Below, in pieces: positions 1 through 37,079 of a stretch of DNA of 37,079 nt. The stretch is taken from the IMG/VR virus record IMGVR_UViG_3300009960_000010, positions 1 to 37,079 of that record; one strand, written 5' to 3'. The stretch is from a virus. Positions within the stretch are counted from its first letter, which is position 1; the number at the start of each line of letters is the position of its first letter. The notes under the pieces were generated by a model. That model saw only the letters and a list, made by a program, of their open reading frames with translations. It searched no databases and was not told where the DNA came from. The position numbers were made by a program, and so were the translations under genes.

Positions 1-127
1 CCTTAGAGCATATTCAAGCTTTGTGTAAAACGATTGAAAACCTGAGTAATGGTATAAAAGCTTTGGGTGATTATTGTGACAGGCTTGACAGGCGCTTAGA
101 GAGCCACGACATGTGAGACTGGAAAAA
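1..127. repeat. Terminal direct repeat, copy 1 (identical to 36953..37079); bases 1..116 are the 3' end of the gene annotated at 36820..37068
   Basis: Read by eye: CCTTAGAGCATATTCAAG...CATGTGAGACTGGAAAAA at 1..127 recurs verbatim as the last 127 bases. An exact end overlap is the signature of a circularly closed assembly, or possibly a short DTR. Confidence 0.95.
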
Positions 128-188
128 TACCCGTCTTTCGCACTAAAACCCCGCAGAGGGCGTTAGAACGCGAAATAGCGGGTATTTT
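124..188 (+). promoter_or_regulatory. Conserved structured intergenic box, copy 1 (long imperfect hairpin around the conserved core 142..178)
   Basis: Outer stem AAAATACCCG (124-133) pairs with CGGGTATTTT (179-188). Inner stem TTTCGC (136-141) pairs with GCGAAA (170-175). The core ACTAAAACCCCGCAGAGGGCGTTAGAACGCGAAATAG matches the 1866..1902 copy at 32 of 37 positions. It lies just after the stop of the last early gene. Confidence 0.6.
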
Positions 189-213
189 CATTGGAAGCAA
201 TACGCGTTATAAT
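185..213 (+). promoter_or_regulatory. Candidate sigma-70-type promoter for the replication block
   Basis: TTTTCA (185-190), 17-nt spacer, TATAAT (208-213), about 120 nt upstream of the first replication gene. The -35 is weak and overlaps the 3' arm of box 1. Confidence 0.35.
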
Positions 214-333
214 CAAAGAGCGTATAAAATAATAAAAAGAATGCACGAAATGAGCTAGTCAGCCGATTTATACGCAAACAAATCATTCTTTTATAGGTTG
301 GCTGGCTTTTTTCGTGGAAGGAGGGTAGGTTTT

Positions 334-741
334 GTGATAACCACCAAAGATATCAAAGAGGGCAAGCGCCCAATTTTTTGCGATGTCAGCCTTGTGGAGG
401 GCTGCGACTTAGTGCCAGCGATTGTGCTATGCGAAATCATTCGCTTCAGAGAGCAACGAATGCGAGACGACGGCTGGACATGGTTCGTATACAAAGAAAT
501 GGCGAGCCGCACATGTCTAACGACTGAACAAATTAGACGAGCGCTTAGAGCTCTAGTAGAAGAAGAGTTCATACAGATGAAGAAAATGCGGATTAAAAGA
601 GACAGACCGTCCGCTCACTCACCTATTGTCTGTAACCACTTTAAGATTGACGATGATAGAGTTAAGTTCTATCTGGACGCACCTACACTCGAAGAAGATG
701 AAGAGATTATGAGACAAATGAGAATGAGGGCTACAAAATGA
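334..741 (+). CDS. Winged-helix DNA-binding protein, paralog of the N-terminal domain of the adjacent initiator
   Basis: Track ORF 298..741 trimmed to GTG 334, 8 nt after AAGGAGGG (318-325). VPAIVLCEIIRFRE..DDGWTWFVYKEMASRTCLTTEQIRRALRALVEEEFI parallels VEAIVLNKLVYLHK..EDGFTWYTAKDWRNHTGLTDRQVKRALNHLVELGYI in the next gene. ATGA overlap at 738-741. Confidence 0.7.
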   Translation: MITTKDIKEGKRPIFCDVSLVEGCDLVPAIVLCEIIRFREQRMRDDGWTWFVYKEMASRTCLTTEQIRRALRALVEEEFIQMKKMRIKRDRPSAHSPIVCNHFKIDDDRVKFYLDAPTLEEDEEIMRQMRMRATK

Positions 742-1526
742 AGTTTTCAGCCAACCAAATAGTAAGCATGGGCGTAAGCGCTGGCTACAATGTCGATTTA
801 GCGCTGGAAATAGGCATTGTTGAAGCAATAGTCTTGAATAAGCTTGTTTATCTGCACAAGGAAACGACTAGAGAAGACGGTTTCACGTGGTATACAGCGA
901 AAGATTGGAGAAACCACACCGGGTTGACTGACAGGCAAGTTAAAAGAGCGCTAAACCACTTAGTCGAGTTGGGCTATATCGAAATGAAGAACACGTACAT
1001 AAAAGGAACTCAAGTAAAATGCAGACACTACAGGCTTTTAGTAGGTAACGAAACGTCAAAATCTGATTCCAACAAAATGTCTGAATCAGAAACCAACAAA
1101 ATGTCTGAATCAGAAACCAACAAAATGTCTGAATCATTAACTAATAATATAGAACATAATATAGAACGTAGTAATATACGCAATTCAGATGAATTGCTGG
1201 CACTTCATCTTTTCATTTGTAATTTATTTCAGAAGAATCCAAACAGGATAGCATTAACCGACAAGCGGAAGCGCCACTTAAGAGCGCGAATAAAACAATT
1301 AGGAAGTGCAGAGCGCTTAAGGCAAGCGTATATCGCGATATCAAAGTCGCCGTTCCACATGGGCGAGAATAAAACAGGCTGGAGAGCCGATAGAGACGTT
1401 TACTGGTTGGCAGAACACCCAGAGAAAGCGGAAGAGTGGGCGAATAGGGCTGAGGACAAAACGCCAGACTTCAATGACGAGAACATCTCATTACAAGACC
1501 TGAGAGAAATGGGGCTGTGGCAATGA
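738..1526 (+). CDS. Replication initiator / replisome-organizer-like protein (N-terminal wHTH, repeat linker, C-terminal conserved phage replication domain)
   Basis: 262 aa. N-terminal wHTH-like segment, then a linker SNKMSESETNKMSESETNKMSES encoded by DNA tandem repeats. The C-terminus (LTDKRKRHLRARIKQLG..AISKSPFHMGENKTGWRADRDVYWL) resembles the conserved C-terminal domain seen in phage replication proteins. Confidence 0.7.
   Translation: MKFSANQIVSMGVSAGYNVDLALEIGIVEAIVLNKLVYLHKETTREDGFTWYTAKDWRNHTGLTDRQVKRALNHLVELGYIEMKNTYIKGTQVKCRHYRLLVGNETSKSDSNKMSESETNKMSESETNKMSESLTNNIEHNIERSNIRNSDELLALHLFICNLFQKNPNRIALTDKRKRHLRARIKQLGSAERLRQAYIAISKSPFHMGENKTGWRADRDVYWLAEHPEKAEEWANRAEDKTPDFNDENISLQDLREMGLWQ
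1071..1136 (+). repeat. Iteron-like tandem repeat inside the initiator gene (putative origin of replication)
   Basis: AACAAAATGTCTGAATCAGAAACC at 1071-1094 and 1095-1118, plus a truncated third copy at 1119-1136. A degenerate copy (AAAATCTGATTCC) lies just upstream. Confidence 0.85.
1144..1167 (+). repeat. AT-rich 12-nt tandem repeat next to the iterons (possible unwinding element)
   Basis: ATAATATAGAAC at 1144-1155 and 1156-1167, followed by the related GTAGTAATATAC. Confidence 0.8.
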
Positions 1527-1813
1527 CAGGCGTTGTGAAGTGGCGCTGGGCGATTAGAAGTTTAAACCCGAGATTAGCAACGGACAAGAAATCAATTGAC
1601 CATATGCAAGCTGGAATAGGCTATTACTTCGTCAAGGAAATCAATCCATACGGCGGTAAACCAGTCTTTGTTGTCGGTTATAAGCACTTCGGAGGTCCTT
1701 TGCAACCTGGCAGCGAGTGGGCAAGTCTGAGCCAGACAAAGGTATTGGACAAATTGGACGCGATACGATACCCACAGCATGGCAATGAGGACGAACCGCA
1801 GAATGCTGCGTAA
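1523..1813 (+). CDS. Hypothetical protein
   Basis: Track ORF 1517..1813. ATG 1523 forms an ATGA overlap with the initiator stop (1524-1526). Confidence 0.7.
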   Translation: MTGVVKWRWAIRSLNPRLATDKKSIDHMQAGIGYYFVKEINPYGGKPVFVVGYKHFGGPLQPGSEWASLSQTKVLDKLDAIRYPQHGNEDEPQNAA

Positions 1814-1846
1814 ACGCTCTGTGTGGTCTTTAACAATTCAAAATGG

Positions 1847-1913
1847 GTAAATACTCAAAAAGCGAACTAAAACGCCTCAGAGGGCGTTAGAAACGGAAAT
1901 AGAGCCTATTTAC
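1847..1913 (+). promoter_or_regulatory. Conserved structured intergenic box, copy 2
   Basis: Core ACTAAAACGCCTCAGAGGGCGTTAGAAACGGAAATAG (1866-1902). Central hairpin AACGCC/GGCGTT (1871-1876 / 1883-1888). The outer stem GTAAATA (1847-1853) / TATTTAC (1907-1913) differs in sequence from copy 1 but still pairs. Confidence 0.6.
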
Positions 1914-1963
1914 GCTCAATCGCACAAAGTATTTGCAGGAATAATGGCAGAATAGACGTATTA

Positions 1964-1993
1964 TTGACAATTTAAGCACGATTGTGTTATACT
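1964..1993 (+). promoter_or_regulatory. Promoter P1 (TAAGCACG-spacer family)
   Basis: TTGACA (1964-1969), 18-nt spacer ATTTAAGCACGATTGTGT, TATACT (1988-1993). The TGT before the -10 gives an extended -10 (TGnTATACT). Upstream of recT. Confidence 0.7.
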
Positions 1994-2028
1994 GGAACTA
2001 CAATATCAAATCACCAGAAAGGAGAAAC

Positions 2029-2679
2029 ATGAGCGAAGACGTAAGCACGCTTGCGAAGTTCGCGCCAAAAGACGCAAGTCCGCAAGCGTGGTTGAAGCTG
2101 ATACAAGAGCAGCTGTTTTCGGGTAAAGGCAAGAATCCGACCATGGAAGAGATGATTTTCTATGCTCAGACTTGCCAAGCTACAGGATTAAACCCTGCCA
2201 GGAGAGAAATCTACGCCATTTACAGGGGTGGAAAACTCACAATCCAGACAGGAATTGATGGAATGCGAGCAGTAGCCGAGCGTTCGGGAAAATACGGAGG
2301 CTCAGAATTGCCAAAGTTCGACTACGAGGCGGGGCTAACGGTTAAAGTCGGGAGTAAAACCAAGAAAGTCCCAAACACTGCCACGGTAACTGTCATAAAA
2401 GTGGTGGACGGGATACCGATTAAGACCTCACGCTCAGCTCAGTGGGAAGACTATTACCCAGGGGACAGTGCTTTAGGAAACATGTATCGCAAGTTCCCAG
2501 AAGTCATGCTAGCGAAATGTGCCGAGGCTCAAGCATTGCGGGCAGCGTTCCCAAATCTTGGCAAAGTCTATGAAGAGGCTGAGATTGTGGAGGACTTCAC
2601 ACCTGCCCAAGCCTCAGATGAGGACAAAGAGCAAGCGAAAAAAGAGGCAATGGAACGCCTCAAGAAGGTGTCAGAATGA
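2029..2679 (+). CDS. recT: RecT/Bet-family single-strand annealing protein
   Basis: Track ORF 1984..2679 trimmed to ATG 2029 after GGAG (2021-2024). Motifs GLNPARREIYAIYRGGKLTIQTGIDGMRAVAERSGKYGG and MLAKCAEAQALRAAFP are typical of RecT/Bet recombinases. Confidence 0.85.
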   Translation: MSEDVSTLAKFAPKDASPQAWLKLIQEQLFSGKGKNPTMEEMIFYAQTCQATGLNPARREIYAIYRGGKLTIQTGIDGMRAVAERSGKYGGSELPKFDYEAGLTVKVGSKTKKVPNTATVTVIKVVDGIPIKTSRSAQWEDYYPGDSALGNMYRKFPEVMLAKCAEAQALRAAFPNLGKVYEEAEIVEDFTPAQASDEDKEQAKKEAMERLKKVSE

Positions 2680-3089
2680 TAATCACAATCGACACAGACG
2701 ATATCGTCATAACAGCCAAAGATGGTGGCAAGTTCGTCTTTGATAAAAACGCTGAGGACAAATTGGCGAAACTGCTTGAAATCAAAGACAAGCTAGATAA
2801 CGTTATCGAGCAAGTCAAGAGTAATCTTGAAACTAACGGCTTGAAACTGAACCCAGACTTCTCTGGGGCAAGGGGAGATAAAATCAAAGTCGAGTATCGA
2901 GCGTTTGGAGCTTTGTATAAACTGGTTGACCCAAAGAAATCTTCACCAGAGTTTTACAAGACGAAAACCACCTACTCACTGAACACCGATTTGGTATCAG
3001 CCTATATTGAAAATCACGACGGCAAGCTCCCAGATGGGATAGAAAAGGTGAAACGCCAAAAGAAAATCAGCATTAGTAAATTGAAGTAG
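2676..3089 (+). CDS. Hypothetical protein (recombination module)
   Basis: 137-aa ORF with an ATGA overlap on the recT stop. Confidence 0.75.
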   Translation: MIITIDTDDIVITAKDGGKFVFDKNAEDKLAKLLEIKDKLDNVIEQVKSNLETNGLKLNPDFSGARGDKIKVEYRAFGALYKLVDPKKSSPEFYKTKTTYSLNTDLVSAYIENHDGKLPDGIEKVKRQKKISISKLK

Positions 3090-3097
3090 GAGGGCAG

Positions 3098-3463
3098 ATG
3101 AAAACTACCGTAAAAAGTGAAATAGAGCAATGCCTAGAAAACAACTTTAGAGGACTTGCAGCTAGAAAATTAGCTGATTATAGTCCTAAAGCAGATGAAC
3201 CAAACGGGGCAGAGGTCTATGAAAGGATTAAGAAATCAGCCCTTGAAGATATTGAACAAGTGGTTGACGACTACACAAGAGACTTGAATGAAGACTTGAT
3301 TGACTTTGCCCTAGAGGTAGTATGGCAGTACGGGTATAAGATTGGCGATGGTGTCTATGCTACGGGTGGAATGTCGGTTATAGAGTCGGCTTTCAGTATC
3401 TTAAGACAAAATAACATGTTAGATAAAGACGGGAACTACAACGTTCACACGGCTAGCGTATGA
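3098..3463 (+). CDS. Hypothetical protein
   Basis: 121-aa ORF preceded by GGAGGG. Confidence 0.75.
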   Translation: MKTTVKSEIEQCLENNFRGLAARKLADYSPKADEPNGAEVYERIKKSALEDIEQVVDDYTRDLNEDLIDFALEVVWQYGYKIGDGVYATGGMSVIESAFSILRQNNMLDKDGNYNVHTASV

Positions 3464-3999
3464 ATATCAAGCTCAGTTACTCACTTATAAGTTGGTGGCT
3501 CGCAGGAGACTACGAGGGTGTCTTCAAAGCCCTAAAAGGAGACTGGGGAGAGACCAGCGAGGCTGCGCGGTACGGAATTGAGAAGCACAAAGAGTGGGAG
3601 GCAGAGGTAAAAGCCACAGGTTGTCTTCCAAAAGTATTCGGTGGAGAGCCGTTGGAAAGATGGGGTACAGAGCTAACCAGAGAACTGGAACTCACAGATT
3701 GGCTGAAGCTAAAAGGTCGGGTTGACCTGTGTCATTTTGTGGACGGATACATGCACCTGGTAGATTTTAAGACTGGAAAAACGCCGCTATCGACTTACGC
3801 AAACGGTATCCAGCATAAGATTTACAAAGTGTTATTCCCAGAGGCACAAGTATTTGACTACATGCAGTTCAATCAGCACAATCAAGAGATTGACTTCCAA
3901 AGAGTTCATCTATCACCAAAGATGTACGAAGAAGCAGTCGATTTAATAATAACGGTAGGCTGTGATATCAGAGCTACCTTAGAAAACATGGGAGAATAG
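3460..3999 (+). CDS. PD-(D/E)XK (RecB/Cas4-like) nuclease, probable exonuclease partner of RecT
   Basis: GRVDL ... LVDFKTGK ... QHKIY matches the D / (D/E)xK / QxxxY motif series of the PD-(D/E)XK superfamily. ATGA overlap with the upstream gene. Confidence 0.75.
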   Translation: MNIKLSYSLISWWLAGDYEGVFKALKGDWGETSEAARYGIEKHKEWEAEVKATGCLPKVFGGEPLERWGTELTRELELTDWLKLKGRVDLCHFVDGYMHLVDFKTGKTPLSTYANGIQHKIYKVLFPEAQVFDYMQFNQHNQEIDFQRVHLSPKMYEEAVDLIITVGCDIRATLENMGE

Positions 4000-4000
4000 A

Positions 4001-4189
4001 ATGGAAACGCCTAGAGAAGCACTAGACGAGCAGCGGGAACGGCGACAGTTCGAGATACTGAAGACGTTTGACGACGAAACTCTAGCAGAGATGAAGAGCG
4101 ACGCCTTAGACAGCTACTCAGAATTAGAAAAACTCATCTTGGCTATATCACGTATCCAAGACGAGCGGGGACAGGAGGTATTGTTTTGA
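4001..4189 (+). CDS. Hypothetical acidic protein
   Basis: 62-aa ORF with GGAGAA upstream, tightly packed between neighbours. Confidence 0.65.
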   Translation: METPREALDEQRERRQFEILKTFDDETLAEMKSDALDSYSELEKLILAISRIQDERGQEVLF

Positions 4190-4788
4190 AACAGTATAAA
4201 CTGCTAAAGAATATGCCCACTGTCAAAGCTGGGACGACCTTTCGGGAAATAACTAGAAAAGTGGACGGCTCAAAAATCCTGAAAGAATATGAATCAAACA
4301 ACGAAGTTTCAATTCTCGTTAGTGAAATCAATGACTTTGACGAATGGTTCGAGGAAGTCAAAGAGCCGACAGACAGTATTCACTGGAAGCCTCAGCCTGG
4401 CGATAGATATTGGTTTGTCGATTATTGGGGAACGGTTATTTGCACAAAATGTAGTAACACTATCGCTGATGCCTATAATTTTGACAGTGGAAATACTTAT
4501 CGCACCGAAGAAGAATGCAAAAAAGCCCGCAACCGCAAACTAGCTGAAGTCAGACTACGCCGAACGTCAACGTTTAAGCCAGATTTTAAGAATGGTAAGG
4601 GTGGTTACTCTGTAGGCTATGACTACATCGCAGAAAGTTTAAGAATATATCCAGCTAGTTGGGTAGACGCAGGCGAGCCTGTACGCTACGAGACTGAGGA
4701 AGACGCTCAAAAGTCTATTGATGAACACGAGAAAGAATGGCTAGCTTATTTTGGAATTAAGAAAGGAGAACAAGAAGAATGTCGGTGA
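4186..4788 (+). CDS. Hypothetical protein
   Basis: 200-aa ORF with a TTG start, 7 nt after AGGAGG (4173-4178). TTGA overlap with the upstream stop. Confidence 0.7.
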   Translation: MKQYKLLKNMPTVKAGTTFREITRKVDGSKILKEYESNNEVSILVSEINDFDEWFEEVKEPTDSIHWKPQPGDRYWFVDYWGTVICTKCSNTIADAYNFDSGNTYRTEEECKKARNRKLAEVRLRRTSTFKPDFKNGKGGYSVGYDYIAESLRIYPASWVDAGEPVRYETEEDAQKSIDEHEKEWLAYFGIKKGEQEECR

Positions 4789-4910
4789 TGACAGTAGTCT
4801 CTTGGATTGGCGCAGTATTGCTTGGAGCTATCGCAATTTTAATATTAGTGGCGGTCGTTGCACTAATAGCAGTTATTATAAAAGCTCTGATAGGGATTTG
4901 TGCGCAATAG
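4779..4910 (+). CDS. Small hydrophobic single-pass membrane protein (43 aa), not in the ORF track
   Basis: Hand translation: MSVMTVVSWIGAVLLGAIAILILVAVVALIAVIIKALIGICAQ*. The ATG overlaps the end of 4186..4788 by 10 nt. Confidence 0.5.
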   Translation: MSVMTVVSWIGAVLLGAIAILILVAVVALIAVIIKALIGICAQ

Positions 4911-4944
4911 GATAAAAATTGATTAAAAAATTAGGAGAAGTCTA

Positions 4945-5421
4945 ATGTCAGCAAATAAATTCAAAGTCGGCGATAAAGTCAAAGTTCGCAAGGGACTTGT
5001 CATGGATGAGCATTATGATGGTGTGCGTTGTGACAGTTCCATGGCGAAAATGGGTGGTAAAGTATTCACGATAAGAAATATACATAAAAACTACTATAAA
5101 GCTACAGAGAACGGATGGAACTGGAGCGACCAGATGCTAGAGCCTGTTGAGAAAACCCTAGACAATCTTTGTGCTGGCGACTTTGTCGGAACAAGCTACA
5201 GCGTAAGAAAGGTTCTAGCGGTAATTGATGGCTGCTATTTATTGAGCGATTTCGAAGATTATAATTCTACATCCGCCTGGTATACAGCTCATGACCTTAA
5301 GAATTTTGGCTATAGTGTTATTGAGTCAACCGCTCCAGAGCCTACTATTGAAATAAATAACAAGAAGTACAACAAAGCTGATGTCGAGAAAGCAATTAAA
5401 AACCTAGAGCCTGTTGAATAG
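4945..5421 (+). CDS. Hypothetical protein
   Basis: 158-aa ORF with AGGAGAAG 6 nt upstream. Confidence 0.75.
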   Translation: MSANKFKVGDKVKVRKGLVMDEHYDGVRCDSSMAKMGGKVFTIRNIHKNYYKATENGWNWSDQMLEPVEKTLDNLCAGDFVGTSYSVRKVLAVIDGCYLLSDFEDYNSTSAWYTAHDLKNFGYSVIESTAPEPTIEINNKKYNKADVEKAIKNLEPVE

Positions 5422-5554
5422 GTAAACACCATTGACCGATGACCTGCCATACGTCAAAAAACTGGGTAAAATTAAACTAATCGGGTACAAATCGTACCCA
5501 GTAGAAAACCATTTCGGACAAGTTTCGAAATTGGTTTAAAAGAAAGGAAGAAGT

Positions 5555-5668
5555 ATGAAAAAATTTAGTAAAGCAGTCGGAGAAATCCTGGCAATGGTAA
5601 TAGCAATATTTGTAACAGCGATGTTTATGGCGTTGATAGTGCGATTTATGGTGTGGGTTTTCTCGTGA
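5555..5668 (+). CDS. Small membrane protein (37 aa), not in the ORF track
   Basis: Hand translation: MKKFSKAVGEILAMVIAIFVTAMFMALIVRFMVWVFS*. Purine-rich AAAGAAAGGAAGAAGT lies before the ATG. Confidence 0.5.
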   Translation: MKKFSKAVGEILAMVIAIFVTAMFMALIVRFMVWVFS

Positions 5669-5730
5669 TTTGTAAGGCAGAGAAAGCAGTATAGTATAAT
5701 CGATGTAGTCTTACTTACAAGGAGGAAGAT

Positions 5731-5910
5731 ATGTTTATAGCAATTGTAATAACGACGATAGCCAGCGGATTGGGGTTAGTCTATCTTTACGCAGGGCTGG
5801 TCGGTGTCCTCACCACCGTCTTTGTTTTGGGACTAATCAGCATAGTCGCAGCAATCACCTATGGCTATTATTTGGAAAAGGACAAAGAAGATGGAGGTCG
5901 TAGACAGTAA
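5731..5910 (+). CDS. Small two-TM membrane protein (59 aa), not in the ORF track
   Basis: Hand translation: MFIAIVITTIASGLGLVYLYAGLVGVLTTVFVLGLISIVAAITYGYYLEKDKEDGGRRQ*. Strong AAGGAGGAAG 4 nt upstream. Confidence 0.6.
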   Translation: MFIAIVITTIASGLGLVYLYAGLVGVLTTVFVLGLISIVAAITYGYYLEKDKEDGGRRQ

Positions 5911-6127
5911 AAATCAGGAAAGAAAGCAAAGAGGCTGGAACTTTAAGAGAGGAGCTAAAAATGCAATCGATACTGAGACACTTCGTGAGAGAGGTAGAAA
6001 AGGGGGCAAAGCCTGTGGCAGAAAAACTGGCTTTCATGACCCGAGCGTACTTAAAAGAGCGGTTGAAAAGTCAATACAGACGCGCCGCGCAAAGATTGAG
6101 AAACGCAAGGATAGAGAGGTATCTTGA
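5891..6127 (+). CDS. Basic protein with a KGG/GsiB-like motif (mutually exclusive with 5961..6158)
   Basis: Frame of track ORF 5861..6127, internal ATG 5891. LRERGRKGGKACGRKTGF resembles the GRKGG stress-repeat motif and the 35266..35511 protein (GRLGGMASTTGGF). The RBS is weak. Confidence 0.4.
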   Translation: MEVVDSKNQERKQRGWNFKRGAKNAIDTETLRERGRKGGKACGRKTGFHDPSVLKRAVEKSIQTRRAKIEKRKDREVS

Positions 6128-6158
6128 AAATTACAAACTAGACTTCATTGAAACCTGA
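5961..6158 (+). CDS. Hypothetical helical protein (alternative frame, mutually exclusive with 5891..6127)
   Basis: 65-aa ORF with a good GAGGAG, 6 nt before the ATG. No recognisable motif. Confidence 0.4.
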   Translation: MQSILRHFVREVEKGAKPVAEKLAFMTRAYLKERLKSQYRRAAQRLRNARIERYLENYKLDFIET

Positions 6159-6176
6159 AACTAAACTAAGAACGTA

Positions 6177-6205
6177 TTGTAATTTAAGCACGATTAAGTT
6201 ATAAT
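6177..6205 (+). promoter_or_regulatory. Promoter P2 (TAAGCACG-spacer family)
   Basis: TTGTAA (6177-6182), 17-nt spacer TTTAAGCACGATTAAGT, TATAAT (6200-6205). The leader AATCACCAGAAAGG (6221-6234) is identical to the P1 leader at 2009-2022. Confidence 0.7.
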
Positions 6206-6242
6206 AGAGATGTATTAAATAATCACCAGAAAGGGGTAATCA

Positions 6243-6707
6243 ATGCCTAAGAAAACCACTAAAAAACGAGAGAAGTCACCAGAGGAGGAAGCGCTGTATA
6301 TTCTGGATAAGCTCTCAAAAGGTTTGGAGGGAGCGATTAACAGAGAACCCGAACTACGAAAAAAAGCTGATGGGTTGGCAGAGGCTATCACAAAAAGTCA
6401 TGGCAAAGACTCTTTCACCTTTAAGAGTATGAAGACCGCTATACGCGTTTTGATGGTCGCAGATGCTATCGAAAAAGAAGAGATTGAGATTAAAGACGTT
6501 ACAGAAATGAAAGCGGTACTTGCCATGACTGCCGAGACTGTGTTTGGTCTGTCCCGACTTGAGGCTATTCTCTTTGCAAGAGAAGTTGGCGAAGATGTTT
6601 TTGAGGCCTACAAAGAAGAGCATGAAAAAGACGACACAGCTGTCTATAAAACTCTGATAGCGCTGTCTGTGTGCCTAGAAAACTTTAAGGAGAGTACGGA
6701 GGACTAA
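6243..6707 (+). CDS. Hypothetical protein
   Basis: 154-aa ORF, first gene after P2, RBS AAAGGGG. Confidence 0.8.
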   Translation: MPKKTTKKREKSPEEEALYILDKLSKGLEGAINREPELRKKADGLAEAITKSHGKDSFTFKSMKTAIRVLMVADAIEKEEIEIKDVTEMKAVLAMTAETVFGLSRLEAILFAREVGEDVFEAYKEEHEKDDTAVYKTLIALSVCLENFKESTED

Positions 6708-7213
6708 TGAAGTACGAACGCAAACCTGAAGAAAAGGAAGACTTCATCAAAGTAAACGGCGAAAACGTCTACACGATGAATGATATCTTGAAAGGTAATC
6801 CTACCTACAGAGAATGCGTCTTGGCTTTCTCCACTCTCGACAACGAAGAAGACTACGACTTTAAGGCTACCGCTTTGTGGGCGGCAAACTCTGTATCGCT
6901 GCTTATTGAAAGACTTGAAGAGGACAAGGATATTAGCAGTTACGTTCTCTTGTACAACACTCTGCTATTCATGCGGTTTGTCTACCAGCGAAACGCAAAA
7001 GATGAAGAGACTTTTGATAAGCCGAACATTCCTTTGATAGCTAAACTAGACATAGCTCTGTCCAAGGAAGTCGAGAAGATGTTCAAGGAGCACAATGCCA
7101 AAAGCTATAAAGAGCTGCTGGAGGAAGAGTCGTCGCGAGATATCGCTGTAATTTTGACGGACGCAATCGTTAGAGTGGTGTCTTCAAACAAAGATGTTGT
7201 TAAGTTCTGTTAA
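6707..7213 (+). CDS. Hypothetical protein
   Basis: 168-aa ORF with a TAATG junction to the upstream gene. Confidence 0.8.
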   Translation: MKYERKPEEKEDFIKVNGENVYTMNDILKGNPTYRECVLAFSTLDNEEDYDFKATALWAANSVSLLIERLEEDKDISSYVLLYNTLLFMRFVYQRNAKDEETFDKPNIPLIAKLDIALSKEVEKMFKEHNAKSYKELLEEESSRDIAVILTDAIVRVVSSNKDVVKFC

Positions 7214-7295
7214 GAATACTGCAAAAACTGCCGTCTTGCAAATGGTCGCACCTTTCACTTTTTTATTAAATAAAATCAGGAGATGCATAGGAAAT

Positions 7296-8285
7296 ATGGC
7301 AAACTTCTCTGGGTTAAACACCCTCTTAGATGAAATTGACAAGACAGTTTCAGACAAAATCGATAGTAAAATATCAAGCGAAATACCAGAGCTGAAAAAG
7401 CTGGTGAAAAACGCCGAGAAATCAATCAAAGAAAATCTGCCGATAAAAGTTGAGTATGACGGCAAGCTACATGACGTTAAAGGTCTACGCCACAAGTCCT
7501 TAGATAATCTGATTGTGATGGCTTCGCAGAAAATACCCGTGCTGTTAGTCGGAATGGCAGGTTCAGGAAAGACACACGCTGCCACTCAAGTCGCTGAGGC
7601 ACTGGGATTAAACCACTACACTATGTCTGTAGGTGCTCAAACGTCCAAATCAGACATAATCGGCTACATGCACGCCTCTGGCGGTTACGTACCGACACTC
7701 TTCCGAAAAGCGTATGAGGAGGGCGGAGTATTCTTGATGGACGAAATCGACGCTGGCAACGCTAACGTTCTTATCCAGGTCAATGCGGCGCTTTCTAACG
7801 GCTTCTGTGCCTTTCCAGACAAAATGGTGGAACAACACAAAGACTTTGTCTTTATCGCCTCTGCTAACACGTTTGGAAACGGCGCTAACCGTATGTATGT
7901 CGGTCGTAACCAGCTTGACGCTGCCACCCTTGACCGCTTTGCCGTCTTAGTCTGGGACATTGATGAGAAGCTGGAAGACAAAATGGCAGAAGCCTACGGA
8001 GACACTGGCAAGAATTGGCTCAAGGTGGTGCGAGAGCTGAGAAAGACTATTGAGAACGACGGTATCCGCGCTTTGGTAACGCCACGTGCCACTACTAAAG
8101 GTTGCTCTTTACTGAATATCGGGCTTGACTTTGAGACTGTTCTAAACGCTGTGATTGTGGAAAACTTGCCGAGCGACAAGAAGTCTCGCTACCGCGACAT
8201 GGCTAAGAAGAAATGGGACGAAACTTCCGAAACTAAGAAAGCACACGAGACAGCCGAGGCAGAAGAAGCTGAGATAATCTGGTAG
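7296..8285 (+). CDS. AAA+ ATPase, AAA_5 / MoxR-CobS-like
   Basis: Track ORF 7194..8285 trimmed to ATG 7296. Walker A VLLVGMAGSGKTH, Walker B VFLMDEIDAG, then IASANT and ATLDRF, matching the MoxR/CobS/NorQ-type AAA_5 pattern. Confidence 0.85.
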   Translation: MANFSGLNTLLDEIDKTVSDKIDSKISSEIPELKKLVKNAEKSIKENLPIKVEYDGKLHDVKGLRHKSLDNLIVMASQKIPVLLVGMAGSGKTHAATQVAEALGLNHYTMSVGAQTSKSDIIGYMHASGGYVPTLFRKAYEEGGVFLMDEIDAGNANVLIQVNAALSNGFCAFPDKMVEQHKDFVFIASANTFGNGANRMYVGRNQLDAATLDRFAVLVWDIDEKLEDKMAEAYGDTGKNWLKVVRELRKTIENDGIRALVTPRATTKGCSLLNIGLDFETVLNAVIVENLPSDKKSRYRDMAKKKWDETSETKKAHETAEAEEAEIIW

Positions 8286-8294
8286 GAGGTCTAG

Positions 8295-9239
8295 ATGGAT
8301 TTGATAGACTATAACACTTTGGAAGATATCGAGCGAGGAGACGGTTACATTTTTGGCAAGGTTTGCGACAAAACCAAGACAAACCTAAGATATCTTGAGA
8401 ATAGAGAGCTTTGCGGAAGATTTGAGGGAGTTGACATATTCTTAAACGCCTTAACAGAGACGAGTTTGAAGACGGGGAAGTACGGCGACAGTTCTCAGAA
8501 CGTAGGCAAAGACGACTTTTATTTCTTTGAGACTTATGATAAAGCGATGGACACTTTCAAAAATAATCCGTCTAAAGTGGCAGACTTCATGCAAAAAGAT
8601 GACAAGATTTTGGGCGGAGATAGTGCTGGTATGAGCGTAAACTATGACGTTATAGGCGACTTCATCGACATGGGAAGATACGTCGAGGGGATACCAGAGA
8701 CTTTTGGAAGCATGTACAACGGAAATCCACGCTCCAAGCGAGTGAACATTCTAATACCTGCGATGATAAGCTGCAGGGTAGACCACGAGCTAATAAACAA
8801 ACGTTCTGAGCGAGTAAAACGATTGGTGGATTGGCTGGAGGCTAACCAGATGCGGTGTGCTGTTACAGTCATGTACACAAACGACAACTCACATTGCGAA
8901 ATAGCCGTTAAGAAGTTTGATGAGGTCTTCAACATAAACGACATAGCAATCGCTACGCACTCTGATTTCTTCAGACGCTGTCAATTCAAATTTCGAGAGA
9001 ACTCACCTACGCTAGACTGGGGGTATGGAAACTCAAAGCAGTTCTGGAGAGAGACAAGGCTTGAGGATATAATCAAACAAGACTATAACAACGAGTTTAA
9101 TGTCGTGATTGGTAGTCATTTGAGACATAAAAAGCAGATAGACAAAGATGTGGACGACCTTGAGAAGAGATTGAGTAAAAGAATATTTGAAGAAGAAAGT
9201 AACGAAACTATGCTAGGTTGCATGCTGGGGAGCGAATAG
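8295..9239 (+). CDS. Hypothetical protein, probable partner of the AAA+ ATPase (CobT/vWA-like position; no MIDAS motif seen)
   Basis: 314-aa ORF, GGAGG RBS, 9 nt after the ATPase stop. No DxSxS motif recognised by eye. Confidence 0.75.
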   Translation: MDLIDYNTLEDIERGDGYIFGKVCDKTKTNLRYLENRELCGRFEGVDIFLNALTETSLKTGKYGDSSQNVGKDDFYFFETYDKAMDTFKNNPSKVADFMQKDDKILGGDSAGMSVNYDVIGDFIDMGRYVEGIPETFGSMYNGNPRSKRVNILIPAMISCRVDHELINKRSERVKRLVDWLEANQMRCAVTVMYTNDNSHCEIAVKKFDEVFNINDIAIATHSDFFRRCQFKFRENSPTLDWGYGNSKQFWRETRLEDIIKQDYNNEFNVVIGSHLRHKKQIDKDVDDLEKRLSKRIFEEESNETMLGCMLGSE

Positions 9240-9524
9240 ATGAAAAGACTGAGAGCTGGAGACCCAAATCGACAAGAAGTGTGGGAAGCGAGCGGTGCGC
9301 TATTCTCTATCGTAGACTTAGAAATACCGCCACACTTTGATGAAATGAAGAGGCACATTACGGCAGAAGAAGCCAAGAGGATTAAAAAGCTGTTTGCAGA
9401 TGTAGCCAAAGAGAGAAAATCAAACATTGAGCTTGCAAGAATAGACGGAGATGTGGAAATCCTGGGCAGGTTCAAAACCTTTAATCAAGCAAGGAGGTTC
9501 ATCAAGGAGGACTATGAAGATTAA
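9240..9524 (+). CDS. Hypothetical protein
   Basis: 94-aa ORF that starts immediately after the upstream stop. Confidence 0.7.
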   Translation: MKRLRAGDPNRQEVWEASGALFSIVDLEIPPHFDEMKRHITAEEAKRIKKLFADVAKERKSNIELARIDGDVEILGRFKTFNQARRFIKEDYED

Positions 9525-9954
9525 CAAGAAAATGACCAGAGGAGAGGTCGTCAAACGACTAGATTCAATCTTCTCTAAATGGGTCAGGCTGCGGGGTGCG
9601 AAAATCACCCCCGACGGCAGAATATTGAACAAATGCTGTACCTGTGGAGTAGTTCAAGACATTACTAAGATGGATGCTGGACACTACATTTCACGGGGAA
9701 AATATGCGACAAGGTGGAGTGAGGATAATGTCCACCCGCAGTGCAAACGCTGTAATATTTTTCTAAAAGGAAACTACACCTCATACGCCTTGTTTATGAT
9801 AAAGAGATATGGGTACTCAAAACTACAAGAGCTTGACCGACGCTCCAAGTCTACGGAGAAAATATACACATATGAGCTTTTAGAAAAGATTGAATACTAC
9901 AAAGCAAAAGTTAAAGGAATAGAGAGAGCGCTTCATGAAAAAGCCAATGACTAA
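9514..9954 (+). CDS. ninG: NinG/Rap-family recombination endonuclease
   Basis: Track ORF 9451..9954 trimmed to ATG 9514 after AAGGAGG. FSKWVRLRG..CCTCG..DAGHYISRG..RWSEDNVHPQCKRCN..LKGNY fits the lambda NinG pattern. Confidence 0.8.
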   Translation: MKINKKMTRGEVVKRLDSIFSKWVRLRGAKITPDGRILNKCCTCGVVQDITKMDAGHYISRGKYATRWSEDNVHPQCKRCNIFLKGNYTSYALFMIKRYGYSKLQELDRRSKSTEKIYTYELLEKIEYYKAKVKGIERALHEKAND

Positions 9955-10342
9955 TTTAGTTGTGTGTTCAAACTACAAGATATTTCGCAGATACTGGGAG
10001 AGTTTCTACAAGGACAATCCACAGTTCAAAAGAGGAACGCCAGAGATTGGCTTTACATGGTTAGACAGTTCAAACCCAGATGTCCTCAGCCGATTTTCGC
10101 TAAATAGGAAAGCAGACCACATACACAGACGAGGTAGAGATGTTAATATCATATTCTTGAAGTGGTATCAGCCAAATGATGATTTAACACAGAATTACAT
10201 TGGAGACGCTTGGCTGTATGTGTGCTCAGAGTGGAAGACGTTTGGTCGTCCAATCGTCTCAGACAAACTATTAAATACAGATGGCATAGATGAGATGTTC
10301 AGCAGCTTCACTATAACAGCCGCAAATAATATGATATTTTGA
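9935..10342 (+). CDS. Hypothetical protein
   Basis: 135-aa ORF with a 20-nt overlap on ninG. Confidence 0.7.
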   Translation: MKKPMTNLVVCSNYKIFRRYWESFYKDNPQFKRGTPEIGFTWLDSSNPDVLSRFSLNRKADHIHRRGRDVNIIFLKWYQPNDDLTQNYIGDAWLYVCSEWKTFGRPIVSDKLLNTDGIDEMFSSFTITAANNMIF

Positions 10343-10349
10343 AAAATAG

Positions 10350-10378
10350 TTGACAACGTAAGCACGATGATATAAACT
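10350..10378 (+). promoter_or_regulatory. Promoter P3 (TAAGCACG-spacer family); candidate start of the modification + late transcription unit
   Basis: TTGACA (10350-10355), 17-nt spacer ACGTAAGCACGATGATA, TAAACT (10373-10378). The ATG at 10385 sits about where transcription would start. Confidence 0.55.
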
Positions 10379-10384
10379 AAGAAT

Positions 10385-10570
10385 ATGAAAACATCATTTA
10401 TATCAAGCCGACCTTGGGTCAGACAACAACAAATCAAACAAAGAAAAGCCCTACAACGTCGTGAGAGGCTGTGTAACAGTCTTTACATCGCAAAATGGGT
10501 ATCAACATGCTTTGCGCTGGTATTCGCTATGTGGGCGTCTGTGTGGCTTTTGTATTTTGCTATGAGCTAG
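10385..10570 (+). CDS. Small protein with basic N-terminus and C-terminal TM helix, possibly leaderless
   Basis: 61-aa ORF with no RBS. Its ATG is 7 nt after the P3 -10 hexamer. The C-terminus VSTCFALVFAMWASVWLLYFAM is hydrophobic. Confidence 0.4.
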   Translation: MKTSFISSRPWVRQQQIKQRKALQRRERLCNSLYIAKWVSTCFALVFAMWASVWLLYFAMS

Positions 10571-10579
10571 AGGAGGGAC

Positions 10580-10882
10580 ATGACAAAAGAAGAGTTTATC
10601 AAGTTTGTGGAAAGCTGGGACTGGACGTTCGCTAAGACTTACGCCAAGAAATCCCCTCACGAATATATCGTCTGCAAGGCAAACCACCCAAGACGGGCAG
10701 AATACGAAAAGGCAGTCCAGTTTATAAGAGACAATGGCGAGCCCGAGCAATACTTCAGAGCAACATTCACAGTCTATAAGGTGAATGGGCACAAATACTG
10801 GACAGGTAATAAACCGATGTCTGCAGAATGGATACTGAACAGGTCGTTAAAGGGAGAGCAGGATAGAACGTATGGCGACTAA
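10580..10882 (+). CDS. Conserved-looking hypothetical protein (WDWTFAKTYAKKSPHEY motif)
   Basis: 100-aa ORF with a strong GAGGAGGG RBS. Confidence 0.8.
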   Translation: MTKEEFIKFVESWDWTFAKTYAKKSPHEYIVCKANHPRRAEYEKAVQFIRDNGEPEQYFRATFTVYKVNGHKYWTGNKPMSAEWILNRSLKGEQDRTYGD

Positions 10883-11663
10883 GGCTTTTGTAATCCCCAC
10901 AGTCCCCAACAGAATACAGGGGTTAAAGAGATTGTTAGAGTCTATCAAAGGCGAGGTAGATGATACGTGGGACATTCTCATAGCTGCTCAGTGCTACTCA
11001 GAGGCTGAGAGAGACGATATGACGCGTTTTATTGAAGAATTGGGGTTGGCGGACAGGACTGTCTTCAAAATCTCTGAGAAACTCTTAGGTTGCTTCGGAG
11101 GACGTAAACTGTGTTATCAATCAGACTATGATGTCTATTGCAACTTAGACGATGACATGATTGTTTTGCCTACCCAAGACTACAACATGATGGCTAAGAT
11201 GGTTTTGAAGTACGATTTTGTAGGTTGTGTTTCTGGGAATTGGGGTCGCACCTTTGAGCTAGCACAAAAAAAGATACCGAAAATGAAATCAGAGTTCATA
11301 AAGCAGAGCATAGTACACACGGCTGGGGGTATGGTTTTTGGCAAGCGTATCCGAGACATCATCATTGACCTGCCAGACAATATCGGCTATGAAGACTCTG
11401 AGATATCTGCTCAGGCTTACGTCAATGGCTATGAAAACTATCGATACCTAGGTTCTTTGATAGTTCACGCTGTCGTAACTAAGGGAGGGTTGAAAGATTG
11501 GAGACACAAACACGACGCGGTAGTGCCTCACCCTGAAATATTCAATTATAAGAGAGCCAAAAAAGACAAGTATGCAACTAAGGGAAACAACCATCACGAG
11601 CCTATAAGCTCTGACCTTACGCCTTTTGCAAGAGCCATGCACCTGAAAAATAAAAAGAGGTAA
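10872..11663 (+). CDS. GT-A fold (family-2-like) glycosyltransferase
   Basis: FVIPTVPNRIQGLKRLLESI at the N-terminus, GGRK..YCNLDDDMIV (DxD-type) and YEDSEIS, matching the GT2 layout. No TM segment. Confidence 0.7.
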   Translation: MATKAFVIPTVPNRIQGLKRLLESIKGEVDDTWDILIAAQCYSEAERDDMTRFIEELGLADRTVFKISEKLLGCFGGRKLCYQSDYDVYCNLDDDMIVLPTQDYNMMAKMVLKYDFVGCVSGNWGRTFELAQKKIPKMKSEFIKQSIVHTAGGMVFGKRIRDIIIDLPDNIGYEDSEISAQAYVNGYENYRYLGSLIVHAVVTKGGLKDWRHKHDAVVPHPEIFNYKRAKKDKYATKGNNHHEPISSDLTPFARAMHLKNKKR

Positions 11664-11668
11664 CCGTA

Positions 11669-12097
11669 GTGGAATACAGAATCAATCATGGTAAGTTAGA
11701 CAGTCAAGCCATAGAGCTTTTGAAAAGCAGTTCGACTGATGGAATGTTAGAGCCGAGAGAAGAATACGACACGTCAGTTTTAGCAGTCGATGAAAGGACA
11801 ATAGGACATATTGCAATCACTGGAGTTTTAGATGAGTTTACAGAAATAGGAGCTCAAGTAGTTCACCCAGAATATCGAGGGCAACGCATTGGTTACACAC
11901 TGCTAGACAAGATTATGGGAGAAGTCGCCACAAAAAGTGTGATACTGTTCAAACCAAATAGGTCGGTAGCACTTGAGAAGAGAGGCTTTGAAGTTGTTTC
12001 TCCTGAAGAGATACCGATGTGGTTCAGCGATTTATGTGATACTTGCAATGGTCTTTGCACTTGTCATACTATATACAAAAAGGACATAGAAAGATGA
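11669..12097 (+). CDS. GNAT-family N-acetyltransferase with a C-terminal Cys cluster
   Basis: GTG start. Motif A VVHPEYRGQRIGYTLLDKI. C-terminal CDTCNGLCTCH. Confidence 0.7.
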   Translation: MEYRINHGKLDSQAIELLKSSSTDGMLEPREEYDTSVLAVDERTIGHIAITGVLDEFTEIGAQVVHPEYRGQRIGYTLLDKIMGEVATKSVILFKPNRSVALEKRGFEVVSPEEIPMWFSDLCDTCNGLCTCHTIYKKDIER

Positions 12098-13224
12098 AGT
12101 ATTATTCAAAAGAAACAGTGTATGAAGCTTCGAAGAGACGTATTCGAGAGCTTTTTGAGGACTTCCCGAATGTCGTAGTAGCGTTTAGCGGCGGCAAGGA
12201 CAGCGTGGTAGTTTACAACCTTGCCTTGGAGGTAGCAGAGGAGATGGGGCGATTGCCTCTCCCAGTGTTGTTTATAGACCAAGAGGCAGAGTGGCAGTCT
12301 ACAATAGACGTGGTAAGAGAAGTGATGTATGACCCGAGAGTGAAGCCGTACTGGATACAAGCACCCTTTAAAATGTTTAATTCTACAGCTGCTCAAGACA
12401 AAGAAAAAGCCTTCCTCCACGCTTGGGATGAGAACGAAAAAGACAAGTGGATACACGAGAAAGACCCTATTTCTATCAAAGAGAATACATACGGAGTGGA
12501 TAGATTTAGCGAAATGTACGACGCTGTTATAGCTAAAGAGTTCGCAGGTCAACGGGTAGCAATGTTAGGCGGAGTTCGCACTGAAGAATCACCGACGCGC
12601 TTTACAGGGTTGACCAATCTTGTAACTTATAAGTGGATTACTTGGGGTAAGAGGCTCAAAGGTAAAGACCAGTATACATTTTATCCAATTTACGATTGGA
12701 GCTATGTTGATGTTTGGAAAGCCATTCACGACAACGGCTGGACTTATTCTAAGCTTTACGATGCGGTGTACCAGTACGGAACTTCAGTCAGAGACATGCG
12801 AGTGTCGAGCCTTGTTCACGTTACCGCGGTGAGGTCGCTATTCTTTTTACAAGAGTTTGAGGCGGATACTTATAACAGAGTAGTAGCGAGGCTCAACGGT
12901 GTAGACACTGCCGCCAAGATGGGCTTTGAAGATTTTTGGGTGAAAGACTTGCCGTTCATGTTCACGAGCTGGAAAGAGTACAGAGATTATTTACTGGATA
13001 AGCTTATTGTCAACAATGACGAACTAAAGAACAAGCTTGCCAGAAAGTTTGCTGAGCATGAGAGGCTTTATGCTGGTATCGTCCCTGACAAAGAACTGTA
13101 TAAGCTTCATGTGAACTCAATAGTGAATAACGATGACGCTTTAACGAAGCTTAAAAACTGGGAGAATAATCCACACCAAGTATTAGCACGTAGACGAATG
13201 AGAGGAGAGAAAGTTTATGACTAA
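12094..13224 (+). CDS. PAPS-reductase-family PP-loop ATP pyrophosphatase with long C-terminal extension (IbrA/DndC-like)
   Basis: Track ORF 12043..13224 trimmed to ATG 12094 (ATGA overlap with the GNAT stop). VVAFSGGKDSVVV PP-loop, LFIDQEAEW, and a roughly 150-aa C-terminal extension. Confidence 0.85.
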   Translation: MKYYSKETVYEASKRRIRELFEDFPNVVVAFSGGKDSVVVYNLALEVAEEMGRLPLPVLFIDQEAEWQSTIDVVREVMYDPRVKPYWIQAPFKMFNSTAAQDKEKAFLHAWDENEKDKWIHEKDPISIKENTYGVDRFSEMYDAVIAKEFAGQRVAMLGGVRTEESPTRFTGLTNLVTYKWITWGKRLKGKDQYTFYPIYDWSYVDVWKAIHDNGWTYSKLYDAVYQYGTSVRDMRVSSLVHVTAVRSLFFLQEFEADTYNRVVARLNGVDTAAKMGFEDFWVKDLPFMFTSWKEYRDYLLDKLIVNNDELKNKLARKFAEHERLYAGIVPDKELYKLHVNSIVNNDDALTKLKNWENNPHQVLARRRMRGEKVYD

Positions 13225-13900
13225 AATAGAACAAAAAGAGAACACCGAGAAACGCCCAATTTACGAGGTAGACAACTCACACCTACCAGAGTTTTGTAGG
13301 CACAACGCTGTAGCTAATGTGAAGTTCATACCAATTGAGCAAGTGCAAGCTAATGACTACAACCCAAACGCTGTGGCACGCAACGAGATGAGGCTTTTGT
13401 ATCTGTCAATCTTCCACGACACATATACAATGCCAGTTGTCTGTATCAAAGATGAGAGCATAGACAAATACGTCATCGTGGACGGTTTTCACCGCTACAC
13501 GACTATGAGGACTAACAAGGATATCTATGAACTAAATAACGGATATCTTCCGTGTGTAGTTTTGGACAAGGATATCAATGAGAGAATGGCGTCTACAGTC
13601 CGACACAACCGAGCGAGAGGTAAGCACTCAGTATCAGGTATGAGTACGATTGTGTTCGACATGCTTCAAAACGGGAAGAGCGACCAAGAAATCTGCCAGG
13701 AGTTGGGACTTGAGGCAGAAGAGTTAGCACGATTGAAACACATCACAGGCTTTAGTAAACTGTTTGAAAACACCGAGTATGGCAAAGCTTGGGAAACAGA
13801 CAAGCAACTAAAGTACAAAAAAGAGTGGAAAGAAAAGGAGAAAAAACAAAATGGAAACGCCCACAGAAACAAACAAGCTCACACAGATGAAGCTGAGTAG
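13217..13900 (+). CDS. ParB N-terminal-domain protein (IbrB-like)
   Basis: IPIEQVQANDYNPN..., VIVDGFHRY and VRHNRARGKH motifs. 8-nt overlap with the upstream gene; GAGGAG RBS. Confidence 0.8.
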   Translation: MTKIEQKENTEKRPIYEVDNSHLPEFCRHNAVANVKFIPIEQVQANDYNPNAVARNEMRLLYLSIFHDTYTMPVVCIKDESIDKYVIVDGFHRYTTMRTNKDIYELNNGYLPCVVLDKDINERMASTVRHNRARGKHSVSGMSTIVFDMLQNGKSDQEICQELGLEAEELARLKHITGFSKLFENTEYGKAWETDKQLKYKKEWKEKEKKQNGNAHRNKQAHTDEAE

Positions 13901-14474
13901 AATCCAACCGTACTGGCGAAACGCGAAAGACAACAATGATGAAGCCGTCCAGAAAGTTATGGAATCTATCGAGACGTATGGATATCAAGTTCCTATCATC
14001 GTGGACAAAGATAACGTCATAATAGCTGGACATACGCGTTTTAAGGCACTTCAGAGGCTCAATAGCGACAAAGACGGTAAATTATACAAGTCGTTCGACA
14101 CAATCGCTGTAATCGTCTCAGAAATGGACAAGAAGAAAGCTAAAGAGTTCCGCGTGGTGGATAATAAGACCAGCGAGTACTCAAACTGGGACATTGACAA
14201 CCTCACCTTAGAATTGAAAGAGTTTATCGACCCGCTAACAGTACAGTCATTCTTCCCTGAAATTAACCTAGAGGCAGGCTTTAAAGATTTAGACTTTGAA
14301 ATCACCGACGAGCAAGTCGAGAAAAAAGAGAAAGAGCTAGAAGAACAGCTCGAGAAGAAATCAGAGGAACGGCAAGACGCCACTCTTGAAATCATGTGTC
14401 CACACTGCCTTGAGACTTTTGAGATGAGCCGCAAAGATATTCTTACCAACCGTCATCTTGAGAAAGGATTTTAA
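13851..14474 (+). CDS. Second ParB-like nuclease-domain protein with acidic coiled region and C-terminal CxxC
   Basis: LSRIQPYWRNAK..., VPIIVDKDNVIIAGHTRFKA, C-terminal CPHC. AAGGAG lies 10 nt before ATG 13851. 50-nt overlap with the upstream gene. Confidence 0.75.
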   Translation: METPTETNKLTQMKLSRIQPYWRNAKDNNDEAVQKVMESIETYGYQVPIIVDKDNVIIAGHTRFKALQRLNSDKDGKLYKSFDTIAVIVSEMDKKKAKEFRVVDNKTSEYSNWDIDNLTLELKEFIDPLTVQSFFPEINLEAGFKDLDFEITDEQVEKKEKELEEQLEKKSEERQDATLEIMCPHCLETFEMSRKDILTNRHLEKGF

Positions 14475-14476
14475 CT

Positions 14477-14863
14477 ATGACAGGAAGACCAAGCACGATG
14501 ACAGACGCAGTTCTAAAGAAGCTGAAACAAGCTTTTAGTATAGGTTGTTCGGACAGGGAAGCCTGTGCATATGTGGGTATTTCTCGTTCGACGCTCTATA
14601 ATTACCAGAATGAAAACCCAGAGTTCTTGGAAGAGAAAGCACTGCTGAAAGAGAAACCCGTCTTACTGGCGCGCCAAGTCGTGGTGAAAGCACTGGAGAA
14701 AGAGGACGTGAAGACAGCTCAGTGGTTGCTAGAGAGGAAAAAGCGTAAAGAGTTTGCCACACGTACAGAATCCGAAATCAGGCAAGTGGAAGCCTTTGAC
14801 AATCTCACAGACGACGAACTGAAGAACATTGCTGACGGTGCAAGTGCTGCTGAAGAAGAGTAG
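14477..14863 (+). CDS. terS: Terminase small subunit (HTH)
   Basis: 128 aa, directly upstream of terL. N-terminal GRPS...LKQAFSIGCSDREACAYVGISRSTLYNY is an HTH typical of small terminases. Confidence 0.7.
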   Translation: MTGRPSTMTDAVLKKLKQAFSIGCSDREACAYVGISRSTLYNYQNENPEFLEEKALLKEKPVLLARQVVVKALEKEDVKTAQWLLERKKRKEFATRTESEIRQVEAFDNLTDDELKNIADGASAAEEE

Positions 14864-14871
14864 GGGGTCTT

Positions 14872-16263
14872 ATGCCTCCCAAGATGACCTCAAGACAGGC
14901 AAAAGCCAAGATAGAACTTGTCCGCCGACGCTGTAAGAAAAAGGGTGGGTTTAAGTTCTTTATTAACCATGTCTTCAAAGCGAGTTTTGAGCATTTCATC
15001 ATAGGGGACTACATTAGTTTTGTGGCAGACAGACTGGAAGAGAATGACTGGACAATGGACGTTACTGCCCGAGACCACTTCAAATCCACTCGACTGTACG
15101 CAGAAATCATGTACGACATATTCACAGCAGAGAAAGATATCGAGGGACACTACTTCTCATATCAGGCAGGAATGAGTTCGTACCACCTAGCCAAAGTCAA
15201 GAGAATGATAGAAATCAATCCGTTCTTTATCTTTTGTACTAACCTAAATACACAATCAGCCTCTACCGTGGACTTCCACAATGGAAAAGCTAGAGTATGG
15301 TTTGTACCAGAGGGACTACTATCGTTTAAGCGTGGTATTCACGCCGAAAGAATATACATTGACGACCCCCTAAAAGACCCAGAGAACAAGCTAGCTCCTA
15401 CAGTCATTCACAAGATAAACAACGTGATAAAGCTGGAAATCTACGCCATGGTGAAGAAGAACGGGAAATGTAGGGTAGTGGGAACACCTCAAACGTATTC
15501 AGACTTCTTCTTTGATGAGGGACTGAGAGAGAGATTTGACGTGGTTATCCTCGACGCGATGAAAGACGAAGCGAACAGAATCGCCCTATTCCCCGAGTGG
15601 AAGTCCTTTGATGAATTAGAAGCTATACGAAAAACCATCGGTGAGAAGTCATTTAACCAGGAATATCGAGCCAAGCCATCATACTCTGAGGACAGCTATA
15701 TAAGCCGCAAAGAACTCATGACGTGTATTATCCCATCTTTAATCAATCAAGCGTCTTACAGCGGCTCTCACGACGTTGTAGCGGGATATGACATAGGAAA
15801 GCACACACACCCAGCACACTTTTCTATATTCGAGATGTGGGAAGACAAAGACGGAACGCACTACAAACAATTATTAAGCAAATGGCTAGACGGTTGGGAC
15901 TATAAGAAACAGCTGGAGTATCTCACCCACGCCATCGAGCTATACAAGATAGACGTACTACGCTATGATGACACCAGAGGAGAGTTTGAGGGCTTCAAAG
16001 AGCAAGGCTTAATTCCAAGAGAAATGAAACCCGTACACTTTAGTATGAAGTCCAAGAACGCAATGGCAGTATCAATGCAGACAGCAGTTTTAAGTGGTAA
16101 CCTTGAACTTATTAACGATACAAGACAGACCGACCAAATCCTAGCCGTAACCTCTGACCTACAAGCCTTTGAATCAGTAGAGGGACACGGAGACAGTTTC
16201 TGGAGTAATGCACTAGCACTATGGCAGGAGAAACAAAAGGAATACCAGATAAGAGTTTTGTGA
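14872..16263 (+). CDS. terL: Terminase large subunit
   Basis: 463 aa. Deviant Walker A ARDHFKST, Walker B-like RIYIDDP, VVGTPQT. Nuclease-half acidic residues in AGYDIGK, RYDDTRGE and GHGDSFWS. Confidence 0.9.
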   Translation: MPPKMTSRQAKAKIELVRRRCKKKGGFKFFINHVFKASFEHFIIGDYISFVADRLEENDWTMDVTARDHFKSTRLYAEIMYDIFTAEKDIEGHYFSYQAGMSSYHLAKVKRMIEINPFFIFCTNLNTQSASTVDFHNGKARVWFVPEGLLSFKRGIHAERIYIDDPLKDPENKLAPTVIHKINNVIKLEIYAMVKKNGKCRVVGTPQTYSDFFFDEGLRERFDVVILDAMKDEANRIALFPEWKSFDELEAIRKTIGEKSFNQEYRAKPSYSEDSYISRKELMTCIIPSLINQASYSGSHDVVAGYDIGKHTHPAHFSIFEMWEDKDGTHYKQLLSKWLDGWDYKKQLEYLTHAIELYKIDVLRYDDTRGEFEGFKEQGLIPREMKPVHFSMKSKNAMAVSMQTAVLSGNLELINDTRQTDQILAVTSDLQAFESVEGHGDSFWSNALALWQEKQKEYQIRVL

Positions 16264-16317
16264 TTTATAATAAGAGATGAAAGAGAAAATAAGGGAAAAT
16301 AAAAAGGGAAACGAACG

Positions 16318-18441
16318 ATGAGAATGCGAAGAGTAATCAAGAACTTAATAGGGGGGACAGCGTTCCAAGACGTACCTCATATTGACCTGGACAAATACTT
16401 GACTGGAGACTTCACCAGTGGAAGCTCACGTATGAACAACTACTCATCAAAACGCTCACAGCTCAGAGCTAACATAGGTTGGGTGTTTGCTGCTAACAGT
16501 GCGATATCAGAAGAGTGTGCCTCAGTGGAATTAAAACTATACAGGAAGAGAAAGAACGGCGACCGTGAGGAGGTCTTCGACCACGAAATCCTAGACTTAC
16601 TGAGGAGACCGAACGGCTGGCTCAGAGGCTCACAGTTCTGGAGCTTGTATTACCAGTACATGAACCTCACAGGTGAAGCCTACATTCTGAAAATGCGGAA
16701 CGGGGAAATCATGGACGCTGCCTCTGACCAACTGCCACATGCTCTACACGTCGTACCGTCTCACCTAGCCAACCTGAAACTGGGAGACAGCCGAGAAGAC
16801 AGTGTAGTGAACTTCCTGGGACATGATATCCCTCTTGATTGCTTTATCCGAGACATTAACCCTGACCCAGACAATCCATATCAAGGACGCAGTATCATCA
16901 AAGCCTCTGCTATGGCGTTAGACACTGATTATCGTATGCGAGAGTGGAACAGAGGACTATTCGCTAACGCAGCACGACCATCAGCCGTGTTGGAAGTACC
17001 AGACGTCATGACCGATGAAGTCTACCAAAGATTAAGTAAACAGATGGACGAGGCTCATGCGGGCAGTGATAACGCCTTTAAGCAGATTATCCTGGAGGGC
17101 GGAGCTAAGCTAGTGCCGTACTCTCTGAACCAGCAAGACCTGGACTTCCTAGAATCACGGAAGTTCTCCAAAGATGAGATATTCGCTATGTTCAGAACCT
17201 CGCCGTCTATCGTAGGAATGACAGAGGACGTGAACCGAGCCAATGCCGAAGCTCAAGACTACACTATGGCAAAGAGAGTGGTGCTGCCACGGGTGAGAGG
17301 GCTGAAAGAGCTACTGAACGTTGAACTGGTGGAGAAATACGACCCAGCACTAGAGATTGACTTTGTGAACCCAATCCCAGAGGACAAGGCTCAGGAGTTA
17401 GCAGAGGACACTCAGGGAGTGAACAAGTGGCTAACAATCGATGAGGTGAGAGAGAAGCGAGGACTGCCGCCGTTGGAGAACGGAGCAGGAGCGGTTCTGT
17501 ACCGACCACTGAATGAAGTGCCGATTGACATGTTGACCGACATAGTGAAACCAGACACGGAAGCCCCACAAGAACCGACAGAGGAAGAGGAGGGTGAGAA
17601 GAGCCAAAAAAAAGATGAAGACGACCTGGAAGCAATAGGTGAGGCGAAATCTGTCTTGTACACACGACAGGCGAGACAGTACGAGAACCTCATTCTAAGA
17701 GCCTCTAAGGCGATGTTTAAGGCACAGAGGGAAGATGTGTTGAAATGGTTGCAGAACGCCCTCAAAACGTATCCTACAGCCTCACAGAAGCAAAAAAAGG
17801 AAATGCTGGACGACATGGCAGACTGGGAGAAGTACCAATCAGAGTTTGCAGCGACAATGAAACGTATCTACGCCATGATAATCGAAGAGACGGGGAAAGA
17901 CGCACTGGAAGCACTCAATCTGAACGATGATATCCTATTCGACCCAATCAGCCTCAGGATACAGAGGTTCTTGGAGACCGAGCCATTGAAAGCCTCCACC
18001 ACCATCACTGAAGAGACTAAGAAGCAAATCCGAGCTGCCCTATCTCAGGGAATGATGAACGGGGAAAGCCTCCATGAATTAACAGAAAAAGTAAATCAGA
18101 TATTCGGATACGCCGCACAAGACAGAGCTTACAAGATAGCAGAGAGTGAAACCACCAGAAGCCAGGGCTTTGCCGATGTGGAAGCGTGGAAGCAGTCGGG
18201 ACAAGTAACCGCCAAATGCTGGTACACAAGTAAAGACGAACGAGTGTGTAAGTTCTGCGGGGCTATGCACAAAAGAACAGTCTCAATTGACGACAACTTC
18301 TACAATAAAGGTGACGCGATGATAGTACCGAGAGAGGGAAAGACCGACGCAGTGCTGAACTTTAACTATGAGGATATCGCCCACCAACCGCTACACGTGA
18401 GATGTCGCTGTGTGCTACTACCCGTCATGAAAGATTTGTAG
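16318..18441 (+). CDS. Portal protein fused to a MuF / SPP1 gp7-like head morphogenesis domain
   Basis: 707 aa. The portal-like N-terminal ~400 aa includes YQYMNLTGEAYIL and FRTSPSIVGM. An acidic linker PQEPTEEEEGEKSQKKDEDD follows. The C-terminus has ESETTRSQGF..CKFCGAMH..HVRCRC, typical of the Phage_Mu_F family. Confidence 0.85.
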   Translation: MRMRRVIKNLIGGTAFQDVPHIDLDKYLTGDFTSGSSRMNNYSSKRSQLRANIGWVFAANSAISEECASVELKLYRKRKNGDREEVFDHEILDLLRRPNGWLRGSQFWSLYYQYMNLTGEAYILKMRNGEIMDAASDQLPHALHVVPSHLANLKLGDSREDSVVNFLGHDIPLDCFIRDINPDPDNPYQGRSIIKASAMALDTDYRMREWNRGLFANAARPSAVLEVPDVMTDEVYQRLSKQMDEAHAGSDNAFKQIILEGGAKLVPYSLNQQDLDFLESRKFSKDEIFAMFRTSPSIVGMTEDVNRANAEAQDYTMAKRVVLPRVRGLKELLNVELVEKYDPALEIDFVNPIPEDKAQELAEDTQGVNKWLTIDEVREKRGLPPLENGAGAVLYRPLNEVPIDMLTDIVKPDTEAPQEPTEEEEGEKSQKKDEDDLEAIGEAKSVLYTRQARQYENLILRASKAMFKAQREDVLKWLQNALKTYPTASQKQKKEMLDDMADWEKYQSEFAATMKRIYAMIIEETGKDALEALNLNDDILFDPISLRIQRFLETEPLKASTTITEETKKQIRAALSQGMMNGESLHELTEKVNQIFGYAAQDRAYKIAESETTRSQGFADVEAWKQSGQVTAKCWYTSKDERVCKFCGAMHKRTVSIDDNFYNKGDAMIVPREGKTDAVLNFNYEDIAHQPLHVRCRCVLLPVMKDL

Positions 18442-18487
18442 TAAGATAAACGTAAGAAAAGGAACAAAAAGAGAACGGGAAACAAAT

Positions 18488-19411
18488 ATGAGAAAAATCA
18501 CCAAACTATTCACCTCTAAATCAGTCTCCGTGAACGAGAAAGAGCGAACGGCTCAGTTCATCATCTCTGACGACCAGCCTGACCGTATGGACGAGATAGT
18601 CGAGCAGTCATGGGACACCGAGAACTACAAGAACAATCCTATCGTTCTGTGGGGACACAACCCATCAGAGCCAGAGAACGTCTTAGGAACGTCATTAGGA
18701 TTAGAGACAGAGAAAGACAAGGACGTAACCCGCACCAAGTCTACCGTGAAGTTCAGTGAAGAGGGGTTGAACCCGAAAGCCGACATGGTGTTTAACCAGA
18801 TTAAAGCGGGCATTCTCCGTACCGTCTCTGTAGGCTTTATCCCTAAAACCTTCAAGACGAACGAAGACAAGAAGGATATCCTTGCAGACAACGAACTCTT
18901 GGAGTTCTCCATCGTGCCTATTCCTGCCAACCCGCGTGCAGTGATGTTAGCGTACAAAGACGGGACAATCTCACGGAAAGACGCACGGTTCATGATTGAT
19001 TCTATGAACAAAGAGGCGCAACTGTTGCAAGAAGAGCTAGATAGTGATAAAAATAAAGAAGAAGAACAAGAAAGGAACACAAAAACAATGAGCGACGAAG
19101 ACATTCAGAAAGTTGCAGAGGCAATAAGCACAGCATTCAATGAGGCGTTTGCCCCAGTTATTGAAAAACTAGACGCAATCGCTGACAAGGTCGGTGCAGA
19201 AGACAACGAAGACACTGACAATGAAGGTGAGAGTAACGACAATCAAGAAGGCGAAAAGCAGGCAAAATCAGAAGCTGAAACAGCTAAAGAGGGCGAAGAC
19301 GACCACTCTGGTGCTGATGAGGTAGATGAGGACACCGAGCTAACTCCAGAGCAAGAGGAAGAGTTTGCGAAAGAGTTTGAAAAAGCCCTCAAAGAAGAAC
19401 AAGAAAAATAG
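18488..19411 (+). CDS. HK97-family prohead serine protease with long acidic C-terminal extension
   Basis: FIISDDQPDRMDEIV, PIVLWGHN, VSVGF and EFSIVPIPANPRA fit the S78 prohead protease pattern. The last ~130 aa are E/D/K-rich. Confidence 0.85.
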   Translation: MRKITKLFTSKSVSVNEKERTAQFIISDDQPDRMDEIVEQSWDTENYKNNPIVLWGHNPSEPENVLGTSLGLETEKDKDVTRTKSTVKFSEEGLNPKADMVFNQIKAGILRTVSVGFIPKTFKTNEDKKDILADNELLEFSIVPIPANPRAVMLAYKDGTISRKDARFMIDSMNKEAQLLQEELDSDKNKEEEQERNTKTMSDEDIQKVAEAISTAFNEAFAPVIEKLDAIADKVGAEDNEDTDNEGESNDNQEGEKQAKSEAETAKEGEDDHSGADEVDEDTELTPEQEEEFAKEFEKALKEEQEK

Positions 19412-19428
19412 AAAGAAAGGAAAAGACA

Positions 19429-20514
19429 ATGGGAATGACTATTAAAGAGCTGGCAGCCAAGAAAGCTAAAGAAGCAGCTGCTGCCACAGCAAAAAACGCA
19501 GTCGTTGGTAAAGATAACGAGGAAAAGAAAGAAGAAGACCGCGAGAAAGACTTGAACAGCCGTTTCTACAAGGCTTTGGCAAACAAAGACATTGCGGAAC
19601 TGAAAGCTTTGAACGAAGAATTTGAGAAAGACTACAAGGCTAAAGGACAGAGCGTTGGCACTGACGCTGACGGTGGATATCTTGTCCCTACGACTTTGGA
19701 CACGCAAATCCGTGAGAAGCTCCGTGTGTTGAGCCCTATCCGCCAAATCGCGACTGTCTTGTCAAACATGCCAGCAGACCTGACTCTGCCATTGGAAGGC
19801 ACGTTGCCTACGACCTACTGGGTTGGTGAGGGTGTTGCCCCAACGGAGAGCAAGCAGACCTTTGACATTGCTAAGATGAAAGCTCACAAACTGGGTGGTT
19901 TTGGTAAGTTTACCCACGAGAGCTTGGTTGACACAGCTACTACTCCGAGCCTCCAGAGCTTTGTGGCAGACCGTTTCGCACTGAGCTTGTCTATCAATGA
20001 GAACGCAGCTTTCGTTAGTGGTGATGGTACTAACAAACCATTTGGCTTCCGTAGCTCAAAGATTACCCCTGCTGAACTGGCACAGGCGGGCGCGGCACTG
20101 GCTTGGGACGACTTAGTCAAGTTGACCTTGAAAGTGAACGCAGCGTACCGTGCAAACTCAGTCTTCGTGGTAAGTACTAAGGCACTTGGTTTGATTATGA
20201 CCTTGAAAGACAACACAGGTCGCCCAATCTACTTGCCAAGCTTGACCGAGGGTACACCTGCTACGTTGTTAGGTCGTCCAGTGTACGAAGTCTCTGAAAT
20301 CCCAGAGAACTTGGGTACTGGTACTAACGAAACTGAGGTGTGGTTCGGCGACTTCAAGAACTACCTCATCGGCGACCGTGAAGCTACCCGTATCAAGTTT
20401 GGTACGACTGGCACAGACCTTGAGAGCGACAAGATGTCTCTGGTTATCTTCAAGCGAGTGGCTGGTTTACCAATCATGAGCGAAGCCTTTGCTAAGTTGA
20501 CCAAGGTTAAATAG
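19429..20514 (+). CDS. Major capsid protein, HK97 fold
   Basis: 361 aa. Charged N-terminal delta-like region, then the DADGGYLVPT motif characteristic of HK97-family capsid proteins. Follows the protease. Confidence 0.9.
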   Translation: MGMTIKELAAKKAKEAAAATAKNAVVGKDNEEKKEEDREKDLNSRFYKALANKDIAELKALNEEFEKDYKAKGQSVGTDADGGYLVPTTLDTQIREKLRVLSPIRQIATVLSNMPADLTLPLEGTLPTTYWVGEGVAPTESKQTFDIAKMKAHKLGGFGKFTHESLVDTATTPSLQSFVADRFALSLSINENAAFVSGDGTNKPFGFRSSKITPAELAQAGAALAWDDLVKLTLKVNAAYRANSVFVVSTKALGLIMTLKDNTGRPIYLPSLTEGTPATLLGRPVYEVSEIPENLGTGTNETEVWFGDFKNYLIGDREATRIKFGTTGTDLESDKMSLVIFKRVAGLPIMSEAFAKLTKVK

Positions 20515-20546
20515 TAAGTAAGTACTAGGTAAGAGAGGAGAAAGCT

Positions 20547-20711
20547 ATGTTGGTAAAGTTCAAAGCTGATATCTACCCGTACTGTAAAGGCGATGTGGTG
20601 AAGCTGGACGGTCGCGAGAAAGCACGCGTCGATGAAGCAGCTGAAGCACGCGATATCGCTGTACCGTATGTCGAGGTGAAAGCTGAAGAGAAAGCAGCAG
20701 AAAAGAAATAG
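20547..20711 (+). CDS. Small protein downstream of the capsid gene (54 aa), not in the ORF track
   Basis: Hand translation: MLVKFKADIYPYCKGDVVKLDGREKARVDEAAEARDIAVPYVEVKAEEKAAEKK*. GAGAGGAGAAAG RBS. Followed by a terminator. Confidence 0.55.
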   Translation: MLVKFKADIYPYCKGDVVKLDGREKARVDEAAEARDIAVPYVEVKAEEKAAEKK

Positions 20712-20731
20712 TGAGGAAACTCACCGAGCAG

Positions 20732-20758
20732 AAAACTGTCCATTGCGGGCAGTTTTTT
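20732..20758 (+). terminator. Intrinsic terminator after the capsid gene block
   Basis: AAAACTGTCC (20732-20741) pairs with GGGCAGTTTT (20747-20756), with one G-U pair. 5-nt loop, T-run 20753-20758. Confidence 0.75.
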
Positions 20759-20772
20759 GTGTGGGTGGAAAC

Positions 20773-20781
20773 TGCTATAAT
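20773..20781 (+). promoter_or_regulatory. Possible extended -10 promoter element
   Basis: TGCTATAAT (TGnTATAAT) about 40 nt upstream of the connector gene. No good -35. Confidence 0.3.
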
Positions 20782-20818
20782 CAGAGGAAAAGTAACCCAG
20801 GAAAGGTGGTAATGACAT

Positions 20819-21406
20819 ATGGGAGCAATCACGGTAGAGAAGTTAGAGCAAATTACTGGCAAGACATTCTCTGCGGAAGAGAAAAAACGTATGCAGTTGC
20901 ACGTGGAGGCAGTGAATAGGTGGATTGAGGGATATACTGGACGGGTGTTCGGAGACCCAAAGACCTTTGAAGCCGTATTAGACTATGACCCTGTGGTGTT
21001 TTTACCTCATGTGGACATTAAGTCGATAGAGTACGTGGAAGTGCGAGGAACGAAATTAAAAGAGTTTGGCTGGAACTCTCAGGGACGGATTGTGTTGAGC
21101 AGGACAGGAACGTCATTCAAGGGCGACCGTGGCGACTATGACCAGGTGAAAGTGAAATACACGACCCAGTATGACGACGGAGAAGTGCCGATGGACGTGT
21201 TGTTGGCAGCTTCTCAGATGATTGAGGACAACCTGAGCAACAAGAATGGCTCTAAGACCATTTCTAGTGCCTCTACAGGCGGTTATTCCATAACATACGG
21301 TTCGAGTACAGGTGCGACCACAAACGGCGCTCAGAGCGGCTCTGGCGTGGGCGAGCAGGGAAGTGTGGCGATGATATTGAACGCGTATCGATTAAGGAGA
21401 GTGTGA
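20819..21406 (+). CDS. Head-tail connector (gp6-like adaptor) with S/G/T-rich C-terminus
   Basis: The N-terminus EKLEQITGKTFSAEEKKRMQLHVEAVNRWIEGYTGRVF resembles the gp6-like connector family. Position is right after the capsid block. Confidence 0.7.
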   Translation: MGAITVEKLEQITGKTFSAEEKKRMQLHVEAVNRWIEGYTGRVFGDPKTFEAVLDYDPVVFLPHVDIKSIEYVEVRGTKLKEFGWNSQGRIVLSRTGTSFKGDRGDYDQVKVKYTTQYDDGEVPMDVLLAASQMIEDNLSNKNGSKTISSASTGGYSITYGSSTGATTNGAQSGSGVGEQGSVAMILNAYRLRRV

Positions 21407-21723
21407 TGTTGTTGCTGAACCACAGCGCCAAAGTGTTCAGAAAGACACAGGTGGGGACGGGAATATCCAGGAAGTACGGCGATAATCCCGTGAGTGTGAT
21501 TAAATGCCTGGCTCAGCCAATGTCTGACAAAGACGCGGTGGCGAATGGATACGAGATAGGGCAGGCTTATACGGTGTACTGCGACGTGGACGTAGACATG
21601 AAATCAGGCGATAAGTTGGAAGTGATAGGCATGACGATGTACGTGCAGGGTATTAAGCGGTATATCAATCAGCCACCTGTGAGCCATTTAGAGCTTACCT
21701 GTACGTCCGCAGAGGGAAAATGA
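21406..21723 (+). CDS. Head closure / head-tail joining protein
   Basis: About 105 aa. ATG 21406 lies 6 nt after AAGGAG and is preferred over the GTG at 21403. Call rests on size and position. Confidence 0.65.
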   Translation: MLLLNHSAKVFRKTQVGTGISRKYGDNPVSVIKCLAQPMSDKDAVANGYEIGQAYTVYCDVDVDMKSGDKLEVIGMTMYVQGIKRYINQPPVSHLELTCTSAEGK

Positions 21724-21724
21724 T

Positions 21725-22180
21725 ATGCGGGTTAAGATTGACGACAGAGCCTTTCAAACAGCCTTAAAACGCGCCCCAGACACTATTAAGCAGGGAACGC
21801 ACTCAATGTTGGAGCGTGCTGGTATCCAAACCCAGGGGATTATGCGGAGAAGAGTGAATGTAGGCGTTTCGGGAGAACTCAGGAAGTCGATCAGATACAC
21901 GTTCGAGAACTTTTTGACTGTCTCAGTGTATCCAGCAGCAAAACACGCTGCCCCCCATGAATACGGAACGAGACCGCACTGGGTGTCTGTGAAAAGAGGC
22001 ACGCCCTTGTACCAGTGGTCAAGAATGAAGGGTATCAATCCTTATGCAATGCAGAGAGCGATAGCCAAGAGAGGGACGAGACCGCACCCGTATCTCAAGA
22101 GGACGCTGTTGGACGTAGACGGTGAAGTACTAGACGACTTTAACCGTGGAATGAATAGAATTATAGAAAAGATATTGTGA
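21725..22180 (+). CDS. HK97 gp10-family neck/tail-completion protein
   Basis: VGVSGELRKSIRY and PHEYGT motifs resemble the HK97 gp10 family. Confidence 0.75.
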   Translation: MRVKIDDRAFQTALKRAPDTIKQGTHSMLERAGIQTQGIMRRRVNVGVSGELRKSIRYTFENFLTVSVYPAAKHAAPHEYGTRPHWVSVKRGTPLYQWSRMKGINPYAMQRAIAKRGTRPHPYLKRTLLDVDGEVLDDFNRGMNRIIEKIL

Positions 22181-22190
22181 AAGGAGAAAT

Positions 22191-22634
22191 ATGCAGTTCA
22201 TAACCAAAGATATCAAGAACTCACTGGTGCGAGCTTTGAAAACTCTCAAGCCTACAGAGAACGGAACGGAAATCCAGGAGGTAGCAGGCTCAAGCTTCCA
22301 GGTGTTCGAGGCTTACCCCTCAATCCGTGTCTTGCCAGATGATGTAGACAATGAGACCGAGACCAACCGTAGCGACGAGAGAATGGCGAAGTTCACCCTC
22401 TTGACCCACATAGAAATGACCGAGACCCCAGAGAGCGAGGAAGAGGCGTACAACACCATGTATGATTTACAAGACCTCATCATGGACAAACTCCAAGAGT
22501 ACGACTGGGAAAACCTGGTGAACGTCTTACAAACTCAAGTAACGTACGGTGGCTACGAGTTACTAGAGATGAACAACGGTATCAATCTGATATTTAGAAT
22601 GACTGTAACTGTTAAATATTCCCGCAAAGTGTAG
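22191..22634 (+). CDS. Tail terminator / tail completion protein
   Basis: 147 aa, AAAGGAG RBS, positioned between the gp10-like and major tail genes. Confidence 0.6.
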   Translation: MQFITKDIKNSLVRALKTLKPTENGTEIQEVAGSSFQVFEAYPSIRVLPDDVDNETETNRSDERMAKFTLLTHIEMTETPESEEEAYNTMYDLQDLIMDKLQEYDWENLVNVLQTQVTYGGYELLEMNNGINLIFRMTVTVKYSRKV

Positions 22635-22665
22635 TAAGATAAGGATAAGAAAAGGAAAGAGAAAC

Positions 22666-22830
22666 ATGGAAGAAAAGAAAAAGAAAGACATTCCACAAGA
22701 AGTAATCACACCTAAACGGAAATACTTTATGCCAGAGACTGGCAAAGTGGTAGAAGCAGAAAACTTAGAACAAGCAATCAATCAAAAAGACAATCAAGAA
22801 GATAAAAACGAACAAAAGGAGAACAAGTAA
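22666..22830 (+). CDS. Small charged protein (54 aa), not in the ORF track
   Basis: Hand translation: MEEKKKKDIPQEVITPKRKYFMPETGKVVEAENLEQAINQKDNQEDKNEQKENK*. TAATG junction with the major tail gene. Confidence 0.5.
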   Translation: MEEKKKKDIPQEVITPKRKYFMPETGKVVEAENLEQAINQKDNQEDKNEQKENK

Positions 22831-23813
22831 TGGCAGAGTTTATTGGTAGGCGAGTATCAGTCGGAGTAGGAACTGAAACCACCCGAGGCACAGCGGTAGC
22901 ACCGAGCTACTGGTTTAGGCATTTATCATTGAGCTTTGGACGTAAAACCACGGCTATTCAAAACGAAAGTGCGATGGGACGCGTCGAGAAGATTAACGAC
23001 TCAGCAATCGTGTCTCAGTGGGCAGAGGGGCAGTTGGAGGGCAAAGTAACGGACATAGGCGTCGGCTATCTGTTAGCTAACATCTTTGGCACAATAAGTT
23101 CAAAGAAGAAAGCGGACGACGCTACCGTGTACGAACACTCATTTACTGTCAATCAGCTACAAACGCCACCGACCATGACTATTGCGCGGAAAGACCCTAA
23201 CTCTGACCGTCGCCACGCTCTTGGTACTTTGAGCCAAATGGAACTGTCAGTGGAAGCTGGCGACTGGGTAAAAGTGAACTGCGACATCTTAGCAAAGATG
23301 GGTACAGACACTTCAAACACCGTAGCATTTATCGAGGAGAACGAGTTCACGAGCCGTAACTTATCAGTCAAGATGGCAAACGACGAGGCAGGATTAGCAA
23401 CCGCAGCCCCAGTGGCATGTAAGAGCTTCAAGATAACGCTGAACCGCAATGCAACCACATACTTGGCATGTAACGACTCTATCGACATCACAGACATTCA
23501 CACAGGTGCATATGAGCTTACAGGCGAAATGGTGCTGATTTACACCAACCAAGACTGGGAGAACAAGTACTACAACAACACCGCCCAAGCTATGGAAGTG
23601 AACATCGAGAACAAACAGGTGCAGATTGGCACGAAGTCTCACCCAGGTTTGAAGATTAAAGCGCCAAAGGTTCGTGTGAGTGAGTGGAGTACATCAAACG
23701 ACTTAGATGCAGTTATTGAACAGACGTTATCGTTCAGCATTGAACTAGACGCAACCAAGGGCAAAGCAATCGAGGCGGTTCTGACCAACACTAAAGCAGA
23801 CTACAACGCCTAA
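22830..23813 (+). CDS. Major tail protein
   Basis: 327 aa, immediately upstream of the G/GT chaperone pair and the tape measure gene. Confidence 0.75.
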   Translation: MAEFIGRRVSVGVGTETTRGTAVAPSYWFRHLSLSFGRKTTAIQNESAMGRVEKINDSAIVSQWAEGQLEGKVTDIGVGYLLANIFGTISSKKKADDATVYEHSFTVNQLQTPPTMTIARKDPNSDRRHALGTLSQMELSVEAGDWVKVNCDILAKMGTDTSNTVAFIEENEFTSRNLSVKMANDEAGLATAAPVACKSFKITLNRNATTYLACNDSIDITDIHTGAYELTGEMVLIYTNQDWENKYYNNTAQAMEVNIENKQVQIGTKSHPGLKIKAPKVRVSEWSTSNDLDAVIEQTLSFSIELDATKGKAIEAVLTNTKADYNA

Positions 23814-23835
23814 TAAGTAAGAATAAGGAGGGACT

Positions 23836-24231
23836 ATGGGACGTTTAGCACTTAATAAGAAAGTAGATATCAGCAAATTGATTGAAGGCTGGGACGGAGC
23901 TTACATCATCGTCTCACCAATGCTGACCAAAGACATGGCAGAGTTCGCCAACTCAAACCTTGACGAGGCAGACAAAGCTCAACTGTCCGCTCAAACGCTA
24001 GAGTGGGCAAAGAAGAAGTTCGTACGAGGGAAGGTCTATATCGAGACCGAAACCGGCAAGGAACTGGTAGACATGCAAGTGGAAGATATCGATGAGCTGC
24101 CATTCATAGTAGTTACCGAGATTTTCTCTGTTTTAGTAGGAAAAGACTTTGACCCAAAAGCTTCAGCGACGGCTCAGAACGGCGCACTAGAGCCAATGAG
24201 CGTCGCAGCTGGTACAGAAGCGCTATCCTAA
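23836..24231 (+). CDS. Tail assembly chaperone (gpG-like, zero-frame product)
   Basis: 131 aa, acidic, directly before the tape measure gene. GGAGGG RBS. Confidence 0.8.
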   Translation: MGRLALNKKVDISKLIEGWDGAYIIVSPMLTKDMAEFANSNLDEADKAQLSAQTLEWAKKKFVRGKVYIETETGKELVDMQVEDIDELPFIVVTEIFSVLVGKDFDPKASATAQNGALEPMSVAAGTEALS

Positions 24232-24422
24232 GAGGTGTTGAAATCCCCCCAGAGTTTGCTCAAGAAGTCCAGGGCGTAATCTATCGAGAACGCCTTGGAT
24301 TGTCATATCAGGAGTATTTACAAGAGCCGTACGAGGAAGTGGAGCGGGCTTTGTATATCTGGAAGCTGCAAGATGAGCGTGATAAACTAGAACAAAAGAG
24401 GGCTGAACAGAAACAGCGATAA
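23836..24422 (+). CDS. Tail assembly chaperone frameshift product (gpGT-like)
   Basis: The -1 frame after 24159 reads KSFSDGSERR...PEFAQEVQGVIYRERLGLSYQEYLQEPYEEVERALYIWKLQDERDKLEQKRAEQKQR* and ends 25 nt before the tape measure start. Confidence 0.7.
24153..24159 (+). other. -1 programmed frameshift slippery heptamer C_CCA_AAA
   Basis: XXXYYYZ heptamer in the correct phase of the G frame (codons GAC CCA AAA). The -1 frame has a TGA at 24150-24152 and is then open to TAA 24420-24422. Confidence 0.7.
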
Positions 24423-24446
24423 AAAGAGAACAAAAAGAGAACAAAC

Positions 24447-26963
24447 ATGGCAAGTAACAACAGCGTCAAAATCATCATCTCAGCACACGATAGTGCCTCA
24501 GAAGTCTTTGCCAGGTTGGCGGCTGCCTCTAAATCAGCCACTAACGAGGTGGAGGCGAGTTTTAAGCGTCAACAGACGGCAGCAGGGAACGCTCACAAGT
24601 CGTTTAGAGATTTTTTGACTAACACTCAGTCTGGGTTATCAAGAGTGTCTACTGGGCTGGACAACGCAGCCTCAAGAGTAGGCTCATTTTTGAAAGGTAT
24701 TGCAGGAGTGGCTATCACAGGCTCTGCTGGCTTTCTAGCAATGGGTAAAGCAGCCTTTGAGCAGGTGAGGAACGTAGAGAACGCTTCGTACGCTCTGAAA
24801 GCCTATGAGAAGGACGGAAACGCCGTCAATAAGGTCTTGCAGGGTTTGGTGAAGTACGCCCGTAGCGACACTGGTGTGCTTTTTAACCGCTCAGACTTAT
24901 TCGCCGCCGCTTCTACTCTTAAGATGTACGGTCAAGAGACGAATACATTGGTAGATAAAGTGAAAATCCTGTCCAAGGGCGTGTCTTTAGGAAAGACTTC
25001 ATTCCAAGAATTGTCATCAATCATTGGACGCGTCGCTGCGACTGGAAAACTGGACGCGGTAACCTTCGACATGCTTATTGAACGAGGTATCGGTCTTGAT
25101 AAGTCTCTTAGGGGTACGAAAATCACAAGTGAAGAGTTGTTCAAAGCCTTGGATAAAGCCTTGCCGGACAGCCTCTTGGAGGGACGTGCTAACACTATCG
25201 ACGGTGCTTTAATCCGTGTGCAGTCTGCTTTTCGTAATTTGGGTATGCAGATTTTGGGTGTGGACGCCGACACTAACAAGTTCATTGCTGGCGGGGCGGG
25301 CGACAGATTGATGAACTTAATCCGCGATTTGACCGCAGAAATGAACAAGCCCGAGATGAAACAGGCGATGAAAGACCTGGGCGACCAGTTGGCGAAACTA
25401 GCAGAGGAAGTCATACCTAAAATACTTGACGCTCTTAAATGGTTGAGCCATAACTTTGATAAGGTCGTGTTAGCTGCTAAAATCGCTGCTGGGGCGTTTG
25501 TAGCGTTAAAGGTGGCAGCGAAGAGCCTTAAGACGATAGAAGTCGTTATAGGCGTTGTGAAGGGCTTACACGGGGCATTCTTGAGTTGTAAGACAGCAGC
25601 CGAGGGCTTTAAGCTAGGCATGGAGGGAATTAAAGGTGCTTCTCAGGGGGTCGCCTCTGCTAAAATCGGTACTGCATTCGGTGTAATGGCTGGTGCGGTT
25701 AAAAATGCGACAATCCAGGTGGTGAGACTAGGAATTGCATTCGCTACTAACCCAATTGGACTTATTGTCATCGCCATTACAGCGTTAGTCGCTGCGTTTA
25801 TCTGGCTCTGGAATAACGTGGAGGGGTTCAGGAACTTCTTTATAGGCATTTGGGAGGGCATTAAGAATGGTGTAAACGGGTTCGTGAAGTGGTTTAAGGA
25901 TGCTTGGGACAATACCATCAATTTCTTTAAGAACTTGTGGAACGGTATCTCAAATTTCTTTAAGGGCATGTGGGACGGAGTAAAAGAGGTATTCAACGGT
26001 GTCGTCAACTGGCTCAAAGAGTGGGGACCTACAATATTAGCAGTGATGTTCTTGCCGTTCTCTCTTCTACTTGGCTTAATTATTCAGCACTGGGACGAAA
26101 TAAAGGCTTTTCTCACCACTGTAGCAACTGCGGTAGGCGAGTTCTTTGTCGGTCTCTGGAACAGCATCGTCGAAATATTCTCACCTGTCGTCCAGTGGTT
26201 TGGTGATAGATTCAGAGAAGCTTGGGAGGCAATAAAGATAATATGGAGCGCCCTCACAGAGTTCTTCCTAGGATTATGGAATGGTATTGTAGCAATCTTC
26301 ACAGTAGTTGGTACGTGGTTCGGAGACAGATTTAGAGAGGCTTGGGCTGCGATATGTGGCGTCTGGAACGCAGCCGTAGGGTTCTTTGGTGGTATTTGGG
26401 CAGGTATCGCTGGTATATTCTCGGCAGTCGTTGGCTACTTCTCTAGAGTGTTCTCCACAGCATGGGCAATAATTAGAAATATCTTCGCACCGGTAGCCTC
26501 ATTCTTTCGTGGTATTTGGCATAGCATAGTCAACACGTTCACTGGGGTCGGTATCGCAGTCGGTAACGCTATCTCTGGTGCGGTGAGAGGGGCTGTTAAT
26601 GCAGTACTTCAGACAGCAGAGAGCGCTATTAACGGTTTTATCAATATGATTAACGGTGCAATTAGTGTTATCAATAATGTTCCTGGCGTCAGAATTCATC
26701 ACATCGGCAACGTCCATTTCGGTAGGCTAGCAAAGGGTACGGAACACGCGGAAGGCGGTCGATACTTAGTCGGTGAGAACGGACCTGAGATGGTTACTCT
26801 TCCGAGAGGCTCAAAGGTTATGCCAGCCGAGAGAACCGCTCAATATCTGGAGAATAATCAAAAGAGAGGCGACATTAATATCAACATAGACGCAAAGATT
26901 TACAAAGACACCGACGTGTATCAACTGGCGTCGAGAATTGGATACTTAGTGAGCCAAGCATAG
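24447..26963 (+). CDS. Tape measure protein
   Basis: 838 aa, the largest gene. Has hydrophobic helices, W/F-periodic repeats, and the C-terminal LVGENGPEMVTLPRGSKVMP motif common in TMPs. Confidence 0.92.
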   Translation: MASNNSVKIIISAHDSASEVFARLAAASKSATNEVEASFKRQQTAAGNAHKSFRDFLTNTQSGLSRVSTGLDNAASRVGSFLKGIAGVAITGSAGFLAMGKAAFEQVRNVENASYALKAYEKDGNAVNKVLQGLVKYARSDTGVLFNRSDLFAAASTLKMYGQETNTLVDKVKILSKGVSLGKTSFQELSSIIGRVAATGKLDAVTFDMLIERGIGLDKSLRGTKITSEELFKALDKALPDSLLEGRANTIDGALIRVQSAFRNLGMQILGVDADTNKFIAGGAGDRLMNLIRDLTAEMNKPEMKQAMKDLGDQLAKLAEEVIPKILDALKWLSHNFDKVVLAAKIAAGAFVALKVAAKSLKTIEVVIGVVKGLHGAFLSCKTAAEGFKLGMEGIKGASQGVASAKIGTAFGVMAGAVKNATIQVVRLGIAFATNPIGLIVIAITALVAAFIWLWNNVEGFRNFFIGIWEGIKNGVNGFVKWFKDAWDNTINFFKNLWNGISNFFKGMWDGVKEVFNGVVNWLKEWGPTILAVMFLPFSLLLGLIIQHWDEIKAFLTTVATAVGEFFVGLWNSIVEIFSPVVQWFGDRFREAWEAIKIIWSALTEFFLGLWNGIVAIFTVVGTWFGDRFREAWAAICGVWNAAVGFFGGIWAGIAGIFSAVVGYFSRVFSTAWAIIRNIFAPVASFFRGIWHSIVNTFTGVGIAVGNAISGAVRGAVNAVLQTAESAINGFINMINGAISVINNVPGVRIHHIGNVHFGRLAKGTEHAEGGRYLVGENGPEMVTLPRGSKVMPAERTAQYLENNQKRGDININIDAKIYKDTDVYQLASRIGYLVSQA
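26139..26378 (+). repeat. Tandem 120-nt (40-aa) repeat inside the tape measure gene
   Basis: EFFVGLWNSIVEIFSPVVQWFGDRFREAWEAIKIIWSALT (26139-26258) and EFFLGLWNGIVAIFTVVGTWFGDRFREAWAAICGVWNAAV (26259-26378). A degenerate third and a partial fourth copy follow. Confidence 0.85.
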
Positions 26964-26982
26964 GACGGAAAAGGAGGGAAAG

Positions 26983-27810
26983 ATGAGAGTATACCTAGAC
27001 GATTTTGAACTAAACAGTGCAGAGAACCTTATGTACTTAGACGAGCCGATTGAGGGCGTATCAGGACTGCCAAACATTCGCTCAGCCACTGGTGTAAATC
27101 AGGGTAGAGACGGTTCGTGGGTGTCCCGACAGCTGTATGAGGGGCGTTATATCAGCTTCCAGGGTCGTATCTTTGGTGGAGAGCCGATTGACGTGGAAAA
27201 CAAGCGTAGAGAGCTTGTGAGCGTGTTACAGAGGAAAAGACTGAAGCTTCGTATCATCACATACGCTGGCATGGAGTTCGCCACTGAAGTATTCGTCATG
27301 GCTAACCAAATGCCTATCAACCGCGAATTGAACATAGCCAAGTGGAAGATTGATTTACTATCCGAAGACCCGCTGTTCTATGACAACTCATCTGGAGAAT
27401 TACTGGCCATCATCAGCAAGACGATAGACGGAGGCTTCGATATTCCATTTGATATTCCTTTTGATATCTCAGCGGGAAGCGAGCCGTCTGTCGTAACCAA
27501 CTCGGGAAACGAAACGGTTTATCCGATTATCACTATCACTACTCCAGCGACTAACCCCAAGATAATCAACCGCACTACGAACAAGTTTATGCAGGTGATG
27601 GTTACCGTGTTAAAGGGCGACAAGCTGATAATCGACATGCGAAATAAGACTATCACCCACAACGGATTGAACATCTATGCATTGCAGTATGAGGGTTCGA
27701 CGTTCTTCGGACTTATCCCAGGAATGAACGTGATGGAAGTGCAGACTGACATAGGGTCTGAGAATACAAAAGCTGAGGTTCGATACCAGTCAGGGTTCTT
27801 AGGTATTTAG
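26983..27810 (+). CDS. Distal tail protein (Dit)
   Basis: 275 aa, first gene after the TMP, GGAGGG RBS. Call rests on the canonical siphovirus position. Confidence 0.7.
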   Translation: MRVYLDDFELNSAENLMYLDEPIEGVSGLPNIRSATGVNQGRDGSWVSRQLYEGRYISFQGRIFGGEPIDVENKRRELVSVLQRKRLKLRIITYAGMEFATEVFVMANQMPINRELNIAKWKIDLLSEDPLFYDNSSGELLAIISKTIDGGFDIPFDIPFDISAGSEPSVVTNSGNETVYPIITITTPATNPKIINRTTNKFMQVMVTVLKGDKLIIDMRNKTITHNGLNIYALQYEGSTFFGLIPGMNVMEVQTDIGSENTKAEVRYQSGFLGI

Positions 27811-28893
27811 ATGAGCAGGTATGAAATCGAGGTATGGAGCAAGAACGGTATCTTATTGGGAGATATCCGCCATCTTTGCTCTAACTTAAAGTGGACTATG
27901 CAGAGAAACGCCCATGAAGTGTTAGAGTTTGATATGGACTTAGCTGAATATGAAGAATACATAGAGAAGATTGGAGTGATAGACAATCCCTTTTCATTCA
28001 TGGATATTCTGTCCACAGACATCAGGGTAAAGAGAGAGGGGAAATATCTATTCGGAGCTAACATCATCAAGTTTGGTTACTCACCAAACGGAGCTTCCGT
28101 CAAATTGACAGTCTCTTGTACAGGATACTTGAACTATCTGAAAGACCAGTATTTAACGATTGACTACGACAATACTTGGCAAGGCGAGATACTTTGGGGA
28201 GTGATTGAGCAAGTCCAGGCAAAGACTGGGAGTAATTTTGGGATTAAAAAAGGACACGTAACTCAGGGAATGAAGCGCGACCGACATTTTACGAAGAAGA
28301 ACGTCAAGGATTTTATCCAGCAAATGACCAACGTGATTAAAGGACCTGATATTAAGTTCGACGCGGACAAGACGTTCCACTCATACGAGGCTTTGGGAAA
28401 CTATCGCCCTGATATTCGTTTGGTGTATCCAGAGAATGTAGACTCATTTGCCTTTGAGAGGCGCGGAGACACGCTTTTCAACTTTATACAAGGATATGGG
28501 TCAGGGAACGGAGACGACGCTATACAGGCGTTCTCACGCGATTACAGCTCTATGCAAGAGTTCTACCGTCGAGAGAAAGTTGTTACGTACAATTCAGTGG
28601 AGCGACTGTCCACTCTACAAGAACACGTGAACGGCGTGCTTGAAGCCGTGAAAGACCCGCGAGAGCTTCCATCGTTTACAGTTCATGACGGGATATTAGA
28701 CCTCAACGACGTAGGGATAGGCGACACTATTTACGCAGAACTTGGCGGGTTCAAGTCGTTATCTCACATTAAAGGCTATTACAGGATTGAAAAAATCGAG
28801 TGTTCGGTTAACGATAACGACGCAGAGACAGTTAATATTATCTTTGACGATATCAACATCGACGACATCATAGCTCAACAAGAGGAGGGGTAG
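27811..28893 (+). CDS. Tail-associated/baseplate hub protein (Tal-like, short form)
   Basis: 360 aa, follows Dit with no gap. Call is by position only. Confidence 0.6.
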   Translation: MSRYEIEVWSKNGILLGDIRHLCSNLKWTMQRNAHEVLEFDMDLAEYEEYIEKIGVIDNPFSFMDILSTDIRVKREGKYLFGANIIKFGYSPNGASVKLTVSCTGYLNYLKDQYLTIDYDNTWQGEILWGVIEQVQAKTGSNFGIKKGHVTQGMKRDRHFTKKNVKDFIQQMTNVIKGPDIKFDADKTFHSYEALGNYRPDIRLVYPENVDSFAFERRGDTLFNFIQGYGSGNGDDAIQAFSRDYSSMQEFYRREKVVTYNSVERLSTLQEHVNGVLEAVKDPRELPSFTVHDGILDLNDVGIGDTIYAELGGFKSLSHIKGYYRIEKIECSVNDNDAETVNIIFDDINIDDIIAQQEEG

Positions 28894-29483
28894 TGAACAG
28901 ACTAAACGAGATGGAGGAGATGCACCTACAGAGGCGGATTGCTGCTCTGGAGGCTAAATTGATAGACCTCAAGGTAACTCCTCAGCCGACCTCTAATAAA
29001 TCAGGAGTAAAAACGTATCTGAACCCAAAGGATACAGATTGGCAATTCTTCGAGTATACAGATTTTAACGAAGTGGTGACCACTACTGACACTGTCAATC
29101 TGCCAGCTACACCTGCTGGCTTCCTCAACACTATAGAAGTTACTTGTGAGTTCCGCCCGCTCAATCAGGATAATCCTGTCGTAATACCATATTTGGACGC
29201 CCTGCTGAACAATTCTGTGAGGTTACAGCCATCTTACAATCCGAACTTTGGTATCTGTATGGCTGCGGTTGTCGGAAGGGCTTCAATAATAGCCAACAGC
29301 AAGTTAAACTACCAAAACGATTTGACCAACTATTCTTTGCAGAAGCCAGTGTACAGGTGGAAGTCGTCATTTTACTGGGGGACACCGCAGGGGCAAGGTA
29401 TAAGTCTGAAGTTTCGGTTTTTTGTGAGGAGTACAGATAAAGGGCAGTTAAGGATGATGGTAAAAAGCTACCGTAATCTCTAG
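28893..29483 (+). CDS. Baseplate-region structural protein, paralog 1
   Basis: GTG start after GAGGAGGGG. N-terminal coiled segment MNRLNEMEE..LEAKLIDLK. The C-terminus FRFFVRSTDKGQLRMMV resembles IKFYALSTGKGSLTLI of paralog 3. Confidence 0.7.
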   Translation: MNRLNEMEEMHLQRRIAALEAKLIDLKVTPQPTSNKSGVKTYLNPKDTDWQFFEYTDFNEVVTTTDTVNLPATPAGFLNTIEVTCEFRPLNQDNPVVIPYLDALLNNSVRLQPSYNPNFGICMAAVVGRASIIANSKLNYQNDLTNYSLQKPVYRWKSSFYWGTPQGQGISLKFRFFVRSTDKGQLRMMVKSYRNL

Positions 29484-29492
29484 GAGGGGAAG

Positions 29493-29927
29493 ATGATTTA
29501 CAGAAACGACAATAGTTTGATAGAGCGTCTACGCATTTTACTAAGAGAAAGAGACGAGCTGAAGAGCCGCCAGTTCATAGGCTCAAACCAGATTATGACG
29601 TATCCTCAGATGTCGGGTAATCCTTGGGACATCTCTATCACGTGCGATAAGAGCGGACAAACCCCTGGCAGTAAATGGGGAGCTGCCATATTTTACGTGC
29701 AGTCTGAGGGGATAGACTTAGTGGCAGACATAGCGATTGAAGTTGACCGAGCTACAGAAGATATATATCCGTTTTCGTTCCCGCTAGACCCGACTAGGTA
29801 CGGCGCGGACTTTATGGCTTGGTTCGTGCCTGTTTTCGGTAACCCAGCCACTGGCTATACGTTTAACATCAGAGCTACGGTAACGGCTAACGCTCCTGTT
29901 ACAATCTGGGCAGAGAGGTATTCATAA
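29493..29927 (+). CDS. Baseplate-region structural protein, paralog 2
   Basis: ELKSRQFIGSNQIMTY..NPWDISIT parallels ELKGNQIVGSDAVRTF..NIWDVEIT of paralog 3. GGAGGGG RBS. Confidence 0.7.
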   Translation: MIYRNDNSLIERLRILLRERDELKSRQFIGSNQIMTYPQMSGNPWDISITCDKSGQTPGSKWGAAIFYVQSEGIDLVADIAIEVDRATEDIYPFSFPLDPTRYGADFMAWFVPVFGNPATGYTFNIRATVTANAPVTIWAERYS

Positions 29928-29928
29928 A

Positions 29929-30378
29929 ATGAGCAGATTAAACGAAGACAATGACCTAATGTCTATAGTCAAAGAGCTTGAGACGGACTTTAATGAATTA
30001 AAGGGTAATCAAATTGTAGGCTCTGACGCGGTGCGGACGTTCAAGTCGCAAACAGTAAACATATGGGACGTAGAAATCACCTTACCACCGGGCGCGTTTA
30101 GACAAGAGTATAACTACACTGCTAGGTTCACACCGCAGAACACGCGAGGCAGAAAGCAACCGGCTTGTTTCAAAATCGCTGAAAATCACGAGGTCAAGAC
30201 CTCATCGCAGTACCCGCCAGTGCCAGACATTCTTATACTTAGAAAGCCGTCAACCTCAGAGCAAGACTATCAAGACTTTGCTGTGAAACTTACATTGTCA
30301 TCAGGAGATAAGCAGACGACGCACAGAATAAAGTTTTATGCGTTATCTACTGGAAAGGGCAGCTTGACGCTGATATGA
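29929..30378 (+). CDS. Baseplate-region structural protein, paralog 3
   Basis: MSRLNEDND... resembles the N-terminus of paralog 1. Also shares motifs with paralog 2. Confidence 0.7.
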   Translation: MSRLNEDNDLMSIVKELETDFNELKGNQIVGSDAVRTFKSQTVNIWDVEITLPPGAFRQEYNYTARFTPQNTRGRKQPACFKIAENHEVKTSSQYPPVPDILILRKPSTSEQDYQDFAVKLTLSSGDKQTTHRIKFYALSTGKGSLTLI

Positions 30379-30403
30379 TAGAGAAAAGAAAAGGAGAACA
30401 AAA

Positions 30404-31294
30404 ATGACACGAAAAGTATTCAATATGAACGGGGGTAGGCACTCACAAGCCGCTCTCTCAGCCTTCATAAACGCTCTGTACGGCACTTCAGTGGCAAATG
30501 GACTAAATGTTACAGCCCCTGATGGAACGGGTCTTAAAGTGATTGTAAAACCTGGCACAGGCAATATCGACACTGGGCTTGGCTACGGACACATGGTTCA
30601 GGCAGACGCAGATGAAACTATAACTTTGGCGGCAGCATCGCCGTCTTTATCACGAAACTCATTGATTGTAGGTTATATAGATAAAGCGGTCGCACCGACG
30701 ACTACAGTTGTGGACAACATCAACGGCATTTTCAAGATTAAAGAGATTGCTGGAACGCCAGCGGCTTCACCGCAAGACCCACCAGCTTCAGTCATTCAGT
30801 CTGGAGTGGGTGCGACTAACCCGTACATAATCTTGGGTCGAGTTCGTGTCGGTGCTAACTCTACATCACTTGCCCAGTCAATGATTATAGACATGAGAAA
30901 GCTAGTAGGACTTCCTTTTAGCGGGAATTATATAGCAGACGCCTCGATAGTTGGCAGCAAACTTGCTCGAGAAACCGTAAAGGCTGACAATATAGATTTT
31001 ACAACAATGCAGTTTGGCTCTTTAGTCCAAGTCGAGAATAAAGGCGTAACGCTTCCAAGAAATGTAGATACTGTTGTTTTGACATACCCCCTTGATAAGA
31101 GAGCTATGGCAATGATTTCTGCTAGCGACGCAACCAATAAAATTAATGTTTTAGTAAACGGCGCGATTGTCGGCTATATCTCTGGCTCTGGAACTGTAAC
31201 AATTCCGATAAATAAAGGTAGTGTTGTATCAATTCAAAACACAGTTGCTTCGTCGATATCTTTATGGCTAAGGTCGTCATATATTACAATGTGA
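30404..31294 (+). CDS. Putative receptor-binding / tail fibre protein
   Basis: 296 aa, the last structural gene before lysis. No catalytic motif seen. Function assigned by position. Confidence 0.5.
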   Translation: MTRKVFNMNGGRHSQAALSAFINALYGTSVANGLNVTAPDGTGLKVIVKPGTGNIDTGLGYGHMVQADADETITLAAASPSLSRNSLIVGYIDKAVAPTTTVVDNINGIFKIKEIAGTPAASPQDPPASVIQSGVGATNPYIILGRVRVGANSTSLAQSMIIDMRKLVGLPFSGNYIADASIVGSKLARETVKADNIDFTTMQFGSLVQVENKGVTLPRNVDTVVLTYPLDKRAMAMISASDATNKINVLVNGAIVGYISGSGTVTIPINKGSVVSIQNTVASSISLWLRSSYITM

Positions 31295-31326
31295 ACTAAA
31301 AATAAAAACAGAAAAGAAAGAGGAAT

Positions 31327-31665
31327 ATGGCAAAACAGACAAATTCAGAGCTGCTTCATGAAATTGACAAGAAAGTAGCAGTGCTTTCGGAAGGGCTTTC
31401 AAGCTTAGCTCAGAGAATGACGAAACTTGAGAAAGCAATCGCAGAAATGCAGATGGTAACACCTCAGTCTTTACAAGCTTATGTGGAACTACATGCCAAA
31501 GAACATGAGTTTCTAAATAGTAAAATAAACGACCACGAGGACAGGTTAGACACTATCGAGGGGACAGAAAAGAGGATTTACAAAAATGTTACCGCGGTGG
31601 TAATAATTGGCTTGGTAATGATGGTGCTGTCAAGCTATGGACTTGATAAGTTTTTTAGACCATAA
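31327..31665 (+). CDS. XhlA-like lysis-associated membrane protein (coiled coil + C-terminal TM)
   Basis: 112 aa. N-terminal coiled region and a single C-terminal TM (VTAVVIIGLVMMVLSSYGL). Lies immediately upstream of the holin. Confidence 0.55.
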   Translation: MAKQTNSELLHEIDKKVAVLSEGLSSLAQRMTKLEKAIAEMQMVTPQSLQAYVELHAKEHEFLNSKINDHEDRLDTIEGTEKRIYKNVTAVVIIGLVMMVLSSYGLDKFFRP

Positions 31666-31693
31666 TAGAAATAAAAAGAAAAGGAGAACAAAA

Positions 31694-31933
31694 ATGGAAT
31701 TAGAAAAAAAGACAACTCGTAAACTGTCAATCGCGGTAGGATTATTGGCGTTCGGCGCGTTCATCATCCAGGGTCTTGGTGATATCTGGGGCTTCCAGGC
31801 AATCGCAAAACAATTGACAGCGACAGCTTTGTTGGTAGCTGGTGGCGTGAATGTCTACTTCTTAGGTGTTACCAACCAAAAGAACAACCAAGACAAGAAG
31901 CAAGCAAAAGAAACTGACAAGACGGAGGCTTAA
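31694..31933 (+). CDS. Holin (two TM segments, charged C-terminus)
   Basis: Track ORF 31637..31933 trimmed to ATG 31694 after AAGGAG. LSIAVGLLAFGAFIIQGL and ATALLVAGGVNVYFLGV are hydrophobic. C-terminal tail is K/D/E-rich. Confidence 0.7.
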   Translation: MELEKKTTRKLSIAVGLLAFGAFIIQGLGDIWGFQAIAKQLTATALLVAGGVNVYFLGVTNQKNNQDKKQAKETDKTEA

Positions 31934-31935
31934 TT

Positions 31936-33057
31936 ATGAAGAAATTAGCTTCTAGATTAAAAGAAATCGCTATCAATCGGCTGGACGCTTTAGTAGTTGC
32001 AAGCGTTATCATCGTGTCATCTGTGTTTTTAATCATAGGCAAGCCCGCAGAAGACGGCAGTATCACTCTGGACGGCTCAAAAGCGAAATACTCAAAGTCT
32101 ACCGAAAAAGCCTTGTGTGAGCTAGCTAAAAAGCGTGAGACGGCGATTGCTGGCATCATGGGACTAGACGTACCACAGGATAAAGGGTCGGGTTGCGACC
32201 CTGTAGATAAAGAGTTAGCGCAGATGGGGTCGGGCGTGTATTACAAGACCGACCTGTCTAGTCCTGCGGCGTTTGTGAACGCCATGAACGGTAGGGGTTT
32301 TAACGAGGGCTACGGCATGCAGTGCGTAGCAGGCTTTAAGCAGTTTATGTTCAGTCTCTCAGGACGTGTCGTGGCGACTAGGACGGGCGGAGCGAGCGGA
32401 TACGCCAACCAAGTCGGCGAAATCCAAGCGTTAGGCTTTACCTGGCACGGTGGGCAAGCTGGTATGAAAGACGGCGACTGGGCAATCTTTGGCGGCGGAA
32501 CGTACGGACACGTCGCTATGTACTATCAGGGCAAGTTCTTTGGACAGAACCAAGGCTCAGGCAATATCTACGTCGGTAACGCCTTTAATTTAATGGATTT
32601 AGGCGGCTACCGCAACTCGATTATCGGCTACTACCGCCCGAACATCTGGGCAGGCAACAACAGCGCGCCGAGCGCACCAGCACCACAGGCGAACAACTCA
32701 AAACCAGTGAATGACCAAGTCGTGGCAGACGTTCTCAGGGGAGCGTACGGTACTGGTAGCGACCGTGTGGCGCGGTTACAGGCAGCGGGCTACAACCCAG
32801 CCGAAGTTCAAGCAGCCGTCAACTCACGTGTAGCAACGACTTACCCACGTGTCCAAACACCCGTAGCACCCTCTGTAAGCTTATCAGCGTACGTTGTGAA
32901 GCGTGGGGACACTCTGGGTGGTATTGCACTCAGAAATGGCTGGTATCGCTCTGTAAACGGCTTATACGGTAATTCAGGGTATGCCCAGGGACTGGCTAAC
33001 AGAAACGGAATAGCCAACCGAGGCTTAATCTATCCTGGACAAGTTATTAGAAAATAA
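31936..33057 (+). CDS. Endolysin: N-terminal TM/signal-anchor, CHAP amidase/peptidase, CW_7-like repeat, LysM
   Basis: LDALVVASVIIVSSVFLIIG (TM). GYGMQCVAGFKQF ... GHVAMYY (CHAP Cys/His). VVADVLRGAYGTGSDRVARLQAAGYNPAEVQAAVN (Cpl-7-type repeat). YVVKRGDTLGGIA...GLIYPGQVI (LysM). Confidence 0.9.
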   Translation: MKKLASRLKEIAINRLDALVVASVIIVSSVFLIIGKPAEDGSITLDGSKAKYSKSTEKALCELAKKRETAIAGIMGLDVPQDKGSGCDPVDKELAQMGSGVYYKTDLSSPAAFVNAMNGRGFNEGYGMQCVAGFKQFMFSLSGRVVATRTGGASGYANQVGEIQALGFTWHGGQAGMKDGDWAIFGGGTYGHVAMYYQGKFFGQNQGSGNIYVGNAFNLMDLGGYRNSIIGYYRPNIWAGNNSAPSAPAPQANNSKPVNDQVVADVLRGAYGTGSDRVARLQAAGYNPAEVQAAVNSRVATTYPRVQTPVAPSVSLSAYVVKRGDTLGGIALRNGWYRSVNGLYGNSGYAQGLANRNGIANRGLIYPGQVIRK

Positions 33058-33125
33058 TAATAATAATGTATAATGGAAAGTGGATAGCTAGATTTGGTAG
33101 CCTAACTATCTAATACTCCATTGTT

Positions 33126-33157
33126 GAGACTCTTTTTCTGGTGAGAGTCTCTTTTTT
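33126..33157 (+). terminator. Intrinsic terminator at the end of the late/lysis operon
   Basis: GAGACTCT (33126-33133) pairs perfectly with AGAGTCTC (33144-33151). 10-nt loop, T6 at 33152-33157. Confidence 0.85.
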
Positions 33158-33222
33158 GTGCGAGTTTTCCACAACTCTAGCTGAGGTAGACAGAAAAATA
33201 TAGAAAAATAAGCATAAAACCA

Positions 33223-33251
33223 TTGACAACGTAAGCACGGTTATGTATACT
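33223..33251 (+). promoter_or_regulatory. Promoter P4 (early; TAAGCACG-spacer family)
   Basis: TTGACA (33223-33228), 17-nt spacer ACGTAAGCACGGTTATG, TATACT (33246-33251). A-rich upstream tract AGAAAAATATAGAAAAATA. Downstream block ATAACATAACCATT (33253-33266). Confidence 0.75.
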
Positions 33252-33309
33252 AATAACATAACCATTCGGTTACATATAAAACTTAAACTCATACGGAGGA
33301 TAAACGAAA

Positions 33310-33525
33310 ATGTTTGTAGAGAAATACGAAATCTATCACAATGAAAAGCTAATCAAAACTATCGGTTATGACGAGAAGAACCGCCTAGAATCTGTGTTAC
33401 TTGCTGGCGGTGAGACTATGACAATCGACGGTGTGGAATATAACGCGAGAGACCTTAAAATCAAAGACGTTGGTTATTTATATCATAGCAAAACACCTGA
33501 TGAGCTAAAAAAGGAGGATTACTAA
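33310..33525 (+). CDS. Early hypothetical protein
   Basis: 71-aa ORF, ACGGAGGA RBS, first gene after P4. Confidence 0.7.
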   Translation: MFVEKYEIYHNEKLIKTIGYDEKNRLESVLLAGGETMTIDGVEYNARDLKIKDVGYLYHSKTPDELKKEDY

Positions 33526-33534
33526 ATATTGGCA

Positions 33535-33564
33535 TTGACAACATAAGCATAATCAGATTATACT
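33535..33564 (+). promoter_or_regulatory. Promoter P5 (early; near-duplicate of P4)
   Basis: TTGACA (33535-33540), 18-nt spacer ACATAAGCATAATCAGAT, TATACT (33559-33564). The same ATAACATAACCATT block lies at 33566-33579. Confidence 0.7.
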
Positions 33565-33604
33565 TATAACATAACCATTTTAATACCTGAAAGGGGCAAA
33601 GGTA

Positions 33605-33841
33605 ATGAACAATTACTATAACAATCACTCTATAACCGAATTAACACAGGAGGAGCTGTTTGAACTCATCGACATTATACGTGATGAGCTTGAGAATGAT
33701 GGCTACAACAGCTTTGTGAGCGCTCCTACGGCTTTGAAAATAGAAATGCGACAAATTCTCCAGGAAATCAACAGACGCGCTAAAATCGTCTCTGACGGTT
33801 TCCTGGATGCTATTACAATCAATCAACTGTTCTTTGAATAA
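33605..33841 (+). CDS. Early hypothetical protein
   Basis: 78-aa ORF, AAAGGGG RBS, first gene after P5. Confidence 0.7.
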   Translation: MNNYYNNHSITELTQEELFELIDIIRDELENDGYNSFVSAPTALKIEMRQILQEINRRAKIVSDGFLDAITINQLFFE

Positions 33842-33889
33842 ATCGAAAGAACGGGCAAATATTAAATCAACCTCTGAAAGGAGAAGAAA

Positions 33890-34189
33890 ATGAGCTACGG
33901 AAAAAAAGTCTCAATAAATAAAATTAAGGTAAGAGCCGTGGGAGGTCTTAAAAAAGAGGTGCTTGTCAAACGCGACAAGAGAATAAACTTCAAAGAGCTT
34001 TACCAGATACGGTTCTTGTCTAACGGTATCGCAATTACTGTCAAAACCACCTCTGCGAAAAAGGCAAAGGCAATCATTGAAAACAATAAAGACGCGGTGG
34101 TACATCTTCATTCCGACCGAACTGCCTCGCAACTGTTCCTTGAGGCTCTGCTGAGACAAGCTCGAGGTGAAGAGGGAGTAATCGGATAG
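33890..34189 (+). CDS. Early hypothetical basic protein
   Basis: 99-aa ORF, AAAGGAGAAG RBS. Confidence 0.7.
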   Translation: MSYGKKVSINKIKVRAVGGLKKEVLVKRDKRINFKELYQIRFLSNGIAITVKTTSAKKAKAIIENNKDAVVHLHSDRTASQLFLEALLRQARGEEGVIG

Positions 34190-34588
34190 ATGAAAACGGT
34201 TGATGTGATATCCAAAGTTGAGCTGAGGAAGATGAAACTGTCTCTTAAAGACCCTATGATAGCTACGATGTACTCTGATGGCTATAGTATCGGCTTGTAC
34301 TCTTTCCTGTACTCACATTACCGCTTCAAAAGACCAACCGTGATAGTTCCGCGCGCCAACCAAAAGCCGTCGCGAAACTGTTCTGTTATACTTCCGAAAA
34401 ACTACATGGTCGATGACTTAATAATCGCTTTACAAGCTGTCATGATTAACCCAGAATACGTCTATTTCGTAGACAGAAAGGAGAAAACCTACCACCTCAT
34501 AAACCTAATAAAATCTAAAGAATTGATAGAGAAAGGAAAGAAGAAATGCAAGAGCCAAAATCAGACACGAAACAGGAAAAGTTCATAA
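34190..34588 (+). CDS. Early hypothetical protein
   Basis: 132-aa ORF that starts right after the upstream stop. Confidence 0.7.
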   Translation: MKTVDVISKVELRKMKLSLKDPMIATMYSDGYSIGLYSFLYSHYRFKRPTVIVPRANQKPSRNCSVILPKNYMVDDLIIALQAVMINPEYVYFVDRKEKTYHLINLIKSKELIEKGKKKCKSQNQTRNRKSS

Positions 34589-34815
34589 ACGCCGTGCTGT
34601 CGTCGTGGCGACTGCCTTGGTGCTTTGACGAGGGCAAGCTCTATAATAAACTACTCGTGAAATACAGGAATATGGGACTGTCTGGCGACGAACTGAAAGA
34701 GAAAGTTGCAACCAAGATGGAAGTGAAACGCAAGAAACATGCTCTGGCGAGAATGAACGCCACTACAATTGCTAAAATTGCTGAAAGGATTTACGGTGAT
34801 GACGAAACTAACTAA
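34546..34815 (+). CDS. Early hypothetical protein
   Basis: 89-aa ORF with a 43-nt overlap on the upstream gene. It has only one in-frame ATG. Confidence 0.55.
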   Translation: MQEPKSDTKQEKFINAVLSSWRLPWCFDEGKLYNKLLVKYRNMGLSGDELKEKVATKMEVKRKKHALARMNATTIAKIAERIYGDDETN

Positions 34816-34871
34816 CTTACTAACTAAACTAAAATCATGGTTCAAGGTTGAACTAGAAAGGTTGAAAACAC

Positions 34872-35264
34872 ATGACTGGTAATCTTAGAGGAATGTCTCC
34901 AGAGGAGATACTGGAACTTTTAACAGGCGGTGAGAACGCTATGAAAAAACAGATTCACACAGAGATTGATTCTATGAACTGCGTGCAATGTAGCGCTTTG
35001 GCTTGCCGTTTCATAGAGGAAATGGATAAGCTGCAGATTGGGGATTTTGGCAACACACGACCTGAAGCATACTTAGTCTTTGATAAAGAGAATGGCGAAG
35101 TGAACTCATACAAACCACCGAAAATCGACGGTTACGCGCTGTGTAAAGACTTCAATCTGTCTAAAAAACAACTGAGGACGGTTTTGGCTGTGGCGATGAT
35201 GGCTCAAGCAGCAGAGTTCGCAGTCGAGTTCAAAAAGATGGCTGCTGAAAAGGAGGGTGAATAA
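34872..35264 (+). CDS. Early hypothetical protein
   Basis: 130-aa ORF. The start is uncertain (ATG 34872, or the next in-frame ATG 21 nt downstream). Confidence 0.65.
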   Translation: MTGNLRGMSPEEILELLTGGENAMKKQIHTEIDSMNCVQCSALACRFIEEMDKLQIGDFGNTRPEAYLVFDKENGEVNSYKPPKIDGYALCKDFNLSKKQLRTVLAVAMMAQAAEFAVEFKKMAAEKEGE

Positions 35265-35265
35265 G

Positions 35266-35511
35266 ATGGCTGGCAACAAATCAGGCGGGCTGAAAGCCAA
35301 AGCTACTAACCTAGCGAAAAACCCAAACTTCTACCGTGATATCGGTCGGCTTGGAGGGATGGCTTCCACGACTGGCGGCTTTGCTTCCGAAGTAATCGGT
35401 GATGATGGCTTAACTGGACGACAGAGGGCTAAGATTGTTGGTAAAAAGGGCGGTTTTATCAGTAAAAGAGGTAAATCTAAGAAGAAAGAGGTTAAAAATG
35501 AAACCTACTAA
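35266..35511 (+). CDS. KGG/GsiB-repeat-like small basic protein
   Basis: Track ORF 35257..35511 trimmed to ATG 35266 after AAGGAGGG. NPNFYRDIGRLGGMAST and AKIVGKKGGFIS resemble the (D/N)xxFYxEIGxKGGEAT stress-protein repeat. Confidence 0.7.
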   Translation: MAGNKSGGLKAKATNLAKNPNFYRDIGRLGGMASTTGGFASEVIGDDGLTGRQRAKIVGKKGGFISKRGKSKKKEVKNETY

Positions 35512-35761
35512 CGAAACTTACGAGCTTGAAACTTTACAAGACCTGTTGGAATTGCACCCAGACCAACTGGAGCGGTGGTTTAAGGACTTCAAACTGGTTC
35601 ATAAGTTTGCTTATGAAAAGGCAAACTCTAAAACAAAGCTACGTGCTGGTTTTATAACGTCTAAGGTGATTATGCGAAAGCTCAAGTGGACAGATGATGG
35701 CAAAAATGAGGGGGCAATCCGAGAAAGAAAGATAAACGCTGGAGAGACACCGAATGAGTAA
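35498..35761 (+). CDS. Early hypothetical protein
   Basis: Track ORF 35435..35761 trimmed to ATG 35498 after AGAAAGAGG. Confidence 0.65.
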   Translation: MKPTNETYELETLQDLLELHPDQLERWFKDFKLVHKFAYEKANSKTKLRAGFITSKVIMRKLKWTDDGKNEGAIRERKINAGETPNE

Positions 35762-36065
35762 CGCCGCGAAAGAACTGTCTATTACAGTTATCAAAGCTCC
35801 TATAAAGATTGACAAAGAGCTGTTCATAATGCTTCACCCGTCAAAGATTGCGATAGTGTGCGAGATACGTATCTTGGCGCGACGCAAAGATAATGACGAG
35901 CCGTATTATCCAAAACCTTTGTACATCAAAGGAAAGGATGTCGTTAAATACCCGCTAGAGCCGTCTGAGAACAACGAATTTGTGTTTCTGTATAAAATCC
36001 CCGTATCCGACCTAAAAGACAGTCTGGGGGCTTTAGATGAGGTATTAGGGGGGTGTTTCAGATGA
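35754..36065 (+). CDS. Early hypothetical protein
   Basis: 103-aa ORF, GGAGAGA RBS, 8-nt overlap upstream. Confidence 0.7.
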   Translation: MSNAAKELSITVIKAPIKIDKELFIMLHPSKIAIVCEIRILARRKDNDEPYYPKPLYIKGKDVVKYPLEPSENNEFVFLYKIPVSDLKDSLGALDEVLGGCFR

Positions 36066-36565
36066 TTAAGGTCGTGCGGTTTATGTCATTCTCTGAGTTC
36101 CTTGGTTTAATAGACGGCAAAGAGCTGGAGAACACCAAGAACCATAAAGAGGAAGATAAATCTAAGACGGATTCTATCGGCTTCTGCTTCACACCGATTG
36201 ACGAGTTGAAAGACGACACAATCTACAACATAGCTCGATATTTATGCTCAGTCGCGACCACCAAGTTCTGTGTGGTCGCGGACATTGACGAGACGAAGCT
36301 AAAGAGAGGCTACGGCGTTTATGCTGACCACTCCGAGGACGACAAGATGACCTTGAGAGATTTGGCAGACCCATCTAAGTGGAAGAGCATGACTGTCGAT
36401 GAATATTCTACGACCAAGTACTCGCTGAAAGATTTGGAGAACGCTCGCTGGTTCTTACCAGAAGACGAGGGCGACGGGTTTTTCTCCATAGAGTGGAAAA
36501 ACCCAGTGGAAATCACCGAGAAAGTGAACAATAAACTGTTAAAGAAAGGGAAAGGAAGTGCTTGA
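36062..36565 (+). CDS. Early hypothetical protein
   Basis: Track ORF 36053..36565 trimmed to ATG 36062 (ATGA overlap; AGGGGGG upstream). Confidence 0.7.
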   Translation: MIKVVRFMSFSEFLGLIDGKELENTKNHKEEDKSKTDSIGFCFTPIDELKDDTIYNIARYLCSVATTKFCVVADIDETKLKRGYGVYADHSEDDKMTLRDLADPSKWKSMTVDEYSTTKYSLKDLENARWFLPEDEGDGFFSIEWKNPVEITEKVNNKLLKKGKGSA

Positions 36566-36833
36566 GGAAATCTTGAAAACTGACAAAAAGGCTAGAAAGT
36601 GGCACCCGAAGACGCGGAAGTACTATGAATATCTGCTGCCCGTCGGCTCTGTGTTGCTAGTGGGGCTAGACGAGAAAGCTTCGTGTGCAGAGTGCGGGGT
36701 GCAGTTCACCTTTGGAGACATGTACGCTTCCCGCTTTATCCATAATGAGGCTGGCATGAGCTACGCTGTGTGTGAGACTTGCTATAACCGTGAATTAGAA
36801 GAAGAGGAGAAGTACAGAGATGAGCAAAAGTAA
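36558..36833 (+). CDS. Early small zinc-ribbon-like protein
   Basis: GTG start. CAECG ... CETC form two CxxC pairs about 30 aa apart. Confidence 0.6.
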   Translation: MLEEILKTDKKARKWHPKTRKYYEYLLPVGSVLLVGLDEKASCAECGVQFTFGDMYASRFIHNEAGMSYAVCETCYNRELEEEEKYRDEQK

Positions 36834-37068
36834 AATACCTGCCCAAAATGACGAGAGCGTGCTCAATCTCCACTACGAAGTGGGCAAATTGATTGGCAAA
36901 ATTGAGTTCTTAGAGGACAAAGTGAAACGCCAGGAGCAGGTCCAGGAGAAAACCTTAGAGCATATTCAAGCTTTGTGTAAAACGATTGAAAACCTGAGTA
37001 ATGGTATAAAAGCTTTGGGTGATTATTGTGACAGGCTTGACAGGCGCTTAGAGAGCCACGACATGTGA
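36820..37068 (+). CDS. Early coiled-coil protein (3' end duplicated at 1..116)
   Basis: 82-aa ORF, GAGGAG RBS. Heptad-like LEDKVKRQEQVQEKTLEHIQALCKTIENL. Confidence 0.7.
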   Translation: MSKSKIPAQNDESVLNLHYEVGKLIGKIEFLEDKVKRQEQVQEKTLEHIQALCKTIENLSNGIKALGDYCDRLDRRLESHDM

Positions 37069-37079
37069 GACTGGAAAAA
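36953..37079. repeat. Terminal direct repeat, copy 2 (identical to 1..127)
   Basis: Same 127-nt string as the window start. Confidence 0.95.

Follow-up and report, generated by a model that had tools for sequence, protein, structure and literature searches.

The five promoters P1 to P5 of the phage genome studied here carry the same asymmetric block of sequence in the spacer between their -35 and -10 hexamers. Comparison with related genomes indicates that this block is held by purifying selection, and the reading to which we lean, with a little less than even confidence, is that it serves as an operator for a sequence-specific DNA-binding protein recognizing it in one orientation. The window, that is, the whole stretch of DNA analyzed, is 37,079 bp long and is the complete IMG/VR virus record IMGVR_UViG_3300009960_000010, with a 127-bp terminal repeat and all genes directed along the + strand. 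Recognizable genes encode a replication initiator, a RecT-like annealing protein, and a PD-(D/E)XK nuclease, and further genes specify a MoxR/CobS-like ATPase and a PAPS-reductase-like protein. The structural and packaging genes encode a large terminase, a portal-MuF fusion, a major capsid protein, and a tape measure protein, and the endolysin combines CW_7 and LysM domains; the phage is a siphovirus with a Gram-positive host. Megablast and a short-query blastn search with the P4 region found no cultured relative at the DNA level, and the nearest portal proteins were only ~25% identical to that of the window. Endolysin and capsid searches yielded only weak hints of the host, pointing to Butyrivibrio, Microbacterium, and Streptococcus phages.

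All five promoter sequences and their TAAGCA(C/T)(G/A) block were found where a preliminary description of the window had placed them, each on the + strand in a gap ahead of a + strand gene block. P1 (1964-1993) consists of TTGACA, the 18-nt spacer ATTTAAGCACGATTGTGT, and TATACT, with the block TAAGCACG at 1973-1980, and it heads the recombination module, whose RecT-like gene starts at ATG 2030. P2 (6177-6205; TTGTAA, the 17-nt spacer TTTAAGCACGATTAAGT, TATAAT; block at 6185-6192) precedes a module with an AAA+ ATPase, and P3 (10350-10378; TTGACA, the 17-nt spacer ACGTAAGCACGATGATA, TAAACT; block at 10359-10366) precedes the modification, packaging, and structural genes. P4 (33223-33251; TTGACA, the 17-nt spacer ACGTAAGCACGGTTATG, TATACT; block at 33232-33239) lies just downstream of an intrinsic terminator on the + strand (33126-33151, a 9-bp stem with a T-run) that closes the late/lysis operon; being the first promoter past this terminator, it is presumed to be early. 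P5 (33535-33564; TTGACA, the 18-nt spacer ACATAAGCATAATCAGAT, TATACT) is a paralogue of P4, with the block TAAGCATA at 33544-33551, which reads TAAGCACA at the P5 of relatives. The hexamers match the sigma-70/sigma-A consensus at 10-11 of 12 positions, with spacers of 17-18 nt, and, together with a site at 185-213, P1 to P5 were the only intergenic + strand sites reaching at least 10/12 in a promoter scan. They were also the only near-consensus intergenic sigma-A/sigma-70 promoters carrying the block. Judged by their sequence and setting, P1 to P5 are genuine promoters of the sigma-A/sigma-70 type, and the phage belongs to a small family of uncultured siphoviruses with Bacillota-type hosts. 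The block starts 3 nt past the -35 hexamer in P1, P3, P4, and P5 and 2 nt past it in P2, ends 6-7 nt before the -10 hexamer in all five, and spans approximately -26/-27 to -19/-20 when the -10 hexamer is numbered -12 to -7.

Chance as the origin of the shared block is excluded. The pattern TAAGCAYR occurs 10 times in the window, against 4.65 ± 1.76 in shuffled sequences, and none of 100 shuffles reached 10, so the motif exceeds background in a genome-wide scan. The composite TTGACANNNTAAGCAYR, with at most one mismatch allowed, gave four forward matches, no reverse match, and none for a reversed-pattern control, and the analytic probability that four other promoters would match the P1 hexamer in register (±1) is ~3e-13. 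The conserved 8-mer of the preliminary description is real, but it is part of a longer unit, TTGACA-A-Y-N-TAAGCACG-N-T, and a logo built from 24 promoters of the family reads TTGACA-A-y-n-TAAGCACG-n-T. Two of its positions, the A next to the -35 hexamer and the T two bases past the block, are invariant in 24/24 of these promoters, and neither position had been used in choosing the sequences. The block was also said to mark every unit-initiating promoter; it does so for P1 to P5 but is lacking from a candidate sixth promoter at 185-213 on the + strand (TTTTCA, 17 nt, TATAAT), whose spacer has only GGAAGCAAT. The hexamers of this candidate are kept in the relatives G001, G003, and G004 while its spacer varies freely. 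It precedes wHTH/initiator genes, and only GGAAGC(A/G)AT is present there in the window and in G003.

The four remaining TAAGCAYR matches all lie in coding sequence, in line with the shuffle expectation of 4.65, and no promoter-less copies of the "stoperator" type were found in the window beyond chance. One intragenic copy, ACGTAAGCACG (2039-2049, + strand, inside the recT-like gene), was considered as an auxiliary operator and set aside as a chance match; it is not kept in the orthologous genes of G001, G003, and G004. Neither dyad nor reverse-complement symmetry is present in TTGACAAYNTAAGCACGNT, and every promoter copy, like the extra copy near P4 described below, is oriented along the + strand.

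Relatives of the window allowed the constraint on the block to be measured. Four close relatives from one metagenome (G001 to G004, with the window as G000) have large terminases 81-94% identical, and a metagenome scan added the close members ODIS01000164, OEBY01000355, ERZ773066.184, and ODIG01001329. In the P1 orthologues of G001, G003, and G004, ATTTAAGCACG is retained and the distal spacer varies; P2 orthologues are found in G003 and G004 (the latter with TAAGTACG), and P3 orthologues with the block in G002, G003, and G004. P4 is identical or near-identical in G001 to G004 and in the metagenome contigs. When the orthologous promoter regions of G000 to G004 were aligned and variable sites counted, the block varied at 2/40 sites (5%), next to 1/30 (3%) in the -35 hexamer, 1/14 (7%) in the gap between the -35 hexamer and the block, and 2/30 (7%) in the -10 hexamer. 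Variability was 11/33 (33%) in the distal spacer, 192/350 (55%) upstream, and 91/353 (26%) downstream, and the difference between block and distal spacer was significant (Fisher p = 0.002). The more distant relative G010 shares 15 proteins with the window (TerL 62%, portal 46%, and capsid 58% identity) and has four promoters of the form TTGAC(A/G)-AYA-TAA(G/A)CACG-(G/T)T, among them the equivalent of P2. A second distant relative, L240 (ATPase 52% identity), has TTGACAAGCTAAGCAC, and the promoter flanks of both G010 and L240 are unalignable with those of the window. The functional constraint supposed at the outset is thus borne out, with conservation at the level of the hexamers in orthologues and survival of the block in otherwise unalignable intergenic DNA. 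Given this low variability and this retention, the block is under purifying selection and is more than a trace of shared ancestry or duplication.

The constancy of the block bears directly on the possibility that nothing reads it. Under that explanation, the promoters would be paralogous cassette copies kept alike by duplication or gene conversion (concerted evolution), and the block would be leftover ancestry. Duplication and conversion do occur among the family promoters: the P1/P2 and P4/P5 pairs have extra flanking blocks in common, and P5 is absent altogether from G001/OEBY-type genomes. In ODIS01000164 (L269, ODIS01000164.1, 7939-7967 and 8378-8406), moreover, the P5 core from the -35 hexamer through ATAACATAACCATT is identical to the P4 core, apparently by direct gene conversion between paralogous promoters. 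The relative G218 (IMGVR_UViG_3300045988_125650; 20 proteins shared, terminase 57% identical, 35% GC) offers a similar picture, with four ~100-bp promoter cassettes at 10930, 14270, 16479, and 21587 and its own conserved spacer, TTTaTyrtGTAAAAt (GTGTAAAA spacer). In each cassette, phased A-tract repeats (GTnTAAAAAA) lie upstream, the -10 hexamer is a perfect TATAAT, and the leader and ribosome-binding site are common to all four. Phages related only through the ATPase module also show promoter families of their own; conservation of the spacer inside one genome is thus common, and the conserved sequence differs by lineage. Yet the block is as invariant as the hexamers in orthologues while neighboring spacer bases vary 6-fold more, G010 and L240 keep it though all surroundings have diverged, and the 2-3 nt between the -35 hexamer and the block differ among paralogues where the block does not. 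We therefore regard a block without any reader as improbable.

Additional elements surround P3, P4, and P5. An extra direct copy of the block, TAAGCATA, lies at 33209-33216 on the + strand, 23 bp upstream of the P4 spacer copy (approximately -49 to -42); it is flanked by A-tracts and invariant in G001 to G004. Just past the -10 hexamer, P4 and P5 have a second, class-specific element, ATAACATAACCATT (33253-33266 and 33566-33579, respectively, + strand), and a perfect inverted repeat brackets the -10 hexamer of P4 (GGTTATGT at 33239-33246 and ACATAACC at 33256-33263). Together these look like a second, early-promoter-specific operator or a leader element. ATTC-GGTTACAT follows the P4 inverted repeat (33239-33275), and ACATAAC is also found past the -10 hexamer of the P4-equivalent promoter in G010. 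The content of the P4 operon differs among genomes (window 33310-33525; G003 23961-24284): an extra protein of ~105 aa (MTTTKKITKRDIDNIREF...) is encoded directly after P4 in G001 to G004 and is absent from the window, and the 71-aa gene of the window's P4 operon is absent from G004. At P3, ATG 10385 lies only 7 nt past the -10 hexamer with no ribosome-binding site (10373-10387), so the P3 mRNA is probably leaderless. The 6-nt gap and the ATG of this first gene are kept in G002, G003, and G004, and its 61-aa product is conserved at 56% identity.

Copies outside the spacer are not limited to P4. In G010, a copy TAAGCATAA lies 36 bp upstream of one spacer copy, a different spacer copy has an extra one 31 bp downstream of it, and L240 has TAAGCAC directly past the -10 hexamer (at +1). 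Second direct copies thus accompany 3-4 of ~10 independent promoters (p ~0.002-0.02), an enrichment that becomes no more than suggestive when related contigs are merged. In a set of 73 distinct, unrelated promoters matching the pattern, a second direct TAAGCA was present within ~75 nt in 9 and an inverted copy in 6, against 2 for control hexamers and ~2.6-4.3 direct copies expected; some of these contigs are interrelated, and this excess of direct copies is likewise only suggestive. More telling arrangements were found in L241 and L263, two unrelated temperate-type elements in which three direct TAAGCACA copies surround one promoter. The distance from the upstream to the spacer copy is 23 bp, as at P4, and the A-rich flanks match P4 in the form AAAAATAAGCAYAAAA-N3-TTGACAA-N2-TAAGCAC. 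The L263 promoter lies between an opposite-strand HTH_3 repressor gene and a gene for a 79-aa Cro-like HTH protein; on the shorter L241 contig only the Cro-like gene, downstream, is visible. Switch promoters with three direct TAAGCACA sites were located at 1540-1760 of L263, at 1-110 of L241, and in L312. The HTH_3 repressor gene of L263 is fused to an integrase C-terminal piece, and its 79-aa Cro gene is DUF739/HTH_26-like; the protein had no relatives in IMG/VR. Three copies also lie beside a reading frame of G006 that is HTH-like by eye, and L048 has palindromic versions of the heptamer. The heptamer thus appears to serve as an operator-type site in other phages, and its use in phage switch regions, together with the extra copies outside the spacer, favors an asymmetric operator bound by a DNA-binding protein over recognition by RNA polymerase alone. 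For the second reader invoked by the preliminary description, these observations favor a DNA-binding protein.

The likeness between the P4 region and the L241/L263 promoters could also be read historically. Mycobacteriophage D29 reportedly retains repressor sites. By analogy with D29, which one account considers to have probably arisen by deletion from a temperate parent (PMC5712189), the blocks could be relic operators of a temperate ancestor that lost its repressor, mattering only when a related prophage supplies one (cross-immunity). In architecture, the P4 region is almost the same as the temperate-type switch promoter of L241/L263, and neither a repressor nor an integrase was found in the window. 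Relics should, however, decay, whereas strong constraint on the block is seen in no fewer than eight close genomes and in two deep lineages, and sensitivity to the repressor of another phage should be selected against. We consider this explanation very unlikely.

A stronger competitor, though still one we judge to be on the unlikely side, holds that RNA polymerase itself reads the block, as a lineage-specific -35 extension or spacer element contacted by the neighbors of sigma-A region 4, the beta' zipper, or the zinc-binding domain, or through DNA shape, such that all phage promoters would be made strong. The block is indeed present on every promoter class in a near-fixed register (3 nt from the -35 hexamer in 21/24), about one turn away and on the same face, and it partly overlaps the Z-element region contacted by the beta' zipper (-24 to -18; PMC3173786). 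The lack of a recognizable regulator gene fits this explanation, as does the need for the early promoters P4 and P5 to fire with host polymerase alone. Against it, the Z-element is described as a loose motif with ~2-fold effects, reaching ~6-fold when the -35 hexamer is also lost, which could scarcely keep 8-9 bases invariant; in place of AACCT or AACAT, the promoters here have ACG(A/G/T)T as the pentamer at the Z position. The relative G218, moreover, has a wholly different spacer, and copies at -49, at -62, just past the -10 hexamer, and in the leader make no sense for a spacer element.

Scans of host-type genomes weigh against recognition by polymerase as well. The raw count of database matches is uninformative, with 24 IMG/VR stretches for the real pattern and 35 for a reversed-block control, and among the non-family IMG/VR matches only G010 is related to the window. 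Species-representative genomes gave 30 pattern matches, ~22 of them in Clostridia MAGs at one or two per genome and scattered, with only two sitting ahead of tRNA genes. No enrichment was seen in 200 Clostridia genomes, where TTGACANNNTAAGCAC matched 13 times against ~14 expected from genome size (reversed control, 5), so the block was rejected as a general promoter element of Clostridia. In the one Clostridia genome with three matches, all lay in coding DNA with no -10 hexamer. A narrower, host-specific preference for the block is conceivable.

The search for a protein reader within the phage yielded no candidate. In agreement with the preliminary description, Pfam or PHROGs scans of ~40 reading frames on both strands revealed no recognizable regulator gene: no HTH, RHH, sigma, anti-sigma, or integrase match was obtained, including among the minus-strand frames at the promoters. 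Sequence searches against the PDB gave no lead to the reader, the predicted structures of two early proteins had pLDDT values of 51 and 75, the better model without a significant fold match, and the HTH proteins of L263, L241, and G006 had no homologue in the family of the window. The only non-structural proteins common to the window and G010 are a 137-aa protein, a nuclease, an ATPase pair, and two basic KGG-like proteins, and most of these are also present in genomes without the block. The latter two are small, very basic proteins (88 and 84 aa; KGG-like motifs RGWNFKRG and RERGRKGG) encoded at 5861-6127 and 35257-35511 of the window, neither of which matched a family. The 88-aa protein also occurs in G218, its gene keeping a constant place just upstream of the P2-equivalent promoter, and the 84-aa protein also occurs in G005. 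The early region of G010 encodes YodL-like, ERF, and HTH_36 initiator proteins and no repressor; its first early gene, YodL-like (L098 2588-2926; Pfam E = 7e-13), points to a Bacillota host and a function in cell-shape takeover.

No early regulator or early ORFan is common to the window and G010, and no cognate protein was found, which leaves unsupported the earlier proposal of an ORFan as the reader. Named candidates fared no better. The replication initiator was rejected because its iterons (CCAACAAAATGTCTGAATCAGAAA) are unrelated to the block, and the ParB-domain proteins because G003 and G004 have the block and lack the cassette encoding these proteins. Resemblances to sigma-54, sporulation-sigma, CIRCE, cre, 0A-box, and MotA-box sequences were rejected by eye, and the block showed no match by eye to the consensus sequences of the 0A box, cre, CIRCE, CtsR, LexA, and TnrA. 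A conserved phage-encoded reader is thus unlikely. With none detectable, the reader may come from the host or a resident prophage, an origin that fits better.

Under the operator reading, the asymmetric cis-element TAAGCAC(G)-N-T, at approximately -26 to -17 and selectively maintained in each promoter, would lie about one helical turn downstream of the -35 hexamer (~9.5 bp separate the center of the block from that of the -35 hexamer), which puts the two on roughly the same face of the DNA. Binding of a protein at this position would place it in competition with RNA polymerase for the -35/spacer face and make it clash with sigma region 4 or the beta' zinc-binding/zipper region, leading to repression. 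As all transcription units carry the site, the whole phage genome would be silenced or released together, with no ordering of early and late expression. Starting from the motif, its conservation, and its extra copies, which were observed, we infer that a protein binds, that it represses, and what kind of protein it might be. Several points run counter to this reading: no regulator protein was found, the site lacks dyad symmetry, promoter-less copies do not exceed chance, and one site on early, middle, and late promoters alike provides no temporal logic. By analogy, we can further imagine a regulator-less phage family in which every unit is wired to one asymmetric site that a protein of the host or of a prophage recognizes in trans. 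Such a genome-wide dormancy or cross-immunity switch, resembling that of phi29 and Spo0A, would rely on an undescribed protein-site pair that switches of temperate phages from these habitats also use; this elaboration is speculative and on balance unlikely. Should a protein prove to be the reader, transcription throughout a phage family without a recognizable regulator would be under the control of a single factor. This would point either to a DNA-binding protein that is new or to a seemingly virulent phage being controlled by its host or by a prophage. Should the reader be RNA polymerase, the block would be a spacer element of unusual sequence specificity. In both cases, the 19-bp consensus offers a practical means of annotating the promoters and transcription units of this uncultured group.

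Known systems resemble the window in part. T4 middle promoters lack a -35 hexamer and have a phage-specific MotA box near -30/-25, centered at -30, with the core TGCTTtA. The reverse complement of the block, TGCTTA, resembles this core, but the -35 hexamer is intact or near consensus in all five promoters of the window and the box orientation is opposite, so the resemblance was set aside as a coincidence. No MotA- or AsiA-like protein was found in the window, whose early ORFs have no family matches. The Z-element, read by the beta' zipper of the RNA polymerase core and tested with Thermus, E. coli, and B. subtilis enzymes, occupies -22 to -18, 4 bp upstream of the -10 hexamer, with a loose consensus (AACCT, AACAT) and mostly ~2-fold effects (PMC3173786). 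Like the block, it lies in the -35/-10 spacer and contributes to promoter use; the block differs in its position (-26/-27 to -19/-20, 6-7 nt before the -10 hexamer), in being nearly invariant, in its occurrence outside spacers, and in sequence, with ACG(A/G/T)T as the pentamer at spacer positions 9-13.

In phi29, the Spo0A sites reportedly lie in the main promoters of the phage. The DNA of phi29, a phage classed as lytic, contains host Spo0A sites through which its lytic cycle is suppressed (PMC2731898), and the window would likewise be a lytic-classed phage without a repressor of its own carrying sites for a protein that is encoded elsewhere and able to switch off the entire lytic program. 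The analogy is one of logic only; the block does not match the 0A box (TGTCGAA). The repressors of Cluster A mycobacteriophages recognize 13-14-bp sites that are asymmetric, point in the direction of transcription, and in some cases lie inside promoters (PMC6550527, PMC9283540). The operators and stoperators of this system (L5 gp71-type monomeric repressor) share with the block a short asymmetric site without a dyad, oriented with transcription and in part located in promoters, as well as repetition over the genome, through which one protein could silence every unit. They number 20-30, however, most of them outside promoters, whereas the window has 5-6 sites and no promoter-less intergenic copies beyond chance. 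The window also differs in having no repressor, integrase, or partition genes that we could find, in its Gram-positive host of the Bacillota type, and in the unrelated sequence of its site. Site number and the missing cognate repressor thus set it apart from the Cluster A class, and no match to a known consensus ties it to the phi29/Spo0A class. The CI/Cro-type operators of L241 and L263 differ in placing three sites at one promoter beside HTH_3 repressor and Cro-like genes, where each of the five promoters of the window has a single site, or two in the case of P4, and the window has neither a dyad nor such genes. What they share with it is the heptamer TAAGCAC itself, in the same spacer register relative to the -35 hexamer and with a second copy 23 bp upstream in P4-like A-rich flanks.

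Follow-up and report, generated by a model that had tools for sequence, protein, structure and literature searches.

A phage gene cassette centered on an IbrA/IbrB pair next to the terminase genes and its proposed role in DNA modification

Several described systems share components with the locus reported here. In the IbrAB pair, known from an island of E. coli ECOR-9, as YbdN/YbdM, and from Flavobacterium, Streptococcus, and other phages, a protein with PAPS_reduct and DUF3440 domains is encoded next to a ParB-like protein. Dnd phosphorothioation pairs the same two superfamilies in a DNA-modification context, with DndB being ParB-like and DndC PAPS-reductase-like. Phage post-replicative hypermodification clusters encode C5-MT/5mYOX (TET/JBP) enzymes and a GT-A or GT-B glycosyltransferase (GT), in some cases together with a ParB activator (Pyle et al. 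2023/2024; O'Toole et al. 2026). GTs, ParBs, terminases, GNATs, O-MTs, and N6/N4 MTs are overrepresented in the neighborhoods of 5mYOX genes (PMC13229309). Microbacterium phage Hendrix, which infects an actinobacterium, has genes of equivalent content adjoining its terminase (gp154-158 and gp1-3), as do phages Leaf, Dewdrop, and Rasputia. The paper describing Hendrix annotates these genes singly and does not discuss them as a unit.

Organization of the cassette

The window analyzed here is the whole 37,079-nucleotide stretch of IMG/VR record IMGVR_UViG_3300009960_000010, from an uncultured phage. A prediction made from its letters had proposed that genes at 10580-14474 form one multi-step modification module. 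The six plus-strand open reading frames there are real, have the boundaries originally given to them, and abut the packaging genes. The features of this region are:

10350..10378, + strand: sigma-70-like promoter candidate TTGACA-17-TAAACT (consensus scan, 10/12 matches, consensus-level only)
10526..10547, + strand: terminator-like hairpin with T-run in the leader (consensus-level match only)
10580..10882, + strand: small100, a 100-aa alpha/beta protein of a new unnamed family (AF2 pLDDT 92)
10872..11663, + strand: soluble GT-A fold glycosyltransferase, divergent GT2, 263 aa (alignment A1, AF2, Foldseek)
11669..12097, + strand: GNAT acetyltransferase with Cys-rich tail CxxCxxxCxC (Pfam Acetyltransf_7, _1, and _10 above cut-offs)
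12094..13224, + strand: IbrA-type PP-loop protein, predicted ATP pyrophosphatase/adenylyltransferase, PAPS_reduct + DUF3440 (Pfam, PHROG, alignment A4)
13217..13900, + strand: IbrB-type ParB/Srx-fold protein with C-terminal HTH-like region (phrog_2159, 1e-69; alignment A5)
13851..14474, + strand: ParB2, a ParB N-terminal (nucleotide-binding) domain protein with C-terminal CPxC (Pfam ParB_N, 6e-5)
14477-14863, + strand: terS (phrog_4102, 1e-21)
14872-16263, + strand: terL (phrog_5909 and phrog_38)

The order is thus small100, GT-A, GNAT, IbrA, IbrB, and ParB2, followed directly by terS and terL. The translational coupling claimed for these genes was confirmed at an ATGA junction between GNAT and IbrA (12094), an 8-nt overlap between IbrA and IbrB (13217), and a 50-nt overlap between IbrB and ParB2 (13851); a further 11-nt overlap between small100 and the GT at 10872 had been missed. 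All the motifs named in the original prediction were found (FVIPTVPNR, NLDDDMIV, YEDSE, VHPEYRGQRIGYTLL, CxxCxxxCxC, SGGKDS, VDGFHRY, RHNRARGKH, AGHTRF, CPHC), and its fold and family calls proved correct by Pfam, PHROG, and AF2/Foldseek. The GT has no transmembrane segment, as had been stated, and none of the six open reading frames contains a TM-like segment (maximum Kyte-Doolittle 19-residue mean < 1.3).

The promoter candidate lies in a 237-nt gap 3' of the NinG/orf135 genes and is likely the start of the late operon. The hairpin lies approximately 30 nt 5' of the ribosome-binding site GAGGAGGG of the first cassette gene and could be part of an antitermination-controlled late leader. The leader has no Rfam match and its folding is not unusual (z = -0.61).

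IbrA matches PAPS_reduct (1.8e-18), DUF3440 (8e-7), and phrog_2302 (7e-85), and in phmmer comparisons the pair matched the annotated IbrA (3e-56) and IbrB (1e-50) of Flavobacterium phage FPSV-F7. The family invariants are SGGKDS, DQExE, GxRxxE, and PxxDW (alignment A4). Against the PDB, the IbrA profile matched FAD synthase (4e-8), CysD (2e-7), and PAPS reductase (3e-3). FMN adenylyltransferase (eukaryotic FAD synthase) and CysD ATP sulfurylase are therefore the closest solved sequence relatives of the catalytic domain, sharing the PP-loop and PxxDW region with IbrA over short aligned stretches only; IbrA differs from both in its DUF3440 extension and obligatory ParB-like partner. These two enzymes transfer AMP onto a phosphate or sulfate oxygen. 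IbrA contains no cysteine, none is conserved in its family, and it scored only 24 bits against the DndC model (cut-off 290) and 19-21 bits against CysH models (cut-offs 165-254). Assignment as a PAPS reductase or DndC was ruled out on these grounds, and from the missing cysteines and the nearest solved relatives we predict that IbrA is an adenylyltransferase. The earlier label of a PAPS-reductase/DndC-type enzyme was right about the SGGKDS PP-loop and the PAPS_reduct domain and overstated the chemistry.

The GT of the window falls below the Pfam GT2 cut-off by itself (13.6 vs 23.3 bits). PF00535 is matched by 18/28 members of its family, and the family profile matches GT-A domains in the PDB. 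The invariant residues R14, D93-D94-D95, and D175 form an R...DDD...ED pattern (alignment A1). The AF2 model (pLDDT 95) matched K4CP, PcManGT, RmlT, TarS/TarP, and ppGalNAcT in Foldseek at E values of 1e-10 to 1e-8. The neighboring GNAT exceeds its Pfam cut-offs with 29.7 and 29.4 bits.

Both ParB-domain proteins have informative relatives. Conservation of IbrB, taken to bind NTPs, is very high (NDYNPN, DGFHRY, and ASTxRHNRARGxH; alignment A5), and its matches in the PDB are weak (ParB, Noc, SerK, and SbnI). IbrA and IbrB are fused in two loci (L116 and L118), and one IbrB carries an intein. ParB2 matches phrog_620 (7e-39), phrog_498 (DNA methyltransferase, 1e-29), and, over residues 8-126, the PADLOC MTase_II model (3e-18); it is a homolog of the domain that forms the N terminus of phage ParB-DNA-methyltransferase fusions, and in one locus (L127) ParB2 is itself fused to an N6/N4 MTase. 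ParB2 is strongly acidic (net charge about -12), which argues against direct binding of DNA by this protein.

The original prediction left small100 unexplained. Its family has invariant residues A18, P26, H27, Y29, Y73, W74, and N87 and more than 434 homologs, none of which is named or has a Pfam domain. A structure search against the PDB returned no match (best E 0.28), and one unnamed viral homolog was found. In several relatives, and in Hendrix (gp156), a fusion joins small100 to a class-I SAM methyltransferase.

Conservation of the module among phages

A core of IbrA, IbrB, ParB2, and small100 recurs in more than 558 IMG/VR contigs. In 34 non-redundant loci seeded with IbrA, IbrB and ParB2 were each present in 33 and small100 in 22. 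IbrB adjoined IbrA in 33/34, 23/23, and 36/36 loci, the 23 being the non-redundant loci that contain the GT family; small100 occurred in 17 of these. The same genes co-occur, in permuted order, in dozens of divergent phage contigs, so the arrangement is not due to chance. The module is widespread among phages, and the window contains one version of it; small100 is a member of its core that represents a new family without a structural match.

The GT family is small: of 1.84 billion representatives, 122 clusters match at E <= 1e-30. It was always found beside IbrA and IbrB (23/23 loci) despite at least six gene orders and differing terminase and portal types. The family is an accessory that was always found adjoining the core, a co-occurrence that strongly backs the idea of a single module. 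The original prediction had named independent occurrence of the GT and the pair as evidence against itself. This was half borne out: IbrAB lacks this GT family in 32/34 IbrA-seeded loci, yet the GT was never found without IbrAB. Half of the IbrA-seeded modules have no recognizable GT of any kind.

The predicted five-gene unit was correct as to the GT, IbrA, IbrB, and ParB and not as to the GNAT, which occupies a variable slot. GNATs of the window type occur only in the closest relatives (loci L003, L008, L009, and L052). Elsewhere they are replaced by SAM methyltransferases, a second GT-like family, DNA N6/N4 methyltransferases, or polyamine decarboxylases (PvlArgDC), and the slot enzymes across relatives also include AdoMet_dc, radical SAM, and TylF-like and FkbM-like methyltransferases. 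This variability (GNAT, MTases, PvlArgDC, AdoMet_dc, radical SAM) mirrors known hypermodification clusters. The commonest third partner of IbrA-IbrB in genome/MAG loci is a beta-class N6A/N4C DNA methyltransferase (15/36), often in the order IbrB-MTase-IbrA, and 14/34 viral loci contain it as well.

Compared with known IbrAB systems, the window differs in placing the pair inside a larger coupled cassette with small100, a GT-A, a GNAT, and a second ParB before terS, and in having IbrA precede IbrB; in Bacteroidota phages IbrB comes first. The Hendrix cassette encodes two GT-like proteins, a small100-MTase fusion, a GNAT, IbrA (annotated as 'adenylyltransferase'), IbrB, and two ParB2. Its GTs belong to another family (C0, GT25-like) with no relation to alignment A1 by hhalign, its small100 does not stand alone as in the window, and its IbrA is only about 39% identical to that of the window.

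Proposed function and alternative explanations

We propose, with a probability of about 0.5, that the cassette is expressed late and uses ATP to modify phage DNA, adding sugar and acetyl groups as tailoring; both DNA as the target and anti-restriction as the role are inferred. The module would be the first set of genes expressed from the late operon, and covalent modification would occur after replication and before packaging. The ParB-domain proteins may act on double-stranded DNA, either recruiting the other enzymes to it or activating them on it. IbrA would then use ATP to adenylylate an oxygen of its substrate with release of PPi, the substrate being a backbone phosphate, a base carbonyl, or the phosphate of a small molecule, which would thereby be turned into an ADP-linked donor. 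The GT-A enzyme would transfer a sugar, and the adduct may then be acetylated by the GNAT on an amino group. Among relatives, methylation may take the place of this tailoring, or arginine and AdoMet decarboxylases may supply amine donors.

Modification of DNA is suggested by the translational coupling and position directly before terS, the constant company of the GT family with IbrA and IbrB, the recurrence of the core in IMG/VR contigs, the DNA methyltransferase as commonest third partner, and the kinship of ParB2 with ParB-DNA-methyltransferase fusions. The likeness of cysteine-free IbrA to enzymes that adenylylate phosphate or sulfate oxygens, the IbrA-IbrB fusions, and the intein in IbrB point the same way, as does the R...DDD...ED motif with a TarP-like fold, which has also been reported for experimentally validated phage DNA GT-A enzymes. 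Hypermodification clusters share with the window this type of GT-A and a protein that has a ParB nucleotide-binding domain and no obvious domain for binding DNA, and with the module GNAT, O-MT, and N6/N4 MT neighbors and a nearby terminase. They differ in that IbrA/IbrB and small100 hold the core position here: a Pfam sweep of the other 42 open reading frames of at least 90 aa in the window found no 5mYOX (TET/JBP dioxygenase), ThyS-type hydroxymethylase, or C5-MT, nor, as had been noted, any methyltransferase. To our knowledge, every characterized DNA GT uses a hydroxyl handle. Since no enzyme providing one was found in the window, the acceptor chemistry is undefined, which counts against DNA as the target. 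Accessory genes are known to accumulate upstream of terS, and part of the co-location could therefore be positional; moreover, the IbrAB of S. thermophilus phage CHPC1148 lies away from the terminase.

The GT fold matches wall-teichoic-acid and protein glycosyltransferases equally well, with TarS, TarP, RmlT, and ppGalNAcT among the top structural matches, raising the tentative alternative of a glycan pathway. IbrB (as a Srx/SerK-like kinase) and IbrA (as an FMNAT/CysD-like adenylyltransferase) would make an ADP-activated sugar or donor, the GT-A would glycosylate a virion protein (cf. mycobacteriophage capsid) or host wall teichoic acid (TarP-like), and GNAT and O-MT enzymes would tailor the sugar. 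The nearest solved relatives of IbrA, the weak match of IbrB to free serine kinases, the TylF-like and FkbM-like methyltransferases (typical of sugar tailoring), and the position in a late operon beside structural genes fit this scheme, as do lysis genes (CW_7, LysM, XhlA) that suggest a Gram-positive host. We nevertheless regard it as unlikely: glycosylation of protein or cell wall does not explain two core ParB-domain proteins or the frequent DNA N6/N4 methyltransferase, half of the IbrA-seeded modules have no recognizable GT, arginine and AdoMet decarboxylases do not tailor sugars, and TarS and TarP have extra C-terminal domains that are missing from the 263-aa GT. A regulatory role seems improbable on balance, even though the sole experimental report on IbrAB known to us describes activation of prophage gene expression in E. 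coli ECOR-9, which counts against DNA modification. IbrA/IbrB would co-activate phage or prophage expression, or would be KorB-like NTP-dependent DNA clamps that switch on late transcription or packaging, with the GT and GNAT being unrelated morons in a shared hot spot. The HTH-like region of IbrB, the ability of ParB-fold proteins to act as CTP-dependent transcription regulators (PMC12704722), and the position of the cassette as the first genes of the late operon, preceded by a consensus-level promoter and terminator-like leader, agree with this. A pure regulator leaves unexplained the invariant PP-loop catalytic site, the strict dependence of the GT on the pair, the interchangeable enzymatic slot, and the IbrB-MTase-IbrA operons; an effect on expression could also be secondary to DNA modification.

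In conflict systems, ParB/Srx proteins have been suggested to act as effectors that degrade nucleotides (PMC10853773), IbrA is of the ATP pyrophosphatase type, and a bacterial locus resembling a defence island (L048) encodes a small100 homolog. Free nucleotides or defence second messengers, and not DNA, might be what the PP-loop and ParB/Srx NTPases consume, cap, or modify. We find this quite improbable, as it leaves the GT, GNAT, and DNA methyltransferase partners unexplained, along with late rather than early expression, and PADLOC shows no defence or anti-defence family beyond weak DndC/BrxP similarity. The literal 'PAPS reductase' reading, that is, a sulfur-metabolism auxiliary gene or Dnd-like phosphorothioation, is effectively refuted by the sequence. 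The PAPS_reduct domain, weak partial matches to DndC, BrxP, and CysH models, and a ParB-like partner recalling DndB favor it, but without cysteine IbrA could support neither thiol-dependent PAPS reduction nor DndC Cys/Fe-S chemistry, its scores lie far under the DndC and CysH cut-offs, and the Pfam sweep (open reading frames of at least 90 aa) found no DndA, DndD, DndE, or cysteine desulfurase in the window.

The module is undescribed in the literature searched and is widespread among phages. The claim that the five-gene combination was undescribed holds within that literature, with the qualification that the cultured phage Hendrix already carries an equivalent cassette, deposited and annotated gene by gene. 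If the cassette modifies phage DNA as proposed, the likely benefit of the module would be escape from host restriction or other DNA-sensing defences.

Organization of the cassette and its surroundings

All six cassette ORFs were found at exactly the positions and on the + strand that had been predicted for them.

Genes and features of the cassette region in the window
9451-9954: NinG, upstream of the cassette
10350-10378: promoter-like site TTGACA-17-TAAACT (consensus match only)
10526-10547: terminator-like hairpin (consensus match only)
10580-10882, + strand: small100, 100 aa
10872-11663, + strand: GT (glycosyltransferase), 263 aa
11669-12097, + strand: GNAT, 142 aa
12094-13224, + strand: IbrA, 376 aa counted from the ATG at 12094
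13217-13900, + strand: IbrB, 227 aa
13851-14474, + strand: ParB2, 207 aa
from 14477, + strand: terS (phrog_4102, 1e-21), after the cassette
from 14872, + strand: terL, after terS

The predicted coupling of the genes was also seen at each junction, with an ATGA at 12094, an overlap of 8 nt at 13217, and an overlap of 50 nt at 13851; there is a further overlap of 11 nt at 10872. None of the six proteins contains a TM-like segment. Minus-strand ORFs in the region, such as 12106-12552 and 14051-14449, were taken as shadows of the well-supported + strand genes. A gap of 237 nt lies 5' of the cassette and contains the promoter-like site and the hairpin just 5' of a strong RBS. This leader, as read from consensus matches only, fits the start of a late operon. 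No unusual fold was found in the leader and no Rfam match within 9800-15000. A 61-aa ORF with a hydrophobic C-terminus (window 10385-10570) is also located in the late leader and overlaps the terminator-like hairpin. Repeats near the cassette are short and probably due to chance. An 18-mer resembling AAGCACTGCTGAAAGAGA occurs in three copies inside terS (14637-14654, 14688-14705, and 14842-14859), two of them 51 nt apart, and these copies could be related to pac or have arisen by chance.

Upstream of the cassette is a gene pair predicted to encode an AAA_5/AAA ATPase (window 7194-8285) and a DUF7192 protein (8295-9239). This pair recurs, with differing intervening genes, in five of the comparison loci that bear the module (L004, L006, L014, L046, and L133); a link with the module is possible, but the pair could also just mark a lineage. 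NinG is intact in the window and is detected as two separate pieces about 490 nt apart (5570-6166 and 6656-6967) in the closely related loci L008 and L009, which suggests an insertion in those genomes. The lysis genes of the window (CW_7, LysM, and XhlA) suggest a Gram-positive host. The window corresponds to JGI metagenome contig 3300028513 Ga0307844_1070. A megablast search of the cassette region against 50,697 phage records gave no match, and the window is without a close relative in cultured phages.

Predicted activities of the cassette proteins

IbrA contains a PAPS_reduct domain (PF01507, 67.6 bits; cut-off 22.5) followed in the same protein by DUF3440 (PF11922, 29.4 bits; cut-off 25), the domain order of IbrA-type proteins, and matches phrog_2302 at 7e-85. 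The original prediction called this protein PAPS-reductase/DndC-type. The SGGKDS PP-loop and the PAPS_reduct domain agree with that call, but identity with either enzyme did not hold. In an alignment of 16 family members SGGKDS, DQExE, GxRxxE, and PxxDW are invariant and no Cys is conserved; the window protein has 0 cysteines, and hence neither the ECGLH-type catalytic C-terminal cysteine of CysH nor the cysteine dyad and Fe-S cysteines of DndC. CysH PAPS reductase was rejected on this ground and on its model scores (TIGR02057, 20.9 versus 254 bits; TIGR00434, 18.7 versus 165 bits), as was DndC of Dnd phosphorothioation (TIGR03183, 24.1 versus 290.4 bits), and a Pfam sweep of the window found no DndA/desulfurase, DndD, or DndE. 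The closest PDB relatives are FAD synthase/FMN adenylyltransferase (4e-8) and CysD (2e-7), with PAPS reductase reached only at 3e-3. Because IbrA lacks Cys, scores below the DndC and CysH cut-offs, and has FMN adenylyltransferase and CysD as its nearest solved relatives, its sequence identifies it as an ATP pyrophosphatase/adenylyltransferase and as neither a reductase nor a sulfur-inserting enzyme.

Both proteins predicted to carry ParB domains do so. IbrB matches phrog_2159 (1e-69) and the annotated IbrB of phage FPSV-F7 (1e-50, phmmer), and its ORF is co-directional with IbrA and overlaps it by 8 nt, as is characteristic of the ParB-like partner. Its conservation is extreme across NDYNPN, DGFHRY, and ASTxRHNRARGxH, followed by an HTH-like region; PDB matches are weak and include ParB, Noc, and the serine kinases SerK and SbnI. 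ParB2 is an acidic ParB N-terminal domain protein (phrog_620, 7e-39) that ends in a CPxC motif and has further matches to the N-terminal region of ParB-DNA-methyltransferase fusions (phrog_498, 1e-29; PADLOC MTase_II, 3e-18). A canonical ParB of a ParABS system was rejected since ParB2 scored 26.6 versus 58.45 bits with TIGR00180 and IbrB gave no match; no ParA was found in the window and no parS-like palindromes nearby.

Two kinds of insertion were observed in IbrB relatives. In locus L045 (6523-8046) an intein with a LAGLIDADG homing-endonuclease domain interrupts the conserved HDGY|TQP site, suggesting that this site is functionally critical. In L009:10345-11586, L052:8124-9365, and L079:971-2218 an insertion of about 190 aa with no obvious intein ends lies between VVCIE and KYVIVDGFHRY. 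It is absent from the window, to which these three loci are otherwise nearly identical (IbrA 98% identical).

The window GT scored 13.6 bits with the Pfam GT2 model, below the cut-off of 23.3, and PF00535 was matched by 18 of 28 members of its family. An alignment (A1) of 42 homologs from a word-indexed search has invariant R14, D93-D94-D95, a GGG motif, and D175, and the family profile matches the GT-A domains of solved structures. The AF2 model (pLDDT 95) matched GT-A enzymes only in Foldseek (E 1e-10 to 1e-8, probability 1.00, TMq 0.55-0.67), including K4CP, PcManGT, RmlT, TarS/TarP, ppGalNAcT, and AvpGT. Thus, the GT-A/GT2 assignment, a Rossmann-like fold with a DXD motif and no TM segment, is borne out by the invariant DDD93-95, the model, and its structural matches. 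Experimentally validated phage DNA GT-A enzymes have an R...DDD...ED motif and a TarP-like fold, and the window GT contains the corresponding R...DDD...ED(Y/F) residues (R14, D93-95, and E174-D175), of which R14, DDD, and D175 are those invariant in A1. A membrane or serotype-conversion GT of the TarP/TarS or Gtr type, a kinship that the original prediction had listed among the outcomes counting against it, was rejected: the protein is a single 263-aa domain with no TM segment and its family was always found with IbrAB. This is a small family with sharp limits: out of 1.84 billion representatives, 122 clusters fall at E <= 1e-30, and almost all are single-domain proteins of about 260 aa. A tblastn search with the window GT gave no match in cultured phages, nor did the GT profile match any of 185,579 species genomes in a pattern scan; an IbrA-seeded scan later placed the family in three MAG loci (L139, L146, and L181).

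The GNAT assignment, a GNAT fold with the motif A acetyl-CoA site, was confirmed by three Pfam models above their cut-offs, Acetyltransf_7 (29.7; 27), Acetyltransf_1 (29.4; 20.7), and Acetyltransf_10 (26.7; 23.6), and there was no PDB sequence match. A CxxCxxxCxC cluster at its C-terminus (residues ~120-133) lies outside the GNAT fold and might bind a metal or serve in interactions.

The first protein, small100, has no profile match in Pfam, PHROG, NCBIfam, or PADLOC, and neither a sequence match nor a structural neighbor in the PDB. Its model is a confident alpha/beta fold (pLDDT 92). It has more than 434 homologs, all unnamed, and BFVD gave one unnamed viral homolog.

A co-inherited module with a variable slot

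We sampled loci bearing relatives of the cassette from either the GT or IbrA, in samples of at most 80 loci. In the GT-seeded sample, made of homolog look-ups and 40 IMG/VR loci, each locus with sufficient flank placed IbrA and IbrB next to the GT, in at least six gene orders and on phage backbones with differing terminase and portal types. Among 23 non-redundant GT loci IbrA and IbrB were each present in 23, ParB2 in 22, and small100 in 17. The IbrA-seeded scan of IMG/VR gave more than 558 relatives, and counts were made in 34 non-redundant loci with adequate flanks. IbrB and ParB2 were each present in 33 of these and small100 in 22. A second GT-like family (C0) was present in 17 of the 34, a beta-class N6A/N4C DNA methyltransferase (C1; PDB matches MboIIA, RsrI, DpnA, and CcrM) in 14, GNATs in 10, and class-I methyltransferases in nine. 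Evidence that C0 is a glycosyltransferase is weak (GT25 at 6e-4, PDB matches at E about 0.6). Genome and MAG loci from very diverse phyla had IbrB with IbrA in 36 of 36, and the commonest third gene was the DNA methyltransferase (15/36), often in the order IbrB-MTase-IbrA. Occurrence of IbrAB apart from the GT, which the original prediction held to count against it, was seen in one direction, as the window GT family is in only two of the 34 IbrA-seeded loci and the GT itself was always found with IbrAB.

Three kinds of fusion support a functional linkage of the module genes. In L116:2655-4262 and L118:4299-5906 one 535-aa ORF joins the whole of IbrA to the last two-thirds of IbrB (DGFHRY...RHNRARG...HTH); this could be a Rosetta-stone fusion or else an artefact of a frameshift. 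ParB2 is fused to an N6/N4 MTase in L127, and small100 to a class-I MTase in several loci. Look-ups seeded with small100 also reached IbrA/IbrB/ParB modules before the terminase with one exception. This is a bacterial locus with no IbrAB (L048:8001-8375, NCBI GCA_964421295.1), where the neighbors of the lone small100 homolog (a DEAD/YjiV_N/MZB helicase, DUF2779, a PLD-like protein, and DUF6361) have the look of a defence island.

The GNAT is confined to the nearest relatives of the window. Relatives with a 90%-identical GT have in its position an unassigned 192-aa ORF that clusters with a 192-aa class-I methyltransferase of L004, a locus with a 60%-identical GT, and another relative (47% identical) has PvlArgDC there. 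Rarer occupants of this slot include TylF-like and FkbM-like methyltransferases, pyruvoyl arginine decarboxylase, AdoMet decarboxylase, a saccharopine-dehydrogenase-like enzyme, a radical SAM enzyme, and an HxD...H-motif family (C4).

Loci with selected slot families
AdoMet decarboxylase (AdoMet_dc): L012, L022, L129
Arginine decarboxylase (PvlArgDC): L006, L025, L027, L044
Saccharopine-dehydrogenase-like enzyme: L081, L144
C4-type family, ~177 aa: L076:4312-4821, L088:6471-7001, L089:6447-6983, L113:6471-7001

In a minority of loci the slot thus holds polyamine-pathway enzymes (arginine or AdoMet decarboxylases, or a carboxyspermidine-dehydrogenase-like protein), which hints that these supply amine donors for a modification. 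The ~177-aa family has an invariant PLHxDP...SPHQ, its HxD...H pattern recalls Fe(II)/2OG oxygenases, and it gave no Pfam or PDB match.

The IbrAB pair is already known in phages. Both IbrA and small100 have matches in the Microbacterium phages Hendrix, Leaf, Dewdrop, and Rasputia, and we mapped a full cassette across the ends of the linear map of Hendrix, which is cultured. It contains two C0 GT-like genes, a small100-MTase fusion, a GNAT, IbrA (annotated 'adenylyltransferase'), IbrB, and two ParB2 genes, and continues with an HTH/terS-like gene and the terminase; there is no discussion of it in the paper on the Hendrix genome. Flavobacterium and S. thermophilus phages have the IbrAB pair at a position not beside the terminase, preceded by a hypothetical protein of ~400-412 aa (L001:3197-4420, L002:3243-4454, and L204:3767-5005) that may be a lineage-specific partner. 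A full-text literature search found no paper that gives IbrAB a biochemical function or describes the extended module, small100, the exclusive GT family, or the slot. The view that the combination had not been described therefore stands for the literature searched, but an equivalent cassette exists in Hendrix.

These results show that the genes form a co-inherited enzymatic module with a core of an adenylyltransferase, a ParB/Srx partner, a second ParB protein, and small100, plus a diversifying slot. The overall interpretation first proposed is upheld as regards a co-inherited multi-enzyme module (23/23 GT loci with IbrAB), but not as regards PAPS-reductase/DndC chemistry.

Proposed function

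We put the probability that the cassette modifies DNA at about one in two. The substrate would be phage DNA, modified after replication and before packaging. DNA is favored because the core has two ParB-domain proteins, because the targeting domain in DNA methyltransferase fusions is a homolog of ParB2, because DNA amino-methyltransferases are the most frequent extra partner, and because the GT shares the motif and fold of the validated phage DNA enzymes. GTs, ParBs, terminases, GNATs, O-MTs, and N6/N4 MTs are over-represented around 5mYOX, the TET/JBP-type enzymes of known hypermodification clusters (PMC13229309). Known clusters of 5mYOX/ThyS with GTs make a 5hmC/5hmU acceptor, whereas no 5mYOX, ThyS-like hydroxymethylase, or C5-MT was found when the remaining 42 ORFs of at least 90 aa in the window were swept with Pfam, so it would fall to IbrA/IbrB to create the attachment site or to activate it. 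If it acts like CysD, FMNAT, and DndC, IbrA might adenylylate an oxygen of the DNA backbone, a base, or a small-molecule phosphate. We rate the cassette as a cluster of the phage DNA hypermodification type whose core differs.

More tentatively, and at odds well short of even, IbrA/IbrB may start a pathway of post-replicative DNA hypermodification that is independent of 5mYOX and has not been recognised before. Adenylylation by IbrA would fall on a backbone phosphate, the site suggested for DndC, or on a base carbonyl, as in TilS and GMP synthetase, so that an amine or hydroxyl compound could be substituted at that position. The adduct would next be decorated by GT-A, GNAT, methyltransferase, and polyamine-supplying enzymes that differ among lineages, with small100 as a new adaptor or reader domain.

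Other readings appear less probable than DNA modification. A glycan pathway with virion proteins or teichoic acid as its target, in which IbrB as a kinase and IbrA as a nucleotidyltransferase would make an ADP-linked donor, is unlikely but is the most plausible of these; the fold similarity of the window GT to TarP/TarS is real, so the chemistry may be similar. A regulatory role is rather improbable. It would accord with the original IbrAB report, known here at second hand, of an experimental phenotype in which IbrAB activates prophage (eib) gene expression, but it would leave the invariant PP-loop site and the interchangeable enzymes of the slot unaccounted for. We give still less weight to manipulation of a nucleotide pool or an immune signal, a role that would not account for the GT, GNAT, and DNA methyltransferase partners. 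Sulfur metabolism or phosphorothioation, suggested by the PAPS_reduct domain, is effectively excluded by the absence of cysteines.

Our results place the IbrAB pair at the core of a phage module that is compact and widespread and has a diversifying slot for tailoring enzymes. IbrA, on the features of its sequence, cannot be the reductase it is annotated as, and its partners (ParB domains, DNA amino-methyltransferases, and GT-A enzymes) point to DNA. Tractable cultured carriers exist in Hendrix, with the full cassette, and in Flavobacterium and S. thermophilus phages such as FCL-2 and CHPC1148, respectively, with the IbrAB pair, and an open annotation problem thereby becomes directly testable in cultured phages. 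If the 5mYOX-independent route is real, IbrAB/YbdNM would at last gain a biochemical function and a new class of DNA modification would be spread over many bacterial phyla and their phages. Possible payoffs are new DNA modification chemistry, new anti-restriction biology and, in viromics, the correction of sulfur-metabolism 'AMG' calls.
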